Positions 1 to 64,000 of a DNA stretch of 64,000 nucleotides are shown here, in pieces. Where the stretch lies: assembly GCA_963762565.1 (NCBI GenBank), contig CAVXLD010000012.1, positions 224,001-288,000 of the forward strand, given 5' to 3'. This DNA comes from an uncultured Verrucomicrobiae bacterium. GTDB taxonomy: Bacteria > Verrucomicrobiota > Verrucomicrobiia > Chthoniobacterales > JAFAMB01. Made by a program: the position numbers and the translations under genes. Below the pieces are notes generated by a model that was not told where the DNA came from, searched no databases, and saw nothing but the letters and a program-made list of their open reading frames with translations. Position 1 is the stretch's first letter. The number at the start of each line of letters is the position of its first letter.

Positions 1-2333
<2,333 letters not shown>

Positions 2334-2674
2334 ATCTATTTGTAAAGCTAAGATCTGTTTTGTGCTTAGCGCCAGTCTCTACCCTTATATGCAGGTATCA
2401 GAGAACCCTGTGAGTTCTTTTAAATAGTGAACAACAACGCAGTTGGTAATGCCCTGACTCCGGCAACACGCAGATACGGTTACGATAGATCGTTCCCGGC
2501 GTTGACGGCGCTCGCGGTGTTTCCGGCGTTGAATTAGAGTGGTTAGCTTCTGCTGATCCATGTTGATCCGCAGCCCCTAACCACATTTTAATTACTTTGG
2601 TCGTCAGATTTTCTGGTGAAGTTGAGGGTGAGACCGCCCCCATCCCCCTCGGGCTAACTTCGACTTCGCCAGCT

Positions 2675-2791
2675 TTCTGGTGATCCTAGCGCAGTGGTCC
2701 CACCCGTTCCCATTCCGAACACGGAAGTGAAACGCTGCAGCCCCGATGGTAGTGCTTCTATAGGTTGTGCGAGAGTAGGACATTGCCAGAG
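2675..2791 (+). rRNA. rrf: 5S rRNA
   Basis: Contains CCCATTCCGAACACGGAAGTGAAAC, CCGATGGTAGTG and GAGAGTAGG; termini TCTGGTG / TTGCCAGA pair to form helix I; lies downstream of 23S. Confidence 0.96.
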
Positions 2792-2795
2792 TTAT

Positions 2796-2833
2796 GAACC
2801 CCAGGTTCCGAAAGGAATCTGGGGTTCTTTTTT
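2796..2833 (+). terminator. Intrinsic terminator of rRNA operon
   Basis: GAACCCCAGGTTCC-GAAA-GGAATCTGGGGTTC hairpin followed by a T run, immediately after 5S. Confidence 0.9.
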
Positions 2834-2887
2834 CCCGTAATCGTCCTCCTCTTTCTAATGAACAGTGCGGTGGTGCAGCCCCAGCGC

Positions 2888-3154
2888 CCTGGAGGGGAGC
2901 CGCTTCGCAGGGTTGCAGCTCTATCGGCTGGCAGCCACCGAAAGCCTCCGGGGGTAGACAGGCGGCTCCCGGGAACGTCTCATCGTCTGCCATCACTCAT
3001 CGCTTCCGGATCCAGACACGGTACAACGCTGGGTGATCAGGTCGTGGGCTATTCGCGGGAGCCGCTTGCTTGTGTGGATTTACAGCGGCGATGATCCAGC
3101 GGCTCCGGTTATCCTTAGCGGCCCGACGATGCGTAAAAGCGGCTCCCCTCCAGG
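2888..3154. repeat. REPIN-like element, family B, copy 1
   Basis: 18-bp terminal IR CCTGGAGGGGAGCCGCTT / AAGCGGCTCCCCTCCAGG with internal GGCGGCTCCCG / CGGGAGCCGC motifs; related copies at 37955 and 53978. Confidence 0.85.
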
Positions 3155-3238
3155 CTTGGGGCGCTTCGACGATCGCAGGTGTTGTAACCGCTAATCATCC
3201 TCGTCCTTGCTGCTGGGAGGCGCAGCACCCCGCCTCAG

Positions 3239-3730
3239 TCAGGCCACACTTACTTTCTGAATAACCACGTCTTCTTTTGGCACATCCTGATGTCCGCCCG
3301 AGCTACCGGTGCCGACCTTCCTGATTTCATCAACCACGTCCATGCCCTCGGTAACCTTGGCGAATACGCAATACCCCCAGCCGTCGCGACTTGGGGACTT
3401 AAAGTTGAGAAAGCCATTGTCGACCACGTTGATAAAGAACTGAGCCGTCGCCGAGTGCGGATCACTCGTGCGTGCCATGGCTAACGTCCCCCGATCGTTT
3501 TTCAGTCCGTTATCCGCCTCGTTCTTAATCGTTTTGTTGGTCGGTTTTTGATTCATTCCTGGTTCAAATCCCCCACCCTGAATCATGAATCCCTTTATAA
3601 CCCGATGAAAAATGGTGTTGTCGTAGAAGCCAGATCGGCAATAGTCCAGAAAATTCTGCACCGTTACCGGCGCTTTCTCATCAAAAGTCTCAATAACGAT
3701 ATCGCCGTGATTTGTATGCAAAGTGACCAT
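3239..3730 (-). CDS. ppiB: Cyclophilin-type peptidyl-prolyl cis-trans isomerase B
   Basis: [22 protein letters not shown] and ATAQFFINV cyclophilin motifs; no signal peptide. Confidence 0.95.
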
Positions 3731-3862
3731 TGCTGACCCCTACGGTGCGAAATCTACTGGGTCAATGGGCGGCACCGCTTCAGAGGTGCTTATCTCTAAC
3801 TACTCAAACGAAGTTCAAGACCGGAGTGGTTCGTGTTCCTCTTTTCCAGGCCAACCAACCGA

Positions 3863-4741
3863 TTATCCGCAGACAGAAATTCCTAGATCCGGATCCAAAC
3901 TGGCAACCGTGCCGTGCCGAAACGCAACATTTCTGCTCCCATGTCCGACCGGCAACCCCCAAAGCACGGGGATTGAAAGGGGTTCCAGCATTTCCCTGAC
4001 GGCGTTTTTCAGCCAATCTTCGTTTTCATCGTAGCGACCACAGCCTTTCAGCTCGCCGACTCCAAGCCCGATGGCTCCGGTTAAGCAACCACTTTGGATG
4101 AGCTGCCATAGGCATCGCTCGATTTTGTAGGTCGGCTCGTTGATATCCTCTAGTACTACAATCGCACCGTGCGCGTTCATCGCGTGCCTGGTACCTGCCA
4201 AGCTCGCGATCACGGTCAGGTTTCCGCCGATTAAAGGGCCCTGTGCGATCTTGGCGGGCCCGCACAAGAGCTGCCCTGTCAGGGTAGTGTTCCTGCCTTC
4301 GTACAGTAACGATCGAAGTGCGTCCCAGCTGAATTCATCTACTGATTGATCGTCAGTTCCCAAACTGGCCAGGCCCGGTCCATGCACTGACGTGAGGCCC
4401 GCGTTAAACAGTGAAATATGCAGAGCAGTCGCATCCGAAAAGCCGACCACGAGCCGCTGTTCCATAGTGTCCCACGGAATATCGGAAAGCAATTGCACAG
4501 TCCCGGAACCGCCTCTCGCGAACCACACTGCGTCGATGTCAGGTGCGGTCAGCGCCCACATCAAGTCGATGAGGCGCGCGTCTCGAGATCCGGCGTAATA
4601 GCGATGCTGATCATAGATGTGCTGGCCGAGAACATATTCCCAGCCGCAGTCGCGCAGACGCGAAAGTGGGAAACGCAGTTTTTCCGGATCAACGCGTCCG
4701 GCCGGCGCCACAATGGCTATCTTAGCTCCTGGTTTCAGCAT
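3863..4741 (-). CDS. ldcA: LD-carboxypeptidase (peptidase S66)
   Basis: ARGGSG, GFSDAT (Ser), GGNL, LEDINE (Glu) and VGHG (His) triad motifs. Confidence 0.88.
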   Translation of the reverse strand: MLKPGAKIAIVAPAGRVDPEKLRFPLSRLRDCGWEYVLGQHIYDQHRYYAGSRDARLIDLMWALTAPDIDAVWFARGGSGTVQLLSDIPWDTMEQRLVVGFSDATALHISLFNAGLTSVHGPGLASLGTDDQSVDEFSWDALRSLLYEGRNTTLTGQLLCGPAKIAQGPLIGGNLTVIASLAGTRHAMNAHGAIVVLEDINEPTYKIERCLWQLIQSGCLTGAIGLGVGELKGCGRYDENEDWLKNAVREMLEPLSIPVLWGLPVGHGSRNVAFRHGTVASLDPDLGISVCG

Positions 4742-4970
4742 CTGGATTGTGTGAAGGACTCCGAAATTGCTGTCGTAAACGCCGGAAACGGCTCTCGTAA
4801 ACCCAATCGTAAAGTTGCATTTTTTCTGGAAACAACTGCATGGCCTGAGTCCTCAGGCGGAGCCGCTCGACATCGATTTCCCGATCCGAACAGGTCGTAG
4901 CGACGATTAAGAAGCACAGACGATCGACGCGCTGCTGAAAACGGCTATAGGATGCCTCTCCGGATAGCAT
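4722..4970 (-). CDS. Small hypothetical protein (about 82 aa)
   Basis: ATG-started ORF in the same orientation as its neighbours and overlapping the ldcA start; the motif LFPEKMQLYDWVYESRFRRL resembles a small conserved family as I recall it. Confidence 0.6.
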   Translation of the reverse strand: MLSGEASYSRFQQRVDRLCFLIVATTCSDREIDVERLRLRTQAMQLFPEKMQLYDWVYESRFRRLRQQFRSPSHNPDAETRS

Positions 4971-5015
4971 GGTCGAATGAAGACCGAGGCTCGATGTCAC
5001 ACAAGGCGTGATTCC

Positions 5016-6125
5016 TCAGGTACCGGCTTGCTTGCTGAGAACAATGATCCTGACCAGGTTATCCGCCGGTGCCGGGTGACTGACCATCCGGGCTCTCAGA
5101 CCGTCTTCGAGAGCGGCGAGAAATCCCAGCCGCTCTTGGTGGTGACGATCCGGCCCGAGTGCTTCGGCCAAAGATGGCGCAAAGATCGCGCGAAAGAAAC
5201 CCGCTCGCTTCTTGGCCAAGGCTTCCGCGTCCTTGTCGCGCATATATTCTTCCCAGACTGTGTCGGGTACCGGGAATGTGACGCAATGGTCGACGATTAG
5301 GCCGTGGAATTGGCCATCTCCTGAAAACGGCGCAAGCAAGTCAGATTCGCTCCGTGGATAGATCGCTACGGCCATCTGTTCTCGCTCTTCAGTCCTGATA
5401 ACTTTCCTGGCCACCAGGTCTGACAAAACAGCGTTCGCTTGGTTCATCAGGATAGCGAATCCGGGCGGCTTACTTTCGGCGAGCGCTGGAAGCGCCACCA
5501 CCAAGCGGGCGGTCGGACGCAACTCGGTAGCGCGGAACGACAGGAACGCCTCCCAATCCATTGCTGCCTGACGCGCGAACTCAGCTCGTACCGAGCTAGT
5601 GCTACCGAGAGCGAAGAAATGATCCGGGACTCTGCATGGGATCCGGCTCAGCCATATCGCAGCGTATGAGCTCCACGCTAGATCAACATGATTGCGTGGC
5701 AATATGCGCTGATAGAAGGACCGGCCAACGGCGCTCGGGAAGACGTTTTGCTCGTCTCGCAGATAACTATCCGGATGACTGTGCAATACCTGAAAAAGCG
5801 AGCTGAAGTCATTGCTCGGAAGATCTGTGTGGTAAACGAAAATCGGTTGCTGCTGACCGACGCGAGCCCGCAAAACTCGGATGGCAGCTCGCATCGGCGC
5901 GAGCGAATTTAGGCCTTCGGAAGACCCATAGTCAGCCAGCACGATCGGCTGCTGCCCAACGCCGAGCTGGATCATTTTCGCGGCCTCTTCCAACAGTGGT
6001 AAGGCTAGAGCGCCCCCCGCCGCAGGGATCGCGGAGTGTTTGTTGTAAAAGCCTTTGCCCTCCATCGCGGCAATAGATGTCTTAGGCTCACCCGATTTAC
6101 CCGAGAAACTGCTTTGGGCGTTCAT
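5016..6125 (-). CDS. SABATH-family (Methyltransf_7) SAM-dependent carboxyl methyltransferase
   Basis: LADYGSSEGLNS, DLPSNDFSSLF, GRSFYQRILP and SSYAAIWLSRIP correspond to SABATH motifs. Confidence 0.85.
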   Translation of the reverse strand: MNAQSSFSGKSGEPKTSIAAMEGKGFYNKHSAIPAAGGALALPLLEEAAKMIQLGVGQQPIVLADYGSSEGLNSLAPMRAAIRVLRARVGQQQPIFVYHTDLPSNDFSSLFQVLHSHPDSYLRDEQNVFPSAVGRSFYQRILPRNHVDLAWSSYAAIWLSRIPCRVPDHFFALGSTSSVRAEFARQAAMDWEAFLSFRATELRPTARLVVALPALAESKPPGFAILMNQANAVLSDLVARKVIRTEEREQMAVAIYPRSESDLLAPFSGDGQFHGLIVDHCVTFPVPDTVWEEYMRDKDAEALAKKRAGFFRAIFAPSLAEALGPDRHHQERLGFLAALEDGLRARMVSHPAPADNLVRIIVLSKQAGT

Positions 6126-6243
6126 ACGGCCGCGACGATAGTATCCCTGTTCTATTTGATGAATAAAAGAACCAAGGACTTAAGTTTCACTCCGTAAGCA
6201 AGTTTCTCTCTTTATCACTTTGCGCGGGACCCCGCCGGCGCAT

Positions 6244-6726
6244 TCAATCCTTGGTAACAGCAATTGCGTCGACCTCAACCAGCAGATCCGGACGGAACAA
6301 CTGCTTCACCACGACCAACGTGCTGGCCGGCGGATGCTCCCGATTTACATAAACGTCGCGGACATCGCGAACCGTTTGAGGATTGGTTGAATCAAGCAGG
6401 TAGAAGCTCAATTTCACGACGTCATTGAATGATGCGCCGGCTTCATCGAGACGAGCCTTCAAATTTGCGAACACCTGCTTAACTTGAGCGGTGAAGTCGC
6501 CCGAGCCCACTACCTGACCCGACTCGTCGAGGGCTACTTGGCCCGAAATATAAAGTGTGCGCCCGCCACGTACCTCGACAACCTGGGAGTAACCCGCCGG
6601 CGCTCGATTCAAAAAACGGATTTGCGGTTCATTCATCGATTTAGCGTCTTTCGCCTGCTCGTCCGCAATAATCCAGCCTGGAGTTACCAGGAGGGCAATC
6701 AGAGTAGCTATCGTTGATTTTTCCAT
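6244..6726 (-). CDS. Rid (YjgF/YER057c/UK114) family protein with N-terminal signal-like extension
   Basis: YSQ, LYISGQV, QVFANL, VVKL, PASTLV, LVEVDAIA motifs; hydrophobic N-terminus. Confidence 0.85.
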   Translation of the reverse strand: MEKSTIATLIALLVTPGWIIADEQAKDAKSMNEPQIRFLNRAPAGYSQVVEVRGGRTLYISGQVALDESGQVVGSGDFTAQVKQVFANLKARLDEAGASFNDVVKLSFYLLDSTNPQTVRDVRDVYVNREHPPASTLVVVKQLFRPDLLVEVDAIAVTKD

Positions 6727-6828
6727 TCAAAAATGAAGTTAGAAGCAATTACTAAGGCGCGGGGTTTGACAGATTTGATTCAGGTTCTGTCTGTCCTGCG
6801 GCGACTTTGCCCGACCAGTAAGAATCTG

Positions 6829-7950
6829 CTACTCTGCCTTTCGAATAGTGATGACCGCGGGATCTTTTTCGGGCCGGTACATCGATAGGCCGTAGCAAAT
6901 GGCTGCGCTTTCCTTGTGTGCGTAACGGACTTCCGGTTGACCATCGCAGATAGACTCCTCCTCTTCCGTTTCCTGATAACATTTCCCATGGAGATTGGCG
7001 CTCCATCGCTCCACATAGGAACAGTTCGCCGTCTTCGAGCTACCGGGAATCGCGACGTAACGATTTTCTGTAAGTGTGAGAAATGCCGTCTCTCCAGGAA
7101 GAGGAATCGGAGTCGCCCAATTTGGCGATAGTTTAACGAGTTTTCGCTTATTGAAATCGAACGCCACGACGGTATCTCCGTCGGTGCTGTTAAGATGTGA
7201 GTTAAAAAATACTAGTCGTAGTGGCCCCTCGAAAAGGAATTGTCGATCTTTGCCGGACGGGAGTTGCAAAGGTTCGAACGACGGAAATCCGGGGAGCCGG
7301 CTAATTTCGGTGTCGCTCCCCGATTTTGAGTCATGGAACCACATAATCCAATCCAGTGGATCTGTTTTATCTTTACCTTTGCGCCAGAAGATTTCGCCAG
7401 ATCCATCCGGAGCGTCGATCTTTGCAGGCGGCTGATCTTCGGCGCGAACGACTGCGTCCAGCGCTGTACCAGTCGGATGCTGCGTCTGTTGGATCTCGGG
7501 TGAAGCAGAAGCGGAAGGGGATTCTTCCGCTGACGGTGTAGGAGAAGGGGCCTCGGATTCCTGTTCTTCCGCGTCCGTGAAAAACGGTGAATTTTTCGTG
7601 GACGCGTACCAGTCCGGCGCCTTGTCGAGTTGTTTCAAGTTTGTCCCACGCGGTTCAATGCTCCAAAACTCGTGTTGATCGTTAACCTTCTCCCGAGTGA
7701 ACACGATGGTCGCTCCATCGGCCGAGAAAATCGAGTCGACGTCCTGCCCGGAATTGTCGTTCGTCAATTGCCGCAGCAGCCTCCCGTCCTCGCGATAAAG
7801 ATAAAGATGGGAATGGCTAGTACCGGTCGCTTGGAGATAACGAATGGCAATCACAATCTCAGAATCGCCATGCGCAACAGATGCAAACGCTGTCGCCAAA
7901 TACCCGATGATTAGGCTACTAAGCAAATTGAGATTGAATTGTGTCTTCAC
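6829..7950 (-). CDS. Exported hypothetical protein with TolB/PD40-like N-terminal repeat and S/P/E-rich linker
   Basis: Signal peptide (AHG-D); RQLT..DVDSIFSADGATIVFTR resembles PD40; 373-aa ORF with GTG start. Confidence 0.6.
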   Translation of the reverse strand: MKTQFNLNLLSSLIIGYLATAFASVAHGDSEIVIAIRYLQATGTSHSHLYLYREDGRLLRQLTNDNSGQDVDSIFSADGATIVFTREKVNDQHEFWSIEPRGTNLKQLDKAPDWYASTKNSPFFTDAEEQESEAPSPTPSAEESPSASASPEIQQTQHPTGTALDAVVRAEDQPPAKIDAPDGSGEIFWRKGKDKTDPLDWIMWFHDSKSGSDTEISRLPGFPSFEPLQLPSGKDRQFLFEGPLRLVFFNSHLNSTDGDTVVAFDFNKRKLVKLSPNWATPIPLPGETAFLTLTENRYVAIPGSSKTANCSYVERWSANLHGKCYQETEEEESICDGQPEVRYAHKESAAICYGLSMYRPEKDPAVITIRKAE

Positions 7951-8044
7951 GCAAACGTCTTTCAGCGATTTGAGCCAATCCGATACGAAGAAGCAGATCA
8001 GCCATCGAAATAGGCTAGTGAATTGCGGCTTCGGCGTCGAATGT

Positions 8045-8653
8045 TTAAAAGAGATAGGGAATTAGCGCCGCGGTTCTGGCTTGATACTCCTTGTACACCG
8101 AGCCGAACGTCTCCCGCATGAAGCGTTCTTCAAGCGTCAGCTTGCGCCAGAAGGATTCAAAAGCGATCAGCACCCCGAGGATCCCGCACCAATCGCCGTT
8201 TACTATAGCGGTGCCCAAAAAAGCCACCAGTATACCGGTGTAAATCGGGTGGCGCACCAATCGGTACGGTCCAGTACAAATCAGCTGATGATCCTGCTTT
8301 ACCTGAACAGTTCCACTCCAGTTGCGACCGAGATGTTGGCGAGCCCAGACGCTGAAACCTAGACCTGCAGCGATTAACATCACTCCCGACCAGTACGCGT
8401 CAGTTCCTTGTAGTAGAAAACGCGAAAGTAGGAATCCTCCTCCGGGAATCGTAGGGATAGAAAGCAGGATCGACGCGATCGCGATCGGTATGCTATAGCT
8501 CGCGCGCGCCCCGGCCGACTCACGGCGAACGGCCAGCTTCACACCTGCTGCCGACAATCGCCAATAAACCAACCACGGGATCCATAGAAGCAGCACGATC
8601 CCTGCGCGTGTAAGATACAACATGGCTGGGACCCTATTCGCGGCCAATTGCAT
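8045..8653 (-). CDS. Isoprenylcysteine carboxylmethyltransferase (ICMT/PEMT) family membrane protein
   Basis: LGRNWS, HQLICTGPYRLVRHPIYTG, EERFMRETFG..Y..Y motifs. Confidence 0.88.
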   Translation of the reverse strand: MQLAANRVPAMLYLTRAGIVLLLWIPWLVYWRLSAAGVKLAVRRESAGARASYSIPIAIASILLSIPTIPGGGFLLSRFLLQGTDAYWSGVMLIAAGLGFSVWARQHLGRNWSGTVQVKQDHQLICTGPYRLVRHPIYTGILVAFLGTAIVNGDWCGILGVLIAFESFWRKLTLEERFMRETFGSVYKEYQARTAALIPYLF

Positions 8654-8662
8654 TCGTCAACC

Positions 8663-8938
8663 CAGTGTCCTGTCCCATAAATAACATGGCTTTCGCCGGG
8701 GGCCAGTTGGCTGCTTTTCAAGGCGCGAGCGAAGGGCCCATATCTGTTCATACGGGTCGAGCGAGCAACGCGGAAAAACAGCCAACTGGCCACGGCCCAG
8801 AGGGTTGCGATGAAAATGGGTCGGCGGCTGCGTTGCTCTTCGGTTACGTATCGATTCAGATATGCGCCCTCCTCGCGCCTTGCATGCGGCCCATTTTGAT
8901 CGCAACGAAAGCCATGCTATTTATGGGACAGGACACTA
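8663..8938. mobile_element. MITE (about 276 bp) with IS630-type ends, copy 1
   Basis: About 31-bp terminal IRs AGTGTCCTGTCCCATAAATAACATGGCTTTCG / CGAAAGCCATGCTATTTATGGGACAGGACACT; no transposase; second copy at 51312-51587. Confidence 0.85.
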
Positions 8939-9116
8939 ACAAAGACGCGCGGAAATTGTAAATACTGCCTGCTGAATCCAGCTTTTCAGCATGCAGGCGC
9001 TATCCACAGCACGGATGCTGCAATCGTGCCCCAATGTGGTCCCGTTAAATCGCCCGAAAATGGTTCTTTCTATCTCGTTCGATTGGGCTACTTGGTGACA
9101 AAGCAAAGCGAACACG

Positions 9117-9920
9117 ATGCCGAGATTCCTTTGTACAGCCTGCGGGGTTCAATATCCCGATAGCGCCATCGCGCCGTCTCGATGTGTAATTTGCGATGAC
9201 CCCCGGCAATTCGTCCCGAAATCGGGGCAAGGGTGGACGACGTCAGAGAAGTTAGGTGTTGATCACTTCAACGCGTTCCGAAAAGTCGCGCCGGATCTGT
9301 TTGCGTTCTCGACCATGCCGCGGTTCGGTATCGGACAACGCGCCTTCCTGATAATCACACATTCCGGCAATGTGCTGTGGGATTGTGTTAGTTTTTTGGA
9401 CAGCGCCACCATTGATATCGTACGGTTGTTAGGCGGGCTCAAGGCGATCGCCATCTCGCATCCTCATTTCTACAGTGCGATCGCGACTTGGGGTCAGACC
9501 TTCGAGTGCCCGGTCTTTGTTCACGACGCGGACAAGGAATGGGTGGTCGATCCGGACTCTAGCATTTCGTTTTGGACGGGAGAAACGAAGGATATCCTTC
9601 CTGGAATCACAATTCACCAGCTGGGCGGCCATTTCCCCGGGAGTGCGGTCCTTCATTGGATTGATCGCCAGGCCTTGTTTCCGGGTGACACCTTCCTGGT
9701 CGCGTTCGACCGCAAACATGTGTCATTCATGTGGTCGTATCCGAATAACGTCCCGTTACCGGCAGCCGATTTGGACCGGATCGCGAGCCGTCTTCGAGCG
9801 CTGGAATTTGATTCGATTTACTCGCCCTTTTGGGAGCGAGGAGAGATTGACCGGAACGCGAAAGAAGCGGTTGAACGATCCATACGACGACAGCTCAAGG
9901 GTCCAGAGGCGGCGAAATAA
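9117..9920 (+). CDS. MBL-fold metallo-hydrolase with N-terminal Cys motifs
   Basis: CxxCG...CxxCDD, GIGQRA, AIAISHPHFY, GGHFPGS, SFMWSYPN. Confidence 0.85.
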   Translation: MPRFLCTACGVQYPDSAIAPSRCVICDDPRQFVPKSGQGWTTSEKLGVDHFNAFRKVAPDLFAFSTMPRFGIGQRAFLIITHSGNVLWDCVSFLDSATIDIVRLLGGLKAIAISHPHFYSAIATWGQTFECPVFVHDADKEWVVDPDSSISFWTGETKDILPGITIHQLGGHFPGSAVLHWIDRQALFPGDTFLVAFDRKHVSFMWSYPNNVPLPAADLDRIASRLRALEFDSIYSPFWERGEIDRNAKEAVERSIRRQLKGPEAAK

Positions 9921-9930
9921 AATTGGGGTT

Positions 9931-10019
9931 CTGCCGCGAAGCGGCTAAACATGATAGCCCAGGGCTTTAGCCCTGGGTGGCCGTACCATGACATGCGCCC
10001 TCACGAGTGGCGCCCGAGC
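9931..10019 (+). repeat. REP unit, family A (hybrid CGCCCTCACGAGTGGCG variant)
   Basis: CTGCCGCGAAGCGGCTA...AGCCCAGGGCTTTAGCCCTGGG...CGCCCTCACGAGTGGCGCCCGA; homologous to 31151-31234 and, inverted, to 33097-33170. Confidence 0.85.
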
Positions 10020-10075
10020 GAGATGTTACGATGTTGGAGCATTTAATTCCGCAAGTCGCGCCAACATCCGCTGCC

Positions 10076-10720
10076 CTAGGATTTGCGCTCAAGCGCCAGA
10101 CGCGCACCGAACAAAATAAAGACGCCTCCGGTTATTCGATTGAGCACCGTCGTAGTCCTGGCATCCCGCAGCCAGCGAGCCAGTGGTCGGGTTACAAAAA
10201 TCAAAGCCGCAAACCAGAGGATACCTTCGACATCGTGGACCAGTGCGAGCAAAACGCTAAAGCCGATCACATTTACGTGACTCGGGATGAACTGTGGCAG
10301 GAACGTGACGTAGAATACTCCAACCTTCGGGTTCAATAGATTGGTTAACAGACCGCGAATGAACCAGCGCAAGCTACCCCGTGATGATGCCGCTTCGCCG
10401 GTCGAATCTAGCAGGACCGGCTTCGCGCGCTGGAACAGCAAACGAAGACCTAGATAAAAAAGATAGATAGCGCCCGCGATTCTCACGATCTGGTAAGCGA
10501 GATTCGAGACTGCAAAAACGGCGCCAAGACCTGCGGAAACTAGAATCCCCCAAGCCAGACAGCCGGTGCAAACGCCTAACCCGGCAAACATGGCGCGCCT
10601 TGGGCCTTCAACCGTAGCCGTTCGTAACACCAGCAGCGTATCGAGTCCCGGCACAATCGTTAGAAGTCCGGCAGCGCCGGCGAACGCGATTAACGCAGTC
10701 CAGATAGTAAGGTCGGCCAT
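10076..10720 (-). CDS. LysE/RhtB family amino-acid exporter
   Basis: PGLDTLLV, GAIYLFYLG, GLLTNLLNPKVGVFYVTFLPQF; about 6 TM segments. Confidence 0.92.
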   Translation of the reverse strand: MADLTIWTALIAFAGAAGLLTIVPGLDTLLVLRTATVEGPRRAMFAGLGVCTGCLAWGILVSAGLGAVFAVSNLAYQIVRIAGAIYLFYLGLRLLFQRAKPVLLDSTGEAASSRGSLRWFIRGLLTNLLNPKVGVFYVTFLPQFIPSHVNVIGFSVLLALVHDVEGILWFAALIFVTRPLARWLRDARTTTVLNRITGGVFILFGARLALERKS

Positions 10721-10930
10721 AGGTGAGAGTCAGAATAGCAAAACCCGTCGCGCCATAGCTTGCGGAGGCGGGATGGCAGATAGCAAATAGCAAATGTTTT
10801 GGCACCGGTTGGCCGAACGCTTTGCAACTCGCCATCGGTTTGCAACCCGTAGCTTGCAGCATGGGTTTGTTCTGTCACTGTGCTAGACCCTTCATCATAC
10901 TGGGTTCGCACGGTTATCCCCCCGGCATTT

Positions 10931-11860
10931 ATGGATTTGATTCTACTGTCGCTGGTTCCGCTGGCGTTCGTCATTCTTTTAGGCTGGTTCGCCGGTTGGC
11001 GCAAAATTGTTGACCCGGCGCACAGCTCCAGCTTGGCAACCTACGTAATGAGTTTCAGTTTTCCTTGCCTTCTTTTTGCCAAAACGGCTACCACCTCGTT
11101 ACAGAACTTAATTAATTATCGTTTTATCACAGGTCTAGGTCTTGGCTTGCTCGGGATGTATCTGGTGGTGTTTCTCTTCAACCGCTACGTTCTACGAAAA
11201 TCCTTAGCCGACAGCTGCCAAACTGCATTTGTTTCTTCATTTCCGGATATGGCTTTCATGGGCATCCCGATTTTCCTGGTGCTGTTCGGCGAAGAATCCC
11301 TGATTTCGATCGTGATAGGAAATCTGATAACCAGTTTGATCATGATACCGGTGACCGTTTCACTCCTGGAAATAGCGGCGGCTTCGGAGGTCAAAACCAA
11401 TATCCTGTTTTTGGTGCTGAAAGTATTTAAGAAACCTTTAGTTCTGGCCCCGGTCATCGGCGCTATCTTTTCAGCTTTAGGGCTCCACCTACCAAAACTG
11501 GCGCTCCAGTCGTTAGAATTAATCGGCGGAACTACTTCAGGCGTTTCGTTGTTCGCCTTAGGCCTAATCATGTCTCAGGATAAGGTGACCATCAGCAAGC
11601 CGGTTCTGTTAAATGTGTTTAACAAGACCGTAGTGCATCCTCTGATCATGTTCGGAGTGGTTATTACTTTTGGCATTACCGGAGCGTTGGCCAGAGAAGC
11701 GATTTTACTATGTGCACTACCGCCAGCAATTATGACCACGATGTTCGCGGCCAAGTACAACGTGCTGAGGCGTGAATCGAGCAGCAGTACGGTCTTTGGA
11801 ACGGTTATTTCGTTAGTGACGCTGGCAATAATCATGCGGGTGTTAGCGATCGGGTCGTAA
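10931..11860 (+). CDS. AEC family (MdcF/auxin-efflux-carrier-like) transporter
   Basis: About 10 TM segments; FPCLLF, FPDMAFMGIP, KPLVLAP, LFALGL, ALPPA motifs. Start set at ATG 10931. Confidence 0.85.
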   Translation: MDLILLSLVPLAFVILLGWFAGWRKIVDPAHSSSLATYVMSFSFPCLLFAKTATTSLQNLINYRFITGLGLGLLGMYLVVFLFNRYVLRKSLADSCQTAFVSSFPDMAFMGIPIFLVLFGEESLISIVIGNLITSLIMIPVTVSLLEIAAASEVKTNILFLVLKVFKKPLVLAPVIGAIFSALGLHLPKLALQSLELIGGTTSGVSLFALGLIMSQDKVTISKPVLLNVFNKTVVHPLIMFGVVITFGITGALAREAILLCALPPAIMTTMFAAKYNVLRRESSSSTVFGTVISLVTLAIIMRVLAIGS

Positions 11861-11874
11861 GGCTCAACGCTGCA

Positions 11875-12363
11875 CTAGGGAAACTCATTTTGCCATTCAA
11901 TGATGGACTCGGGCCGGGCGAAAACGTGTGTCGTGGCCTTCCAGGTCCCGTCCTCTTGCCGCAGTATTTCGAACCAGTGTCCAGTTATGGTCTTGCCGTT
12001 GGCATCGACCGAGTAGTCACCCGTGATTACCCCTTTCGCGTTACCGTCCGGCTCCGCCTCCGTAATCTTTTGATTAAAGTTGGCAGCACCGGCATCAAAA
12101 AGCTGTTGGTAGTGCTTTTGGATTTCGGCTTTTCCGTGCACTACGGTGAGCCTCGGCAGAAGTTCCACAAAAACAGCGTCTTCCGTGAACTGAGCCGCAA
12201 TGCCCGCCGCGTCCTTCTGGTTGTACAATTGGGTGCGCTGTACGATGATCGCTGCAGCCGCCGTCTTAAAGTCTTGCGTACTGTTCTGCTGCGCTGCGGC
12301 TGGCAGTGCTGACACTATGGCCGCGATGGAAAGCAGGAATTGCTTCACTGAGGCCACACTCAT
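11875..12363 (-). CDS. Exported NTF2/SnoaL-like (DUF4440) protein
   Basis: Signal peptide (AAA-Q); DAAGIAAQFTEDA, HGKAEI, RQEDGTWK. Confidence 0.75.
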   Translation of the reverse strand: MSVASVKQFLLSIAAIVSALPAAAQQNSTQDFKTAAAAIIVQRTQLYNQKDAAGIAAQFTEDAVFVELLPRLTVVHGKAEIQKHYQQLFDAGAANFNQKITEAEPDGNAKGVITGDYSVDANGKTITGHWFEILRQEDGTWKATTHVFARPESIIEWQNEFP

Positions 12364-12525
12364 CGCCCGGGATAAGTCGATCATAAAAGAAGAAACCAAT
12401 TATAGTGCGTACGTCGTAAACCGAAAAGCATTGTTAATATCTCCCAGATTTTCAGGGCGTGTCTTGCACAGAGGCACAGAATAAACGTGAGTTCAGAACG
12501 AAAAAGAATGCAATCTCAGGCTGGC

Positions 12526-13180
12526 ATGGGCGACCTTTTCACCGAGGTTAGCCCGGCAGTTGAAACGGAAAAACTGGCTGACGGCGCGTTTCTTTTTTCG
12601 ACGATTTGCTGCCGAAAGCGCTAAGTCTCTGGTGGAGCTGGTTTGGCGAATGGCAAAGGTTTCACCGTTTCGGTACTTGGTGACACCGGGCGGGTACCGG
12701 ATGTCTGTGGCCATGACGAATTGTGGATTGGCCGGCTGGACTTCCGATCGTCAAGGGTATCGCTATGCGAAGATTGATCCCGAGACCGGCGCGGCCTGGC
12801 CGCCGATGCCGGTAGAATTTCAACGGCTGGCCGAGACGGCCGCGGAGCGAGCCGGTTTCCCCGGCTTTAAACCTGAATGTTGTCTAATCAATCGCTATGA
12901 ACCCGGCGCAAAATTGTCTTTGCATCAGGACCGAGACGAGAAGCATTACGAATTCCCCATCGTATCGGTTTCTCTCGGGCTACCGGCAAAGTTCCTTTTT
13001 GGCGGTTTGATGCGAACGGAGCGTCCGAGACGGTTTTGTCTCGAAAACGGGGATGTCGTCGTATGGGGCGGATCATCTAGGCTAGCGTTCCATGGAGTTG
13101 ATACCCTGGCAGATGGTGAGCACCCGTTGACCGGGCGATGCCGGTTGAACCTGACTTTTCGGCAGGGCCTGGCCGGATGA
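12526..13180 (+). CDS. alkB: DNA oxidative demethylase AlkB, apparent +1 frameshift in T6 run at 12593-12598
   Basis: TPGG..MSVAMTNCG, CLINRY.PGAKLSLHQD, RLAFHGV, RLNLTFR. The N-terminus MGDLF..EKLADGAFLF is in a different frame from RRFAAES. Confidence 0.88.
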
Positions 13181-13340
13181 CGACCGGTAGGACCTAAACC
13201 GAGCCCGCCGAGGTCCGCCTAATGATTGGCTCCGTTCGGCAGGTTTCGAGGACGAGGACGACGACGAGGACGAGTACGATCGAGGCTGGTAAACCAAGGT
13301 GGAATAGCTGGTTTGTCGAAGTACTGCCATGCTGCCCGTA

Positions 13341-13661
13341 ATGAAGACAGCAGTACTCGTTAACAGCGGTTATGCTGGTTCGTGCCAGCAAACCATCCCC
13401 CTTGTCCTTCAGCCGGCACGCAAGGGCCGCCGGACTGCAACCCGCGACACACGAGCGGGTGCAAGCCGGCAAGCTCCGAAGGCAAAGCGAGTTGTCGTTC
13501 CGTTTTATGGTTCGAAACCGCGTCTAGAGGCTGCGGATGGGCGAATCTACGTGCCGAAACCAGTCTTGTGGGAATCGCTAGAACTTGGATTCGTTATGGT
13601 GCTATTATCGTCGGCGTTCGCCCTAATTTCCCTGTCGGTGGCTGCAGGCGGAAACCTGTAA
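13341..13661 (+). CDS. Small hypothetical protein with C-terminal TM helix
   Basis: ATG ORF, basic N-terminal part and hydrophobic tail (LGFVMVLLSSAFALISLSV). Confidence 0.45.
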   Translation: MKTAVLVNSGYAGSCQQTIPLVLQPARKGRRTATRDTRAGASRQAPKAKRVVVPFYGSKPRLEAADGRIYVPKPVLWESLELGFVMVLLSSAFALISLSVAAGGNL

Positions 13662-13681
13662 CCAGGAAACCATAAACACAG

Positions 13682-14677
13682 ATGACAAATAGCCGCCCCT
13701 TACAAAACCCTCAAGGAGGGCTCTGTATTTGTCATTTGTCATCTGTCATTTGTCATATTCGATCGCTGATTAGCCGATACGCGATTCCGGCGCCGCTAAC
13801 CCTATGTCGGACAAGTTTAATCGGCCTGCTCCTGCTAATGCTGCATTCGGTCTCGGCAGCCCTAGATGAGGTGGACGAGACGGGGGTTAGTGGGTCTTCG
13901 GTTGAAGCTGAATTGGGGCAACGGGTCCGGGAGCTAGGGCGACCTCTGTATCGGACTTTCACCAGAAAAGACGAAGGAATCGTAAACAAGATCCTAACCG
14001 GTGTTCAGGATCCACGCGGGTTAATGATCTTCGGCAGTGTGAATTGCGTATTGGAATACGATGGCCAACACTGGACGTCGATCCCGATCCCGAATAGTGG
14101 TTACATTGTTTCGCTGGCCTGTGACAAGTCAGGGACGATATACGTTGGCGGTGAAAGCGAGCTGGGTGCGCTGGTTCCGGATGGCGGCACCTATCGGTAT
14201 AAATCGTACAAATCGCTCCTGCCCGCATCAGAGTCACATTTTGGAGAAATCAGAGGTGTGGCCGTTCACGGAGACGCTGTCTACTTCCTTGCAGAAAAGA
14301 GCTTGCTGCGTTGGGATGGCCAACAGTTCTCTGTAATTCACCTTCCGTACGAAGTTGGTAGCTCGTGGTATCTCTCATCTTTTTCCGGGCGCGTTTTCGT
14401 CCACGCTAAACACCAACCCTATTCCGAGGTGGTTGGCGATCATCTCGAACCAGTCTTGGACGACCCTGTGCTTCGGGAAACTACAGTCACCGGCGCGATC
14501 GAGCTAGCAAAGGACAAGACCCTGCTGGTAACAAAGGAGAAAGGGATCTTTGAGCTCCATGATTCCGATCCGCTGGGAGTTCGGAGTGGAGGTGGATGGA
14601 GCAGATCGTTCCATTTAAGACCGACGCGGACGATTTATTTACGCGTCAATCCTATGTCGAACACGCTCAGCCCATAA
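13682..14677 (+). CDS. N-terminal fragment (beta-propeller sensor domain) of hybrid sensor kinase; true start probably downstream of the tandem repeat
   Basis: Signal-like [14 protein letters not shown]; propeller blades [27 protein letters not shown]; continues in another frame near 14570-14600. Confidence 0.7.
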
Positions 14678-17600
14678 GTCGAGGGATCTTCGTGGTTGGG
14701 GTTGAAGGACGCGGGCTTGTGTTTCTTAATGCTGATGGACGGATCCAGCAAACGTTCCTAGAAGAGGATGGTTTACCGAGCGGAGCATTGTACGATTTGC
14801 GTCGCGACCGCAACGGCGGTCTCTGGGTGTTCGGTGAAAATGGTCTAACCAGAGTTGATACCAATCGAAGCATTTCAGTATTTGATCATGACAACGGACT
14901 GCCCAAGACTGATGTCGCTTCCACTATAAGGTTCGCCGGGTCGTTATATGCGTTGACGGGGTACGGTCTTTACCGCTTGGAGTCCGGCGGAGGTGGGCTG
15001 GCTTCTTCGCAATTTCGCAAGGTTCCGGGTGTGACTGATGAGCTCTGGCACGCGCTGGTGGCACCGCCCCATGGTTTAATTCTGACTGGCGACAAAGGCG
15101 TGTATCTTTTCGACGGCAGCCGTTTCCAAGTTATTACGAACGCGCCAGAAACCTACGCGCTCGCGCGATCGGGGAAGGATCCGGATTTACTTTTCTTAGG
15201 CAGCCACACGGGTTTGCGAGCGGTCAGGTTCACAGACGGTCGTTGGGTCGACCAAGGAACTATGCCACGCTCTGAACAGGGTGTAGGTTCAATCGCAGAG
15301 ACTGCCAACGGCGATCTCCTAATCGATACAGAGGAAGGCTTTTTTCAGGTCAAAGTTGGCCCGGATCCGCATACGCCATTCAAAGATGCACGCTGGGAAG
15401 CGCTACCCAACGCTCCGCCAGTCACCACAATGTGTCGGATCCAGCCTTGGGGTAAACTGTTTCTGTTTACTAACGACCAAAACGTATTTTTGTTCCAGGA
15501 CTCTGATCGTTCCTTTTGCCGAGCGGATCTTCTCCCGAGACAGATGATGGGCCGCGAAATCCACATGGTGCAAGCTACGCCTTCTGACGCCGATCATCTC
15601 TGGCTCGAAACGATCATTGGAGAACTTGGTTCAGTTCAAACCCAAGAGATCGGACGATTGGATGCAGACGGAAGCTATCACTCCTTACCTCGTTCGATTT
15701 CAGCAGTTCTCGGCGGGGTTAAGTCGTTTTACGAGGAGTATTTTCGAGACGAATCGACCCTCTGGATATCCGGAGAGTATGGCGCAATTGCGCGGATTGA
15801 TCTTGGCCGTTCACCTCAACATCACCCCCTAAAACTCTACTTACGGGAGGCAACAGCTGACTGGGATGAACAAGTCCGACTGCCGCAGAATGGCGCCGCT
15901 TTAGAATTGCCTTTCGAGAAACGGGATCTCCGGCTCCGGTTTGCAACTGATGATTATGATGGGCCGGACGAAGTCCGCTATCGGACAAAACTCGAAGGAC
16001 TGAACGCCGATTGGACCTCGTTCATGGAGGAGCCAACCTGGCAATCGGGTTCCTTGAGCGAGGGAAGATATCTGTTACACGTACAGGCCCGAGACAGCGG
16101 GGGTGTGGATAGCAATGAGGTTAGCGTTGCGATCACTATCTTCCCGCCCTGGTATCGCACTCCCTGGATGTACGCCGTTTATCTCGGCGGAGGTATTTTG
16201 TTGGTTTTCGGCCTGGTGCGTTGGCGGTTATGGCAAATGCGAGCCCGGGAAAAGGAGCTGGTCGCGGTGGTCGACCATCGGACTCGAGAGCTACGTGAGA
16301 GCGAAGAGCGTTTACGCCAGCACTATGAGGAGCTGCGCCAGAGCAAAAAGCGTTTGCAGGAAGCCAAGAACAACGCTGAAGCGGCTAACCGCGCTAAGAC
16401 CGCTTTCCTGGCGAATATGAGTCATGAAGTGCGTACACCGTTGAACAGCATTCTCGGATATGCCCAGTTGCTGCTGCGCGGTTGCGAAAACGTCAAGGAT
16501 CCGCGCCCAAAACTGCAGTCAATTATCGACAGTGGCACCCATCTTCTGGGGATGATGAATGAGCTGCTCGATTTGGCGCGAGTCGAATCGGGTAAGTTGG
16601 CCATCAATCCTGAACCGCTTAATCTTCCTTCTTTCCTGCAATCGCTAGTTGCCGAATTTGAAATTCGCGCTCGGCAAAGCGGCTTAAAATTTGAATTCTC
16701 CGTGGAACGGGCCTTGCCCCAATGGATCGAAACCGATCCGCTCCGGCTCCGGCAGATAGTCTATAATCTGGTTGGGAACGCGTTCAAATTCACGCACGCC
16801 GGTTCCGTGTCGCTCCAAGTATCCGAATGTGCGGAAGATACCTGGCGACCCGGCTCCGCCTCCGCAGACTACGGCGCGACAGGTTCCGCCTCCGCAGGCA
16901 ACGGCGCGACAGGGTCAGACTCGGCCGAGCCTGGGTCGGGATCCAAGGCTGATTCGAGATTATTACTAGTCGTTTCTGACACTGGGAGAGGAATTGCCGA
17001 GTCGGATCTACCTCATCTGTTTAAGCCCTTCTACCAGGCAGTAAATAATGAGCAGTGCGCGGAGGGAATCGGTCTGGGACTCTATATTACCCATAAGATT
17101 GTGCACCTCCTTGGCGGCCAGATTAATGCGGCTAGCGTGCTCGGACAGGGGAGCAAATTCTCGGTGGAGTTGCCACTGAATTTAGTTATGAAAGCGCAGG
17201 AGGTATGTGCCGATTCAGAAGTGATCGGCTATGAAGGCCAGCCTCGAGAGCTTTTGTTGGTCGACGATGATCCCTTGAATCGGGACGTCCTCAAACAGTT
17301 TCTTTCCACAGTCGGATTTTGTGTACAGGAAGCCGATTCGGGGGATTCAGCGCTCAGAATCATCCGTTCTCATCGTTTCGATGGGGTCATTAGCGATATT
17401 CGAATGACCGGCAAAGACGGGAATGCTTTCTGCAGAGAGGTCCGATCGGACGAGACGCTAGCCGGGATCGTGATGATTGCGTCTTCGGCCAGTGTTTACG
17501 ATGGGGATCGACAGGCGGCCGAGTCCGCCGGGTTCAACGATTTCCTAGCAAAACCGGTAAAGGAACGAGAGCTTTTCCGGCTTCTGGGACAGCATTTGGG

Positions 17601-17979
17601 GCTCAAGTGGATTGTCAGGCGCGACGGAGGCGTTAACGGCTCGGCTGCGAAGCAGAGAGTGCAACCGGATATCGACCGTATCCTGATAACGGGGCGGGAC
17701 GTACCAGCCGAAGAGTTGCAGCTGCTACTGAAACTGGCTGGTGAAGGCGATGTAGTGGCTCTCCGCCAATCGCTCCAGGATCTTGTGGAGACCGACCCAA
17801 CGCACGCGCAGTTCGCCGAGCAGTTAGGCATGCTCGTTTCTGCCTATCGGATCGACGAGGTTGAAACCTTACTGCAGCAACTCCTCTGTGAAGCAACTGA
17901 GTCGATCCGTGCGTCAACTTTTGAGAAGCGAGAGAAGCGAGAGGAGTTCAGGAGTTCAGGAGTTGCAGGAGTTCAGTAG
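14596..17979 (+). CDS. Hybrid sensor histidine kinase, C-terminal part (propeller, Y_Y_Y, TM, HisKA, HATPase_c, REC)
   Basis: YRTKLEG..W..L.EGRY (Y_Y_Y), [62 protein letters not shown]. Confidence 0.92.
16855..16913 (+). repeat. Two tandem 30-bp REP-like units in frame within the kinase HATPase domain
   Basis: TCCGCCTCCGCAGACTACGGCGCGACAGG and TCCGCCTCCGCAGGCAACGGCGCGACAGG; an inverted intergenic homolog lies at 10745-10771. Confidence 0.75.
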
Positions 17980-18095
17980 ATGGCAATCAGAAGACTCGAG
18001 CTCAAAAAAAAGGGCGCCGAACCGACTGCAGTGTTCGCAATTCTTTTCTCTTGGCATTCATAAACTCCTGCAACTTCTGAACTCCTGTAACTCCA
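17942..18095. repeat. Inverted pair of short tandem repeats (AGGAGTTC/AGGAGTTGC ... AACTCCTG)
   Basis: AGGAGTTCAGGAGTTCAGGAGTTGCAGGAGTTC and AACTCCTGCAACTTCTGAACTCCTGTAACTCC. Confidence 0.8.
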
Positions 18096-18140
18096 TCGCA
18101 TCAAATACATTACCAATGCAAAACTTCCTGTCTTTTCCCG

Positions 18141-19097
18141 ATGAATACAATTCTAGTCGTCGACGATGTTCCCGCTAACGCTGACGTTGTCCTAAATCAT
18201 CTCACAGCGGGCGGCTTTCGCGTGCTATATGCGGGAAGCGGGGCCCGAGCCCTTAAACAGTTGGAGTACTCGATTCCCGACCTCATTCTCCTGGACATAA
18301 AAATGCCTGGACTAGATGGAATCGAGACGTGCCGGCTGATCAAGCAGCGCCCGGAATGGCGGAACATTCCGGTCATTTTCATTACCGGCGCCGATGAGCT
18401 TTCTCAAAAGCTAGCCGCCTTCGAGGCGGGCGGCGTCGACTTTGTAACCAAGCCAATTCTTCCGGAAGAAGTAGAAGCACGGGTTCGAACTCATTTGCGC
18501 CTCCGGGAACTGCAAGCCGAGTTGGAACAGAAGAATCAGGCTCTCATTGAGGAAATCGAGTTGAGGTTAGATGCAGAAAAGCAACTTGAAGCGAGACTTG
18601 ATCAGGCGTTCGTGATTGCCAGTTACGAAGGCGGCGTCCATTTCTCGACTCGTCAGGCCGGCATTTTGCTGCAGGCGTTTTTCCCGAGCACTTCGATGAC
18701 GACGCTGCCGGAAGCCGTTGTTCGCTGGCTGGTCTCGGCCGAGAGACAAAGGCCCCTGGTCGTCCAGAATTCCCAAAAAGGCGACTTGCAGATTGAACAC
18801 CTAGCCTCATCGGATTCTACAAATCTAGCCCTATTGCGACTGGAGCAACGTAACAGTTGTTGGGGACCTAAGGCCCTCCAGACTCTCGGACTCACGCCCC
18901 GCGAAGCGGAGGTTCTTTATTGGATAACAGAGGGAAAAACCAACCCGGAGATTGCCACAATCCTGGATACAACGCTGCACACGGTCAAAAAGCATAACAA
19001 CAAACTCTTCGCTAAGCTCGGCGTTGAGACCCGTATGGCGGCTGCACGGCTGGCAATGAGTGTGTTGGCCGGGTCCACGGAAGAGATCAGGGCCTGA
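18141..19097 (+). CDS. Response regulator with REC and LuxR HTH domains
   Basis: ILVVDD, LILLDIKMPGLDG, FVTKP; LTPREAEVLYWITEGKTNPEIA..TVKKH. Confidence 0.93.
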   Translation: MNTILVVDDVPANADVVLNHLTAGGFRVLYAGSGARALKQLEYSIPDLILLDIKMPGLDGIETCRLIKQRPEWRNIPVIFITGADELSQKLAAFEAGGVDFVTKPILPEEVEARVRTHLRLRELQAELEQKNQALIEEIELRLDAEKQLEARLDQAFVIASYEGGVHFSTRQAGILLQAFFPSTSMTTLPEAVVRWLVSAERQRPLVVQNSQKGDLQIEHLASSDSTNLALLRLEQRNSCWGPKALQTLGLTPREAEVLYWITEGKTNPEIATILDTTLHTVKKHNNKLFAKLGVETRMAAARLAMSVLAGSTEEIRA

Positions 19098-19297
19098 TGC
19101 TGGCAAGGTGATGAGGCCGGGTGCTCATTCAGGGCTTTCCTCTTCAAGGGCGTTCTATCCATTGGCGCGGCTTGTTGCGTTTACTCCGCCTACTTCCATT
19201 TCTTAATCACCTCGGTCAGCCTGCTGTTCCCCCCCCTCTACCGGCGAGGAATTCACTCAGATTGCGAGTTCAGTCACGCTAGAATAGGGTAGCTGGC

Positions 19298-20161
19298 GTG
19301 ACCCAGGGCCGAATCATCAGCAAATCAGGGGGCCCAGTTCCCGGTGGTTACTGGCAAAGTTTCCGTTGGATGCCTCATCCCGAGCTGGCGCTGCATGTTC
19401 GCGGGTACAATGGATATTTCGAAAACTCATCTCAACGGGTTCGACGCCGCGAGCTGCCGTCTGGTGAAGTCGCCTTGATCATTTCGTTGGGGCCGCAATG
19501 GTGGTCGATCGATCCGGCAACCGGGATTCCAATCGGTACTCTACGTACGTTTGTTGCCGGTCTCGATGACACCTACAGCCTGGTTGACTCGGAGACGCCA
19601 GGTGCTGCCATCCAGGTCGACTTTACACCAATCGGCGCGCGTCAACTTTTACAACTTCCGATGCACCTGGTTTCAAAACGAACCACGGAGCTGATTGACC
19701 TGTTAGGCAGTAAAGCAGATCGCCTGGTTGAACAGCTCGCCGAAACAGCGGATTGGCTGAGCAGGTTTGTAATTTTAGACAATTTTTTGCTCTCAAGAAT
19801 TCGGGGAGCTAGAAAGCCGGCCAGAGAACTCGATTGGGCTTGGCGACAACTTGATCTCTCGCGCGGTTCTATTCGCGTTGAGAAAATCACGGAGCAGCTA
19901 GGATGGAGTCGCAAGCGGTTGGTCAATACCTTCCGGGATGAAATTGGTATACCACCAAAAGCCCTCGCTCGGATTTTACGTTTTCGAATGACGCTAGCAG
20001 AGCTCAACGCCCGACAAATCGTCAACTTTTCGGAAGTCGCCGTGGAATGCGGGTATAGCGATCAAGCGCATATGATCCGCGATTTCAAAGATTTCTCTGG
20101 CTTGACGCCGGTGGAGCTGGTGCGGGTCTATTCCTCGGAAGCAGGAACTATCGAGCGATAA
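19298..20161 (+). CDS. AraC family transcriptional regulator
   Basis: LGWSRKRL..F..EIGIPPK, VAVECGYSDQAHMIRDFKDFSGLTP. Confidence 0.92.
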   Translation: MTQGRIISKSGGPVPGGYWQSFRWMPHPELALHVRGYNGYFENSSQRVRRRELPSGEVALIISLGPQWWSIDPATGIPIGTLRTFVAGLDDTYSLVDSETPGAAIQVDFTPIGARQLLQLPMHLVSKRTTELIDLLGSKADRLVEQLAETADWLSRFVILDNFLLSRIRGARKPARELDWAWRQLDLSRGSIRVEKITEQLGWSRKRLVNTFRDEIGIPPKALARILRFRMTLAELNARQIVNFSEVAVECGYSDQAHMIRDFKDFSGLTPVELVRVYSSEAGTIER

Positions 20162-20169
20162 TGCCCGCA

Positions 20170-20295
20170 TGGGGAGGGCGCGCGTCCCCGCGCGACATGA
20201 AGACGTTCCAACAGCCCTAGACGAATTTAATCGCTGGATCTACCAACGCGTGTGGCTCGGCGAATAACGTATCGCGAGGACGCGATCCCTCCCCA
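20170..20295. repeat. REPIN-like element, family E, copy 1
   Basis: TGGGGAGGGCGCGCGTCCCCGCG ... CGCGAGGACGCGATCCCTCCCCA; an inverted relative lies at 59660-59840. Confidence 0.7.
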
Positions 20296-20406
20296 GGCTG
20301 CGCAACGAGCGACAAAAACGCACCAGAGAAACATTTCTTCAATACGGACGGTCGCTGTGGTTTTACCGTTTCGCGTCAATCAACCGTAACTAGAAAGAAA
20401 TCACCT

Positions 20407-20832
20407 ATGTCTAACCCAACTAAAGAAGGACCGTCGACAATCATCCCCGCCATGCGATATCGAAATGCGCCAGCGGCAATAGAATGGCTCTGCGAGGCGT
20501 TCGGATTCGAGAAACATTTGGTCTGCCCAGGAGAGAACGGCACTATTGCTCATGCCGAACTCACTTTGGGCAATGGGATGATGATGCTCGGCTCCGTTCT
20601 CGACAACGATTTCGCAAAGCTGATTAAGCAACCAGATGAGCTCAATGGCTTTGAAACCCAGTGCTCATATGTTGTCGTGAAAGACGCGGATGCTCACTAT
20701 GCTCTGGCGGTAGCGGCGGGAGCGAAGATCGTCCGCGAGATTGAAGATGCGAGCTATGGTGGCCGCGGCTATTCCTGCCGAGATTTAGAGGGCCATCTCT
20801 GGAGCTTTGGGAGCTACGATCCCTGGTGCTAG
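20407..20832 (+). CDS. VOC/glyoxalase family protein
   Basis: AAIEWLCEAFGF, IAHAELTLG, YGGRGYSCRDLEGHLWSFGSY. Confidence 0.9.
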   Translation: MSNPTKEGPSTIIPAMRYRNAPAAIEWLCEAFGFEKHLVCPGENGTIAHAELTLGNGMMMLGSVLDNDFAKLIKQPDELNGFETQCSYVVVKDADAHYALAVAAGAKIVREIEDASYGGRGYSCRDLEGHLWSFGSYDPWC

Positions 20833-20856
20833 CCGAAGTCGCCAAATGCTCGTTCG

Positions 20857-20955
20857 GAATAGCAAATAGAAAATAGTAGATAGCAAATTGAGTCTTGAAC
20901 CGTCCGGCGCGGTTTGGTGACTCTATTTGCTATTTGCGATGTGCTATTTTCTATT
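20857..20955. repeat. Inverted pair of heptamer tandem repeats (TAGCAAA / TTTGCTA)
   Basis: AATAGCAAATAGAAAATAGTAGATAGCAAAT ... CTATTTGCTATTTGCGATGTGCTATTTTCTATT between convergent genes. Confidence 0.75.
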
Positions 20956-21346
20956 CCGAACGAGCTTTTGGCGCGTTCAACGGCTCTGGTTTTGGCGCAA
21001 TTTTTATGTTGTAGGCTTTAGCGTTTCGCTTGCCCCAAAGTCCCATCGCTGTCAGCACGGATTCGAGGCTGTGTCCGCGTTGGGTGAGAGAATACTCCAC
21101 CTTTGGTGGTACTTGTTGATACACCTTGCGGCGCACCAGGCCGTCCCTTTCCAACTCACGTAGTTGCTGGGTCAGCATTTTCTTGCTGGCGTTCTTCACG
21201 ATTCGACGCAACTGGCCGAAACGGAGTATGCCGTCCTGCTGGAGGTAGTAGAGCAGAAGCGGCTTATATTTTCCGCCGATTACCGCCAACGTGACCTCCA
21301 CCGGACAAAGGCAGACGGATTGCTTTGGATCTTCGGTTTCCAACAA
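20951..21346 (-). CDS. HxlR family winged-helix transcriptional regulator
   Basis: CPVEVTL.VIGGKYK, RFGQL, KMLTQQLRELERDGLV.R.VY.QVPPKVEYSLT; divergent from the quinone reductase. Confidence 0.93.
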   Translation of the reverse strand: MLETEDPKQSVCLCPVEVTLAVIGGKYKPLLLYYLQQDGILRFGQLRRIVKNASKKMLTQQLRELERDGLVRRKVYQQVPPKVEYSLTQRGHSLESVLTAMGLWGKRNAKAYNIKIAPKPEPLNAPKARSE

Positions 21347-21432
21347 GGCTATAGGTTACAAAAAGGTGCCTAGTTGTCAAAATGTACCTTCGATGCCACG
21401 ATCAGCGCCAGTGACTGTTGACTTAAAAAATC

Positions 21433-22236
21433 ATGAAGAACGTGCTGATTGTTTACGCGCATCCGGAACCTACGTCCTTGACCCGCCAACTCGTTGAAGT
21501 TTCTGTGGAGACGCTGCAGGAGCAGGGACACCGAGTCCTGTTGTCGGATCTTTGCGGCATGCGGTGGAAGGCGGTCTTTGATGAACACGACTTTCCGTAC
21601 CGGGCTAATCCTGACCGGCTCTCTTTCGTAAAGGAGTCGGGACATGCTTACTCAACTGGCCAGCAAACGGCGGATGTGGAAGCCGAGCAGGAGAAACTGC
21701 TTAGCACTGACGCCGTAATATTTCAGTTCCCGCTTTGGTGGTTCAGCATGCCAGCCATCCTCAAGGGATGGGTGGACAGGGTGTTCGCTTACGGGCTTGC
21801 CTATGGCTACAAGGGCGAAGGTAATCGCTATCGGTACGGCGACGGCGGCTTGAAGGGTAGACGTGCGCTTTTGTCAGTGACCCTCGGAGGGCCGGCGGCT
21901 GACTACTCGCCTCGGGGCATCAATGGCCCGCTGGATCAGCTGCTTTTTCCCATTACTCACGGCATGCTATTTTTCGCCGGCATGGATGTGCTGCCCACCT
22001 ACGCGGTCTATGGAACGGGCAGCATAACGGCGGCTGGCGTAGAGGCGGCGAAACAAGCTTGGCGTGCCCGTGTCGAGAACCTGTTCCAGGACGCGCCGAT
22101 TCCATTTCGGCGTCAAAACGGCGGCGATTATCCCGACAGTCACATCCTGGCAGGCGATGTGGCGGTTGGACAGACAGGATTGACGGCTCACGTCTCTGAG
22201 GAGCGTGAATCTCCGGAGGTTTTGGTTCCAGCGTAA
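21433..22236 (+). CDS. NAD(P)H:quinone oxidoreductase (flavodoxin_2 family)
   Basis: VLIVYAHPEPTSL, FQFPLWWFSMPAILKGWVDRVF. Confidence 0.93.
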   Translation: MKNVLIVYAHPEPTSLTRQLVEVSVETLQEQGHRVLLSDLCGMRWKAVFDEHDFPYRANPDRLSFVKESGHAYSTGQQTADVEAEQEKLLSTDAVIFQFPLWWFSMPAILKGWVDRVFAYGLAYGYKGEGNRYRYGDGGLKGRRALLSVTLGGPAADYSPRGINGPLDQLLFPITHGMLFFAGMDVLPTYAVYGTGSITAAGVEAAKQAWRARVENLFQDAPIPFRRQNGGDYPDSHILAGDVAVGQTGLTAHVSEERESPEVLVPA

Positions 22237-22601
22237 AGCGATGGCGAGGGCCAGGGCGCAAGCTCCAGCTTGGGCTTCTAAAGCCGATTCGAGAACAGCT
22301 GGTGCGTAAGGCAGGGGTTGGCTTGGCTGAAGCGGAAAACAGAATGTAGCTGGGTTCCACGTACGGCACCCGGCAATGCGCAATACTCCAGTACTCCAAA
22401 ACTCCCGCCCGCAACGCTTCGCGTAGCGATGCGGCGCGGCCATCACTCCGCTCGCCAGGATTCGAGGACAGCCTGTCCGCCGTAGCCCAGGCTCTATGTT
22501 GCCAACAGCTCGCAGTCGGCCTCGCAAGCGAGGCGCGCTCCACAAACCAAGGAGTCGGCGAAGGCGGAAGGACGACGACGAAGAATACGAAGCCCCTTAC
22601 A

Positions 22602-23291
22602 TCACCCTCGTCCCAAAGCAGTCCAGCCAAACTTGAGGAGCGGGAGTCCTTCGGACGCAAAGAGAGTGAGTTTGGAAGGCAGCTCCGGGGAGCGCAGATC
22701 GGTTTCAGTGAGTTGGCGCGAAACGATGAACGACTTGTATTTCAGGTATTCGGCGCACTCGGCGTCCGCGAATGATTCAAACCCTCGAGGTACGCGTTTG
22801 AGTGAGTCGCTGTCTCGAAGTGTTAGGCCGGCGCGATCGAGCCGATTAATCACCGATTTAAACTCTTTCCAACGGTCGGCAATTGCTTCTCGGATGCGGG
22901 TCAACCCCGGCTGGTCTGGTTGATAGAAGCCAAGCGCTTCGAACGAGGCTTTCGGCTCCACATGAACGTACAACACTCCCGAACCTGGCTTTCCTCCCGT
23001 ATTGAAGACTGCTCCCAGGTTTGTCTTGTATGGTCGTTTGTCCGCGCTAAAACGCGTGTCCCGATAGATTCGGAAAATCGCTCTCTGCGGTTCTGTGGAT
23101 AGGGGGATTTTCGTCTTAGCCAACGCTGCAGACGTTGACCAAACCAGCCGGCGCAATTCTTCTTCGACCGTTTCCTTGTAGAAGGCCTTCCGTTCGTTGA
23201 ACCATTCACGCCGGTTATTCTTGTCGAGCTCGACGAGAAAACGCAGGGTCCCGTCTGAGAAACCAGCAAATTGCGGGGAGCTTGTTGGCAT
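22602..23291 (-). CDS. DUF2461 / TIGR02453 family protein
   Basis: NNRREWFNERK, IFRIYRDTRFSADKRPYKT, LKRVPRGF. Confidence 0.9.
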   Translation of the reverse strand: MPTSSPQFAGFSDGTLRFLVELDKNNRREWFNERKAFYKETVEEELRRLVWSTSAALAKTKIPLSTEPQRAIFRIYRDTRFSADKRPYKTNLGAVFNTGGKPGSGVLYVHVEPKASFEALGFYQPDQPGLTRIREAIADRWKEFKSVINRLDRAGLTLRDSDSLKRVPRGFESFADAECAEYLKYKSFIVSRQLTETDLRSPELPSKLTLFASEGLPLLKFGWTALGRG

Positions 23292-23398
23292 GGTCTTCTC
23301 CTCGGGAAATAAGAACAGGTACGGCCGGTGGCGGGCAACCGAAAAATTGATTTACCAGACAAAAGGAATGAGGGCGGTAGCGGACTGGCTGTGCGCTT

Positions 23399-23869
23399 CT
23401 AGTTTAGGTCAGGGTTCGCAGCGTAATATTTCAAGGCCCGCTCGTAGCGTTTGATATGAACGTCGGTAGCGCTATCCGCTACCAGCTTTAGAAGTAGTGA
23501 GATCGCCCCTCGAAACCGTTCCTCAGAGTACAAAGTTAACGCTAAGAAAGCCGGAAACTCAGAGGTATCGCCATAGTCTTCGATGCCTTTTCGAAGCAAC
23601 TCTTCCGAACGCCCGAATTCTTTGAGATTCCGGTATGTGCTCCCGGCGCCAAGTAATGCACCTCTCAGGTTCTCTCCGCTTAGTCCCAATGCCAAGGCCT
23701 TTTCATAGTGACCTAAGGCGTCTGCTTCCGACCCTTGGGCGTCTCGAATCCACCCCGCAAAGTAGTGAGCGACGGCAACGTTCGGCTCACGCTTCAGCCA
23801 GTCGTCAGCCAGGGCTTGCGCGAGCGCATAATCCTTATTTGCTAGAGCGCTTCGAATTTGGTCTTCCAT
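23399..23869 (-). CDS. Tetratricopeptide-repeat protein
   Basis: AHYFAGW..D.QG.E..A..HYEKALALGL, GAGSTYRNL, FLALTLY helical repeats. Confidence 0.8.
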   Translation of the reverse strand: MEDQIRSALANKDYALAQALADDWLKREPNVAVAHYFAGWIRDAQGSEADALGHYEKALALGLSGENLRGALLGAGSTYRNLKEFGRSEELLRKGIEDYGDTSEFPAFLALTLYSEERFRGAISLLLKLVADSATDVHIKRYERALKYYAANPDLN

Positions 23870-24066
23870 ATGGATAAAATGAAGTCGGCAGACGGTTTCG
23901 AGATGATTTGGCAGGGATGCGGGGCGAAGCTTGGTTCCGGTTCTACTGATTAACTCAAATGGCTACTGCCTTCCGCAGATACGTCGCCTTCTTACGAGCG
24001 GTCAATGGCGGACAAGTTAACACGATCCTCAAGGGAGATCTCCGATAGGTTCCCTAAACAATCAGC

Positions 24067-25017
24067 ATGAAAATCCATCTAGACACCGATTTGGGCGGCG
24101 ACATCGATGATCTTTGCGCGTTGGCCATGTTGCTTAACTGGCCCGGGGTCGAATTGATCGGCGTGACGACGGTAGCTGAGCATCAGGGAAAGCGAGCAGG
24201 TTATACCCGCTACGCTCTGGCACTGACGGGCCGGGATCAGGTCCCGGTTGCGGCGGGTGCTGATGTTTCTCTGGGTTGCTATCGGTCTACCCCAGGTCTT
24301 CCAGACGAAGCACGCTACTGGCCGGAACCTGTATTATCGAAAGCGAGCCCCGCGGAACAAGCGCTCGATCTGCTGGAGAAGAGTATTCGGGAAGACGCTA
24401 TTATCGCGGCAGTCGGTCCCTACACGAATTTGGCTCTGCTAGAGAAACGGGCGCCCGGCATTTTATCCCAAGCGCGACTTTTTCTTATGGGTGGATACAT
24501 CTTCCCCGTCCGAAGCGGTTTCCCAGCTTGGGATGGTGAAGTGGATTTCAATGTGCAGATCGATGTGGAATCGGCGAACCTCGTCTTTGAAGCTTCCAAC
24601 CCCACGCTGGTTCCACTATCGGTGACGCTCGAGACCTCTCTTCGTAGGGCCTATTTACCTCGGTTACAACAGTCGGGACCATTGGGCCAACTCATCGCCC
24701 GACAAGCGGAAGCCTTTGCTGAAGATCTGAAGTATGAAGCGCTTTTTGGCCGGACGTGTGGGGGATTGCCCGCCGACACGATCAATTTCCAACATGATCC
24801 GTTAACCTGCGCGATTGCGCTGGGCTGGGATCAAGGCGTGGTGATTGAGAAAATTCCAGTCAGCTCGACCATCGTAGATGGATGGATGCAGCAAAAAATC
24901 GTGCCCGGCGGAAAAATGACCGGCGTGGTCAGCGCAGTGGACGGTCCGGCATTTAGCGAGTTCTGGGTTAAGGTTGTGACGTCGAGAGAAAGCAAGGAGC
25001 AAGGAGCTAGAATCTAG
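24067..25017 (+). CDS. Inosine/uridine-preferring nucleoside hydrolase family protein
   Basis: DTDLGGDIDD, VGPYTNLA, LMGG, DFNV..D, HDPL motifs. Confidence 0.9.
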   Translation: MKIHLDTDLGGDIDDLCALAMLLNWPGVELIGVTTVAEHQGKRAGYTRYALALTGRDQVPVAAGADVSLGCYRSTPGLPDEARYWPEPVLSKASPAEQALDLLEKSIREDAIIAAVGPYTNLALLEKRAPGILSQARLFLMGGYIFPVRSGFPAWDGEVDFNVQIDVESANLVFEASNPTLVPLSVTLETSLRRAYLPRLQQSGPLGQLIARQAEAFAEDLKYEALFGRTCGGLPADTINFQHDPLTCAIALGWDQGVVIEKIPVSSTIVDGWMQQKIVPGGKMTGVVSAVDGPAFSEFWVKVVTSRESKEQGARI

Positions 25018-25045
25018 GAGCTAGGAGCTAGGAGCGCGCGTGCGG

Positions 25046-25771
25046 CTATACAGCTTTTTTTGCCCACAACAAAAGGTACCGGCTGATCGATGGAATTGGT
25101 CCTTTGGTGAAATCTGTCTCCAGACGTTCTAAGCCGCGCTGAAATGCGTCCTCAGATAGCAGACGTAAGCAGGAAAAGGCTTTGGCGCGATAAGGCGCGA
25201 GGTCGCTGAGCAAGGCAACTGCACGGACCTCTTCCTGGCGCAGGTCAACCAGGCCGGCGTCGCGCAATTCACTTTCGAGGGTGTCTGTCCGAGGATACCG
25301 GGCGAGCTCGATTTCTATGGTTTCCGGCCAATAGACCGACAGGGGCGTTCGGTTTCGAATGATTTCTTCCGAGTCAGTCGCGATAGCGAACAGCCCTCCC
25401 TTCGATAGGAGCCGATCTGTTTCCTGAAAAGCTCGTGAACGATCACAGAAATGGTGAATGGCATCAACGGTGAAAACGAAGTCAAATTGGCCATCCGCGA
25501 ACCCAGTCTCCTCGGCCGGAGCACAAATCCAGGTCACCTGCGCTCCGTGAGATCGGGCCCTACGGAGCATCTCATCTGATGGGTCGATACCATAGGCGAT
25601 GCAGCCAGTCTCGGCCTGGAGAGCGCTGATATAATTCCCGGTACCACAACCCACCTCCAGCACCGTGGATCTTCTTTGGATACCGGCTCCCGCAAAAAGA
25701 GCCGCCAACGCTGGGCGATGAATCTGCCTGAACCGCGCGTATTCTTGTGAGGTCTTTTCGTCGTAGGTCAT
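25046..25771 (-). CDS. Class I SAM-dependent methyltransferase
   Basis: VLEVGCGTG, GIDPS..ML, FDFVF. Confidence 0.9.
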   Translation of the reverse strand: MTYDEKTSQEYARFRQIHRPALAALFAGAGIQRRSTVLEVGCGTGNYISALQAETGCIAYGIDPSDEMLRRARSHGAQVTWICAPAEETGFADGQFDFVFTVDAIHHFCDRSRAFQETDRLLSKGGLFAIATDSEEIIRNRTPLSVYWPETIEIELARYPRTDTLESELRDAGLVDLRQEEVRAVALLSDLAPYRAKAFSCLRLLSEDAFQRGLERLETDFTKGPIPSISRYLLLWAKKAV

Positions 25772-25823
25772 TGGTCTCAACTACTCTTGTTCCACAAACT
25801 AATCAGCCTAGTCGGCGGTACCG

Positions 25824-26294
25824 TTAGATCCATCTGTGCACCCGATTCTTATAGTGTATCCAGTTCTCGCCGAAATCCCTTTCCAGCTGCTTCTCTTCTC
25901 TTCTGATAAACAGGTCCACCAGAGGTAGATGAAGGACCGTAATCAGCAGACCCATGAGCGATCCTATCCACAAAGCTGCTCCAAAAAATACGAATACATT
26001 GCCGCCAAGATAAAGCGGGTTACGGGAGAAGCGATAAGGCCCGGAGGTAAAAAGGATCTTCTGTGGCTGCAGAGAGATCACTTTGAGGTGGTGGGCGTAG
26101 AAGTAGAATGCCGCCCATACACGTAAGAGAAATCCAGCACTAATGAGTAACCAGCCTGCCAGTGTTGCCAAGGCGGAGTGAAAACCGTGGATCCCCAGGA
26201 GGCGGTCTAGCGTCGTACCGAGGAAAGCAACGCAGGACCCCACCAGCACGACCGAGATGTTGTGAAGAATGCTTTTGAATAAATACCGTACCAT
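25824..26294 (-). CDS. PEMT/ICMT family membrane methyltransferase
   Basis: TSGPYRFSRNPLYLG, REEKQLERDFG..W..Y...V.RWI. Confidence 0.85.
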   Translation of the reverse strand: MVRYLFKSILHNISVVLVGSCVAFLGTTLDRLLGIHGFHSALATLAGWLLISAGFLLRVWAAFYFYAHHLKVISLQPQKILFTSGPYRFSRNPLYLGGNVFVFFGAALWIGSLMGLLITVLHLPLVDLFIRREEKQLERDFGENWIHYKNRVHRWI

Positions 26295-27120
26295 CAGATT
26301 CCTTCTCAGGTTGGCTCCAGGGACCTTAACGCAGAATTCGCTCGCGGGAATATCCACTAAAGATGCCACCGCCGCGGGGCTGCCGCTGCGCTCTTCAATG
26401 CGCCAGTGTGTGTATGAGGGGTTATGATCATAACCCGCTTAACCTGTCAAAAAATGGGGTGCAGCCAATGCCCCGTGCGTCGAAACCATTTTCAACAACC
26501 TCCGCGGGTAGCCGGAGAAGGTCTAGGTTAAAGCCTGGTGGCCTCGCAAGGGGCAGCGCTCCACAATCATACGTTCCGCGCATTTTCCTGGGAAAACTGC
26601 CAGGACTTCCAGCAATCGCAGGTTAGTCAGTTAGCAATAACTCACACTTAAGATCTCTAATACCAGTCGAGCATGTTATTGCGATAGGTGTTCATGATGA
26701 ATCAGAACTTCGATCGCGTGTCCTCTTCTAACCATTCTTCTGCTGACTACGAAAACGATTGAAGACGTTAAGCGTTGATACTTTGGCTACTGGAGCACGC
26801 AAGGCATCTTTAACTAATCGAGCGAGAAGAAGATCGCTGTATGAGACAAATTTGAGTTTTATGAAATGAAATTATTTTAATAGGAAGCCTGATAATCATA
26901 CTAATCTAGTAGGTATAACCGGCGATATCAGATATATGACGAAGAAACGTAATCTGCGTCTGCAGAGCCATTTACAGCTCTTGTGAATGTTCGCCTTTCT
27001 CGAGAAATCTTGCAAAACGCACTGGTTACGGCTAGTCAGTTTTACCAACCGATCGGTGTAGAAAGATTCTCAAAATATTTTTCTTCTATTCGTGTTAAGT
27101 ACTTTGTTACCTTGTTACAA

Positions 27121-28574
27121 ATGAACTTGCCCTCCTTTACCCGGTCGGCATTAGTCACGGGTCTTTACTCACTAGTGTTTGCTGTATCTGCGTATGCAGT
27201 TCCGTTTCTTGATATCAAATCCAACTGCCGATTGTGGTTGGTTCCGCGGTATCGGGAGCCGCTGCACATTTAAACAACGATCTGTATTATGCCGGTGGTA
27301 CAACTTCCGCCGGCGCTGTAACCAATGCGTTTACACAAGTTAACCTGTTCAACCAGGCTGTCACTCCCCTTGCTCCGATGCCGACCGCGCGAGCCGGTCT
27401 CGGGCTGGTTGGGTTCTTTTACAATCAGAGTGGTACAGTCGATGCGCTCCTGGCGGTAGGTGGAACCAATGGCTCCACAGCGGTAGGTAACGTTGAGCTA
27501 TACAATCCGGTTACTGGAACCTGGAGTGAGTTGGCCCCGATACCGACCCCACGCGCATATCTGACCGTGGTGGCTGGAGTGGACCAAAGAGTCTACGCGA
27601 TCGGCGGCGTGAATTCGAGCGGTCAGGCCGTGGGTACAGTAGAAATCTACAATCCGGCCAAGAATACCTGGGCAGAAGGACCATCGTTAAATACGGCCCG
27701 GGCACACCACGCTTCGGTCATGAGCTTTTGACGATGTGATTTTTGTGGCAGGCGGCGTGGATGTGAATGGCAACGTCTTGAACTCAACGGAAGTGTACAA
27801 CCTGTCGAACACCACTCCATCCTGGTTCACGGGAGTCCCAATGCTCAGTCCTCGTTCAGATTTCGGGATCGCCTGGCCGCGGATGGATACCTGCATGCGT
27901 TCGGGGGCCTAACAACGGGCGGTACGCAACTTAAAACCATCGAGGGATACCAATTCAGTACCGGTAAGTGGACGAAGGAGCCGCACGCATTGCCGGAACC
28001 GCTGTCTGGGATTGCGGTTACAGAGACTTTGAACGGCGCCGATTTTATAGTAGGCGGTCAGAGCGGGTCTACGATCGAAACAACAGCGATACGGGCCAAG
28101 TCACCAAAAACGCCGTCCATACGGTGACATTCTTCGTGCACACGGATGATCAGCCTTATGTACATGGCAATCAGGCGATGGACCAAATACCGCCGTTAAA
28201 TACGGTTGGTCTTCTGTCGCTTGGTCTTCTGAGCACGACAAACTTCACGAGTTCCGGGTATTGCGGGTACGATCGAGGCGGGCGGCAGTCTTACTGTCGA
28301 CATTCCAGGTACGATCATTGTGGGCGCCATCAATACGGTGACCGTCACCGCTGAGAACCAAGACGGGACTGATCCGGTAACGATTGGTTCGGTCAATTCA
28401 CTGCTTGGACTTAGCGGGGATGTCACTGTCCCGATTACGCCTCCGGTGGTGCTGAAGAACAAGGCGTTGGTATTGAGCCTATCTACTCTCCTCGGAGTGG
28501 ATCTTAATCTTTCGGGTGGCGTCGTGACCGTTAAGATCCAGGGCTTGGACGGAAGACCAAGCGATCCTCAATAA
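27121..28574 (+). pseudogene. Secreted Kelch-repeat protein with C-terminal beta-rich domain, broken by about 5 frameshifts
   Basis: Signal peptide at ATG 27121; Kelch repeats (YAGG..., PMPTAR, AVGG, ELYNP.TGTW, YAIGG, FVAGG, HAFGG) continue across successive frames to TAA at 28574. Could be sequencing error. Confidence 0.75.
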
Positions 28575-28651
28575 TAATACGGGCTCGGCAGAGCTTCGGC
28601 TCAAGCCGGTGTCCTAAAGCAGAATTACAAAACAAAATATTCTAAAACCCG

Positions 28652-28684
28652 CCCCCGGGCCCTTTGGTCCGGGGGTTTCTTTTT
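28652..28684 (+). terminator. Intrinsic terminator
   Basis: CCCCGGGCC-CTTT-GGTCCGGGG stem followed by TTTCTTTTT after the Kelch gene. Confidence 0.75.
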
Positions 28685-28858
28685 GATCAGCGGGCCCGGC
28701 TTAAGAATGCCTTGCGTTTTTCTGAATTCGCCCGAGTTTAGCGCTCCGATAGTTCTAGTTTATTGCCCGGTGGATCGTCAGGTGGGGTTTCCTCAGTGGT
28801 GATTTGAAACCCGGTGTTCGGGAACGGCTGTGTGACTTGATACATCGTAATTGTTGAT

Positions 28859-29170
28859 ATGAAATTATTTGTTGGAAATCTTCCCTTCTCGACTGTGGAA
28901 GACGATCTGCGCGATTTATTCTCCCAATACGGCACTGTAACCGACGTGTTTGTGGCGACGGACCGGGTTAGTGGACGCTCACGTGGGTTTGGCTTCGTGA
29001 CCATGGGAAATGAAGCCGAAGGCCAAGCGGCGATCAGCGCACTGGAGGGCCACGCCCTGGATAATCGTAATTTGACCGTGAACGAAGCGCGCCCGAAAGA
29101 AGAGGGCGGCGGCGGCCGACCGCGATCATTTGGCGGCAATAAACGCCCGTTCAGCGACCGCCGGCGTTAA
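28859..29170 (+). CDS. RRM (RNP-1) RNA-binding protein with Gly-rich tail
   Basis: RNP2 KLFVGNL, RNP1 RSRGFGFV, LTVNEARP. Confidence 0.95.
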   Translation: MKLFVGNLPFSTVEDDLRDLFSQYGTVTDVFVATDRVSGRSRGFGFVTMGNEAEGQAAISALEGHALDNRNLTVNEARPKEEGGGGRPRSFGGNKRPFSDRRR

Positions 29171-29370
29171 GCCAGCACGGGCAAGACGAACTGCTTAGGT
29201 CTTCGCGGTTTGTGCGGGACCTATCGGCGTCTTTTAGAAGCAGGCTGTCCCGGTTGGATGCCTGGTAAGCGGCTTGGGAGCCGTCCTTTTGCAGGCGAGG
29301 TACTACCTCGCCTGTTCTGCCAGAACGAACCAGTGTTTTAATCTCAACCACAATCTATTGCGCGTTCACA

Positions 29371-29589
29371 ATGCCGACCGAGGACTCCATTGTCACTGAA
29401 GGAAAAATTGTTACGGTGCTGCCCGGGACGATGTTCCGGGTTGAACTCTCCAACCAACATCTGGTTCTGGCCCACATCTCAGGCAAAATGCGAAAAAAGT
29501 TCATCCGGCTTACGGTCGGCGATCGGGTGAAGCTGGAAATGTCGCCGTACGACCTGGGCAAAGCGCGCATCGTTTATCGGTTGGGATAA
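29371..29589 (+). CDS. infA: Translation initiation factor IF-1
   Basis: [45 protein letters not shown]; 72 aa. Confidence 0.97.
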
Positions 29590-29613
29590 CCTAAAACTTA
29601 TCGCGTCTGGCTA

Positions 29614-30177
29614 GTGTTCCATTGGACCGACATACTGGCTCTCGGATACCTCGGCTTTGAACTTTTCCTTGTAGCTACCCGCCGGGGAAAGCTAAAGGCT
29701 AAGTCGGTTGACCGCGGGACCATTATCGCTGCTTGGATTCTGATCCTCGGCAGTTGCATCACTGGCTTTTTCGTGACTCGCCGCATCACGGTCCTCAATT
29801 GGCCTGCGCATTCGCCGGGTATTATCTGCGTGGCTGTCTTATTTTTGGTCGGTGGTGTCGCGCTGCGCATCTGGGCCATCCGGCATCTAGGAAGATTTTT
29901 CACGGTTAATGTCGGTATTCAACAAGGACACCAAGTAATTCAGGATGGTCCCTATCGATTTGTGCGGCATCCTTCCTATACCGGCTCAGTGCTAGCGCTG
30001 ACTGGGCTTGGGTTTCTCACTTTCAACTGGCTTGGATTGGTCCTGATTGTAACCTGCACGTGGTTGGCATATGCGCTGCGGATTCCAGTAGAAGAAAAGG
30101 TGCTGATGGCGCAGTTCGGGCGCGAATATGTGGAATATGCGGCGCACACTAAGAAGTTGATACCCTGGATCTATTGA
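29614..30177 (+). CDS. ICMT family membrane methyltransferase
   Basis: LRIWAI..LGRFFT, HQVIQDGPYRFVRHPSYTG, RIPVEEKVL..QFG.EY.EY. Confidence 0.88.
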   Translation: MFHWTDILALGYLGFELFLVATRRGKLKAKSVDRGTIIAAWILILGSCITGFFVTRRITVLNWPAHSPGIICVAVLFLVGGVALRIWAIRHLGRFFTVNVGIQQGHQVIQDGPYRFVRHPSYTGSVLALTGLGFLTFNWLGLVLIVTCTWLAYALRIPVEEKVLMAQFGREYVEYAAHTKKLIPWIY

Positions 30178-30352
30178 TGGCTCGCGAGTGAGGCGCTTTC
30201 GTTCTCCCGACTTCGCTCTCTGACAGATCTGCCAACCGATGAAGATAAAAGCTTCGTCGGGCAAGCTGTCCGCCAGTCGTCCTGGACTTCATGCGCGAAG
30301 TGATAAGCGGCTCCCCTCCGGCACTCAATATGCGGACCTTGTGACTAAGGAT

Positions 30353-31132
30353 ATGATCATCACGCTGCTCACCGATTTTGGTCTAAACGACTACTACGTT
30401 GCGGCGATGAAGGGCGTGATTCTTTCGCGTTGCCGCGAAGCTCGCTTGATCGACATCAGCCATGGGATCGCCCCGCAAAATGTCCTTTCTGCTGCGTACG
30501 TGTTGCTGGGCGCCTATGCGCAATTTCCTGCTGGGAGCATTCACCTGGCAGTGGTTGATCCGGGCGTGGGATCGAAGCGGCGTGGTATTATCTTGCGAAG
30601 CGATCGCTATCTTTTCGTAGGTCCAGATAACGGTCTATTCTCATTGGTTGTACCCGAAACAGTTGAAGCGTTCGAGATTCAGCCATCTGCTTACCTGCCA
30701 GCAACGATCAGCAACACGTTTCACGGGCGCGATATTTTTGCGCCGGCGGCGGCTGGTCTAGCTGCAGGTATTAAGCCAGAGGAACTCGGCGTCTCCATTC
30801 GCGATGCAAAAAGGCTGGCGCCGCTCTCCGTAGTCCTCGGCTCAAGAATTAAGTCTCAGATTATCCATATCGATCGATTTGGTAACGCTGTGACTGGCAT
30901 TGAACGTCGCCATCTTCAGTCCGAGTTGCTGCCCCCATCATTCGTCCTTCGGGCCGGACAAACCGATATTCGTGTACAGAAGCGGTTTTATGCAGAAGAA
31001 CCTGTGGCCTCCGGTGAGCCTTTTGTGATTTGGGGCAGCCTTAATTTCTTGGAGATATCGGTCACGAACGGTTCCGCGGCGGAGTCAGTCAGCGTGTCCT
31101 GTGGTCAGGAGATTACGCTGGAGCTTGGGTAG
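30353..31132 (+). CDS. SAM hydroxide adenosyltransferase (DUF62, chlorinase/fluorinase family)
   Basis: ITLLTDFG, DISH, VVDPGVGS.R, VGPDNG, SNTFHGRDIFAP, IDRFGN. Confidence 0.93.
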   Translation: MIITLLTDFGLNDYYVAAMKGVILSRCREARLIDISHGIAPQNVLSAAYVLLGAYAQFPAGSIHLAVVDPGVGSKRRGIILRSDRYLFVGPDNGLFSLVVPETVEAFEIQPSAYLPATISNTFHGRDIFAPAAAGLAAGIKPEELGVSIRDAKRLAPLSVVLGSRIKSQIIHIDRFGNAVTGIERRHLQSELLPPSFVLRAGQTDIRVQKRFYAEEPVASGEPFVIWGSLNFLEISVTNGSAAESVSVSCGQEITLELG

Positions 31133-31150
31133 GGTCTGAATTCGATTTTA

Positions 31151-31336
31151 CCGCGCAGCCGTTACAGAACATAGCCCAGGGCTTCAGCCCTGGGTTAATC
31201 GCATAAGTGACACGCCCTGAAAGTGGCGTCCGAAGGACGATGATCCAGGTGTAAACGTAGTGCGATCTAGCGCCATTTTCGGATGACCGATTTAGTCAAT
31301 ACAATTGGGCTTTGAAACACATTTCGTCGGGCGCCA
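31151..31336 (+). repeat. REPIN family A: left arm, spacer and inner part of right arm
   Basis: CCGCGCAGCCGTTA..AGCCCAGGGCTTCAGCCCTGGG..CGCCCTGAAAGTGGCGTCCGA; the inverted arm begins TCGGGCGCCA at about 31327 and is interrupted by the IS. Confidence 0.8.
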
Positions 31337-31393
31337 CTCGTGAGGAACATGGTGGAGCTACCCACGACCCGCTGAGCAAGAGGAGGTACTTTT

Positions 31394-32809
31394 TCATGCT
31401 GCGACTGGAGTAAGTTGATAACCCATCTGACGAGCGGAAGCCGCCAGGCGTTTGAGCCTGGCGTTGGTCATTGAGCTTTTCCTGCTCAGCGAAGAGGCTC
31501 AGATCAAAAGGGACCTGTCGGGTAATGAGAGTCCAAATGATTCTGGCTAATTGATGAGCCATGGCAGTGATGGCTTTGGGAGGACTCAGTCTAGCCCGTA
31601 AGCGGCGGTATTTATCGCCTAAGTAGCTTTTGTTGTGGTGGAGAGAAGAGGCGGCCATGCGTAAGGCTTGTCGCACTCGGTTTTGGCTGCGGCGGGTACG
31701 GCGGCGCAGTATCTTACTAGCACTGGTTTCATTGTCTGGGCATAGACACAGCCAGGAAGCAAAATGATGCTGGGTTTTGAAGGCGTTTAACTCATTGCCT
31801 AGCTCGGTCATGAGCGTCAGTCCGGTCAGAACGCTGATACCAGGAATGACGGTTAGATCCACCCCAAAGAAGCGCTCCAGCTCTTGTTGCCAGGGACCCT
31901 CAGGTTGATTCTTGCTGGTCTTCCTGCAGGCCTTCTTTTTAGGCCGTGGGCTACTTACCGGCTCAGCACCCAATAATTCGGCCTTTAAGCGCACCACTTT
32001 AGCCGGTTTAATCACCGTGGTGCAGGCTCAAGCTCACGGGTGTAACCCAAAAGCTCTCTGTCACAGTCCTGGATCTGCTTTTGCACCTCTTGGTATTGAG
32101 CCCAAGCCTTCGCCAGCACAAAGAGATGCTCTTTACGCCAGTCGCCTTCCAAAGATTTGACGACCTTCTCTTCAGAAGCCCGGATGCGCTTATCGCGCAA
32201 CTTCGCTAATTGCACTGGATCTCTCTGCCCGCTTAAGAGGCAGCACGTGGCCTGACCGGTAAGGCCGCTTAGATCGTCAATGACGTGGTGCAGCTTGATA
32301 TTCATTTGCGCCAGGCTGCCTGCATATGCTGCACGTGCTGAGCGGCAGGGAGAGCAAGTTTTGCCGGAAGCATAAGAGCGGGTGGCGCAAATAGTCTGAG
32401 CGGGACGAAAGGAGCCCAACAGCAAGCCCACACTGTGCAGATACTGCAACCACTGGCAATCCCGCACGTCGCTCTTGCGACCTGGCACATTCTTGACATG
32501 CCGTGCGTTAACTAAGCAGACCTTCAGCCCCGCATCCTCCAGCAATTGATAAAGCGGTATCCAGTACACCCCAGTGGCTTCCATCGCCACGCTCTGCACT
32601 CCACAGTCAACTAACCACTGCACGATGGCCTTAAGATCTTGAGTAAAAGCCTCAAAGCGGCGCACCGAGTTTTGGTCACCCTCGGCCGCGACGGCCACCC
32701 AGATTTCCTCAGCTCCCAGATCAATGCCAGCCGCGTTGGGTTCCTGCTCACGGATCGCTTTAGTGGCTTCAGGCTTGGTTTTTGCTTTTGTTTTCCTATG
32801 CTCTTTCAT
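31394..32809 (-). pseudogene. IS110 transposase/recombinase (DEDD RuvC and Tnp domains), multiply frameshifted
   Basis: AAGIDLG, VAMEATGVYW, VNARHVKNVPGRKSDVRDCQWL, FASWLCLCP...SA, KAITAMAHQLARIIW; ends ..MGYQLTPVAA*. Frame changes near 32350, 32250, 32015 and 31455. Confidence 0.88.
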
Positions 32810-32818
32810 TGGGATTGG

Positions 32819-33007
32819 CCAACGAAGGAGGCTTGGCTCAGACGGCGAAAAATAGAGACATTCTCGTGAACGGAGTCCTGGATCCACTTAGACGGATTCC
32901 GGCCACCACTGAATTGATCGCAGCGTCTGATTCCATGCTTTCAGTCGGGCTTAGCTACCACGGAGCACCACTGTGGCCTCGGATTACTTGCTAAGCCTCC
33001 TCGTTGG
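32819..33007 (-). ncRNA. Candidate IS110 bridge RNA (structured non-coding end)
   Basis: Lies in the about 290-bp non-coding end upstream of the transposase; closed by an about 15-bp inverted repeat (32819-32834 / 32993-33007); contains junction-matching 10-mer and 7-mer. Boundaries are inferred. Confidence 0.55.
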
Positions 33008-33098
33008 TGCTCCTGCCTTAGCAACTCCAAAACGCTGCTGCACCATAAATCGAATGTTCCCTCTCCGAATTGCACCCGCGTAGCGGGTTGGAGATGCT

Positions 33099-33170
33099 TT
33101 CAGGGCGCACCTCTCGACGCCAGCACCAAGGGCTGAAGCCTAGGCTGTGATGTATAGCCGCTTCGCGGCA
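33099..33170 (-). repeat. REPIN family A: outer part of right arm
   Basis: TTCAGGGCGCAC..CCAAGGGCTGAAGCCTAGGCT..TAGCCGCTTCGCGGCA is the reverse complement of family A units. Confidence 0.8.
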
Positions 33171-33319
33171 AAATCCAACAGAGCCTAGGCGAGCTGGGCT
33201 CGACCGGAACGGGCTCGCCCCGCGGCTGCGGGAAAGGCAGCGGCTTGTCGGGTGGCGACCCCGACGGCCTCGCACGTGTCCTCCATAGCTTTAGCGACGG
33301 AGGAAGCGACGCAGCGCTC

Positions 33320-33827
33320 TTTGGTGGGGCGAGGCTCCCGAATAATCCAGGCGTTTGTCCAAAGCGGTTGGGAGTGCCGGCCCGCAGCATACTGTTACGG
33401 CTTAAATCGCGCCGAGCCGTGGTCTACCGTGGGCCACGGCTCGGCGCGCCTATCCGCCCTGTTCATGCAACTCCCGGCGTTTGTGTGATGCACCCTTGGT
33501 CAATCGCTGGGCCGTTCGGGAGGGTCCGTGGTCAAGACATAGGTAACAAATCATGGTCAAGACATGGGTAACAGGTACATACAAAAAATGACTGGGGTGA
33601 CTCGGAGATCCGCCCAGCTGGCCGACGGAGGTCAGCTGATAAAAATCGCATGCCGATCGTTCGCGAGAATGGTCGCTTCTGCCCTCTCACACATTTCACC
33701 CTCAAAAAGGACAACCAAAGGAACCATACATTTTTTGATTGCCCAAGAATAGGTATATAAAAAGCACATTTTCTCGACAAAGTGTTACCTATGTCTTGAC
33801 CACGTTCAGGAGCCTCGCCCCACCAAA
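33320..33827. repeat. Palindromic element family C, interrupted by a MITE
   Basis: Terminal IR TTTGGTGGGGCGAGGCTCC / GGAGCCTCGCCCCACCAAA; central palindrome CGCGCCGAGCCGTGG..CCACGGCTCGGCGCG; intact inverted copy at 62140-62355. Confidence 0.85.
33523..33808. mobile_element. MITE (286 bp) with IS481-like ends and GGAG target duplication
   Basis: 22-bp IR CGTGGTCAAGACATAGGTAACA / TGTTACCTATGTCTTGACCACG, a second tandem copy at the left end, GGAG on both sides; absent from the 62140 copy of the host repeat. Confidence 0.8.
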
Positions 33828-33840
33828 AGCGACCCGCCTC

Positions 33841-34512
33841 CTAGCTCCTGGCTCCTTCCCCGGGCTCCTGGCTCCTTTGCATTTTCCGCCGATAGTAGCG
33901 TTTCGCCTTCGCTCTGCTGCCGCAATCATCCATGTCACACCACCGCCGGGTATGGTTCTTCGTGAGATCGAGAAACAACCAGCCACATTCCTCGCCGGCG
34001 CATTGGCGGACTTTGCTTAGGGACTCGCTGGATCCCAACAATTCGGCCGCCGACCAGGCAACGGGTCCTAATAGACGCGCTTCATCCAACATACAGCCGG
34101 TGCGGAAACAGACCAGCCGTTCACCTTCTGCGCCAACCTGTAAAGTGATTGGTGTGCGAGCGAGCAGACCATTGATTACGTCCAAATCGCACTTCGACGG
34201 TTGCCGGCCCTGGCTGACGTCGCTAAACGCGCGGTAAAGCCCTTCTCTGAAATCCACCGCTAAATGGAGGAGACGCTCGGCTTGAGCTGGAACCATCGCG
34301 CCCTGGCGCAACATCTCTGTGCTGGCGGAGTCATCCAGGATGTCCGCCTGACGCGCCCAAGTTATCAGGCTTTTGAATGAGGCGAGTTTTTCCCTGGGGT
34401 GCGACGCTCGGTGATTCCCGACCGTATTCGTAAAGTCCAGACAGAGAACCCCGCCGATCCAACCGAAACTGGTTTCAACATCCGGATCGCTGCTGCGCGA
34501 CAAGTTTTCCAT
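33841..34512 (-). CDS. ABATE / CGNR zinc-finger protein
   Basis: LCLDFTNT, VRQC...CGWLFLD.TKN..RRWCDMDDCGSRAKAKRYY. Confidence 0.9.
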   Translation of the reverse strand: MENLSRSSDPDVETSFGWIGGVLCLDFTNTVGNHRASHPREKLASFKSLITWARQADILDDSASTEMLRQGAMVPAQAERLLHLAVDFREGLYRAFSDVSQGRQPSKCDLDVINGLLARTPITLQVGAEGERLVCFRTGCMLDEARLLGPVAWSAAELLGSSESLSKVRQCAGEECGWLFLDLTKNHTRRWCDMDDCGSRAKAKRYYRRKMQRSQEPGEGARS

Positions 34513-34592
34513 AACACCGTCAAAATAGCACTTGCATGGTAATAGACAATAAGATATTTATTACTGTCGATATCCACTTTAGAAGGTTAAAT

Positions 34593-34847
34593 ATGAAGGT
34601 CATTCAATTTTCCGCAGGAAGCGATCCAAGTGTTACCGAGGTGTTGTCTCCTTTTAGCGGTCAACGCGCGCGAGTGTATCGGGCGTCTGTTCGCGGCATA
34701 CTCGGGGAAATGGCTCACTTTCCAGGAGGTCGAGCTCAGTTGATGAAGGTCCCGAAACTGGGATATTCGTTGGAGACAGTGGTCTTTGCCGTCTTTGGTG
34801 CAGCTTCGCTTGCACTGGTATTAATGCCCTTTTTAGGGGTAAGTTGA
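34593..34847 (+). CDS. Small hypothetical protein with C-terminal TM helix
   Basis: ATG preceded by GAAGG; hydrophobic tail VVFAVFGAASLALVLMPFLGV. Confidence 0.5.
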   Translation: MKVIQFSAGSDPSVTEVLSPFSGQRARVYRASVRGILGEMAHFPGGRAQLMKVPKLGYSLETVVFAVFGAASLALVLMPFLGVS

Positions 34848-34923
34848 CCGATCACAGATCGATAACCGTTGTACTATTAAAAATTAGTATAAAGAGTAAT
34901 ACTCCCATACCCCGGAACATCCG

Positions 34924-35319
34924 ATGAGCAGAAACCCATTTAGTCACATTGATTTGCGGGTGCGCAGCCTCGCTAAGGTAAGCGGCTTTTATCGGGCCTT
35001 ACTTCCTGAGCTTGGATTTACGGTGTGGTGGGGAGAAGACGGCGGAGAATGGCGAGGTGCGTCGACCGATGAGGCTTTTCCTGGGAAAGCTTTCTTTGGC
35101 TTTACAGAAAATCCTGAGCACCTGCCGACTGCGACTTGCATCGCTTTTTGGGTCGAAACGCCTGAACAGGTCGACCGAATCGGTGAAGTCGTAAGAAAGG
35201 TTGGCGGACTGAACATCGAGGGCCCAGTGGTTGCTGAAGAATACAGCAACGATTATTACGCCGTGTTTTTCGAGGATCCGGACGGGAACCGGCTGGAGGT
35301 AGTGCACCGGACGAGGTGA
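34924..35319 (+). CDS. VOC/glyoxalase family protein
   Basis: HIDLRV, FY..LL..LGF, IAF, YYAVFFEDPDGNRLEVVH. Confidence 0.9.
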   Translation: MSRNPFSHIDLRVRSLAKVSGFYRALLPELGFTVWWGEDGGEWRGASTDEAFPGKAFFGFTENPEHLPTATCIAFWVETPEQVDRIGEVVRKVGGLNIEGPVVAEEYSNDYYAVFFEDPDGNRLEVVHRTR

Positions 35320-35502
35320 ACCGAATGGTTCGAATTAACCCCCGAAAACGCGGGGTTGGGGGTGCTTTCACCGCCGCACTTTTTGCGCATCGCCTGGAGG
35401 CGAAATAAAGGATCGGAGCTTCTTCATTGCCGGAGCTTTGCGCCTTTCAAAAATCGACGCGCATTTTTGGGCGAAGCAGACTAAAGATTGGCGTAGCGCC
35501 CC

Positions 35503-36000
35503 GTGAAAAACATCCCCAAAATTGCGTTGCTGATCATCCTGCTCCTGAGCTCTTGCACCCTGGTTTCACCCTTCTTGCCCGCGAGCCCGAAAAATTACGG
35601 CGGTGGCAATGATTACGCGGTCGGCGAAGCACAACCGTATCCTCAAGAAGTGAAATTAGCAGAGCAACGCCTGGCCAACTTTATCCGTCGAGCCGACCCC
35701 GAGCAAAGACAGTTGCTCGATCAAAATCCTTATGTGGCCGTGCAGGCCTACGAATTGGTAGCCGGCCAAATTTGGCCGTTGGAGCGGGAATTGGCCTCAG
35801 GACGAGTCCGAACGATGGATTATGTGCAGGACCAGCAAAACATACCCAATTATCCTGTCGAATTCTTGTTGCTTTTCGATCAACGAACGCGACGCCTTGT
35901 CAGGCCCGATGGCGTACTCATTATGGACCAGCCCCGAAGGGGTTCCGTCGCCAACTTTGCCGGCGTGAAAGCAATCTACGCCGGAACTGGTTGGTGGTGA
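35503..36000 (+). CDS. Putative lipoprotein
   Basis: Basic N-terminus, hydrophobic stretch and lipobox LSSC. Confidence 0.65.
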   Translation: MKNIPKIALLIILLLSSCTLVSPFLPASPKNYGGGNDYAVGEAQPYPQEVKLAEQRLANFIRRADPEQRQLLDQNPYVAVQAYELVAGQIWPLERELASGRVRTMDYVQDQQNIPNYPVEFLLLFDQRTRRLVRPDGVLIMDQPRRGSVANFAGVKAIYAGTGWW

Positions 36001-36081
36001 GTGGGTTACGAGTTATAGGTTCTAAGTTATAGGCTTTAAGTTTACGCCGAAAAACGAGGGGCCCCACTCGTCGTGGGGCCC

Positions 36082-36128
<47 letters not shown>

Positions 36129-36129
36129 C

Positions 36130-37701
36130 TTAGACCGCGGCGGGCTCCAGATTCTCGGACGGAGAAGGAGCTTTCGAGGATTCTCTAGACTGCTGACGGT
36201 ATCGATTAACGGCGTTCAAATAGGCGCGAGCGCTTGCGTCGATGACATCGGTACTCGCTCCTTTTCCGGTAACGAGGCGACCTTCACCAAAATCGCATTT
36301 CACGGTTACCTCACCGAGGGCATCCTTTCCACCGGACATCGACTCTACGAGATATTCGACCAAGTGACCGCTGTGGTGAAGGATCCGATCGATGGCTTTC
36401 ATAGCGGCATCGACTGCGCCGTTTCCGGGGGCAGAGTCTTGCAGCAACTCATCACCTTTTCGCAGTCGGACCGTAGCCGTTGGCACAGTGCTCGTGCCGG
36501 AAGTGACGTGGAGATATTCGAGCTGCCAGGTCTCTCCGGATGACCCGAACGCGTCGTCGATCAGCGCCGCCAAATCTTCGTCGTAAACAAATTTCTTTTT
36601 GTCGCCGATCTCTTTGAAACGGACGAAAAGACGATTGATCTCTTCGTCGCTTAGACGGTGTCCCAGGTGTTCTAAGCGCTTTACCATGGCATGCCGGCCA
36701 CTGTGTTTGGTCAACGGAAGCTCAGACTCACCCCAACCAACATCATGCGGGTCCATGATTTCATAGGTTTCACGATGTTTCAGGATCCCATCTTGATGGA
36801 TACCCGCTCCGTGAGCAAAAGCGTTCTCGCCCACGATCGCTTTGCTCCTGGCCACAGCGAGGCCGCACATGCGGCTGACCAATCGTGAGGTCTTGACGAT
36901 CTCCTGATAGTTCAAATCCGTGTGATAACCACCGTAGAAATCCTTTCTGGTTTTCAAGGCCATCACGACTTCTTCGAGAGCGACATTACCGGCGCGCTCG
37001 CCAATGCCATTGATGGTTCCTTCGACTTGCCGAGCGCCGGCGCGGATCGACGCAAGTGAATTCGCGACCGATAAACCCAGGTCATCATGACAATGAACAC
37101 TGATAACCGCGTCATCGATATTTCTGACGTTGTCTTTCAAATACTGAATTAGTGCTGCGAATTGCTCAGGGACCGCATAACCCACGGTGTCGGGAATGTT
37201 AACCGTGGTAGCGCCGGCTTCGATTGCAGCCTGAAGTACTTTGGCCAAAAATTCCGGCTCGGTTCGAGAAGCGTCTTCGGGAGAAAATTCGACGTCTTTG
37301 ACCAGGGCCTTTGCCCGTTTAACTCCTTCGACTGCAAGGCGAACCACCTCTTCATCCACCTTTTTGAGCTTGTGATCGCGATGGATCTTTGAGGTGGCGA
37401 GAAAGACGTGAATGCGGGCTCGGTCACCAGCCGGTTTTACTGCGGCTCCGGCGGCGTCGATGTCTGCCGGGGTACAGCGAGCGAGCCCGGCGATAATCGG
37501 GCCGCGTACCTCAGTAGCAATTTGTTCGACGGACGCAAAATCGCCATCGCTGATAACGGGAAACCCAGCCTCAATAATATCGACATTGAGTCGTTGCAGT
37601 TGTCGGGCGACCTCCAGCTTCTCGCGGAGATTCATGGATGCTCCGGGACACTGTTCTCCGTCGCGCAAGGTAGTATCGAAGACAAAAATCTTTTCGGACA
37701 T
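36130..37701 (-). CDS. leuA: 2-isopropylmalate synthase
   Basis: FDTTLRDGEQCPG, IEAGFP, HCHDDLG, NGIGERAGN, AFAHGAGIHQDG; C-terminal regulatory domain GNGAVDA. Confidence 0.97.
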   Translation of the reverse strand: MSEKIFVFDTTLRDGEQCPGASMNLREKLEVARQLQRLNVDIIEAGFPVISDGDFASVEQIATEVRGPIIAGLARCTPADIDAAGAAVKPAGDRARIHVFLATSKIHRDHKLKKVDEEVVRLAVEGVKRAKALVKDVEFSPEDASRTEPEFLAKVLQAAIEAGATTVNIPDTVGYAVPEQFAALIQYLKDNVRNIDDAVISVHCHDDLGLSVANSLASIRAGARQVEGTINGIGERAGNVALEEVVMALKTRKDFYGGYHTDLNYQEIVKTSRLVSRMCGLAVARSKAIVGENAFAHGAGIHQDGILKHRETYEIMDPHDVGWGESELPLTKHSGRHAMVKRLEHLGHRLSDEEINRLFVRFKEIGDKKKFVYDEDLAALIDDAFGSSGETWQLEYLHVTSGTSTVPTATVRLRKGDELLQDSAPGNGAVDAAMKAIDRILHHSGHLVEYLVESMSGGKDALGEVTVKCDFGEGRLVTGKGASTDVIDASARAYLNAVNRYRQQSRESSKAPSPSENLEPAAV

Positions 37702-37793
37702 AAAGCTGTTTCAGTTCGGTTTGAGGATTTGGTGAGGAGTTCTTTAATGTCGACGTTGTCGTCACCTCGACGAACGCGACCAGACTAACCAAC

Positions 37794-37880
37794 TTAGAGA
37801 CTGAGGAGGAGAGAATCGTTCGGGGCGCCACTCCCGAGGAGGAGGAGCTCAAGGCTAAGCAGCTGAGCGAAAAGACGCAT
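37794..37880 (-). CDS. Leucine-rich leader peptide upstream of leuA (MRLFAQLLSLELLLLGSGAPNDSLLLSL)
   Basis: 28 codons, 12 Leu including runs of 4 and 3 CTC codons; ends 92 nt before the leuA ATG. Confidence 0.75.
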   Translation of the reverse strand: MRLFAQLLSLELLLLGSGAPNDSLLLSL

Positions 37881-37954
37881 GTGAAGGCAAGGCTACAAGG
37901 CAATTACAAGTTTGCAAGCGAGAATGTTAAGAACGAGCGAGACGTCGTGATCGC

Positions 37955-38202
37955 TGGAGGGGAGCCGCTTCCGCCTATTTCATCGCGAGCGCCCTGTTTC
38001 AAAATCGGTGACTGGTTAGACCGCAAATCGTTCGCTAGCAGGCGGCTCCCGGGATCTGCCCCTGACGAGCCAACGTCCAGCGTTGAGGAAAACGCTGGGT
38101 CGTTCTCGGGAGCCGCCTGTTAGGAAAATATCGTTCCGTTCAACCACTACAAAGCAAAGATATGCCGCCTTTACGGGAAAGGGCGGAAGCGGCTCCCCTC
38201 CA
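37955..38202. repeat. REPIN-like element, family B, copy 2
   Basis: 21-bp terminal IR TGGAGGGGAGCCGCTTCCGCC; inner CAGGCGGCTCCCG / CGGGAGCCGCCTG. Confidence 0.85.
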
Positions 38203-38210
38203 ACCGGGCT

Positions 38211-38675
38211 CTACTTGCATTCGGGGCATTTCCCGAAAAACTCCAGAGAGTGCCGGAGCTCAGTAAAGCCGTAACGCTTACCGATCGCCTGTTCCACCTT
38301 CTCAACCGGACAAGAGTCCACCATCAAAGTTACCCGGCCGCACCGGGTGCAGATCAGGTGATCATAATGTTGCCTAGGGTCTAGCAGCTCGAAATAGCTA
38401 CAAGACCGGTTAAGATGGACCCGTTGCGCCACGCCTAACTCCTCCAAGACACCCATTACCCGGAACACAGTGGCGTAGTCCGGAGTGACGCCGTCGGTCA
38501 CCGAGCGGTGTTGAATCTCCTCGAGTGATAACGGCTCTCTCGCGCTGAGCAACGTTTCCAAGATCTTTTGCCGCCCTTTTGTCACCCGAAGTCCACGAGA
38601 GTGGAGCAGCGTAAGGATCGCTTCCAGGCTCAACTCAGAGAGCGGTGAATGAAGCTCATGTCCCATCTTGCTCAA
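38211..38675 (-). CDS. Fur family transcriptional regulator (Zur/Fur-like)
   Basis: GLRVTKGR..IL, ATVFR, HYDHLICTRCG, LEFFGKCPEC. Confidence 0.9.
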   Translation of the reverse strand: MSKMGHELHSPLSELSLEAILTLLHSRGLRVTKGRQKILETLLSAREPLSLEEIQHRSVTDGVTPDYATVFRVMGVLEELGVAQRVHLNRSCSYFELLDPRQHYDHLICTRCGRVTLMVDSCPVEKVEQAIGKRYGFTELRHSLEFFGKCPECK

Positions 38676-38709
38676 TTTAACCGCATCTAGTGTGGTCGCG
38701 CACGGAAAA

Positions 38710-38858
38710 GGTGATTAGTGATTGGTGATTAGTGATTAGTGAAAAAAGCTGTGTCTGGTTGGAGCGCGAGAAGCTCGTGGTACGGATTTTCTCGGTGTCG
38801 TCATCGATGGTGCTCAGCGGCCGGTCCACCAATCACCAATCACCATTCACTAATCACC
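38710..38858. repeat. Inverted pair of heptamer repeats (GTGATTA/G ... AATCACC)
   Basis: GGTGATTAGTGATTGGTGATTAGTGATTAGTGA and CACCAATCACCAATCACCATTCACTAATCACC. Confidence 0.8.
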
Positions 38859-39867
38859 CTTCCACCACGCCCGGCAGTAGCTTGCTGAGCTCCGCTTGGA
38901 TGCTGCTGAAACTGACGCGTTCTCTAGCCCGATTCAGCATCGATTCAACGACCTGGTTGTAGTCGGGATTGATAGTTAGCAGGCGCAGCATACGCTCCAA
39001 CAAGGCGTCAAAGCTTTGCCGATCACTGACTAGCTCAGGAACAATTTCCCGTTCAATAGCGCCGTTCCCCCCAACTGTGGGAATTCCGCATAGGAGCGCA
39101 TCGCCTGCTACTTGTCCCGGAACCCGGCTCTGGTCGAACTGGAGTACCAGTCGATGACGGCGTAATACCTGCGTGTACTCAAAGTAAGGCATCGGCGACA
39201 GGACAGTCAGCTGGTCGGCAGGAAACCGGAGAGCTGCCAACAATTTCTTTGACCCGATTGAACCTTTGTCTATCACAGTCACCGGGTGTGACGTCTTTCT
39301 TGCTCCCGCCAGAGCGAGCAAATGGTTTCGCGAGGGGACATCAAACTCGCGCGTCCCAATAAAAATGCCGGCCCGCTTTTCGACCGGTAACGACAGATTC
39401 CAGTTTGATTCGTCGATCGGATAAGGAGTAGGTAAATAGGATACCTTCCGGGAGACGGATCGATAGAGGGGAACTAAATCCGGCGTACTTGAAAGACACA
39501 GGTCAGCGTTTGCCGCAATTTCGCAGAAAGTATCGAACAGTCTGGCGTCTCGGAGTTGAGCGGCAATTTGGTGGGTACCTGATTCCTTAAAGGAGATGGC
39601 AACGACACATCCGTGCGCCTTCAACGTAGCCAGCGCTGATCGCGCGGCTTTGAGGTTCCCCCGCAGAAGCAACAAAACGTTGCGATGTTGCCCGGCCAAT
39701 GTGGTTGTCCGGTAAAACCCGCCGTTGGTGCAGGCTGCATAGGCGTGATAATTCAACGGCGGATGGCCGCTAAAACTCGGCTGAGGCAGTGCATTCCGGA
39801 ACGGTTGGTCTGGATCCCGACCCAAAGGATTCAGTACTGCTAAACCGGGTAAAAAAGCGAAGTTCAC
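38854..39867 (-). CDS. Hypothetical protein, possibly GT-B glycosyltransferase-like
   Basis: 337-aa ORF; C-terminal GQVAGDALLCGIPTVGG resembles the GT4 EAxxxGxPV motif. Confidence 0.55.
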   Translation of the reverse strand: MNFAFLPGLAVLNPLGRDPDQPFRNALPQPSFSGHPPLNYHAYAACTNGGFYRTTTLAGQHRNVLLLLRGNLKAARSALATLKAHGCVVAISFKESGTHQIAAQLRDARLFDTFCEIAANADLCLSSTPDLVPLYRSVSRKVSYLPTPYPIDESNWNLSLPVEKRAGIFIGTREFDVPSRNHLLALAGARKTSHPVTVIDKGSIGSKKLLAALRFPADQLTVLSPMPYFEYTQVLRRHRLVLQFDQSRVPGQVAGDALLCGIPTVGGNGAIEREIVPELVSDRQSFDALLERMLRLLTINPDYNQVVESMLNRARERVSFSSIQAELSKLLPGVVEG

Positions 39868-39885
39868 GCCGAAAACGAAGATTTA

Positions 39886-40042
39886 AGATCCACAGATTAC
39901 ACAGATTACGCAGATTTCGATTAGTGCTTCGGTTCGGGTCCTTGGTAAAGAGAGATCTATGAGGCCGTAAACTTGTTTTAGCTGACTGGGCGAAAAGTAC
40001 TGGGAAACGAAATCTGTGTAATCTGCGTAATCTGCGGATTTT
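39886..40042. repeat. Inverted pair of 9-mer repeats (CAGATTACA/G)
   Basis: ATCCACAGATTACACAGATTACGCAGATTT and AAATCTGTGTAATCTGCGTAATCTGCGGAT. Confidence 0.8.
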
Positions 40043-40062
40043 AAAGTTTGGCGATCGGGGGA

Positions 40063-40536
40063 TTAGAATGGACCGTTGGCGGACGTGACGTTGTGCGGAA
40101 CGATCAAAACCGGGCAGCGCGCGCGTCCTAAGATGCCCTCGGTTACCCCGCCCTCGAACAGGTGGTAGAGCGCCCCGTGATGGTGAGACCCAATCACGAT
40201 GAGGTCGACCCGCTCGCTTTCCGCTTGCGCCAGGATTTCCTCAACGGGCGGGCCCTGACGCTCGATAGTTGTTGATGTTAGGCCGACCGAAGTGACCATC
40301 TCTTCGAGCTCGGCAAGCTTCTTCTTCATCGCCTCTGCGACCTCGGGTTCGTCCCGGACGGGCGGTGGGACGAGGTTCGGTCCCGCGCCAAAGTCGATGA
40401 TCTCCCCGCCGGGCTCGGTCCATTCAACGTGCATCAACGTAATGTGACTCTGAAAAGGCTTAGCTAAATAGACCGCCGCCTTCACCACTTTGAAAGTCAC
40501 ATCCGAAAAATCGATCGGCACCAGAATTGATTTCAT
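40063..40536 (-). CDS. Universal stress protein
   Basis: ILVPIDFS, G.P.EEIL, DLIVIGSH, GGVTEGIL..A.CPVLIV. Confidence 0.92.
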   Translation of the reverse strand: MKSILVPIDFSDVTFKVVKAAVYLAKPFQSHITLMHVEWTEPGGEIIDFGAGPNLVPPPVRDEPEVAEAMKKKLAELEEMVTSVGLTSTTIERQGPPVEEILAQAESERVDLIVIGSHHHGALYHLFEGGVTEGILGRARCPVLIVPHNVTSANGPF

Positions 40537-40712
40537 TTCTCTCCGAACTGCCAATCGCAATCTAACCGCGGAGTGGTTCAATAGGGCAAAGAAATAAAAT
40601 TATGAAGGTCCTCGCATTCCGGCGACCGGCGCTGGGTTCTTCGCGCGTAATGTGACGGGGCCATGCATATACACTCCCTGGACTTCCGCCCATAAATCAA
40701 AGAATCTTTCCC

Positions 40713-42074
40713 ATGGACGACCTTTTTGCTGAAGCGGGGACGCCAGCCGCCGATCCGGTGCAAGGCAACACTCCGTTGGCGGCGCGGATGCGTCCAATGT
40801 CTCTTGATGAATTCGTTGGTCAGGACCATATCCTCGGCCCAGGAAAACTCCTACGGCGAGCGATTGAATCGGATCGGCTAACTTCGATTATCCTTTATGG
40901 ACCCCCGGGCGTTGGCAAAACGAGTCTCGCCCAAGTTATTGCAAAAACGACTAGCTGCCATTTTGAGCGTCTCAGCGGAGTCGAAAGCAGTGTCGCTGAT
41001 ATTCGAAAAACGGTGGCTGCAGCTAGCCTCCGATTAAAGAGCCGGGGAATTCGTACGATCTTATTTGTGGATGAGATTCATCGGTTCAACAAAGCACAAC
41101 AGGACGTATTGCTGCCCGATGTGGAGAGCGGTGTTGTCCGGTTAATCGGAGCTACGACTCACAACCCATTTTTTTACGTTAATAGTCCGTTGGTCTCCCG
41201 GTCTCAGATTTTTCAGTTGGAGTCTCTGTCGACGGAAGCTGTCACCCAGCTCATGCAGCGAGCGATACGGGATCCTGAGCGGGGGCTTGGGAAGATGAAG
41301 TTGGATATTGATTCAGACGCTGTCGCTTTCCTGGCAGCCTCCAGCGAGGGTGACGGCCGCCGGGCGCTAAATGGGTTGGAGATCGCGGCTTTAACCGCTC
41401 CGCGAGCTGATGATGGTTCAGTTCATATCACCCGGGCGATAGCCGCCGAATGTATCCAGAAGAAATCGATTCTTTACGATGCTGATGAGAACGAACATTA
41501 CGATACCATCAGCGCCTTTATAAAAAGTATGCGCGGGTCTGACCCGGATGCTGCTTTGTATTGGTTGGCAAAGATGTTGTATGGGGGTGAAGATCCCCGG
41601 TTCATTGCTCGGCGGATTGTGATCGCGGCAAGTGAAGACGTCGGGATGGCCGATTCACAGGCCCTAATGGTGGCAGTGGCAGCCCAACAAGCCGTGGAAT
41701 TTGTCGGAATGCCTGAAGGAAGAATACCGCTGGCTCACGCCGCGGTTTATGTCGCCACCGCACCAAAAAGCAATCGTGCTTATGTAGGACTGGAACGGGC
41801 TACAGAAGACATCAAACAAGGGAGGGTCCTGGCTGTGCCCAAGTACCTACGCGGCTCGGGCTCAAAACTCCTGGGCGGAGGCGGGGACTACAAATACGCG
41901 CACGACTATGAGGAAGGATACGTTCCGCAAGCCTACTTACCCGAAGGCCGCCGCTACTACGAGCCGAGCGAAATTGGCTTTGAACGCAAGATCAAGGAGC
42001 GCCTAGACTATTGGCGTCAGCTTTTTGAGCAATCCCAGCCAAGCTCGCCTGAAGCTCGCTTGGATGACAAATGA
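40713..42074 (+). CDS. rarA: Replication-associated recombination protein A (RarA/MgsA)
   Basis: PLAARMRP, GPPGVGKTS, DEIHRFNKAQQD, HYDTISAFIKSMRGSDPDAALYW, ASEDVG. Confidence 0.96.
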   Translation: MDDLFAEAGTPAADPVQGNTPLAARMRPMSLDEFVGQDHILGPGKLLRRAIESDRLTSIILYGPPGVGKTSLAQVIAKTTSCHFERLSGVESSVADIRKTVAAASLRLKSRGIRTILFVDEIHRFNKAQQDVLLPDVESGVVRLIGATTHNPFFYVNSPLVSRSQIFQLESLSTEAVTQLMQRAIRDPERGLGKMKLDIDSDAVAFLAASSEGDGRRALNGLEIAALTAPRADDGSVHITRAIAAECIQKKSILYDADENEHYDTISAFIKSMRGSDPDAALYWLAKMLYGGEDPRFIARRIVIAASEDVGMADSQALMVAVAAQQAVEFVGMPEGRIPLAHAAVYVATAPKSNRAYVGLERATEDIKQGRVLAVPKYLRGSGSKLLGGGGDYKYAHDYEEGYVPQAYLPEGRRYYEPSEIGFERKIKERLDYWRQLFEQSQPSSPEARLDDK

Positions 42075-42150
42075 CAAATGACAGATGACAAATTTTCCGC
42101 TGCGTCGCGTCTCGATTAATTTGTCATTTGGGATTTGTTATCTGTCATTC
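42064..42150. repeat. Inverted heptamer repeats (ATGACAA / TTGTCAT)
   Basis: GATGACAAATGACAAATGACAGATGACAAAT ... ATTTGTCATTTGGGATTTGTTATCTGTCAT; same unit at about 13680-13758, 58082-58118 and 59885-59914. Confidence 0.8.
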
Positions 42151-42174
42151 GAACGAGTTTCCGGCGAGTTCGCC

Positions 42175-42978
42175 TCAGCATTTTGTGGCCATCGCGGCTT
42201 CTTCGTCGCGCTTGCGTTTTCTCTCGATGAAACCGGAGGCGAGGATGCAGATCTCATAAAGGACATACATGGGGGTGCCCATGATGAGCATAGAAACGAT
42301 ATCCGGGGTGGGAGCGAGAAACACCGCGGCGCAGAATATCAGGACGACGGCGTAGGCTCGAGTTCGGCGAAGGAGTGAGGTGGAGACGAGTCCGAGGCGG
42401 ACCAGAACGAGAACCACAACAGGGAGCTCAAACGCTACCCCGAAACCGACGCAACATTGGGTCACAAATGAAAAGTATTCGCGAACGTTCCAGGTTGGGG
42501 TCCAATGCATCGCGATGGCGTCATGGAAAAAGAAACGCAGGGTCGGTGGCAGGACAAAGAAATAGCAGAAAACGACGCCACCCAGGAAGAGTCCAAACCC
42601 GACCAGTACCGCGGGCAACATCGCCTTCTTTTCCTGCGGGGTAAGAGCAGGCAATACAAACGTACCAGCAAAGTAAATCAGGAACGGAAAGGCGATCACT
42701 AATCCGGCGTAGAAGGCCAGCTGTATCGAGATCGTCATCGAATCTGCGACTCCGAATGCGGCCAAGCTCTTTAGAAGGTTAGGATCCAAAGCTTGCAACG
42801 GATGCTGCAGGATATCAGCAAGTTGATAACGGAAGCAGAAGGACAGCATCATGGCGATCCCAAGGGAAATCGCCATTTTGACGATGACCCACCGCAGATC
42901 TTCCAGGTGATCCAGGAATGGTTTGACTGCTTCCGGATCGTTTCCTTCCCGGAATTTGAAAAAGTTCGAGAGCTTCAT
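42175..42978 (-). CDS. tatC: Twin-arginine translocase subunit TatC
   Basis: KPFLDHLEDLR, FVLPALT..EK, FGVAFELP, AP.PD..SM...P...LYE. Confidence 0.95.
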   Translation of the reverse strand: MKLSNFFKFREGNDPEAVKPFLDHLEDLRWVIVKMAISLGIAMMLSFCFRYQLADILQHPLQALDPNLLKSLAAFGVADSMTISIQLAFYAGLVIAFPFLIYFAGTFVLPALTPQEKKAMLPAVLVGFGLFLGGVVFCYFFVLPPTLRFFFHDAIAMHWTPTWNVREYFSFVTQCCVGFGVAFELPVVVLVLVRLGLVSTSLLRRTRAYAVVLIFCAAVFLAPTPDIVSMLIMGTPMYVLYEICILASGFIERKRKRDEEAAMATKC

Positions 42979-43054
42979 TCAGGCTGCATTTCTAGCAAAT
43001 CTATAGCTCACAAAACTAACGCATGCTACCGGTCCGGCAGCTGCCGGTCGTCCG

Positions 43055-43633
43055 TCATACAAACCCCCACGTCACCATTCTGGCGAACAACGCCAATGTA
43101 TTGGCATCCTGAATGGTACTATCAGCGATCATCCCGCGTAATTCATCCAGACTGAATTCCCGGTGCTGGGAAATCGCTTCCGCTTGTTCGGGACGGGATC
43201 CGAGCTCGTTCTCGCGCACGGATCTGGCCACAAAAAGGTGGTTTTCCTCATCAGTGAAACCTTGGGAAGGGAAGTAATGCCCGAGATAGGTGAGACCTTC
43301 TGCCGACGTCAACTCGTAACCCGCTTCTTCCGCTAGTTCGCGTAAGACCGTATTCCGTAGCTGTTCGGGACTCGGAGCTTTTGATTCATCGACTTGGCCG
43401 GCCGGAAATTCCCAGAGCCAACGCCGGACCGGAATTCGGGCTTGATGTATCAACACGAAACGGCCTTCGCTTGTAATCGGTGCAACCACTACCGCTTTTT
43501 TTCGGCCGACCACCGTCCAACGACGCGGCCGATTTTCACCTGGAATGACGACCGTTTCATCCCGTACCTCAATATGAGCGTTACGGAACAAGACGTCGCT
43601 TTGGGAAACGACCCAGTCGGTATCGTCATTCAC
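43055..43633 (-). CDS. NUDIX hydrolase (ADP-ribose pyrophosphatase-like)
   Basis: WEFPAGQVD ... RELAEEAG Nudix box, SQGFTDE; GTG start overlapping the argH stop is assumed. Confidence 0.88.
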   Translation of the reverse strand: MNDDTDWVVSQSDVLFRNAHIEVRDETVVIPGENRPRRWTVVGRKKAVVVAPITSEGRFVLIHQARIPVRRWLWEFPAGQVDESKAPSPEQLRNTVLRELAEEAGYELTSAEGLTYLGHYFPSQGFTDEENHLFVARSVRENELGSRPEQAEAISQHREFSLDELRGMIADSTIQDANTLALFARMVTWGFV

Positions 43634-44993
43634 GAAGCCTTGCGTCCCATGCTTCCAGCTCCGCCGCAACATTTTTTGCCGAGGGCGCGCCGATGGCGAC
43701 TCGTTTACTCATCGCCATATCCAGTTGAAACACCTGATAAAGGTCAGATTCAAACCGGTCGCTGAATCTGCGGAACTCCTCCAACGAAAGGTTTGGCAAC
43801 CCGCGTTGCTGCTGTTGGGCATACGCTACGAGGCCACCAATTGCTTCGTGCGCTTTTCGGAACGGCAGGCCGTGCAAGACGAGGTAATCCGCTAAATCAG
43901 TGGCCAATAGTGCCGGATCACTGGCCGCTCGCTCCATCGTTCCGGTATCGAACTCGAGCTCCCGGACCATGGCGGTGTAAACTTCCAATACCAGCCTGAC
44001 TTGGTCGATCGAATCGAAGACCGCCTCCTTATCCTCTTGCAGATCCCGGTTGTACGTCATGGGCAACCCCTTAGTAACAGTCAGGAGAGTTACCAAATTC
44101 CCAATGAGTCGCCCGGTCTTGCCTCGGGTCAGCTCACAGACATCCGGGTTCTTTTTTTGGGGCATCAGGCTGGACCCGGTGCTGTAACCGTCACTGATCC
44201 GCACGAACTTAAATTCAGAAGAAGCAAACAGGATCAAGTCTTCACTTAATCGGGAGAGATGGACGCCGACCATGGCCAACACAAAAAGCACTTCTGCCAC
44301 AAAATCGCGGTCGCTGACTGCGTCCATGCTGTTATGAGTGACCTCCGGGAAATCCAGGAGCCGAGCTACGTATTCCCGGTCGATCGGAATAGTTGATCCG
44401 GCGATTGCTCCCGAACCCAACGGCATCCGATTGATCCGTTTACGGGCATCGGCCAATCGTTCCTTGTCCCGTTCGAGCATTTCCGTATACGCGAGCAAGT
44501 GATGAGCGAGCAAGACAGGCTGTGCTCGCTGCAGGTGGGTGTAACCCGGGAGGATAGCGCCTGGATGTTTTCGGCTCACCTCGATCAGCGCTCGTTGCAA
44601 ACCGATCAAGAGGTTCCGCAACTCGACGCACTCGTTGCGTAGGTAGAGACGCAAATCGAGAGCCACCTGGTCGTTCCGGCTGCGGGCGGTGTGCAATTTA
44701 GCGCCCGCCGGTCCGATTCGAGTCGTTAAGACGGACTCGATATTCATGTGGATGTCTTCCAACTCGATTCGAAATTGGAACGTGCCGGCCTCGATCTCTT
44801 TCTCGATCTCCAGCAGGCCGGTCTCGATCTGGGACAACTCCTCGGCGGTCAGCAGCCCGGCTTTGTGTAAGGCCTTTGCGTGAGCGATCGACCCAAGGAT
44901 ATCAAACTTGAACAGCCGCCAATCGAACGAGATGGATTCAGATAAGCGCTGCATCGCGGCCGCGGTCACTTGTTGGAAACGTCCTCTCAACAT
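43626..44993 (-). CDS. argH: Argininosuccinate lyase
   Basis: EDIHMNIE, LHTARSRNDQV, PGYTHLQRAQP, STGSSLMPQKKNPD, YNRDLQEDKE. Confidence 0.97.
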   Translation of the reverse strand: MLRGRFQQVTAAAMQRLSESISFDWRLFKFDILGSIAHAKALHKAGLLTAEELSQIETGLLEIEKEIEAGTFQFRIELEDIHMNIESVLTTRIGPAGAKLHTARSRNDQVALDLRLYLRNECVELRNLLIGLQRALIEVSRKHPGAILPGYTHLQRAQPVLLAHHLLAYTEMLERDKERLADARKRINRMPLGSGAIAGSTIPIDREYVARLLDFPEVTHNSMDAVSDRDFVAEVLFVLAMVGVHLSRLSEDLILFASSEFKFVRISDGYSTGSSLMPQKKNPDVCELTRGKTGRLIGNLVTLLTVTKGLPMTYNRDLQEDKEAVFDSIDQVRLVLEVYTAMVRELEFDTGTMERAASDPALLATDLADYLVLHGLPFRKAHEAIGGLVAYAQQQQRGLPNLSLEEFRRFSDRFESDLYQVFQLDMAMSKRVAIGAPSAKNVAAELEAWDARLRE

Positions 44994-45118
44994 GGAGAGC
45001 GAAGCTAAGCTGGGCGGCGCAGACCGCCCAGAAGTTTTTCTGCGCTTCTTATCTCGATAGTCAGAGGTTCCTTTCCGCCGCGGCTTGCTCTCTTTCAGAA
45101 TGTCGCTGTCTTTTTCGC

Positions 45119-46096
45119 CTACGCGAGGTGCGGCGAATGGGACAGGGCAGACATCGGTGACGACGGATCGATGGGCAGTTCCGACGGGTAAGGCATGCTG
45201 TCTTCTGCACCATGCCGAGAGAAGCTGAACGCCATCGCTTGAGCTCCCACATAGGTAGCATGAGCCAGATCTCCGCTGCCCACTAAAGCGATACCGGCCC
45301 AGGCGGTAAGGCATTCAACAGAGCCTGCATCTTGCACAAAAGGCGCCGTTGGGACCGGTTGGATCCCGCATTTTGTTCCATCAGAAAATATTAACCAATG
45401 ATGTTGCTGTTTGATGATCACGTTCTCAACCCCGCGCTGATGCAACTCGCGAATTGCGTGGTCTAAGTCATCACGTCCGGTCAGCAAAAGCGCGTCAAAA
45501 TCATCTGCGACCACTAAATAATAAGATCCCATCGGGAACTGAACCGGCTGTTGAACGGGCGCCGCGTGCACGACCAAGCGCTTTCTGTGGTGGTGGCATA
45601 GCCGGTAAATTTCCAATAAGACGGAGGGAGAAATCTCAAACTGAGTAAAGACGAGGTCGCTTCTCCGGATAGCGGGTTCAACTTTCCGCACCAGAGCGGG
45701 CGAGAACTGAATGTTGGCGGATGTTGAAACCAGGGCTGCGTGAGCGGCTGTCTTCCGTTCTTGGAAAATCATGGCGACGCCAGTCTTGGACGACGGCAAC
45801 TCGATAAAATCAGAAATGTCGATGCCTTCCCTGGCCAATCGTTCGAGCGCCAGTCCCCCGAAGGTATCCCGGCCATGCGCGCCAACAAATTTTACTTGGC
45901 ACCCGTAGCGTGCGGCAGCCACGGCACAGTTCGCCCCTCTGCCACCGGAAAACATTTCGAAATCTCCACCCAGTATAGACTGCCCTTTAACCGGTATAGC
46001 GTTACACCAAATCACGAGATCCGTGTTGTAACTGCCGATGACAACCACTTGCAGACTTCGATACTTAATTGGCGACGACATAAGGAGGACTGTCAA
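45119..46096 (-). CDS. PfkB/ribokinase-like protein with degenerate catalytic motifs
   Basis: VVIGSYNTDL, GGRGANCAVAAAR, GAHGRDTFG, TGVA; the GAGD position reads GSVE. Confidence 0.8.
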   Translation of the reverse strand: MTVLLMSSPIKYRSLQVVVIGSYNTDLVIWCNAIPVKGQSILGGDFEMFSGGRGANCAVAAARYGCQVKFVGAHGRDTFGGLALERLAREGIDISDFIELPSSKTGVAMIFQERKTAAHAALVSTSANIQFSPALVRKVEPAIRRSDLVFTQFEISPSVLLEIYRLCHHHRKRLVVHAAPVQQPVQFPMGSYYLVVADDFDALLLTGRDDLDHAIRELHQRGVENVIIKQQHHWLIFSDGTKCGIQPVPTAPFVQDAGSVECLTAWAGIALVGSGDLAHATYVGAQAMAFSFSRHGAEDSMPYPSELPIDPSSPMSALSHSPHLA

Positions 46097-46231
46097 GAAT
46101 GCGTCCGTCCCGGGTAACCAACAATCTATACGAACAAAGTGACCAATACAAGGTCCGTTAGACCCTACTAAGTTATTGGATTTGCGGAACTTACAGTTGT
46201 CGGCACACTGCTTCTCGCTAATTCCCTGGGT

Positions 46232-47443
46232 TCATCCCAGCCCGAACCCGGCGTGAACAATATTTGCGCCCTCATCGACCCGGTCCTCGTCCACGATAAC
46301 TGAGATCTTGATTTCCGAAGTGGAGATCATCTGCATGTTGATCCCGGCATGCCCGAGTAGCTCAAACATTTTAGCCGCGACCCCGGAGTGCGAACGCATC
46401 CCGATACCGATAACGCTGAGTTTAGCAATGCCGCCAACGGCTTTGAATCCTTTGGCGCCAATCTCGGTAACGATCGGATCCAAACAACGTTCGATCTTGG
46501 GCAGCTCGTCGGCTTGAATCGTGAAAGTGATGTCGGTCGTACCCTCGGCAGAGACGTTCTGTACGATCATATCGACATTCAAATTGGCGGCGGCGATGGC
46601 ATTAAAGACCCTGGATGCGACACCGGGCCGGTCTGGGACTTGGCTGACCGTCACCTTGGCCTGGCGTCGATCCACGGTGATCCCTCGGATCACCACTTTT
46701 TCCATACTGGCAGTTTCTTCTTTCACGATAGTTCCGGGTTCATGGTTAAAACTGCAACGAACCTCAAAAACGACTCCGAACTTTTTGGCGAATTCGACGG
46801 CCCGCGATTGCATGACCTTGGCTCCCAGGCTGGCCATCTCCAGCATCTCATCGTAAGAGATCTCGGAGATCTTCTGGGCACTCGGCACAATGCGGGGGTC
46901 ACAGGTATATACGCCTTTAACGTCGGTAAGAATCTGGCAAAGATCTGCATTGATCGAAGCTGCCAATGCTATCGCCGTTAGGTCTGAACCGCCTCTTCCC
47001 AGGGTCGTAATCTGGCCCTCCAAGCTTTCCCCTTGGAAGCCGGCCACGATCACAATGCTGCCTGAATCCAGCAAAAGATGGATCCGCTTTGGAGAAATAT
47101 TAGCGATTTTCGCTTTAGTGTGAACCCCGTCGGTCACGATCCCGGCTTGAGCACCCGTCAGCGAAGTGGCCTGGCCGCCCAGTCCATTAATGGCCATTGC
47201 CGTCAAAGCGATCGTGGTTTGTTCTCCGGTGGCCAGAAGGACATCCATCTCGCGTTCGCTCGGATGTGGCGCCACTTCGCTTGCCAATTTGATCAGGCTG
47301 TCCGTCATCCCTGACATCGCAGAGACTACCACCACGACTTGGTTCCCGGCCTTTTGAGTCTCTAAAATCCTTTTCGCGACGTTCTGGATTCGTTCGGGAT
47401 TGGCGACCGAAGTCCCACCATATTTCTGGACGATAAGGCTCAT
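46232..47443 (-). CDS. lysC: Aspartate kinase (two ACT domains)
   Basis: MSLIVQKYGGTSV, VVVVSAM, TTLGRGGSD, DPRIV, ISTSEIKIS. Confidence 0.96.
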   Translation of the reverse strand: MSLIVQKYGGTSVANPERIQNVAKRILETQKAGNQVVVVVSAMSGMTDSLIKLASEVAPHPSEREMDVLLATGEQTTIALTAMAINGLGGQATSLTGAQAGIVTDGVHTKAKIANISPKRIHLLLDSGSIVIVAGFQGESLEGQITTLGRGGSDLTAIALAASINADLCQILTDVKGVYTCDPRIVPSAQKISEISYDEMLEMASLGAKVMQSRAVEFAKKFGVVFEVRCSFNHEPGTIVKEETASMEKVVIRGITVDRRQAKVTVSQVPDRPGVASRVFNAIAAANLNVDMIVQNVSAEGTTDITFTIQADELPKIERCLDPIVTEIGAKGFKAVGGIAKLSVIGIGMRSHSGVAAKMFELLGHAGINMQMISTSEIKISVIVDEDRVDEGANIVHAGFGLG

Positions 47444-48528
47444 GACAACAGACCTAGAACCGATTCTTTGGTCGCCTCCGCTTTTAACGGCGCCGGACAG
47501 CGCTCTAAAACCGAAGCCACATCCTTTAATCCGTGACCGGTTAACGTTAAAACGATATTGCTCTGCTCCGGCAGCTGAGCCAACGGACAGGTGTGGCATC
47601 GCCGGGCTGGGTCTGCACACTTCATCAATCCGGCCACGGAAGCTGCGCTGGCCGGCTCGGCAAAAACCCCCTCGTTGGCGGCTAACCAGCTTTGAGCAGT
47701 GAAAATCTCGTCGTCTGTAACGATGTCAATCTCGCCGCCTGACTCTTTAATTGCGATTTTGGCGGGCCCCCAACTGGCCGGGTTCCCGATCCGAATGGCT
47801 GATGCTGCCGTCTCCGGGGAGGGAACGACTTGGTCAAAGAAGATCGGAGCCGCTCCAGCCGCCTGAAAACCGAGCATGCGCGGCGTGCGGCTGGCACGGT
47901 GCCGGTACTCTAGATAGCCTTTCCAATAGGCTGTGATGTTGCCGGCGTTTCCAACCGGCAAAATGTGTATCTCGGGGGCATCACCAAGCTCATCGACGAT
48001 CTCAAAAGAGGCGGTCTTCTGGCCTTCGATACGATCGGGGTTAATCGAATTTACGACTGCAACCGTAGGCTCCTTTTGGAGTTCGCGGATCACGTTCAGA
48101 CAGGCATCGAAGTTGCCATCGATCCCGATGACGGTTGCGCCGTAGACAAACGCTTGAGCGATTTTACCCGCAGCGATTTTGCCGGCTGGCAAAAGTACAG
48201 CGCAGCGCATACCGGCCCGAGCGGCATAAGCGGCCGCGGCAGCGGATGTGTTTCCGGTTGAAGCACAGACCAAAGTCTTCGCGCCTCGCTGCGCCGCCAG
48301 GCTCACCGCTAGCGTCATTCCACGATCCTTAAACGAGCCCGTCGGATTGGCGCCCTCGAATTTTAGAAAGACGCGGCAACCTTTCCCCACCAACGCCGCA
48401 AGTTTGGGCGACTCAATTAACGGGGTTGATCCCTCGCCCAACGTGACCACTGGGGTCGCTTCTGTGACCGGGAGCAGGTTGCGGTATCGGCCAATTACTC
48501 CGACAGACCGATCGGTTCTCGGGTTCAT
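47440..48528 (-). CDS. thrC: Threonine synthase
   Basis: TLGEG.TPL, NPTGSFKDRG, CASTGNTS, PVGNAGN, FAEPASA, TLTGHGLKD. Confidence 0.95.
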   Translation of the reverse strand: MNPRTDRSVGVIGRYRNLLPVTEATPVVTLGEGSTPLIESPKLAALVGKGCRVFLKFEGANPTGSFKDRGMTLAVSLAAQRGAKTLVCASTGNTSAAAAAYAARAGMRCAVLLPAGKIAAGKIAQAFVYGATVIGIDGNFDACLNVIRELQKEPTVAVVNSINPDRIEGQKTASFEIVDELGDAPEIHILPVGNAGNITAYWKGYLEYRHRASRTPRMLGFQAAGAAPIFFDQVVPSPETAASAIRIGNPASWGPAKIAIKESGGEIDIVTDDEIFTAQSWLAANEGVFAEPASAASVAGLMKCADPARRCHTCPLAQLPEQSNIVLTLTGHGLKDVASVLERCPAPLKAEATKESVLGLLS

Positions 48529-49814
48529 GTCAAAATCCAGAGCAGGATCGGCGGGCCCTTTACGCATGCGAGACGCTTTATCTCTTCAACGGCCGTGCGC
48601 ATCCGGCCAAAAGGCGCATTGTGAATCATCAGGACAAGAGGGACCGCGGCAGCGTCATGGCCCTCGGGTTGGATCATAGACGAAATACCGATGTCGTGCG
48701 TCCCAAGGATCCCGGCGACCTGTGCCAAAACCCCTGGGCGATCGTCCACGGTCAGCCGCAAATAGAAGCCTGAAACCAACTCATCGGTCGGCAAGCATTT
48801 CCCATAAAGGCCATGCGGCGTAAACCCGAAGGCTTTCCCTCCGGAATCGATCCAGATGGCGGCTTGAGCCAAATCGCTGATGACGGCGCTCGCCGTTGGG
48901 TCCTGTCCTGCCCCTCGCCCGTAGAATAGGGTATCGCCGACGATATCGCCTCGCACCATCAATGCATTAAAGACGCCGTTGACTGATGCGAGGACATGTC
49001 CTTGGGGCACCAGGGTCGGATTCACCCTTACCTCAACCGATGAATTCGAGTCCGCTCGGATTGTTGCTACCAGCTTGATCCGGTACCCAAGGTCATGAGC
49101 GAAACGGATATCGGCTGCGGAAACGTGCTCAATCCCCTCGACATAAACTAATCTGCTATCGACCCAGAAGCCGTACGCTAATGACGCTAGAATGATCGCT
49201 TTGTGGGCAGCGTCCCAACCGTTGATATCCAAGGTCGGGTCGGCTTCGGCGTATCCATTCGCTTGTGCCTCTTGGAGCGCTTCCGGGAAATCAATGCCCG
49301 CCTCTGTCATCCGGCTCAGTATGTAATTGCTGGTACCGTTTAAAATGGCGTGGATCGATTGTAAGTGGTTACCAATGAACCCCTCCCGAATCGATTTGAT
49401 GATAGGGATTCCCCCGGCGACCGCTGCCTCGAAAAACACTGGTACATTGACATCGGCAGCGAGCTCGAAGATCTCGGCTCCTTTTTCAGCAAGTAACGCC
49501 TTGTTGCCGGTGATCACCGGTTTACCGGCTTTCAGTGCTCGCTTGAAAAGTTCGTAAGGGAGATCGATACCGCCGATCAACTCGACCACGATACCGACTT
49601 CCGGGTCGTCCACCACGCTTTCCCATCGATCCGAGAGGATGGCCGCGGGCGGTTGCACACTTCTGGGCGTGGACAAGTTGCGGACGGCGATTCGGCGAAC
49701 CTCCAATTCCAGGCCCACTCGTTCAGTCAAAAGCAAATTGTTTTGGAGCAGCGATCGATAGACACCAGTTCCAACGGTGCCCAATCCGGCCAGACCAATC
49801 CCGATCTTTTGCAT
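48525..49814 (-). CDS. hom: Homoserine dehydrogenase (C-terminal ACT)
   Basis: GLGTVG, FEAAVAGGIP, NGTSNYIL, GYAEADP..D..G.DAAHK, YGRGAG..PTASAV; ATGA overlaps link hom-thrC-lysC. Confidence 0.96.
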   Translation of the reverse strand: MQKIGIGLAGLGTVGTGVYRSLLQNNLLLTERVGLELEVRRIAVRNLSTPRSVQPPAAILSDRWESVVDDPEVGIVVELIGGIDLPYELFKRALKAGKPVITGNKALLAEKGAEIFELAADVNVPVFFEAAVAGGIPIIKSIREGFIGNHLQSIHAILNGTSNYILSRMTEAGIDFPEALQEAQANGYAEADPTLDINGWDAAHKAIILASLAYGFWVDSRLVYVEGIEHVSAADIRFAHDLGYRIKLVATIRADSNSSVEVRVNPTLVPQGHVLASVNGVFNALMVRGDIVGDTLFYGRGAGQDPTASAVISDLAQAAIWIDSGGKAFGFTPHGLYGKCLPTDELVSGFYLRLTVDDRPGVLAQVAGILGTHDIGISSMIQPEGHDAAAVPLVLMIHNAPFGRMRTAVEEIKRLACVKGPPILLWILT

Positions 49815-50040
49815 ACAGAAGAGGCGCACCTTCGTGGAATCAGGGGGCAGTGTAAAGTAGAACGTGAGACGTGAGAAGTGAGAGGTGAGAAGTGATTGGT
49901 TGAAGCGCCTCGGGGTGGAAAGCATAAGCGCCGTGTCGTAGGCTTGGCGAAAGCCAGGCACGGTTCAGGCTCAGCATCGTCCATGGCGCCGCTACCACCA
50001 ATCACTTCTCACCAATCACTTCTCACCTCTCACGTAAGAG

Positions 50041-50805
50041 ATGGATTCTACCCAACGTTTCAGCGATCGAGTTGAAAATTACGCCAAATTTCGGCCCAAT
50101 TATCCCGATGCGTTAATCCGATTTGTACTCGAGCGATTGCCCGCGCCTGCGGTGATTGCGGATATCGGCTCAGGGACGGGGATTCTGTCTGATCAATTGC
50201 TTGGCGCCGGATACACGGTGTTTGGGGTTGAACCCAATGAGCCGATGCGCCTGGAAGCAGAACGGCGCCTCGGTACTCGGTCGCGGTTCCAGAGCCTAGC
50301 TGGCACCGCTGAGGCCACAACGCTGGCTACGGGCTCGGCTCAGGCGATCACCTGTGCACAGTCCTTTCATTGGTTCGATCGGACGCGTTGCCGGGCCGAG
50401 TTCGACCGGATTCTGCAGTTGCCGAGACTCGTGTTGTTGATTTGGAATGAGCGAGCTTCAGGCGATTTAATGGAGGAGTACGACCAGATCTTACAAGAGT
50501 CTGCGGCGGACTATCACAGTGTGAGCCAGCGTAATATTACCGATGTTGATGCTGCTGAGTTTTTCGCGCCGTACTCGGTCGAGAGATTCCATTTTCCGCA
50601 TGCGCAATGCTTGGACCGAGAAAGTTTCCTCGGTCGAGTGCTTTCCTCCTCCTATTTTCCGAATGTGGGACAACCAGGGCACGAAATCGCCATGGAGAAG
50701 ATGCAGGCGTTCTTTGACAGATCCGCTCCGTCCGGCCGCTTCGATTTTCCGTATGAGACCCGAGTCTATGCGGCGTGCCTTACCGGTTCACGGTCTGCTC
50801 CTTGA
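50041..50805 (+). CDS. Class I SAM-dependent methyltransferase
   Basis: RFSDRVENY...RP.YP, IADIGSGTG, VEPN..M, AQSFHWFD, LSSSY. Confidence 0.9.
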   Translation: MDSTQRFSDRVENYAKFRPNYPDALIRFVLERLPAPAVIADIGSGTGILSDQLLGAGYTVFGVEPNEPMRLEAERRLGTRSRFQSLAGTAEATTLATGSAQAITCAQSFHWFDRTRCRAEFDRILQLPRLVLLIWNERASGDLMEEYDQILQESAADYHSVSQRNITDVDAAEFFAPYSVERFHFPHAQCLDRESFLGRVLSSSYFPNVGQPGHEIAMEKMQAFFDRSAPSGRFDFPYETRVYAACLTGSRSAP

Positions 50806-50830
50806 AAGCAACGCCGGTGTCACTCCCTTT

Positions 50831-51229
50831 TCAATACCTGATAAAGCCGAACAAGAGGTGAGGATGCCGGCGTTTCCACTCGTCGCTGGATGTGTCCCGA
50901 TATTGTGTCGTATAGCCGGTGCTGGGGACCTGCTGGAAAATCCGGTAGACCCTGATGTGATTATAGGTCGGGTCGACCCTCGATTGTGAGACGCTGACTG
51001 GATCGGCGGCGACATGACTGCCCTTCGAAGCCGTTGTGGAGCGGCTAGCACTCGTCGCGCTGGCTGAATGACCTGAGGTGCCCGCTGAATGACCGCCTCC
51101 TGAGGAACCACCTCCCCCGCCTGACCCACCCGAACCATGACCTCCGTGGGCAGAAGCCACGTTGGCGAACGGCAAACCGGCGATCGCGATCACCAGGAGC
51201 ATACGCCTTAAAAACGCATTTGCGCCCAT
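50831..51229 (-). CDS. Small exported Gly/Ser-rich hypothetical protein
   Basis: GAAGGAGG RBS, signal peptide (ASA-H), HGGHGSGGSGGGGG low-complexity segment. Confidence 0.65.
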   Translation of the reverse strand: MGANAFLRRMLLVIAIAGLPFANVASAHGGHGSGGSGGGGGSSGGGHSAGTSGHSASATSASRSTTASKGSHVAADPVSVSQSRVDPTYNHIRVYRIFQQVPSTGYTTQYRDTSSDEWKRRHPHLLFGFIRY

Positions 51230-51311
51230 AGATAGAAATACCTCCTTCGGTGAGCATACCGCTACCTGCGTTAGGTTCAAATTGTCGCGCGGTGAGCTCG
51301 TTGATCCGTAC

Positions 51312-51587
51312 TAGTGTCCTGTCCCATAAATAGCGTGGCTTTCGCCGTCGGTCAGTTGGCTGTTTTTCAAGGCGCGAGCGACGAGCATATCTAGATCGAT
51401 ACGTAAGGAGCGAGCAACGCAGAAAAACAGCCAACTGGCCACGGCCCGAAGGGTTGCGATGAAAATGGACCGGCGGCTGCGTTGCTCGTCGGTTACGTAT
51501 CAATCTAAATATGCGCTCTCCTCGCGTCTTGCCGGCGGCCCATTTTGATCGCAACGAAAGCCACGTTATTTATGGGACAGGACACTA
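51312..51587. mobile_element. MITE (276 bp) with IS630-type ends, copy 2
   Basis: (C)TAGTGTCCTGTCCCATAAATAGCGTGGCTTTCG ... CGAAAGCCACGTTATTTATGGGACAGGACACTA(G); colinear with 8663-8938. Confidence 0.88.
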
Positions 51588-51622
51588 GATGAAAGAAATC
51601 AGAACACGGCTATTAGAAATCT

Positions 51623-52495
51623 GTGCCCAGTCCTGGTCTTTGTGCGCCTTCTTGGCAATTAACTTGGCGAACAGTGGCTGAATGTACTTCTGAGGAGGTA
51701 GCAGCCTCGATCGTCCATTGTTTTCAAGGCTACCTGGTCCCCATGACGTTTTCTGTGGAAAGATATGAGGTCCGTTTTCGAGCAGAGAATCTCGACCCAT
51801 TCGCGAGCCGGCTTTATTACAGCAACGAAGCGCTGGCCGCGGCTGTGATGATCGCTCGGCGAGGATGGACTTCGCGGTTAGCTGCCATGGCGGTTGCTCC
51901 CGATTTCCGAGGGCGCGGACTGGGAAAAAATGTGATGAAGGTCACGCTGGAAGAAGCGGTTCTTCGAAAGGATCGCGGGATGATTCTCGAAGTAATCGAG
52001 CAGAATCCAGCGGCGGTCTCACTTTACAGCGCCGTCGGTTTTCGCTTGATGCGCAGGCTTGTCGGGTATGATTTCGTTCCCTCCGGTGCGGGCAATGTTG
52101 CCTCGGACCTCGACCGTCTGAACGAAATCGATCCATTAATCGTCGCGCGACTCGTCGCAGCAGAGGGTAAACCCGATTTACCATGGATGTTGATGCCTGA
52201 GACCTTAGCGGCAGCCACACCGCCGGTTCAGGCTTTTCATCTCGACGATATTGCTTTTGCCACCGTCGCGGATCCCAACGCTGAGAAGATTGTAATCCGA
52301 ACGCTTCTGGTCAGAAAGGCGCATCAGAGGCAAGGCTGGGGATCGAGACTCCTAGGTGCTCTGGAAGCACGCTTTGCGGATCGGCCAATGACGATTCCGA
52401 GTCTGGTGCCGGAAAATATGGCGCCTGGTCTTTTCCGGAGAGCCGGCTGGCAACGGCAAGCGCTTAACCAGTTCGAAATGAAAATAGAGTTTTAA
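51623..52495 (+). CDS. Tandem GNAT acetyltransferase
   Basis: Two acetyl-CoA motifs, V.PDFRGRGLG and VRKAHQRQGWG; LEVIEQN..A..LY...GF. Confidence 0.85.
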   Translation: MPSPGLCAPSWQLTWRTVAECTSEEVAASIVHCFQGYLVPMTFSVERYEVRFRAENLDPFASRLYYSNEALAAAVMIARRGWTSRLAAMAVAPDFRGRGLGKNVMKVTLEEAVLRKDRGMILEVIEQNPAAVSLYSAVGFRLMRRLVGYDFVPSGAGNVASDLDRLNEIDPLIVARLVAAEGKPDLPWMLMPETLAAATPPVQAFHLDDIAFATVADPNAEKIVIRTLLVRKAHQRQGWGSRLLGALEARFADRPMTIPSLVPENMAPGLFRRAGWQRQALNQFEMKIEF

Positions 52496-52502
52496 CTGCT
52501 AA

Positions 52503-52690
52503 CTGTGGAGCGCTGCCGCGCATGCGAGGCCGTGGTAAGCAAGGGAATGGCGTGATGCATGCCCATTTCTGATGGCGACTTGTGGCCCGACTTCCGCTCC
52601 GTCGCGCACGAAGAGCACAGCCAGTCAAAGACCCTGGTGCACTATGGGCTCTTCTCACCACGGCCTCGCAAGCGAGGCGCGCTCCACGGG
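52503..52690. repeat. REPIN-like element, family D
   Basis: GTGGAGCGCTGCCGCGCATGCGAGGCCGTGG ... CCACGGCCTCGCAAGCGAGGCGCGCTCCAC; single units also at about 22517-22543 and 26540-26564. Confidence 0.75.
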
Positions 52691-52701
52691 TGGCGGCCCT
52701 T

Positions 52702-53865
52702 CTAGCCCTGCTTTAACAGCTCAAGAACCCGATCTACTTCGTCCTCGGTATTGTAGAAGTGCGGGCTGAACCGCAGGTAATTTATGCCTTGGCGATCTTG
52801 TCGAGGCGAACAGACCACCCGGTTTTCGCTCAATCGCTTGTGCGCCGAAGCGATGTCGCGGCCAGGGTGCGATACCGTAATGATACCGGACTGATTTGCT
52901 CGAGCATGGTTTACTCCCAACGACTCGAATCCGAGTTCTCCTAGGCCGGAAACTAATCGGTTTCTGATAGATAGAATGCGCTCCGCGATCTTCTCAATTC
53001 CGACGTCGAACAGGAGATTAATGGCGGCTTTCATCCCGGCGATCCCGGGATAATTGAGAATACCCGGTTCATAACGCTGAGCGCCCTCCACAAACTCGAT
53101 TTTATTCTGGGCGACGTAGCCCAGACCCTTGACGTTCCAGGCTCCAAGCAAGGTTGGCCGGCAAAGATCGAAGAGCTCCTTTCTTACATAAACCACACCG
53201 ATTGCTACGGGACCGAGCAACCATTTGTGCGCATCTGCACTAAGAAAATCAACGTATTCGACTGTGGTCGGGAATGCGCCCAAAGTCTGGATCGCATCTA
53301 GGCAAAAAAGAATACCGCGTCCCCGCAATACTTTACCAATGGCGGAAATATCGATCCGGAAACCCGAAATAAAGCTGCAGGAGGCAAGAGCTACGAGCTT
53401 CGTCTTGGGTGTGAGTACTCGATCCAGAGTTTCGACGGTGAGCTCTCCAACTTGCGCCGGTTCGACAAACCTGACCACAACGCCCTTTTCCCGGAGGTTT
53501 ATCCAGGGATAAACATTGGCCGGGTAGTCGTCCAAATAGCAGACGATTTCGTCACCTGGCGACCAAGTGATCCCGTTGGCGACTAGACTTAGACCTAACG
53601 AGGTGGGCCCGAGCAATGCGATTTCTTCTGTAGAGGCGTGCACCAGCCGGGCTGCTGATTCGCGGGTTTGCTGAATCAAGGCCAGCGTCTCCGGATAATC
53701 AGGGAAATCTTCTGAATGCCCTTGAATAAACCGGCTCATCGCTTCTGCGACCGGACCCGGCATTGCCGTGACTGCGGCATGCGCCATGAAAATCTTCGAT
53801 TTGGAGATCGGGAAGTATCGTTGGCGGATGGTGGTGTCCGATAATAAAGAAGTGAGCAAATCCAT
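52702..53865 (-). CDS. Class V PLP-dependent aminotransferase (cysteine desulfurase-like)
   Basis: DYPANVYPW, LDAIQTLG, SADAHKWLLGP (PLP Lys), RFSPHFYN. Confidence 0.88.
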   Translation of the reverse strand: MDLLTSLLSDTTIRQRYFPISKSKIFMAHAAVTAMPGPVAEAMSRFIQGHSEDFPDYPETLALIQQTRESAARLVHASTEEIALLGPTSLGLSLVANGITWSPGDEIVCYLDDYPANVYPWINLREKGVVVRFVEPAQVGELTVETLDRVLTPKTKLVALASCSFISGFRIDISAIGKVLRGRGILFCLDAIQTLGAFPTTVEYVDFLSADAHKWLLGPVAIGVVYVRKELFDLCRPTLLGAWNVKGLGYVAQNKIEFVEGAQRYEPGILNYPGIAGMKAAINLLFDVGIEKIAERILSIRNRLVSGLGELGFESLGVNHARANQSGIITVSHPGRDIASAHKRLSENRVVCSPRQDRQGINYLRFSPHFYNTEDEVDRVLELLKQG

Positions 53866-53977
53866 TAGACCAAAGATGTACCGCGAATGGAGGCGAATAA
53901 ACGCGAATAATGTTTGAGCTCAAGCAAGGCGGCAAACGATGAACTCGCCCATGCAGGCTGAGAGGTGAGAGCGGCGT

Positions 53978-54176
53978 GGAGGGGAGCCGCTTAGTAGGTA
54001 GGCAAGCTCTATCGGTAGGTGGCAGGCGGCTCCCGGGAATGACCCAAGCCGCAAAGCTCTGCCCAATGCCTTTGGTTCTGCCTCCGGATGATAGAGCTAC
54101 CGCGCGTTGGGTTATTCGCGGGAGCCGCCTGTTGCCAACTGATAGAGTTTGCTACCCTACAAAGCGGCTCCCCTCC
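53978..54176. repeat. REPIN-like element, family B, copy 3
   Basis: Two about 75-bp inverted arms starting GGAGGGGAGCCGCTT..CAGGCGGCTCCCG.GAAT.ACCCAA. Confidence 0.88.
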
Positions 54177-54199
54177 GCACCACCCATCTCACATCTCAG

Positions 54200-55153
54200 G
54201 TGAAACCCACCGATACTCCGACTCGCGATGATGCTGCCAATCTGGTTCGCTCGAGACTAGGCCTGGAGCCGGTCGAGATTCGGCGGTTTTTAACCGGGCT
54301 TTGTCATTACGTTTTTTCGGTGACGACCGCTGACGGGCGAAAGTTAGTGGTGCGTATGGCAACTCCTCCAACAAAACGTCTCTTAGCGGGTGGCATCTAC
54401 TGGAATGAGTTTCTGCGGCCGATTGGGGTGCCGTTACCTAGAATGATAGCAGCCAGCCTCGAGCGTTCCGAAATCCAATTTGCGTTTGTCATCCTGGAAC
54501 ACCTTCCGGGGTCCGATTTAGGCGAAGTTTATCAAAGCCTGTCTTCGCCCCAGAAACTTGAGGTCGCTAGCGAGGTGGTTCGAATTCAGAAGAAAGTGTC
54601 AGTCCTTCCCAAAGCGGGCGGGTTCGGGCTAGCGTGTTCGTACTCAGAGCCTCCGGCTTATAGCGGCTGGGAGGCAGCGATTTTAGCGATTCTTGAACGG
54701 GCGCACCAACGGATGAGCGAATTCGATCATCCGGGCAGTCTATACGTTGCCAGGCTTAGGCAAATCCTTAGCCGCTATGAGACCTACTTCACCGCCATCC
54801 AGCCGGTTCCTTTTCTGGACGATACCACAACAAAGAATGTACTAGTGGAGCAGGGCCGCCTAACCGGCGTGGTCGATGTTGACCAGCTCTGTTTCGGCGA
54901 CCCGTTGTTAACCGTCGGGTTGACCCAGACAGCCTTGCTAGCCCATGGCCATGATGTCGACTACGTCGAGCATTGGATGAATCTTCTGGAGCTTACTGAA
55001 CAGCAGCGACTGATGGTAAAGGCTTATACCCTGCTATTCTGCGTCGACTTCATGAGCGAGCTGGGACAGCGCTTTAACAAGGAGGAGCAGCCAGGGATTA
55101 ATCCGGATAAGTTTGCCCGGTTAAAGTTAATCTTTGAAACACTGGCGGAATAG
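54200..55153 (+). CDS. Aminoglycoside phosphotransferase/choline kinase-like (APH) family protein
   Basis: VVRM, ILEHLPG, DDTTTKNVLV (Brenner-like), GVVDVD...GDP. Start set at GTG after the repeat. Confidence 0.8.
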   Translation: MKPTDTPTRDDAANLVRSRLGLEPVEIRRFLTGLCHYVFSVTTADGRKLVVRMATPPTKRLLAGGIYWNEFLRPIGVPLPRMIAASLERSEIQFAFVILEHLPGSDLGEVYQSLSSPQKLEVASEVVRIQKKVSVLPKAGGFGLACSYSEPPAYSGWEAAILAILERAHQRMSEFDHPGSLYVARLRQILSRYETYFTAIQPVPFLDDTTTKNVLVEQGRLTGVVDVDQLCFGDPLLTVGLTQTALLAHGHDVDYVEHWMNLLELTEQQRLMVKAYTLLFCVDFMSELGQRFNKEEQPGINPDKFARLKLIFETLAE

Positions 55154-55161
55154 CATACCCG

Positions 55162-55827
55162 GTGACGCTAGAGAGCATGCAAACGAATTCAGAAAATGTT
55201 AATCCCAAGCTCGTCTTGTTCGATATCGGCGGCGTGATAATCGACCTCGATTTTTCGGATGCGCGAACGACGTTGGAGTCCGAATACCTGATGGACCCCG
55301 AATCGTTTTTGGAGCTAACTAGATCCAGCTTCAAGGCGCAGGTGCTTTCCGTTACGGAGAAGGCTATGATAGGCACAATCGGAACGGACGAATACCTGCT
55401 GGCGTTTCAAAAAGCCTGTAAACGCCCAGTGCCAGTGGAGACCGTCCAGCGACTCCGTACGAGCATGCTTGGTCCGGAGAGACCGGAGATGCTGGCATTT
55501 CTGCAGGAGTTGAGGAAAGAGATCCGTCTTGCCGCGTTCACTAACACAATCGAATTGCACTGGAGCCTGCTTACTGACCCAAGGAATTACCGGTTTCCCC
55601 AGCTGTTCGAGACGGTTTTTGCTTCTCATTTAATCGGGGAAGCGAAACCTTCGAGACAATCATTTAGCACGGTATTGGACGCCCTTGGTCTTAGCCCGGA
55701 AGAGGTGGTTTTTATCGATGATTCCGAGGCGAACGTTTCGGGAGCCTCTCAACTCGGGATCAAGGGAATTGTTTTTAAGAATTTAGGGTCGCTGCGCGAA
55801 GAATTGCGACAATACATGAATCTGTAA
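55162..55827 (+). CDS. HAD family phosphatase
   Basis: LFDIGGV, FTNT, SH.IGEAKP, FIDDSEANV..A...GI. Confidence 0.9.
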   Translation: MTLESMQTNSENVNPKLVLFDIGGVIIDLDFSDARTTLESEYLMDPESFLELTRSSFKAQVLSVTEKAMIGTIGTDEYLLAFQKACKRPVPVETVQRLRTSMLGPERPEMLAFLQELRKEIRLAAFTNTIELHWSLLTDPRNYRFPQLFETVFASHLIGEAKPSRQSFSTVLDALGLSPEEVVFIDDSEANVSGASQLGIKGIVFKNLGSLREELRQYMNL

Positions 55828-56278
55828 ATGGATTGGGGTCAGATTACCTTTCGCCTGGCCAACCGAGAGGACATGCCCTTCTTGCTGGATTTGCGCCAGC
55901 AAACGATGAACCCGCATTTACTTGCATCGGGTGTAACCCCGTCCGTGGCGGAGCATGAGCGACGGATTCTTTTTCGATTCGATTGCGCGGAGATCATTGA
56001 GCTTGGCGGTGGGGCGATCGGCCTCTTAAAGATCGTTCGCGATGGGAAAGACTGGTGTCTAATCCAAATTCAGTTGAAGCCGGGGTTGCAAGGCCAAGGC
56101 CTTTGGTACTCAGCTTATACAATCGCTCATTGACGAAGCCCGGAAGGCGGAAGCGTCTTTGAGCCTCCAGGTGCTTAAGGCGAATCCAGCGCGTCGTTTG
56201 TATGAGAGGCTTGGATTTGCGGTGCTCACGGAGACCACGCATGCCTATCAAATGCGGTTGGAACGCCACGTTTTGTAG
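55828..56278 (+). pseudogene. GNAT acetyltransferase, frameshifted near 56100
   Basis: QIQLKPGLQGQG continues in another frame as GTQLIQSLI..LQVLKANPARRLYERLGF to TAG at 56278. Confidence 0.8.
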
Positions 56279-56451
56279 CTCTGAACCGCACTGGCGTTCT
56301 GTTGCGCTCTCAGCACCCCAACCCGCTACGCGGGTTCATTCCGACTTGGCGCACTACCTCAACACTCGATTACTCCATTACTCCGCTCGGCCGTATTCGA
56401 GAACGAGGACGACGACGAGAACGAAATGCCCGGTGTGCGCAGCCTAGCCGC

Positions 56452-56817
56452 CTACCGCTCGTTTTTCGTGCGTTCCCCTTCTTCGATGAGCTTCCAAAAA
56501 CCGGTGCTTTGTTCTAACTGTTCGTCCTCGGCCAAGGGTAACTTCGATCGAAACAGGAAATCGCCGATTGTGTTTTTATGAAGGACGCGATGGACCAGAA
56601 TCCCTTCCACGGTGCGAGCGAAGTAGATTCGATAGTCGCTGGCTCGATAACGGTAGAGTTTTTTACCTTCCCGTTCGATCACGCCGAAAGCCTTTGAATC
56701 CAGATGATCGAGGTTTTCCGGTAGAAACTGAAACTCAGCTAGCAACTCCAGTTGCAGTTTTTTCGGGATCTTAGCCATCTCAGCCGCGCTGATCTCGTTA
56801 AAAACAATCTGGTACAT
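56452..56817 (-). CDS. RelE/ParE-fold-like protein with C-terminal extension
   Basis: MYQIVF...A..EM, LYRYRASDYRIYF, ILVHRVLHK pattern. Confidence 0.65.
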   Translation of the reverse strand: MYQIVFNEISAAEMAKIPKKLQLELLAEFQFLPENLDHLDSKAFGVIEREGKKLYRYRASDYRIYFARTVEGILVHRVLHKNTIGDFLFRSKLPLAEDEQLEQSTGFWKLIEEGERTKNER

Positions 56818-57028
56818 GGCGTGTTCGAAAGGTAGCACAGGTCGTTAACACTGCATGCGGCCAGTGGTTCGCAACTGAAAACTTCATCTTTAAAAGTCGG
56901 CCGAGCGACGCCGCCGTAGAGCCTGCGTGGATATTTGCAGCTGGTCGCGCCAACGATGCTCTTATGAGTGATAAAACAATTCTGTAATCTGTTAGACAGA
57001 ATAGCGTCTTGCCACTATTGTTTTTCTT

Positions 57029-57250
57029 ATGCCGATGGTGGAGGAGATACAGAAATTGTTGCAGGCAGAGCCTTTTGTCCCGTTTTCAATCGCGACGGAT
57101 GACGGCACTGTGCGTCCGGTCCAAAGCCGTGACCACGCCTTGATCGGCAGAACTCATCTGGTGTTATTGGACAGCCTCCGAAACATCGAACTGATTAACC
57201 GGCGCAAAATAACCAGTGTTTCGATAAAAGAAGAGGGTTGGCAGCCATAA
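57029..57250 (+). CDS. Small hypothetical protein
   Basis: EIQKLL.AEPFVPFSI..DDG...V pattern resembles a small PVC-superphylum family as I recall it. Confidence 0.6.
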   Translation: MPMVEEIQKLLQAEPFVPFSIATDDGTVRPVQSRDHALIGRTHLVLLDSLRNIELINRRKITSVSIKEEGWQP

Positions 57251-57293
57251 GTTTTTCCATAACGGCTAAAGGCCATCTCAGGTTTTGTGACTT

Positions 57294-57944
57294 TCAGGCG
57301 TGTTCATTGGCCTCCGTTTTTCCGGCGGCGGCAGCGGCCAGCCGTTCGCCCAGTTTCCTCCGCTGGTTACCGTACCAAAGCGACCAACCCAACAGGCCGA
57401 AATAGATGCTGTAACTGATGATCGGTGAAATCACGAGGAACAGCCCAGTTGGAATGGTAAAGGCCAAAATAATCTTCAGGGTAGCTTCAACCAGGAGACC
57501 GACACCCCATACGACCGTCATCAGGTAAAAGGTGAAACGGAAACCAGGAATCGACCAGCGGGATGCGAACACTTCTCCGTTCGTCCCCTGTCTTGTGACG
57601 GTCGTTTTGGCGAGGTAGAACAGCAAAGGTCTGGGAGAGAGTAGTGATCCCAGGAAAACCAGACCGAAAATTCCGGTGATAAACGATTCACGAATCAAGA
57701 GTAAACGCGGCCTGCCGCCGAGAAGAGTGGCGACCAGCGTTAACGCGATTCCGGAGATCACCAATAGGCTGAGGGCATCGAGTTTCCGGCTCCAAATTAT
57801 TTGTCCGATGCTCCAAAGGATGGGTGGCGCTGCCGAGACGATGAGCGCCGCAGTCTCTGACATGTGCCCTGTGGCCAATTGATAGACCAGGAACGGTCCA
57901 CCCAGGTTAACTACGAAGTCTAATGCCACGAATACTCGGCCCAT
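57294..57944 (-). CDS. VC0807-like integral membrane protein
   Basis: About 6 TM segments; G.PRLLLIRES.ITG, RPLLFYL, MTVVWGVGLLVEA. Confidence 0.75.
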   Translation of the reverse strand: MGRVFVALDFVVNLGGPFLVYQLATGHMSETAALIVSAAPPILWSIGQIIWSRKLDALSLLVISGIALTLVATLLGGRPRLLLIRESFITGIFGLVFLGSLLSPRPLLFYLAKTTVTRQGTNGEVFASRWSIPGFRFTFYLMTVVWGVGLLVEATLKIILAFTIPTGLFLVISPIISYSIYFGLLGWSLWYGNQRRKLGERLAAAAAGKTEANEHA

Positions 57945-58123
57945 CCGATCAAAGACTCACGCAAAGGTGCAAAGACGCAATGGAAACAGAAGAGATATTA
58001 AACACAAAGCAGATTTCGCCCCATCTCCCCGTTTAGCTACGTCGGTCAGGGACGCGAACACAAAAGACACCAAGTAGGAATTTTGTCATTTGCCATTTCT
58101 TCTGTGTCATTTCTCATTCCCTC

Positions 58124-58768
58124 ATGCGTCTTTCTCTCCTGCTTAGCCTATTCCTGGCAATACCTGCTTTCGCTCAACTGAAATGGGAAACAATGGAGCA
58201 ATCCCTGAAGGCGAAACCTGGCGACCGCGAGATTGTGGCCACTTATCGGTTCACCAACACCGGAACCACTCCGATTACGATCGATAATGTCCATACCTCT
58301 TGCGGCTGCACGACTGCGGCTCTGGCGAAGAATGATTATGCGCCGGGCGAATCCGGACAAATCGTAGCGCGGATGGACATCGCCAAGAGAACCGGACATC
58401 AAGAAAAGTCGATCGTGGTGACCACAAAACAGAATCCGAGATCGCCCACGGTCTTGCGGCTGCTGGCTGATATCCCGGAGGCGGTGGTGATGAAACCGAC
58501 ATTCGTGATGTGGGCGCTGGGAGAGACCCCAAAACCGAAGACAATCGATATCAAAGTCACTGACGGATTCCCGGTGAAATTGCTCAAGGTCGATTCTGAT
58601 AATCCGGATATCAAAGTGGATGTAAGCGAAGTTCGTCCGGGCGTAGAACTGGAAGTGAAGGTGACCCCGAAAGACACCTCACGTCCGGAGATGGCCACGT
58701 TGCTGATCAGAACCAATTATCCGTCTGACAACCCGCAAACCTACTACGCTTACGTCAAGGTCAAATGA
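58124..58768 (+). CDS. Exported DUF1573 domain protein
   Basis: Signal peptide; F.NTG..PI.I..V.TSCGCT, APGESGQI. Confidence 0.85.
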   Translation: MRLSLLLSLFLAIPAFAQLKWETMEQSLKAKPGDREIVATYRFTNTGTTPITIDNVHTSCGCTTAALAKNDYAPGESGQIVARMDIAKRTGHQEKSIVVTTKQNPRSPTVLRLLADIPEAVVMKPTFVMWALGETPKPKTIDIKVTDGFPVKLLKVDSDNPDIKVDVSEVRPGVELEVKVTPKDTSRPEMATLLIRTNYPSDNPQTYYAYVKVK

Positions 58769-59187
58769 CGGCCCTAAGGCAAGCTGGATTGATCTTGTTG
58801 ATCGCGGTAGGGCTAGCCGGTGTGACGGCGGCAATTCGTCCACAGCGGCCCTCGTTCTTAGCACCCCCACGAGATTCGAACGAGGTCACCCTAGCTCAGA
58901 TAAAACAATGGGCAGGGGCGGTTTTGTGGGTAGATGCGCGCTCTGAGCCGGAGTTCGCGTCCGAGCACGTGCCAGATGCCATTTGTTTGAACTTCGACAA
59001 CTGGACCGAAGAATTCCCAAAGTTTCTTGATCGGTATACCGCTGGCCAGCGAGTCGTCGTTTACTGTAGCGCGACATCGTGCCAATTGAGCCGCGAGATC
59101 GCCTCCAAGCTAAGGGCTAGCGGAGTGGACGACGCTTACTTTCTGGAAGGAGGCTGGGAAGCTTGGAAACAGCAGAACCGCCCATGA
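58765..59187 (+). CDS. Membrane-anchored rhodanese-like protein
   Basis: WVDARS..EF...HVPDA, VVVYCSATSC, LEGGWEAW; ATGA overlap. Confidence 0.88.
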   Translation: MTALRQAGLILLIAVGLAGVTAAIRPQRPSFLAPPRDSNEVTLAQIKQWAGAVLWVDARSEPEFASEHVPDAICLNFDNWTEEFPKFLDRYTAGQRVVVYCSATSCQLSREIASKLRASGVDDAYFLEGGWEAWKQQNRP

Positions 59188-59630
59188 GCACGGTAACCCA
59201 ATCGATTGCCGGCCGCCCGATTGTGCGCGTGGCTCGCATGGCACTTCGCTTTTTGATAGCGGCGCTCTTGTTATTTGCCGCCGTTACCAAGTTGGTCGAT
59301 CCAAGCTCGTTTGCCCAACAGATCGCGAATTATCAGCTGACGCCCTGGCCTGCCACCGCCGTCCTCGCCGTTTTCCTTCCGCCTTTGGAGCTGTGCGTAG
59401 GGATTTGCCTGTTGATCGGGCGATGGGAGAGCGGAGCGCTGATTTGGCTGGCAACCTTGCTCACGATATTTTCCGGCGCATTGCTCAGCGCTATTATCCG
59501 CGGCCTGAGCATCGATTGCGGTTGTTTCGGGCGCTCGGTTGAAAACACCGGTACCCTTTGGCCGCTAATTCGGAACCTGGCGTTATTGGGTGTAACTGGG
59601 TTTCTTTGGGTTTCGCGGAAGAGGAAATGA
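59184..59630 (+). CDS. MauE/DoxX family membrane protein
   Basis: K..DP..FA..I..Y, LP.LEL..G, RGLSIDCGCFG, LIRNL; ATGA overlap. Confidence 0.88.
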   Translation: MSTVTQSIAGRPIVRVARMALRFLIAALLLFAAVTKLVDPSSFAQQIANYQLTPWPATAVLAVFLPPLELCVGICLLIGRWESGALIWLATLLTIFSGALLSAIIRGLSIDCGCFGRSVENTGTLWPLIRNLALLGVTGFLWVSRKRK

Positions 59631-59659
59631 TGATCGCCTTGCGATGCGGGCGGATGCCC

Positions 59660-59840
59660 GGGGAGGGATCGCTGCCTGTCCGACATAGCCTTCTATCTGC
59701 CGGTCTTTCTTACAGGCGTTGGCGACGTCGGATCCCCGGGATCTGCTGTTAACAAGCCGGGCACGTGTTTTAATCGCGGACGAAAATACACCTTTGTATT
59801 GCGGCACACCTTCGCGGCGCGCGGGGACGCGCGCCCTCCC
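59660..59840. repeat. REPIN-like element, family E, copy 2
   Basis: GGGGAGGGATCGC ... CGCGCGGGGACGCGCGCCCTCCC; inverted relative to 20170-20295. Confidence 0.65.
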
Positions 59841-59921
59841 TGCCGGGGGCCAGAATCGACCCCTTTTCCACCCCCCTTTTTTTTATTTGTCATCGGTCAT
59901 TTGTCATTTGTCATTCTTCGT

Positions 59922-61019
59922 ATGACACCTCCCCATCGCTGTTGGGCTGAAATTGATCTGGGCGCTCTAGCGGCCAATCTCTCGCAACTGAAGCAGCGAG
60001 TGCCTCCCGAGGTGCAGTTCGCTGCGGTAATCAAGGCCGATGCCTACGGGCACGGACTGCAGCCGGTGGCCACCGCCTTAAAGGATCAAGTCGATCTATT
60101 GGCGGTGGCCAACGCGGCTGAAGCTGAAGAGATCAGACGGGCCGGTGTCCAAACTCCGATTATGATTCTTGGCCCGGCTATTTCGGAAGAACTTCCCATT
60201 GTGGTTCGGGAGCGATTCATCCCAACTCTTTCGACCGCCGAAGAAGGTCGTCGCTTAGCGGATCTGGTGACCAGCGCACCGTTGGATGTGCATTTTGTAT
60301 TGGACACCGGCATGGGTCGGATCGGCCTTTGGAATGGGGAAGCCGTTGAAGAGTTTCGCCGCCTGACTCAGTTGCCTCAGCTCCGGGTTACTGCTCTCTC
60401 TTCGCATCTGCCGGTTGCCGACGAAGACGGTGAATATACTTCCGATCAACTCGACCGATTCCGTCGCGAGGCTGAACAGCTTTCGGGAACCTTACCTGCA
60501 ACCATCTTAAATAGCGCGGCCGTATTGCGTTTCGGTGACACTGCGCGAGCCGGAGATGTGGTGAGGACCGGTCTGGCTCTATACGGGATTTGCCCGCTGC
60601 CGGAATTTCAGTCGCTCTTTCGTCCGGTTCTATCCTTGAAAACCAGGGTGGTGCTGATCCGGACCTTGCAAGCCGGCCGAACAATCAGTTACGGGCGAAC
60701 CTTTACGACCGGCCGCGAAACCAAGGTAGCGACCATCGGAGCGGGTTACGGCGACGGTTATCCACGTCATTTATCGAACGTTGGCGCCGAGGTCTTAATC
60801 CAGGGACACCGTTGTCCGGTTCTCGGTAGAGTTACCATGGATCAAACCATGGTCGATGTTTCCGGATTGGCATCGGTAAACATCGGTGACGAAGTTGTGC
60901 TCATCGGCCGGCAAGGTGCCGAAGAGATTCTGGCTTCAGAGCTAGCACAAAAGTCAGGGACTATCACTTGGGAGATTTTTACAGGAATCACAAAACGCGT
61001 TGTCCGCGTGTACCGGTAA
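59922..61019 (+). CDS. alr: Alanine racemase
   Basis: AVIKADAYGHG (PLP Lys), DTGMGRIG, VRTGLALYG, ISYG, GYGDGY, GRVTMDQ. Confidence 0.96.
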   Translation: MTPPHRCWAEIDLGALAANLSQLKQRVPPEVQFAAVIKADAYGHGLQPVATALKDQVDLLAVANAAEAEEIRRAGVQTPIMILGPAISEELPIVVRERFIPTLSTAEEGRRLADLVTSAPLDVHFVLDTGMGRIGLWNGEAVEEFRRLTQLPQLRVTALSSHLPVADEDGEYTSDQLDRFRREAEQLSGTLPATILNSAAVLRFGDTARAGDVVRTGLALYGICPLPEFQSLFRPVLSLKTRVVLIRTLQAGRTISYGRTFTTGRETKVATIGAGYGDGYPRHLSNVGAEVLIQGHRCPVLGRVTMDQTMVDVSGLASVNIGDEVVLIGRQGAEEILASELAQKSGTITWEIFTGITKRVVRVYR

Positions 61020-61056
61020 CCTGGCCGATAAATCGCTGCACCCCCAAAAATCGTAG

Positions 61057-61090
61057 TTGACGCACGCTTCTAATGAGATTGATTCTCAAC
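61057..61090 (+). promoter_or_regulatory. Fur box overlapping a probable sigma70 promoter
   Basis: AATGAGATTGATTCTCAAC (7-1-7 TGAGATT-G-ATTCTCA) at 61072-61090, TTGACG at 61057; directly upstream of an iron permease. Confidence 0.75.
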
Positions 61091-61098
61091 TACAAGCG

Positions 61099-62160
61099 AT
61101 GAACGGCGGACTCACCATCCCTTACGTCAGGAATGAACGCCAGGAAAAATCCGCGTTCCGATTGCCGATCTGGTTTCTTATCACGGCAGGGCTGGTCGTT
61201 GCTTCGGTATTGGTTTGGCAAGGAATCACCGCCCACGGTTCTCCGGATCCGACGGTGGCGAACACCACCCGTATCTCGGGCATCTTTGACATCGGGATCC
61301 TGGTCTTTCGAGAAGGGTTAGAATGTATCCTGGTTCTCTCGGCGATCATGGCGAATATGGTCGGGGATCGAGAGTCGCACCGAAAGCCTGTGGTCACCGG
61401 GGCCGGCGTTGGGTTCATTGTCACAATCGTCACTTGGTTTGTGGCTGTCGGCATTATCAGCGACCTGAACCAAAGCATTTCCGCGCTGGACTTGCAGGCC
61501 GCAACCGGCCTGCTAGCGGTCATTGTGCTCCTGGTGGTGATGAATTGGTTCTTCCACAAGGTCTATTGGGGGGGATGGATCTGTTTCCATAACCGCCGAA
61601 AACGTGACCTGCAGGCGGGAGCTAAGAACGCACAAATCACGAAATGGAGTTTGCTCTGGGGTCTCGGACTTCTCGGGTTTTCTTCGCTGTACCGGGAAGG
61701 GTTCGAGGTCGTTCTGTTCCTGCAAAGCTATTACCTGAAGATGGGATGGAAACCGGTTCTGTTCGGGGCTGTGCTCGGATTGATTTTTTCGGGATTGGTC
61801 GGTGTCCTGACCTTTGTCGCGCATCGCCGGCTTCCGTACCGGAAAATGCTGGTATTGACTGGGATTCTTTTGGGCGCGGTGCTCCTGGTCATGGTGGGAG
61901 AGCAAGCGCAAGAAATGCAGCTCGCGCATTGGATACCGACCACGAAGGTAGACTTGCTCAGCGGTATTCCGGATTGGGCCGGGGTCTGGTTTTCGATTTA
62001 CCCGACGGTCCAGACCCTCGTAGCGCAGTTTCTGGCGGCCCTTGTGGTGGTCGGATCTTACTTCTTCGCACGACGGAGTGGGGGGCGGGGTGGGGGAGCT
62101 AGCGGCGAGTGCGTAGGAAGTAAGGAGGAGCGAGGAACTTTGGTGGGGCGAGGCTCCTGA
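61099..62160 (+). CDS. FTR1/EfeU family iron permease
   Basis: Two RExxE motifs (FREGLE, YREGFE); about 8 TM segments. Confidence 0.92.
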   Translation: MNGGLTIPYVRNERQEKSAFRLPIWFLITAGLVVASVLVWQGITAHGSPDPTVANTTRISGIFDIGILVFREGLECILVLSAIMANMVGDRESHRKPVVTGAGVGFIVTIVTWFVAVGIISDLNQSISALDLQAATGLLAVIVLLVVMNWFFHKVYWGGWICFHNRRKRDLQAGAKNAQITKWSLLWGLGLLGFSSLYREGFEVVLFLQSYYLKMGWKPVLFGAVLGLIFSGLVGVLTFVAHRRLPYRKMLVLTGILLGAVLLVMVGEQAQEMQLAHWIPTTKVDLLSGIPDWAGVWFSIYPTVQTLVAQFLAALVVVGSYFFARRSGGRGGGASGECVGSKEERGTLVGRGS

Positions 62161-62355
62161 AGAGCTCGGCGATTGACCACGGGTAGACCGTACGAACGTC
62201 GAGATATGAATGAGCAAGGCCGATAGACGCGCCGAGCCGTGGCCCACGATAGACCACGGCTCGGCGCGATTTTAGGCGTAACAGCACAACGTGGACTGAC
62301 GTTACCGACAGCTTCGCGTGGGCGGCTGGGTTATTCGGGAGCCTCGCCCCACCAA
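62140..62355. repeat. Palindromic element family C, intact copy
   Basis: TTGGTGGGGCGAGGCTCC / GGAGCCTCGCCCCACCAA ends, central palindrome; overlaps the FTR1 stop codon. Confidence 0.85.
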
Positions 62356-62370
62356 GGCCGCTCACAGCTC

Positions 62371-63585
62371 CTAGCCTTCCCCTGCCAGCCTAAACTTTCG
62401 GTCGGGTTCGAGACTGCCCTCTAGGCCGGTCTTGATCCATTGTTCCCCGTTCTCGAACTGCGCGAGCCGGGAGACATCGACCTCGCCGCTAAGGTCGAGC
62501 GGTCGGGGCAGAAAATCGCCCGAGACAAGCAACTCACCAGACCGCGTTTTGAGGTCGTTCGCGTTAACCGGTTCACCATGTCCGTTCGATTCGGAGGATC
62601 GAGGTTCAATCCTGATTTTGACGTCAGCGAAGAACTCACCGACCCAGCGAGCGGCGCCCACGCTCTGGTACTCATTCAAGGAACAGGAGGCCAACGGGAC
62701 GTCTTGCCCGAAAACGAGCTCGACATTGGCAAATTGCTGGCAACGGACAAAGAACTCGAGGCTCTCCGGTGGCAATGGAGCATCGATAATGAAGATCTTA
62801 TGCAGGGGCGATGAATTCTTGCGTAAGTAATGCAAAAGAAATGCGGCTGGCGCTGTAACTCGAGCCGGCTGAAACTTCTCAACTTGCTGGCTTCGAGAAC
62901 GCTGGGAGAGCAGGCCAGGTCTAACTGGGACGACGCTCGTCGCTCCAGCGGTTGAATTAGCCAATAGAAGCAACGGCCAATCGCAAAGATCGATCTCGCC
63001 TGCCTTCATTTTCAGATAGCTCACCAAGCGTTGTACCGATCGGGAGAGTTGAGATTGCGTCCATCCTCGAGGCTCGAGCCCGCCGAAACCGGCTCTTCTC
63101 AGTTCAATCAATGCCAAATCTGTTTTAGCCAGCTCAACCGGTGTGCCGAACTTGCCAATCCGCAAGATTCGATTCTCGAAACGAAAGGCGTGCGGGAAAA
63201 GCTTCTTCGGAATCAAACGCAGCTGGCGGTGAAAACGCTGAGCCAACCATTTAGATTGGGGTAAGACGCAGGCTGCTGGCCGGCACTGTTCCACCCACTG
63301 GGCGAAAGGCTTCAAGCTGGTTAATGCGTCGCACAAGGTCGGAACCGCTCCGATTTGCAAAAGCGCTAGCAAAAATAGATAAAGCTCTTGGGAGGGGTCC
63401 AACAGCATGAGAACCTGATCTCCTTTTTTTATCCCTTCTTCATCGAGGCGCAGGGCGAGAAAATCGACGGACCGGTTGAGAGCAGCGTACGTCAGGACTC
63501 GGTCCCCGAAGAAGGTCCGGTCCACAATAGCTGGCACTCCAGGTTGAAGTTCAGCACGATGCCGGAGGGTTTGAATGATGTTCAT
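62371..63585 (-). CDS. AMP-binding (ANL superfamily) fold protein with degenerate motifs
   Basis: LTYAAL, GIKKGDQV, LALLQIGAVP, GELLVSG, WIKTG; the P-loop and C-terminal subdomain are not recognisable. Confidence 0.7.
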   Translation of the reverse strand: MNIIQTLRHRAELQPGVPAIVDRTFFGDRVLTYAALNRSVDFLALRLDEEGIKKGDQVLMLLDPSQELYLFLLALLQIGAVPTLCDALTSLKPFAQWVEQCRPAACVLPQSKWLAQRFHRQLRLIPKKLFPHAFRFENRILRIGKFGTPVELAKTDLALIELRRAGFGGLEPRGWTQSQLSRSVQRLVSYLKMKAGEIDLCDWPLLLLANSTAGATSVVPVRPGLLSQRSRSQQVEKFQPARVTAPAAFLLHYLRKNSSPLHKIFIIDAPLPPESLEFFVRCQQFANVELVFGQDVPLASCSLNEYQSVGAARWVGEFFADVKIRIEPRSSESNGHGEPVNANDLKTRSGELLVSGDFLPRPLDLSGEVDVSRLAQFENGEQWIKTGLEGSLEPDRKFRLAGEG

Positions 63586-63637
63586 GGTTGATCCGGGAGA
63601 CCAGCTACCTAAACCGGGTGAAGCCCCAAAGGGCATT

Positions 63638-64000
63638 TCACAGAAATCGAAAACTAAACTGACGACTCAGAATGCCTTGAGGTTGAATCACCTGGATTCC
63701 GATTTTCTTCTCGAAAGGTTCTTGCTGTTTGTGGTCCGGCAGACCCCAGCATGGCTCAATACATATGAAAGGGTTAAGATCGCTCCAGATCGTAAAGAAC
63801 GGCGCTTCGGAAAGGTCTATTTGGACTTCCCTCTTTTCTTTCAGGTCCTGAAGTTTGACGACGTATTCGTCGACTTCAATCGCTTGTATCAGGAATGAGT
63901 CAGGGAGCTCAAAAGGCTTGCAGGGAAACGAGTCGCCTGCAGAACTGAAATCAACGGTCTCGCCGCTCAAAAAGTTCCCGGGAGCGAGATAACGCCGGTA
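63638..64000 (-). CDS. Aldose 1-epimerase (galactose mutarotase/LacX-like) family protein, 5'-truncated by window edge
   Basis: TIWS...PFICIEPCWGLPD....FEKKIGI..I.P C-terminal motif. Confidence 0.8.
   Translation of the reverse strand, partial: YRRYLAPGNFLSGETVDFSSAGDSFPCKPFELPDSFLIQAIEVDEYVVKLQDLKEKREVQIDLSEAPFFTIWSDLNPFICIEPCWGLPDHKQQEPFEKKIGIQVIQPQGILSRQFSFRFL

Follow-up and report, generated by a model that had tools for sequence, protein, structure and literature searches.

Background

The described systems closest to the element reported here are IS621 (with ISEc21), the IS1111 group and the insertion sequences that enter REP hairpins. For IS621, the loop layout that serves as our reference is the one described in the available part of Hiraizumi 2024, and it is confirmed by the IS621 sequence given in Supplementary Table 1 of Durrant together with the designer code. 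The difference in guide order between IS1111 and IS110 elements is described in the accessible sections of Siddiquee 2024. As the targeting of REPs by several IS110 and IS1111 lineages has been known since 2003-2006, an independent REP-targeting system, such as a first-pass annotation of the present DNA had proposed, comes as no surprise.

We analysed a stretch of 64 kb, hereafter the window, which carries a single element of this kind inside a pair of hairpin repeats. From the sequence evidence presented below, this element is very probably a fossil copy of an IS110-family insertion sequence guided by a bridge RNA.

Results

Element boundaries and insertion site

The element is a 1,760-bp IS110-family copy on the minus strand at 31339-33098 (equivalently 31337-33096, one copy of the core being counted in its length). 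It lies in an intergenic gap of roughly 2.7 kb between two convergent genes. On the plus strand, the left flank reads ...GGGCGCCA-CT with its last base at 31338, the element ends in ...GGAGATG-CT at 33098, and the right flank starts at 33099 with TTCAGGGCG. The core dinucleotide of the left-end junction (33097-33098, minus strand) reads AG in gene sense (CT on the plus strand), with its second copy at 31337-31338, and this CT is the sole sequence common to both junctions. There is consequently no target-site duplication past the 2-nt core, as the first-pass annotation had stated and as the reading of the junctions bears out at both ends. Consistent with the IS110 family, terminal inverted repeats are absent from the element ends and nothing beyond the short core is duplicated.

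A search for inverted repeats paired 31213-31223 with 33097-33107 (I13; 11 nt, 100%) and 31222-31233 with 31327-31338 (I14; 12 nt, 92%). When the element is taken out, these two pairs fuse into one inverted match of 21 nt with a single mismatch (T versus C, 31229), and the earlier claim that excision of 31339-33098 restores the reverse complement of the intact arm at 31213-31233, save for one base, is confirmed.

The sub-terminal inverted repeat that had been annotated is also present, with its left copy at 33054-33063 (minus strand) and its partner at 31342-31350 (10 and 9 nt respectively, one G being extra), and the terminal extensions outside it measure about 35 nt on the left and 5-7 nt on the right. 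An equivalent pair was found in all eight distinct elements examined (11 rows), with the 'donor rc' matches at +34 to +41. The left end moreover carries a terminal hairpin (CCCGC-TAC-GCGGG, 33075-33087, minus strand) 9 nt inside the core, and families A, B, C, D and F have a hairpin of different sequence at this position. At the opposite end, a non-coding region of 55 nt (31339-31393, minus strand) follows the TGA stop codon at 31396-31394. The transposase search returned one match and no further copy of the element in the 64-kb window; as the copy is single, specificity within this organism rests on one insertion and one possible scar, which is discussed below.

Transposase gene and family placement

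The transposase gene (31394-32809, minus strand) is a pseudogene with DEDD/RuvC-like and Tnp_20 domains, recognised by Pfam and by tblastn with a 473-aa relative. PF01548 is found in the ORF 32012-32887 (E = 7e-15), where it covers only positions 1-102 of the 155 in the profile because the remainder is out of frame, and PF02371 (Tnp_20) is found in the ORF 31296-32015 (E = 7e-15). The tblastn alignment falls into three frame segments with internal out-of-frame stretches, and the gene has at least four frame changes. Compared with the L001 copy, the closest relative described below, the coding sequence differs by 11 indel events, 9 of which are not multiples of three.

Full-length relatives of the enzyme have 473-475 aa. 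One of them (P0012, 81% identity), taken to stand in for the broken gene of the window, scores 259.9 bits against the NCBIfam IS110 equivalog NF033542 (cut-off 140). With both Pfam domains found and this score, membership of the IS110 family holds, and so does the suggestion that an enzyme of about 470 aa belongs to a different IS110 clade: the clade has about 474 aa and its similarity to IS621 (PDB 8WT6) is remote, with E = 5e-8 over two short stretches. The D in GIDLG and the E in MEATG can be aligned with IS621, and a Ser of P0012 aligns with the SG motif of IS621 in the region of the catalytic Ser, the dipeptide being SA here and not SG. Members of the clade also occur in Burkholderia, Caballeronia and Nostoc plasmids.

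Predicted bridge RNA of the left end

Between the core and the ATG at 32809-32807, the left end contains a non-coding region of about 287-289 nt (32810-33096, minus strand), and an nhmmer profile of this region matches 79 of 79 upstream regions of related copies. The two-loop core predicted within it extends over 32819-33007 (minus strand) and is closed by a predicted long stem in which 33007-32990 pairs with 32837-32819. In the window, L001a and L002 copies, MFE folding pairs the two strands of this closing stem, which lies outside the consensus pairs. The consensus structure, built on 49 sequences, comprises 27 pairs over five inner helices. Indeed, 95.3% of the cells of the consensus pairs are paired, against 26-46% when the pairs are slid, and compensatory change is seen in 19 of the 27, a count as high being reached in 0 of 500 shuffles. 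The invariant U-G and G-U pairs are compatible with the gene-sense strand only. The layout is stem, guide, stem-loop, guide plus handshake and stem, as in the loops of IS621. By its covariation, the left end is shown to encode a predicted two-loop RNA of roughly 190 nt, in gene sense, that would read both recombination partners.

Searched against Rfam, the left end matched no family at E <= 1, whether bridge RNA or other. Over 30500-34000, Rfam gave a VA RNA match, which we consider spurious, and Acido-Lenti-1 as the only other match. No convincing -35/-10 promoter pair was seen by eye.

Guide segments of the two loops

If the RNA reads both halves of the target and both halves of the donor, four guides are expected; three were found, and they co-vary. 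In the window copy, all three are exact matches to the target and donor of that copy, and across 79 related copies they vary in step with flanks and ends, although such counts by copy overstate independence because copies of one element share ancestry; the distinct variants behind them are 31 for G1, 16 for G2 and 37 for the RNA. Guides were aligned by profile; simple regular expressions missed about 30 of 81 copies, including that of the window.

The 5' guide of the target loop, X1 (AGGCCAC, 32973-32979, minus strand), contains GCCAC, which complements the core G and the right-flank TGGC on the gene-sense strand. Across the clade, X1 gives a diagonal signal of complementarity (columns 38/37/36 against RT +1/+2/+3), with runs of at least 4 nt to the right flank in 15 of 54 unique pairs, where about 1.0 was expected and 0 of 2000 shuffles did as well; this guide is short and weak, 39 of the 54 unique pairs having at most 3 nt paired.

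The 3' guide of the same loop, G1 (ACTGAAAG, 32935-32945, minus strand), repeats the last 5 nt of the left flank and the core AG and is continued by the handshake CAT. Its CUGAA-AG is complementary to the other strand of left flank and core, and CAT corresponds to the first 3 nt of the left end of the element. Of 69 copies, 47 have the G1 7-mer without mismatch and 62 with at most one (controls: 1.1% and 15.6%); in 54 of 62 copies, the 2 nt after it are those with which the left end begins.

In the donor loop, the 3' guide G2 (TTCACGAG, 32863-32870, minus strand) matches the last 5-6 nt of the right end and the core AG (UCACG-AG). Of 66 copies, 60 have this 7-mer without mismatch (control: 9.7%), and G2 changes as CACG, CAGG and TATG in step with the right ends found in the window, L001a and L002-4 copies. 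AG ends 74 of 74 regular left guides and 73 of 74 right guides, so the AG core in gene sense that had been read from the window applies to the related copies as well. An unbiased column-by-position scan recovers the same segments. The target and the donor (circle-junction) sequences predicted in the first-pass annotation were right: the guide segments of the element's own left end read both.

For the left-end half of the donor, no guide was found: X2, the 5' segment of the donor loop, has no complementarity in most families, and the unbiased scan gave only scattered, non-diagonal signals. A 10/11 match at +68 of the left end of the window element was considered as a donor guide and, because it is not kept in L001 or L002, was dropped as a local stem. 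A donor-loop handshake of the IS621 kind is absent, and a conserved AGUGC/AAUGUC follows G2 instead.

Related copies and changes of target

The search of a genome collection for relatives returned 77 loci. The closest, L001 copy a (from a Chthoniobacterales MAG), has about 87% nucleotide identity and the same boundaries as the window element; it interrupts a homologous arm at the identical base, and a partner arm lies inverted next to it. This agrees with the expectation, raised from the window alone, that other copies would share both the boundaries and the base of the repeat. More distant relatives have changed guides and correspondingly changed sites. L002, L003 and L003rc, for example, have the guide CUUUCAG, their sites ending in CTTTC-AG in two cases and CCTTC-AG (one mismatch) in L002. 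In one lineage of relatives, the guide is the reverse complement of that of the window element, so that this lineage enters loops of the same kind by way of the opposite strand. The window, L001 and L002-4 copies all target loops of GC-rich hairpins, and the sites of many relatives (e.g. families B, C, D and F) are not hairpins.

The hairpin repeats around the element

The arm interrupted by the element has its outer part at 33099-33176 (minus strand), made of Acido-Lenti-1-like hairpins and the left half of the target hairpin, and its inner 12-19 nt resume at 31320-31338; a profile of the arm matches it at 33176-33097 (E = 7e-19). The intact partner arm (31144-31238, plus strand; E = 8e-23 with the arm profile) is inverted relative to the interrupted one, is separated from it by a spacer of 93 nt, and contains the uninterrupted target hairpin at 31213-31233. 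A third arm of the same repeat family lies at 9926-10021 (plus strand), where the loop of the target hairpin is CACG in place of GAA. The whole-arm profile finds these three arms in 64 kb and the intact target 16-mer occurs once in the window with up to 3 mismatches allowed, so the REP family is visible only thinly inside it. The inverted doublet (31144-31238 on the plus strand; 33176-33097 and 31338-31320 on the minus strand) is the arrangement that defines a REPIN, and it is likewise found in L001 and L004. No RAYT/Y1 transposase was found among the 56 window ORFs of at least 130 aa. The first-pass description of the target as a REPIN arm thus stands as regards the inverted pair of hairpin repeats; with three arms and no RAYT found in the window, we use the REPIN label for a resemblance, membership being only partly shown.

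The motif Acido-Lenti-1 (RF01687; Weinberg et al. 2010) matches the outer half of each arm. Its score exceeds the gathering cut-off of 37 in the third arm (9932-9977, 40.6 bits) and is below it in the two arms flanking the insertion (31149-31194, 35.1 bits; 33126-33170, 18.9 bits); in the loci of relatives, it reaches 47.3 bits in L001 and 37.0 in L003. In Rfam, Acido-Lenti-1 is an sRNA gene of unknown function, whereas here it looks like a component of a dispersed DNA repeat, often in inverted pairs. The target of the insertion sequence is the inner hairpin of the repeat.

Discussion

Proposed mechanism and alternative readings

By analogy with the mechanism of the family, the active element would have formed a circle joining right end, core and left end, and the recombination partner of this circle would have been the loop of a GC-rich hairpin repeat between two convergent genes. 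In the target loop of the bridge RNA, the 5' segment GCCAC would pair with the gene-sense strand over the core G and the right flank, and the 3' segment CUGAA-AG with the opposite strand over the left flank and the core, 2-3 handshake bases coming next. In the donor loop, the 3' segment UCACG-AG would read the right end and the core. Strand exchange would take place at the 2-nt core and would therefore leave no duplication beyond it. As for the left-end half of the donor, its recognition may, we speculate, fall to the sub-terminal inverted repeats together with the conserved terminal hairpin.

The simplest account of the AG core is the usual CT core seen from the other strand. We moderately favour the view that the chemistry of IS621 and its CT core are kept, the CT strand exchanged first being antisense to both the bridge RNA and the transposase gene; with the CT-bearing strand antisense to the RNA, the guides would therefore be ordered as has been reported for seekRNAs of IS1111. 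The 3' guides close with AG and the handshake comes directly after, as in the RTG of IS621 and not its LTG, and the handshake bases are mismatched to the cognate site and fit the non-cognate one, which is again a property of the IS621 RTG; moreover, the available text on IS621 has the T of CT read most strictly, and the invariant T is here on the antisense strand only. These points count against an unflipped polarity, in which AG would truly be the core on the gene-sense strand, the left target guide would have its place 3' in the loop, the strands of the loop being swapped and not the DNA polarity, and the chemistry or protein contacts at the core would be unlike those of IS621. We consider this rather unlikely, even though the two descriptions are equivalent at the level of sequence, the pairing of X1 stops at the first core base where the LTG of IS621 pairs through both, and Siddiquee 2024, in the sections available, notes that IS1111 has the order reversed and draws the conclusion that the families may differ in their mechanics. 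One may also ask whether the protein mainly sets the site by recognising the repeat hairpin, the RNA matches being secondary or coincidental. The GC-rich hairpin loops entered by the window, L001 and L002-4 copies would fit such a role, and the accessible part of an ISPpu10 preprint describes a target-encoded stem-loop that adds specificity beyond base pairing. This explanation is nevertheless improbable, as guide and flank co-vary over 31 distinct G1 variants, many sites (families B, C, D and F) are not hairpins and the shuffled controls are far lower; a structural contribution of the hairpin on top of pairing is possible.

Guide matching also bears on the present state of the element. We read the window copy as now dead, with many frame-breaking indels in its transposase and three guides that still match their sites. 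The perfect match of all three guides would also fit an intact and active element whose frame changes are assembly errors, and indeed several indels are single bases and the contig may derive from long-read data. We hold this to be very unlikely: 9 of the 11 indel events break the frame within 1.4 kb of coding sequence and lie outside long homopolymers, whereas most of the 56 other window ORFs have near-full-length Pfam matches (among them LeuA, aspartokinase, homoserine dehydrogenase and a 1,127-aa histidine kinase), so that the assembly is not generally frameshifted. An earlier copy of such an element possibly left a scar in the third arm. The CACG there is identical to the last 4 nt of the right end of the window element, and 9999-10017 is identical over 19 nt to the right junction at 31327-31345, where 0 such identities are expected by chance. 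The same motif could simply be a natural variant of the repeat loop, without any scar, and we give this a chance somewhat below even: the case is single, repeat loops do vary, the deletion that would have produced the scar has a microhomology of 3 nt only, which is weak, and a search for right end plus flank in the window and all loci returned no second example. Set against a loop variant are, besides the 19-nt identity, the position of CACG exactly at the insertion point in the same orientation relative to the arm, and its being exactly the right end of the window lineage, L001 having CAGG.

Significance

The annotation of the intergenic gap is now settled as a dead IS110-type element in a hairpin-repeat doublet, and not a gene of unknown function. 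The locus offers a fully worked natural case of RNA-guided site choice in a clade that dwells in soil and is unstudied. At this one locus, the target, the donor, three guides and a handshake can all be read, and the relatives display natural retargeting. If the three-guide reading with flipped polarity is right, a large clade would widen the design space of bridge recombinases and link the IS110 and IS1111 layouts. The Acido-Lenti-1 observation suggests, in a way that can be tested, how a motif that in 2026 still bears the label 'of unknown function' might be explained.

We tentatively suggest, as a doubtful possibility, that the clade of about 474 aa represents a third architectural type, with an RNA upstream of the gene, the guide order and repeats of IS1111, a CT core antisense to RNA and gene, three guides, a left-end donor half read through its terminal hairpin and the inverted repeats, and landing pads that are REPIN-like with Acido-Lenti-1 as their outer half. 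Were this true, the natural landing pads in Verrucomicrobiota and Acidobacteriota would be REPIN-like repeats, and the abundant orphan Acido-Lenti-1, instead of being an sRNA gene, would find its explanation as one component of a dispersed DNA repeat.

Comparison with known systems

An RNA upstream of the gene combined with this guide order is not mentioned in the available text of Durrant 2024, Hiraizumi 2024 and the Perry 2025 preprint, nor in sections 6 and 13 of Siddiquee 2024 and section 8 of bioRxiv 10.64898/2026.10.21.760802; this comparison concerns text only, and the layout may already appear in Extended Data Fig. 10 of Durrant, Figs 3 and 7 of Siddiquee or the 86 covariance models of the 2026 preprint.

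The landing site resembles REPINs in its arms of about 80-95 nt, set in inverted pairs 3' of genes in the intergenic space between convergent genes (in the window, in L001 and, intact, in L004). Unlike REPINs, it comes without a RAYT/Y1 gene among the 56 window ORFs and with three arms in 64 kb, and its arms are longer and more composite than classical REPs, with the 93-nt spacer. The choice of such a site recalls ISPpu9 and ISPpu10 of Pseudomonas putida and the REP-targeting insertion sequences of Tobes & Pareja 2006, which, by the parts of those sources at hand, are IS110-family elements inserted at a fixed position and orientation of the REP, the target stem-loop mattering for ISPpu10. The likeness is one of description only, and those elements belong to other host phyla and enter an unrelated repeat family.

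The IS1111 elements ISEc11, ISPa11 and ISKpn4, as covered by the available sections of Siddiquee et al. 2024, share with the window element a guide complementary to the top strand placed 5' of one that matches the bottom strand, sub-terminal inverted repeats and, for some members (ISPa11), the targeting of REPs. The window element has the top-strand complement, then the bottom-strand match with handshake, in an RNA encoded upstream of the gene (about 287 nt of non-coding sequence on the left against 55 on the right), whereas IS1111 has its non-coding region downstream. According to the same sections, IS1111 elements differ further in repeats that measure 11-13 bp and are extended by 7 and 3 bp (9-10 bp and about 35 and 5-7 nt here) and in enzymes of 330-350 aa (474 aa here).

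With IS621 and ISEc21, finally, the element has in common a DEDD/RuvC-like and Tnp_20 recombinase, a long non-coding left end with a two-loop RNA in gene sense, the succession of stem, guide, stem-loop, guide and stem in each loop, the AG that closes the 3' target guide with the handshake next to it, a 2-nt core without further duplication and REP hairpins as natural targets. It departs from them in the size of its enzyme (474 aa against 326-358 aa, with remote similarity, E = 5e-8 to 8WT6), in a gene-sense core that is AG and not CT, which sets it apart from the CT-core subgroup, in the reversed order of the top- and bottom-strand guides, in shorter guides (5+2, 5+2 and about 4+1 nt), in a left-end donor half for which no RNA guide was found, and in a sub-terminal inverted repeat of 9-10 bp. 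The element is thus an ordinary IS110-type member whose guide-RNA layout differs from that of IS621.

Insertion site and junctions

The element in the window is dead; it belongs to a large clade of bridge-RNA insertion sequences, mostly from uncultured organisms, and is lodged in its cognate hairpin repeat. As read from the sequence, the left flank on the plus strand is ...GGGCGCCA-CT, with 31338 as its last base; the element (31339-33098, minus strand, 1,760 bp) ends on the plus strand with ...GGAGATG-CT, and the right flank starts at 33099 with TTCAGGGCG. When the two junctions were compared, only CT was common to both. In the repeat search, the intact arm (one unit of the hairpin repeat) at 31213-31233 was matched by two separate inverted repeats, I13 (11 nt, 100%) and I14 (12 nt, 92%), which adjoin once the element is excised in silico and then give 21 nt with one mismatch to the intact arm. 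The first-pass annotation had proposed these junctions and this restored arm, and both were borne out; the sub-terminal repeats that it had recognised were read at 31342-31350 and 33054-33063, and its interpretation as an IS110 element in a cognate REP-like arm stands.

The window itself begins inside a 23S rRNA gene (1-2335, model positions 522-2925); a 5S rRNA gene comes next (2676-2791). Three paralogous genes for small membrane methyltransferases of the PEMT/ICMT family lie within 22 kb (8045-8653, 25824-26369 and 29614-30177), one of them two genes upstream of the insertion site.

Transposase gene

Pfam domains PF01548 and PF02371 were found on two minus-strand ORFs, and the protein-collection search gave 7,998 of 8,000 scored candidates at E <= 0.001; the full-length relatives among the matches listed have 473-475 aa and 80-82% identity across the N-terminal part. 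By tblastn, a full-length relative protein (P0012) aligned with the element region in three pieces: residues 1-264 in a first frame (internally out of frame near residues 146-167 and 190), residues 265-453 in a different frame, and residues 453-473 in the first frame again. The closest DNA relative, a copy in a Chthoniobacterales MAG (locus L001), has 87.2% identity with the window element and differs by 13 indel events, 11 of them inside the CDS, where 9 have lengths not divisible by three. Near-full-length Pfam matches were obtained for most of the 56 other window ORFs scanned, so that frameshifts are not a general feature of the assembly and the transposase gene is most likely a real pseudogene. 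Taken from its start ATG (32809-32807) and stop TGA (31396-31394), both on the minus strand, the left end is about 287 nt long and the right end 55 nt. With the NCBIfam IS110 equivalog, whose cut-off is 140 bits, P0012 reaches 259.9 bits; it is only remotely similar to the solved enzymes IS621 (E = 5e-8) and ISCro4 (E = 2e-5), with which its catalytic Ser region aligns, the dipeptide SA standing in place of SG.

Related copies and their sites

With an alignment of 27 relatives as query, the scan of the genome collection gave 611 matching stretches; 598 were confirmed, and 77 distinct loci, not including the window's own genome, were kept. The first-pass annotation had proposed looking for other copies at the same base of the arm. 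This check gave a positive answer in L001, where similarity to the window extends beyond both element ends into the flanks (left ...CCCTGAA-AG, right TGGCACC..., with the core in gene sense): this copy occupies the same base of the homologous arm, with an inverted partner arm downstream. A second L001 copy, truncated at the locus end, has a left flank finishing CCCCTTC-AG. Three copies in one Verrucomicrobiae MAG have left flanks CCCCTTC-AG (L002) or CTCTTTC-AG (L003 and L003rc) and right flanks beginning GGCGGA or AGCGGA; their sites and that of the second L001 copy are loops of GC-rich hairpins too. The other loci have about 50% protein identity, and many are multi-copy, in Acidobacteriota MAGs. 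Locus L029 also holds a group II intron (domains D1-D4; 2991-3280), some 3 kb away from an Acidobacteriaceae copy of the element. Ends of six multi-copy families, set by aligning the copies within each family, read ...TCCTyrGG-AG on the right and AG-C(A/G) on the left.

For several clade members (L077 copies at 6001, 7847 and 10253; L078-L080; L009/L013/L016), the left target is another member's right end plus core, reading ...TTTCTTAGG-AG, ...TTTCTTGAG-AG or ...TTCTTGAA-AG. Such members form head-to-tail chains in which the guide of each matches its neighbour's end. Since three of these loci are Burkholderia vietnamiensis G4 pBVIE04 (L078), Nostoc sp. C052 (L079) and Caballeronia SBC2 (L080), the same RNA layout and AG core reach plasmids of cultured Burkholderia, Caballeronia and Nostoc.

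Guide segments of the bridge RNA

Read in gene sense, CTGAAAG, the left guide of the window element, repeats the final five bases of the left flank together with the core, and the CAT directly after it equals the element's first three bases. The right-end guide, TCACGAG, lies 75 nt beyond and repeats the right end's final five bases, again with the core. Upstream of the left guide, GCCAC is the complement of the core G plus TGGC of the right flank. Among close relatives, the right-end guides CACGAG, CAGGAG and UAUGAG track the right ends CACG, CAGG and TATG exactly, and the left guide is CUGAAAG in the window and the first L001 copy and CUUUCAG in the Verrucomicrobiae-MAG lineage (L002-4). The latter is the exact reverse complement of the former (window 32938-32944), so that the two lineages can enter the same loop type from opposite strands, in opposite orientation relative to the arm.

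Across the clade, the profile of the left-end region matches 79/79 upstream regions, and its alignment gives regular 8-nt guide columns in 74 of the 79 copies, with a final AG in 74/74 left guides and 73/74 right guides. For the right-end guide, 60 of 66 copies contain the exact 7-mer in the 290 nt that follow the gene, against 371/3,842 (9.7%) when the guide is taken from copies with a different one. In the 120-nt upstream window, the left 7-mer is exact in 47 of 69 copies (control 1.1%) and has at most one mismatch in 62 of 69 (control 15.6%); the two bases past it are the element's first two in 54/62 copies and 23/28 distinct guide variants.

An unbiased scan of each RNA column against each flank or end position (54 unique RNA/site pairs, 37 distinct RNAs) returned the same guide segments as its top signals, together with an antiparallel diagonal between three upstream-guide columns and right-flank positions +1 to +3. 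Pairing of at least 4 bases by the upstream guide occurs in 15 of the 54 unique pairs against about 1 expected, and 0 of 2,000 shuffles were as high; this guide is real, yet short and frequently weak. No segment complementary to the donor's left-end half emerged from the guide columns or the unbiased scan.

RNA structure

Alignment of 49 distinct RNAs gave a consensus fold of five helices and 27 pairs, in which 95.3% of cells are paired, against 26-46% after shifting the partners by 1-3 columns. Compensatory changes occur at 19 of the 27 pairs, the covariation score of 0.445 drops to 0.108 or less after such shifts, and none of 500 shuffles matched any observed structure measure. Invariant U-G and G-U pairs are compatible with the gene-sense strand only. 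The helices frame two pseudo-symmetric internal loops: loop 1 runs stem, upstream guide, stem-loop (UGGUGC...GCCCG), left guide with handshake, stem, and loop 2 follows the same plan and bears the right-end guide.

Single-sequence folding of the window, first L001 and L002 copies predicts a long stem around both loops (window strands 33007-32990 and 32837-32819); it falls outside the 27-pair consensus and is therefore not covered by the covariation. In the window copy, an SD-like GAGGAGG is paired with CCUCC in this predicted stem, which stops about 10 nt short of the transposase ATG. No obvious SD precedes the transposase start in the window, L001 and L002 copies; GGAG stands immediately before it in many of the ~50% relatives. 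The closing stem may couple RNA folding to transposase translation.

Target repeat and Acido-Lenti-1

A profile built from five arms found three arms in the 64-kb window and none elsewhere there: 31144-31238 (+), 9926-10021 (+) and the interrupted arm (-), 33176-33097, resuming at 31338-31320. It also matches L001, L002, L018 and L004, the last with an intact inverted pair. From outside inward, each arm has a small GC hairpin, a longer hairpin and, about 16-20 nt further in, a GC-rich hairpin, in whose loop the insertion site lies. Convergent genes flank both arm sites in the window. In its inverted-arm arrangement, with three arms seen in 64 kb, the doublet resembles a REPIN; no RAYT gene was found among 56 window ORFs. 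REP targeting by IS110/IS1111 elements is long established, as stated in the abstract of Tobes & Pareja 2006 and by Choi 2003 as cited in Durrant.

In the third arm (9926-10021), the target-hairpin loop, within 9996-10018, has changed from ...CCCT-GAA-AG-TGG... to ...CCCT-CACG-AG-TGG..., CACG being the lineage-specific end of the window element, and 19 nt are identical to the right junction (31327-31345; 0 expected). This CACG resembles a scar that an earlier copy would have left on its deletion between two CCT triplets.

Both outer hairpins together match the Rfam family Acido-Lenti-1 (window 9932-9977, 31149-31194 and 33126-33170; L001 5098-5143; L003 12073-12117), and this link is one of the points of interest of the locus. 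Here Acido-Lenti-1 supplies the outer half of a dispersed and often inverted-paired repeat, with the landing site of the element in the inner hairpin; this suggests a DNA repeat of REP/REPIN type more than the sRNA gene under which Rfam files the motif. The motif has also been associated with group II introns and with reverse transcriptases.

Comparison with IS621 and IS1111

In Hiraizumi 2024, the IS621 target loop runs stem, left target guide (LTG), stem-loop, right target guide (RTG), handshake, stem; the LTG has top-strand sense and the RTG complements core and right target. Durrant's supplement (IS621 sequence and designer template) shows the core as CT in gene sense, the LTG finishing in CU and the RTG in AG, with two handshake bases next. 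The handshake does not fit the cognate site but matches the other partner once strands are exchanged. Like the RTG, the window 3' guide ends in AG and is followed by CA(U), which mismatches the target's own bases there and matches the element's end; by position and function it would therefore be the RTG. The strand that it reads bears the core as CT and is antisense to RNA and gene.

According to Siddiquee 2024, in IS1111 seekRNAs the complement of the top strand lies 5' and the match to the bottom strand 3' (reversed in ISEc21, of IS110 type), the IS1111 non-coding region lies downstream of the gene, IS1111 sub-terminal repeats are of 11-13 bp with 7- and 3-bp extensions, and the enzymes have 330-350 aa. 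Large surveys of bridge-RNA diversity exist. In the window clade, an upstream RNA goes together with the guide order of IS1111 and sub-terminal repeats of 9-10 bp, a combination not found in the literature text covered. Besides the missing fourth guide, the interest of the clade lies in this hybrid layout and its apparently flipped polarity; its repeat extensions, about 35 and 5-7 nt, are quite unlike the 7 and 3 bp of IS1111.

Follow-up and report, generated by a model that had tools for sequence, protein, structure and literature searches.

The bridge RNA of IS621, an insertion sequence of Escherichia coli, is laid out, in the available parts of the two reports that describe it (PMC11208160; PMC11208158), as a stem, the left target guide (LTG), a stem loop, the right target guide (RTG) and a handshake guide, and its core dinucleotide is CT. 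ISPpu9, from Pseudomonas putida KT2440, is described in the accessible sections of PMC12288879 as having AG at both ends, a 43-bp left box that includes a palindrome and a 16-bp right box; it targets REP sequences, it has a long structured leader, and there are non-autonomous modules flanked by copies of its boxes. The same sections give CT for ISPpu10, which resides in the same host. For the seekRNAs of the IS1111 family (ISEc11, ISPa11 and ISKpn4), it is reported in the available part of PMC11187229 that a segment complementary to the top strand precedes a segment that matches the bottom strand. On core polarity, nothing was found in the accessible part of the preprint 10.64898/2026.08.14.744561.

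The locus described here lies in the window, by which is meant the whole stretch of 64,000 nucleotides that was analysed. The region between the left end of an IS110-family insertion sequence and its broken transposase gene is very probably a bridge (guide) RNA gene. The element is an undescribed, decayed member of the AG-core (ISPpu9-like) kind, and the mechanism of bridge RNAs is itself already known. What is gained is a well-supported bridge RNA, together with a covariance model that matches ~130 relatives across many phyla, and a base-by-base map of a layout unlike that of the engineered IS621/IS622 systems: the mapped differences are the AG core, the swapped guide positions, the 5+2-nt left guide with its handshake, the subterminal inverted repeats and the left-end hairpin. 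The features are as follows.

31339..33096, minus strand: IS110-family insertion sequence, decayed copy of 1758 bp (empty paralogous site; copies in the same genome and in relatives)
33099..33103, minus strand: left target half CTGAA, followed by the core AG (33098-33097), within the loop of a REP-like hairpin
31330..31336, minus strand: right target half TGGCGCC (junction sequence and uninterrupted paralogous site)
33054..33096, minus strand: left terminal module of 8 nt, a DNA hairpin, CAATTC, a 5-nt spacer and a subterminal inverted repeat (same layout in relatives)
33087-33075, minus strand: left-end DNA hairpin CCCGC-TAC-GCGGG
33072-33067, minus strand: left-end segment CAATTC, with the same letters as the donor-loop 5' strand
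33061-33054, minus strand: subterminal inverted repeat GGGAACAT, preceded by the left spacer GGAGA (5 nt)
31337..31350, minus strand: right terminal module, ATGTTCCT (31350-31343), CACG and the core AG (31338-31337)
31343-31339, minus strand: left donor half TCACG, overlapping the right terminal module
31394..32809, minus strand: transposase pseudogene (DEDD_Tnp_IS110 and Transposase_20) with several frameshifting indels
32819..33007, minus strand: predicted bridge RNA core, 189 nt, closed by helix P1 (33006-32990 with 32837-32820; covariance model, compensatory changes)
32973..32977, minus strand: predicted right target guide GCCAC, target-loop 5' strand, complementary to the core G plus TGGC (31337-31333)
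32936..32944, minus strand: predicted left target guide CTGAA plus AG (32944-32938) with a handshake-type CA (32937-32936), target-loop 3' strand (covariation)
32911..32916, minus strand: donor-loop 5' strand CAAUUC, identical to the left-end segment 33072-33067
32863..32869, minus strand: predicted left donor guide TCACG plus AG, 3' strand of the donor-binding loop (covariation)

The locus resembles IS621, as far as the latter is described in the parts of the reports cited above, in that the RNA gene lies in the non-coding left end, upstream of the gene for a DEDD/Tnp recombinase, and the RNA presents a target loop and then a donor loop; in both there is one guide per DNA strand overlapping the 2-nt core, a handshake beside one guide and a REP-type target. 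Set against the same descriptions, the core on the coding strand is AG here and CT in IS621; the left guides occupy the 3' strands of the loops rather than the 5' strands, and it is the 5' strand that carries the short right target guide; the left guides are of 5+2 nt; and the handshake comes after the left guide in the target loop. The recombinase is also longer (~470 aa vs 326-328 in IS621, with ~140 residues between the two domains unaligned), and the element carries subterminal inverted repeats of 8 bp and, at its left end, a DNA hairpin; no core-proximal right donor guide was found in it. An earlier note on this DNA had warned that the architecture might differ from that of IS621, and the position of the left guides on the loop 3' strands together with the AG core on the coding strand bears this out. 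When the DNA is turned round, the layouts of the window element and IS621 coincide, with CT on the non-coding strand, and because of this the simplest reading would be that the geometry of RNA, protein and DNA is the same as in IS621, the body of the element being inverted relative to the core. In anatomy, ISPpu9 is the published element that matches best, a likeness drawn from its description in the accessible sections of PMC12288879. It shares the AG ends, the left palindrome, the REP target, the structured leader and the mini-elements (found in 16 places here); its boxes compare with a left end of AG, 34 nt and the 8-nt repeat, and a right end of the 8-nt repeat, 4 nt and AG. With the IS1111 seekRNAs, as presented in the available part of PMC11187229, the locus shares the order of segments and the presence of subterminal inverted repeats with unequal terminal extensions. 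In IS1111 elements, in contrast, the RNA lies downstream of the transposase gene rather than upstream, and the repeats are of 11-13 bp with extensions of 7 and 3 bp, as against 8 bp with extensions of ~36 and 6 nt here.

Both junctions are real ends of the element, because an uninterrupted paralogous repeat in the same genome (G000 C5:286031-285764) is colinear with the left flank, AG and the right flank, which it joins at AG. Read on the minus strand, the left junction is ...CCCTGAA-AG-CATCTCC... and the right junction is ...TTCCTCACG-AG-TGGCGCC..., each with one copy of the AG core (33098-33097 and 31338-31337). The element is inserted at AG within a REP-like hairpin, GCGCC-CTGAAAGT-GGCGC, the loop of which is its target: exact CTGAA-AG-TGGC sites are found 13 times in the genome (~2.9 expected), 11 of them in the hairpin context. 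A second copy of the element is present in the same genome (G000 C3:842440-840713) and is 76% identical to that in the window. The surroundings of the window copy form a REPIN-like unit, in which Acido-Lenti-1-like hairpins lie next to the target hairpin GCGCC-CTGAAAGT-GGCGC, itself present twice in inverted orientation, once split by the element and once intact ~110 bp downstream (window 31149-31194, minus; 33126-33170, plus; 31216-31238, plus). The flanking repeats match Acido-Lenti-1 (Rfam RF01687) with 35.1 bits, just under the threshold of 37, and what Rfam lists as an ‘RNA’ motif may belong to a REP-type DNA repeat used as a target for insertion.

The transposase gene follows a 287-nt leader on the minus strand and is broken into two ORFs, on which the Pfam families PF01548 (DEDD_Tnp_IS110) and PF02371 (Transposase_20) were matched; the copy on C3 of the same genome matched the NCBIfam family NF033542 (IS110 family RNA-guided transposase) with 177 bits against a cut-off of 140. 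When the window gene and the C3 copy are compared, several frameshifting indels are found in the former and one in the latter. Frameshifts in the gene of both copies leave the RNA without a working partner in this genome. With its own enzyme gene broken in this way, the window copy is a fossil, and for this genome a dead insertion sequence lying within a REP-like repeat is an ordinary finding. In intact relatives, the transposase is 469-477 residues long, and an intact ORF of 380-520 aa stands behind the RNA in 85 of the 102 aligned relatives. A profile made from 26 family proteins matches the transposases of IS621 (8wt6, E 3.4e-20) and ISCro4 in two stretches, one over the DEDD domain and the other over the Tnp domain, including its serine motif; a search of solved structures with a single sequence had given no match, whereas that with the profile did. 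A tblastn search of plasmids with the transposase of the C3 copy (345 aa) returned 388 records at E<=1e-5 and no named insertion sequence, because all of them are annotated simply as ‘IS110 family transposase’.

The fold of the leader in the window is framed by a long closing stem, of which the 5' strand CCAACGAGGAGGCTT begins at 33007 and the 3' strand AAGCCTCCTTCGTTGG finishes at 32819, so that 189 nt are enclosed; the earlier note had proposed a long-range stem around some 190 nt, and this helix is kept by compensatory changes in relatives. Within it, the target-binding loop is framed by a stem (32983-32980/32935-32932) and a hairpin (32970-32946), and the donor-binding loop by two stems (32930-32924/32844-32838 and 32921-32918/32848-32845) and a hairpin (32908-32871). 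The earlier note's strings and coordinates were all found to be correct when the minus strand was read again. Thus CTGAAAGCAT is present twice, at 32944-32935 and 33103-33094, and TCACGAG is present twice, at 32869-32863 and 31343-31337; by our own arithmetic, a 10-mer match is expected by chance ~3e-4 times and a 7-mer match ~0.017 times in ~285 nt. CTGAAAG (32944-32938) is the left flank plus the core, and TCACGAG (32869-32863) is the right end plus the core. An Rfam search at E<=1 placed no family on the leader, its matches being limited to the flanking Acido-Lenti-1-like repeats and a weak VA RNA match at 33408-33451.

Three smaller pairings that had been proposed within the leader fared less well. 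The inner GGCCAC/GTGGCC stem is not kept in L183 and L102, where the 5' partner is TTGCCC while the 3' partner is GTGGCT, and its GCCAC is instead the right target guide. ACTGAA and TTCAGT, named as a competing pair, are complementary in the window copy and are not kept in the close copies. The alternative stem TTGCTAAG/CTTAGCAA is likewise complementary in the window, and was rejected since it is not kept throughout the close copies. TTGCTAAG (33024-33017) is complementary to CTTAGCAA (32996-32989), a part of the closing helix 5' strand, and the complementarity is partly kept in some close copies (in G008, 7/8 pairs with a wobble); in a precursor transcript, such a pairing could form in competition with the closing helix.

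The guides were followed through a set of 11 full close copies of five sequence types: the window copy, the C3 copy, L182 (same genus, 86-88% identical), six copies in G008 (same family), and L101 and L102 (metagenome contigs). In these 11 copies the left flank before AG reads CTGAA, TCACG or CTTTC, and the RNA segment of the same copies reads likewise; the right end before AG reads CACG, CAGG, GGTG, TATG or TGTG, and the donor guide carries the identical four bases each time. The six copies in G008 (L183, L188, L191, L194, L196 and L198) are of one element, four of them with an intact 469-aa gene, and all are inserted at GCGC(C/T)C(T)TTC-AG-(G/A)GCG. Directly ahead of the element in L101 stand the right end of another copy, of the window type, and then AG (L101:3-83). 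The target guide of the L101 element, TCACGAG, equals the right end of this sibling plus the core, and its right target guide still fits the REP half. From this match between guide and sibling end, one lineage seems to have been reprogrammed so that it inserts at a sibling's right junction that is already occupied, giving tandem copies. The C3 copy (L002, G000 C3:842441-842452) has the same guide as L101, but only 12 nt of such an end upstream.

For more distant relatives, a nucleotide search with nhmmer gave two weak matches to the left end of the window element among 80 loci, and because of this a covariance model was needed. It was built from six close-copy RNAs (188 positions, 56 pairs) and was run on 80 genome and 80 metagenome loci encoding relatives 35-50% identical (two closer, at 89% and 67%), in which 60 and 70 matches were found, respectively. 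The RNA lies directly upstream of the gene, on the same strand, in all model matches but one or two. In the family alignment of 102 covariance-model matches, 94.4% of cells in the helices are paired, a figure to be read with the caveat that the alignment was fitted to the covariance model itself; 52 of the 56 pairs, which fall into 8 helices, are changed on both sides, none of 500 shuffles scored as high, and slid controls reached 32-43%. The AG core and the mirrored order of guides are found in 102/102 aligned relatives.

The earlier note had read the two segments as the left target and left donor guides, in a target loop followed by a donor loop, and had proposed that their covariation with target and donor be checked in homologues; they covary across the family as they do in the close copies. 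Of the 90 loci with at least 100 nt of sequence upstream of the RNA, 69 have the target 7-mer again in that stretch, at a distance of 50-105 nt (one outlier at 123), against a mean of 0.9% and a maximum of 4.5% with shuffled guides. The donor 7-mer recurs ~1360-1525 nt downstream (a few outliers at 1045-1893) in 62/72 loci, against a mean of 6.2% and a maximum of 16%. There are 65 distinct target 7-mers and 26 distinct donor 7-mers, every one of which terminates in AG; the exact 7-mer is missing upstream in 21/90 loci and downstream in 10/72.

These results bear on the view that the structured leader is purely a translational control element of the transposase mRNA, the junction matches being incidental. 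The long 5' UTR of ISPpu9 folds and inhibits translation, as described in the accessible sections of PMC12288879, and the 3' strand of the closing helix in the window stops 10 nt short of the ATG, as such a role would suggest; that two segments of the RNA covary with DNA lying beyond it is, however, unexpected for a leader that acts only in cis, which makes translational control on its own very unlikely, and the two roles are in any case compatible rather than exclusive.

The right-hand guides, which the earlier note could not place, were sought by scanning all columns of the RNA against the DNA at both junctions. An antiparallel Watson-Crick diagonal was found between the 5' strand of the target loop and the right flank at +1..+4 (alignment columns 53/51/49/48; observed 0.52-0.63, expected 0.28-0.31). 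This places the right target guide at GCCAC (32977-32973), which pairs with the G of the core alone and not with the whole AG; a right donor guide of the IS621 type was not found. Across 80 elements, a mean of 3.49 of the 5 positions of the right target guide are paired (2.65, sd 0.10, when shuffled), and it is perfect in 17/80 elements as against 2.9 when shuffled. In addition, the two bases after the left target guide equal the first two bases of the element at 0.90 vs 0.49 and 0.66 vs 0.32. The CA at this position in the window behaves like the handshake guide of IS621, and this handshake-type extension accounts for the ten rather than seven identical bases in the earlier note. That the internal copies of the junctions act as DNA, for instance as sites to which proteins bind or as remnants of a duplication of the ends, with no RNA involved, is highly improbable: the left guides and the donor-loop 5' strand do all show identity rather than complementarity to the ends, but they sit in the loops of a structure whose helices vary in the compensatory manner expected of RNA, G-U pairs included, the right target guide matches by complementarity rather than identity, and the protein family has been found experimentally to be RNA-guided in the available parts of PMC11208160 and PMC11187229.

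A right donor guide complementary to the core plus the start of the left end was looked for, and scans that took the core or the inverted repeat as their anchor gave no diagonal. The donor-loop 5' strand (CAAUUC, 32916-32911) is instead identical to a segment of the left end that lies beyond the conserved DNA hairpin, and in close copies CAATTC, TAATTC and TTTTTC change in step at the donor loop and the left end. In one register, the two places share 4.36 of 8 bases over 50 elements (shuffled 2.83, sd 0.16, max 3.32), and this identity gives the strongest signals in the inverted-repeat-anchored scan; the strand was found to have no pairing partner within the RNA core. The identity implies that it is the bottom strand, also read by the left donor guide, that is paired with. 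Such pairing would be at odds with the IS621 scheme if the donor is not folded by the hairpin. It is conceivable, on balance doubtful, that AG-core (ISPpu9-like) IS110 elements are a widespread subfamily in which the bridge RNA is a mirror image of that of IS621 and makes a third programmable contact with the donor. The segment contacted would tentatively be placed just past the conserved DNA hairpin, 5 nt ahead of the 8-bp subterminal inverted repeat, and if this is true the donor would be read in a folded or cruciform geometry and not, around the core, as a straight duplex. Other possibilities for the identity are structural mimicry or a third partner common to both segments. Should the extra contact be real, there is a further programmable part to donor recognition in this subfamily, which bears on the design of mini-donors, and this would be why the natural mini-elements described below keep 35 nt of the left end.

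The ends of most of the relatives compared share the layout of the terminal modules of the window element. An 8-nt inverted repeat (<=1 mismatch) was found in 50/58 relatives, 4 nt from the right AG and ~34 nt from the left AG; in the relatives' layout, these ~34 nt consist of 7-8 bases, a DNA hairpin, ~7 bases and the 5-nt spacer. The left-end hairpin has an MFE of <= -4 kcal/mol in 49 of the 58 (mean z -2.0), and its stem sequences vary between lineages; the palindrome GCCC-N4-GGGC is absent from the family's Pseudomonas loci (L053, L060-L064). For ~60-100 relatives, the analysis documents the mirrored guide layout with its handshake, the inverted repeats and hairpin of the ends, and the donor segment that is identical to the left end.

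Geneless mini-elements of ~135 or ~260 bp were found in 16 places in G000 (for example C3:108611, C11:6829 and C5:278571), none of them in the window. They open with the 35-nt left module of the insertion sequence (AG, hairpin, GCTTTTC), their right end reads ...GCGCCTTGTG-AG and their flanks read ...C(C/T)TTC-AG; the corresponding 35 nt of the window (33098-33064) have >20 genomic copies. They resemble non-autonomous derivatives, which could be mobilized by an element whose guides are of the L102 type; an intact element of that kind was not found in this genome. The recurrence of these first 35 nt, in more than 20 places and in another context, could be taken to mean that the true left end lies ~30 nt further in and that the terminal hairpin module belongs to a genomic repeat, a reading that is barely credible: the uninterrupted paralogous site has no terminal module, the six copies in one relative have the module in common and differ in their upstream flanks, the other genomic copies of the module are left ends of mini-elements with a matching right end of their own (...TTGTG-AG), and in 69/90 loci the target guide fits the flank immediately ahead of the module. 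The inner left end was accordingly ruled out by the empty site, the flanks in relatives and the mini-elements, and the left end is kept at 33096.

The sequences show the fold, the covariation of guides with DNA, where the element ends and to which family its protein belongs; by analogy with the work on IS621 and ISPpu9, the RNA would be made, would bind the enzyme and would direct recombination. A domain of ~189 nt with a long closing helix presents two internal loops, the target loop and then the donor loop. In the target loop, the 5' strand GCCAC would pair with the top strand immediately to the right of the insertion point, and the further CA would match the start of the element in a handshake-like manner; the RNA-bound recombinase would then bring together the element's joined ends and the loop of the REP-like hairpin and exchange strands at AG. 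A promoter and terminator scan of 32750-33250 found none, and the integrated copy has no sigma-70-type promoter in this interval. In soil RNA libraries, 4/4 (four studies), contigs of 124-351 nt with 90-96% likeness were found on 32774-33107, a weak hint of expression, given that the contigs are from relatives, that the runs were picked for containing this stretch, that DNA carry-over is possible and that the contigs carry no strand or end information. The transposase part is nearly uncovered in the four runs, from which nothing follows since they were picked with the leader. Three of the contigs end at 33006-33012, two of them with loose ends, and no RNA 5' end is claimed. The contig of run X16, which lies on 32774-33107, continues upstream past the left end into a right end like that of the mini-elements, with TCACG and AG, and would be a right-end/left-end junction, of either a tandem or a circle.
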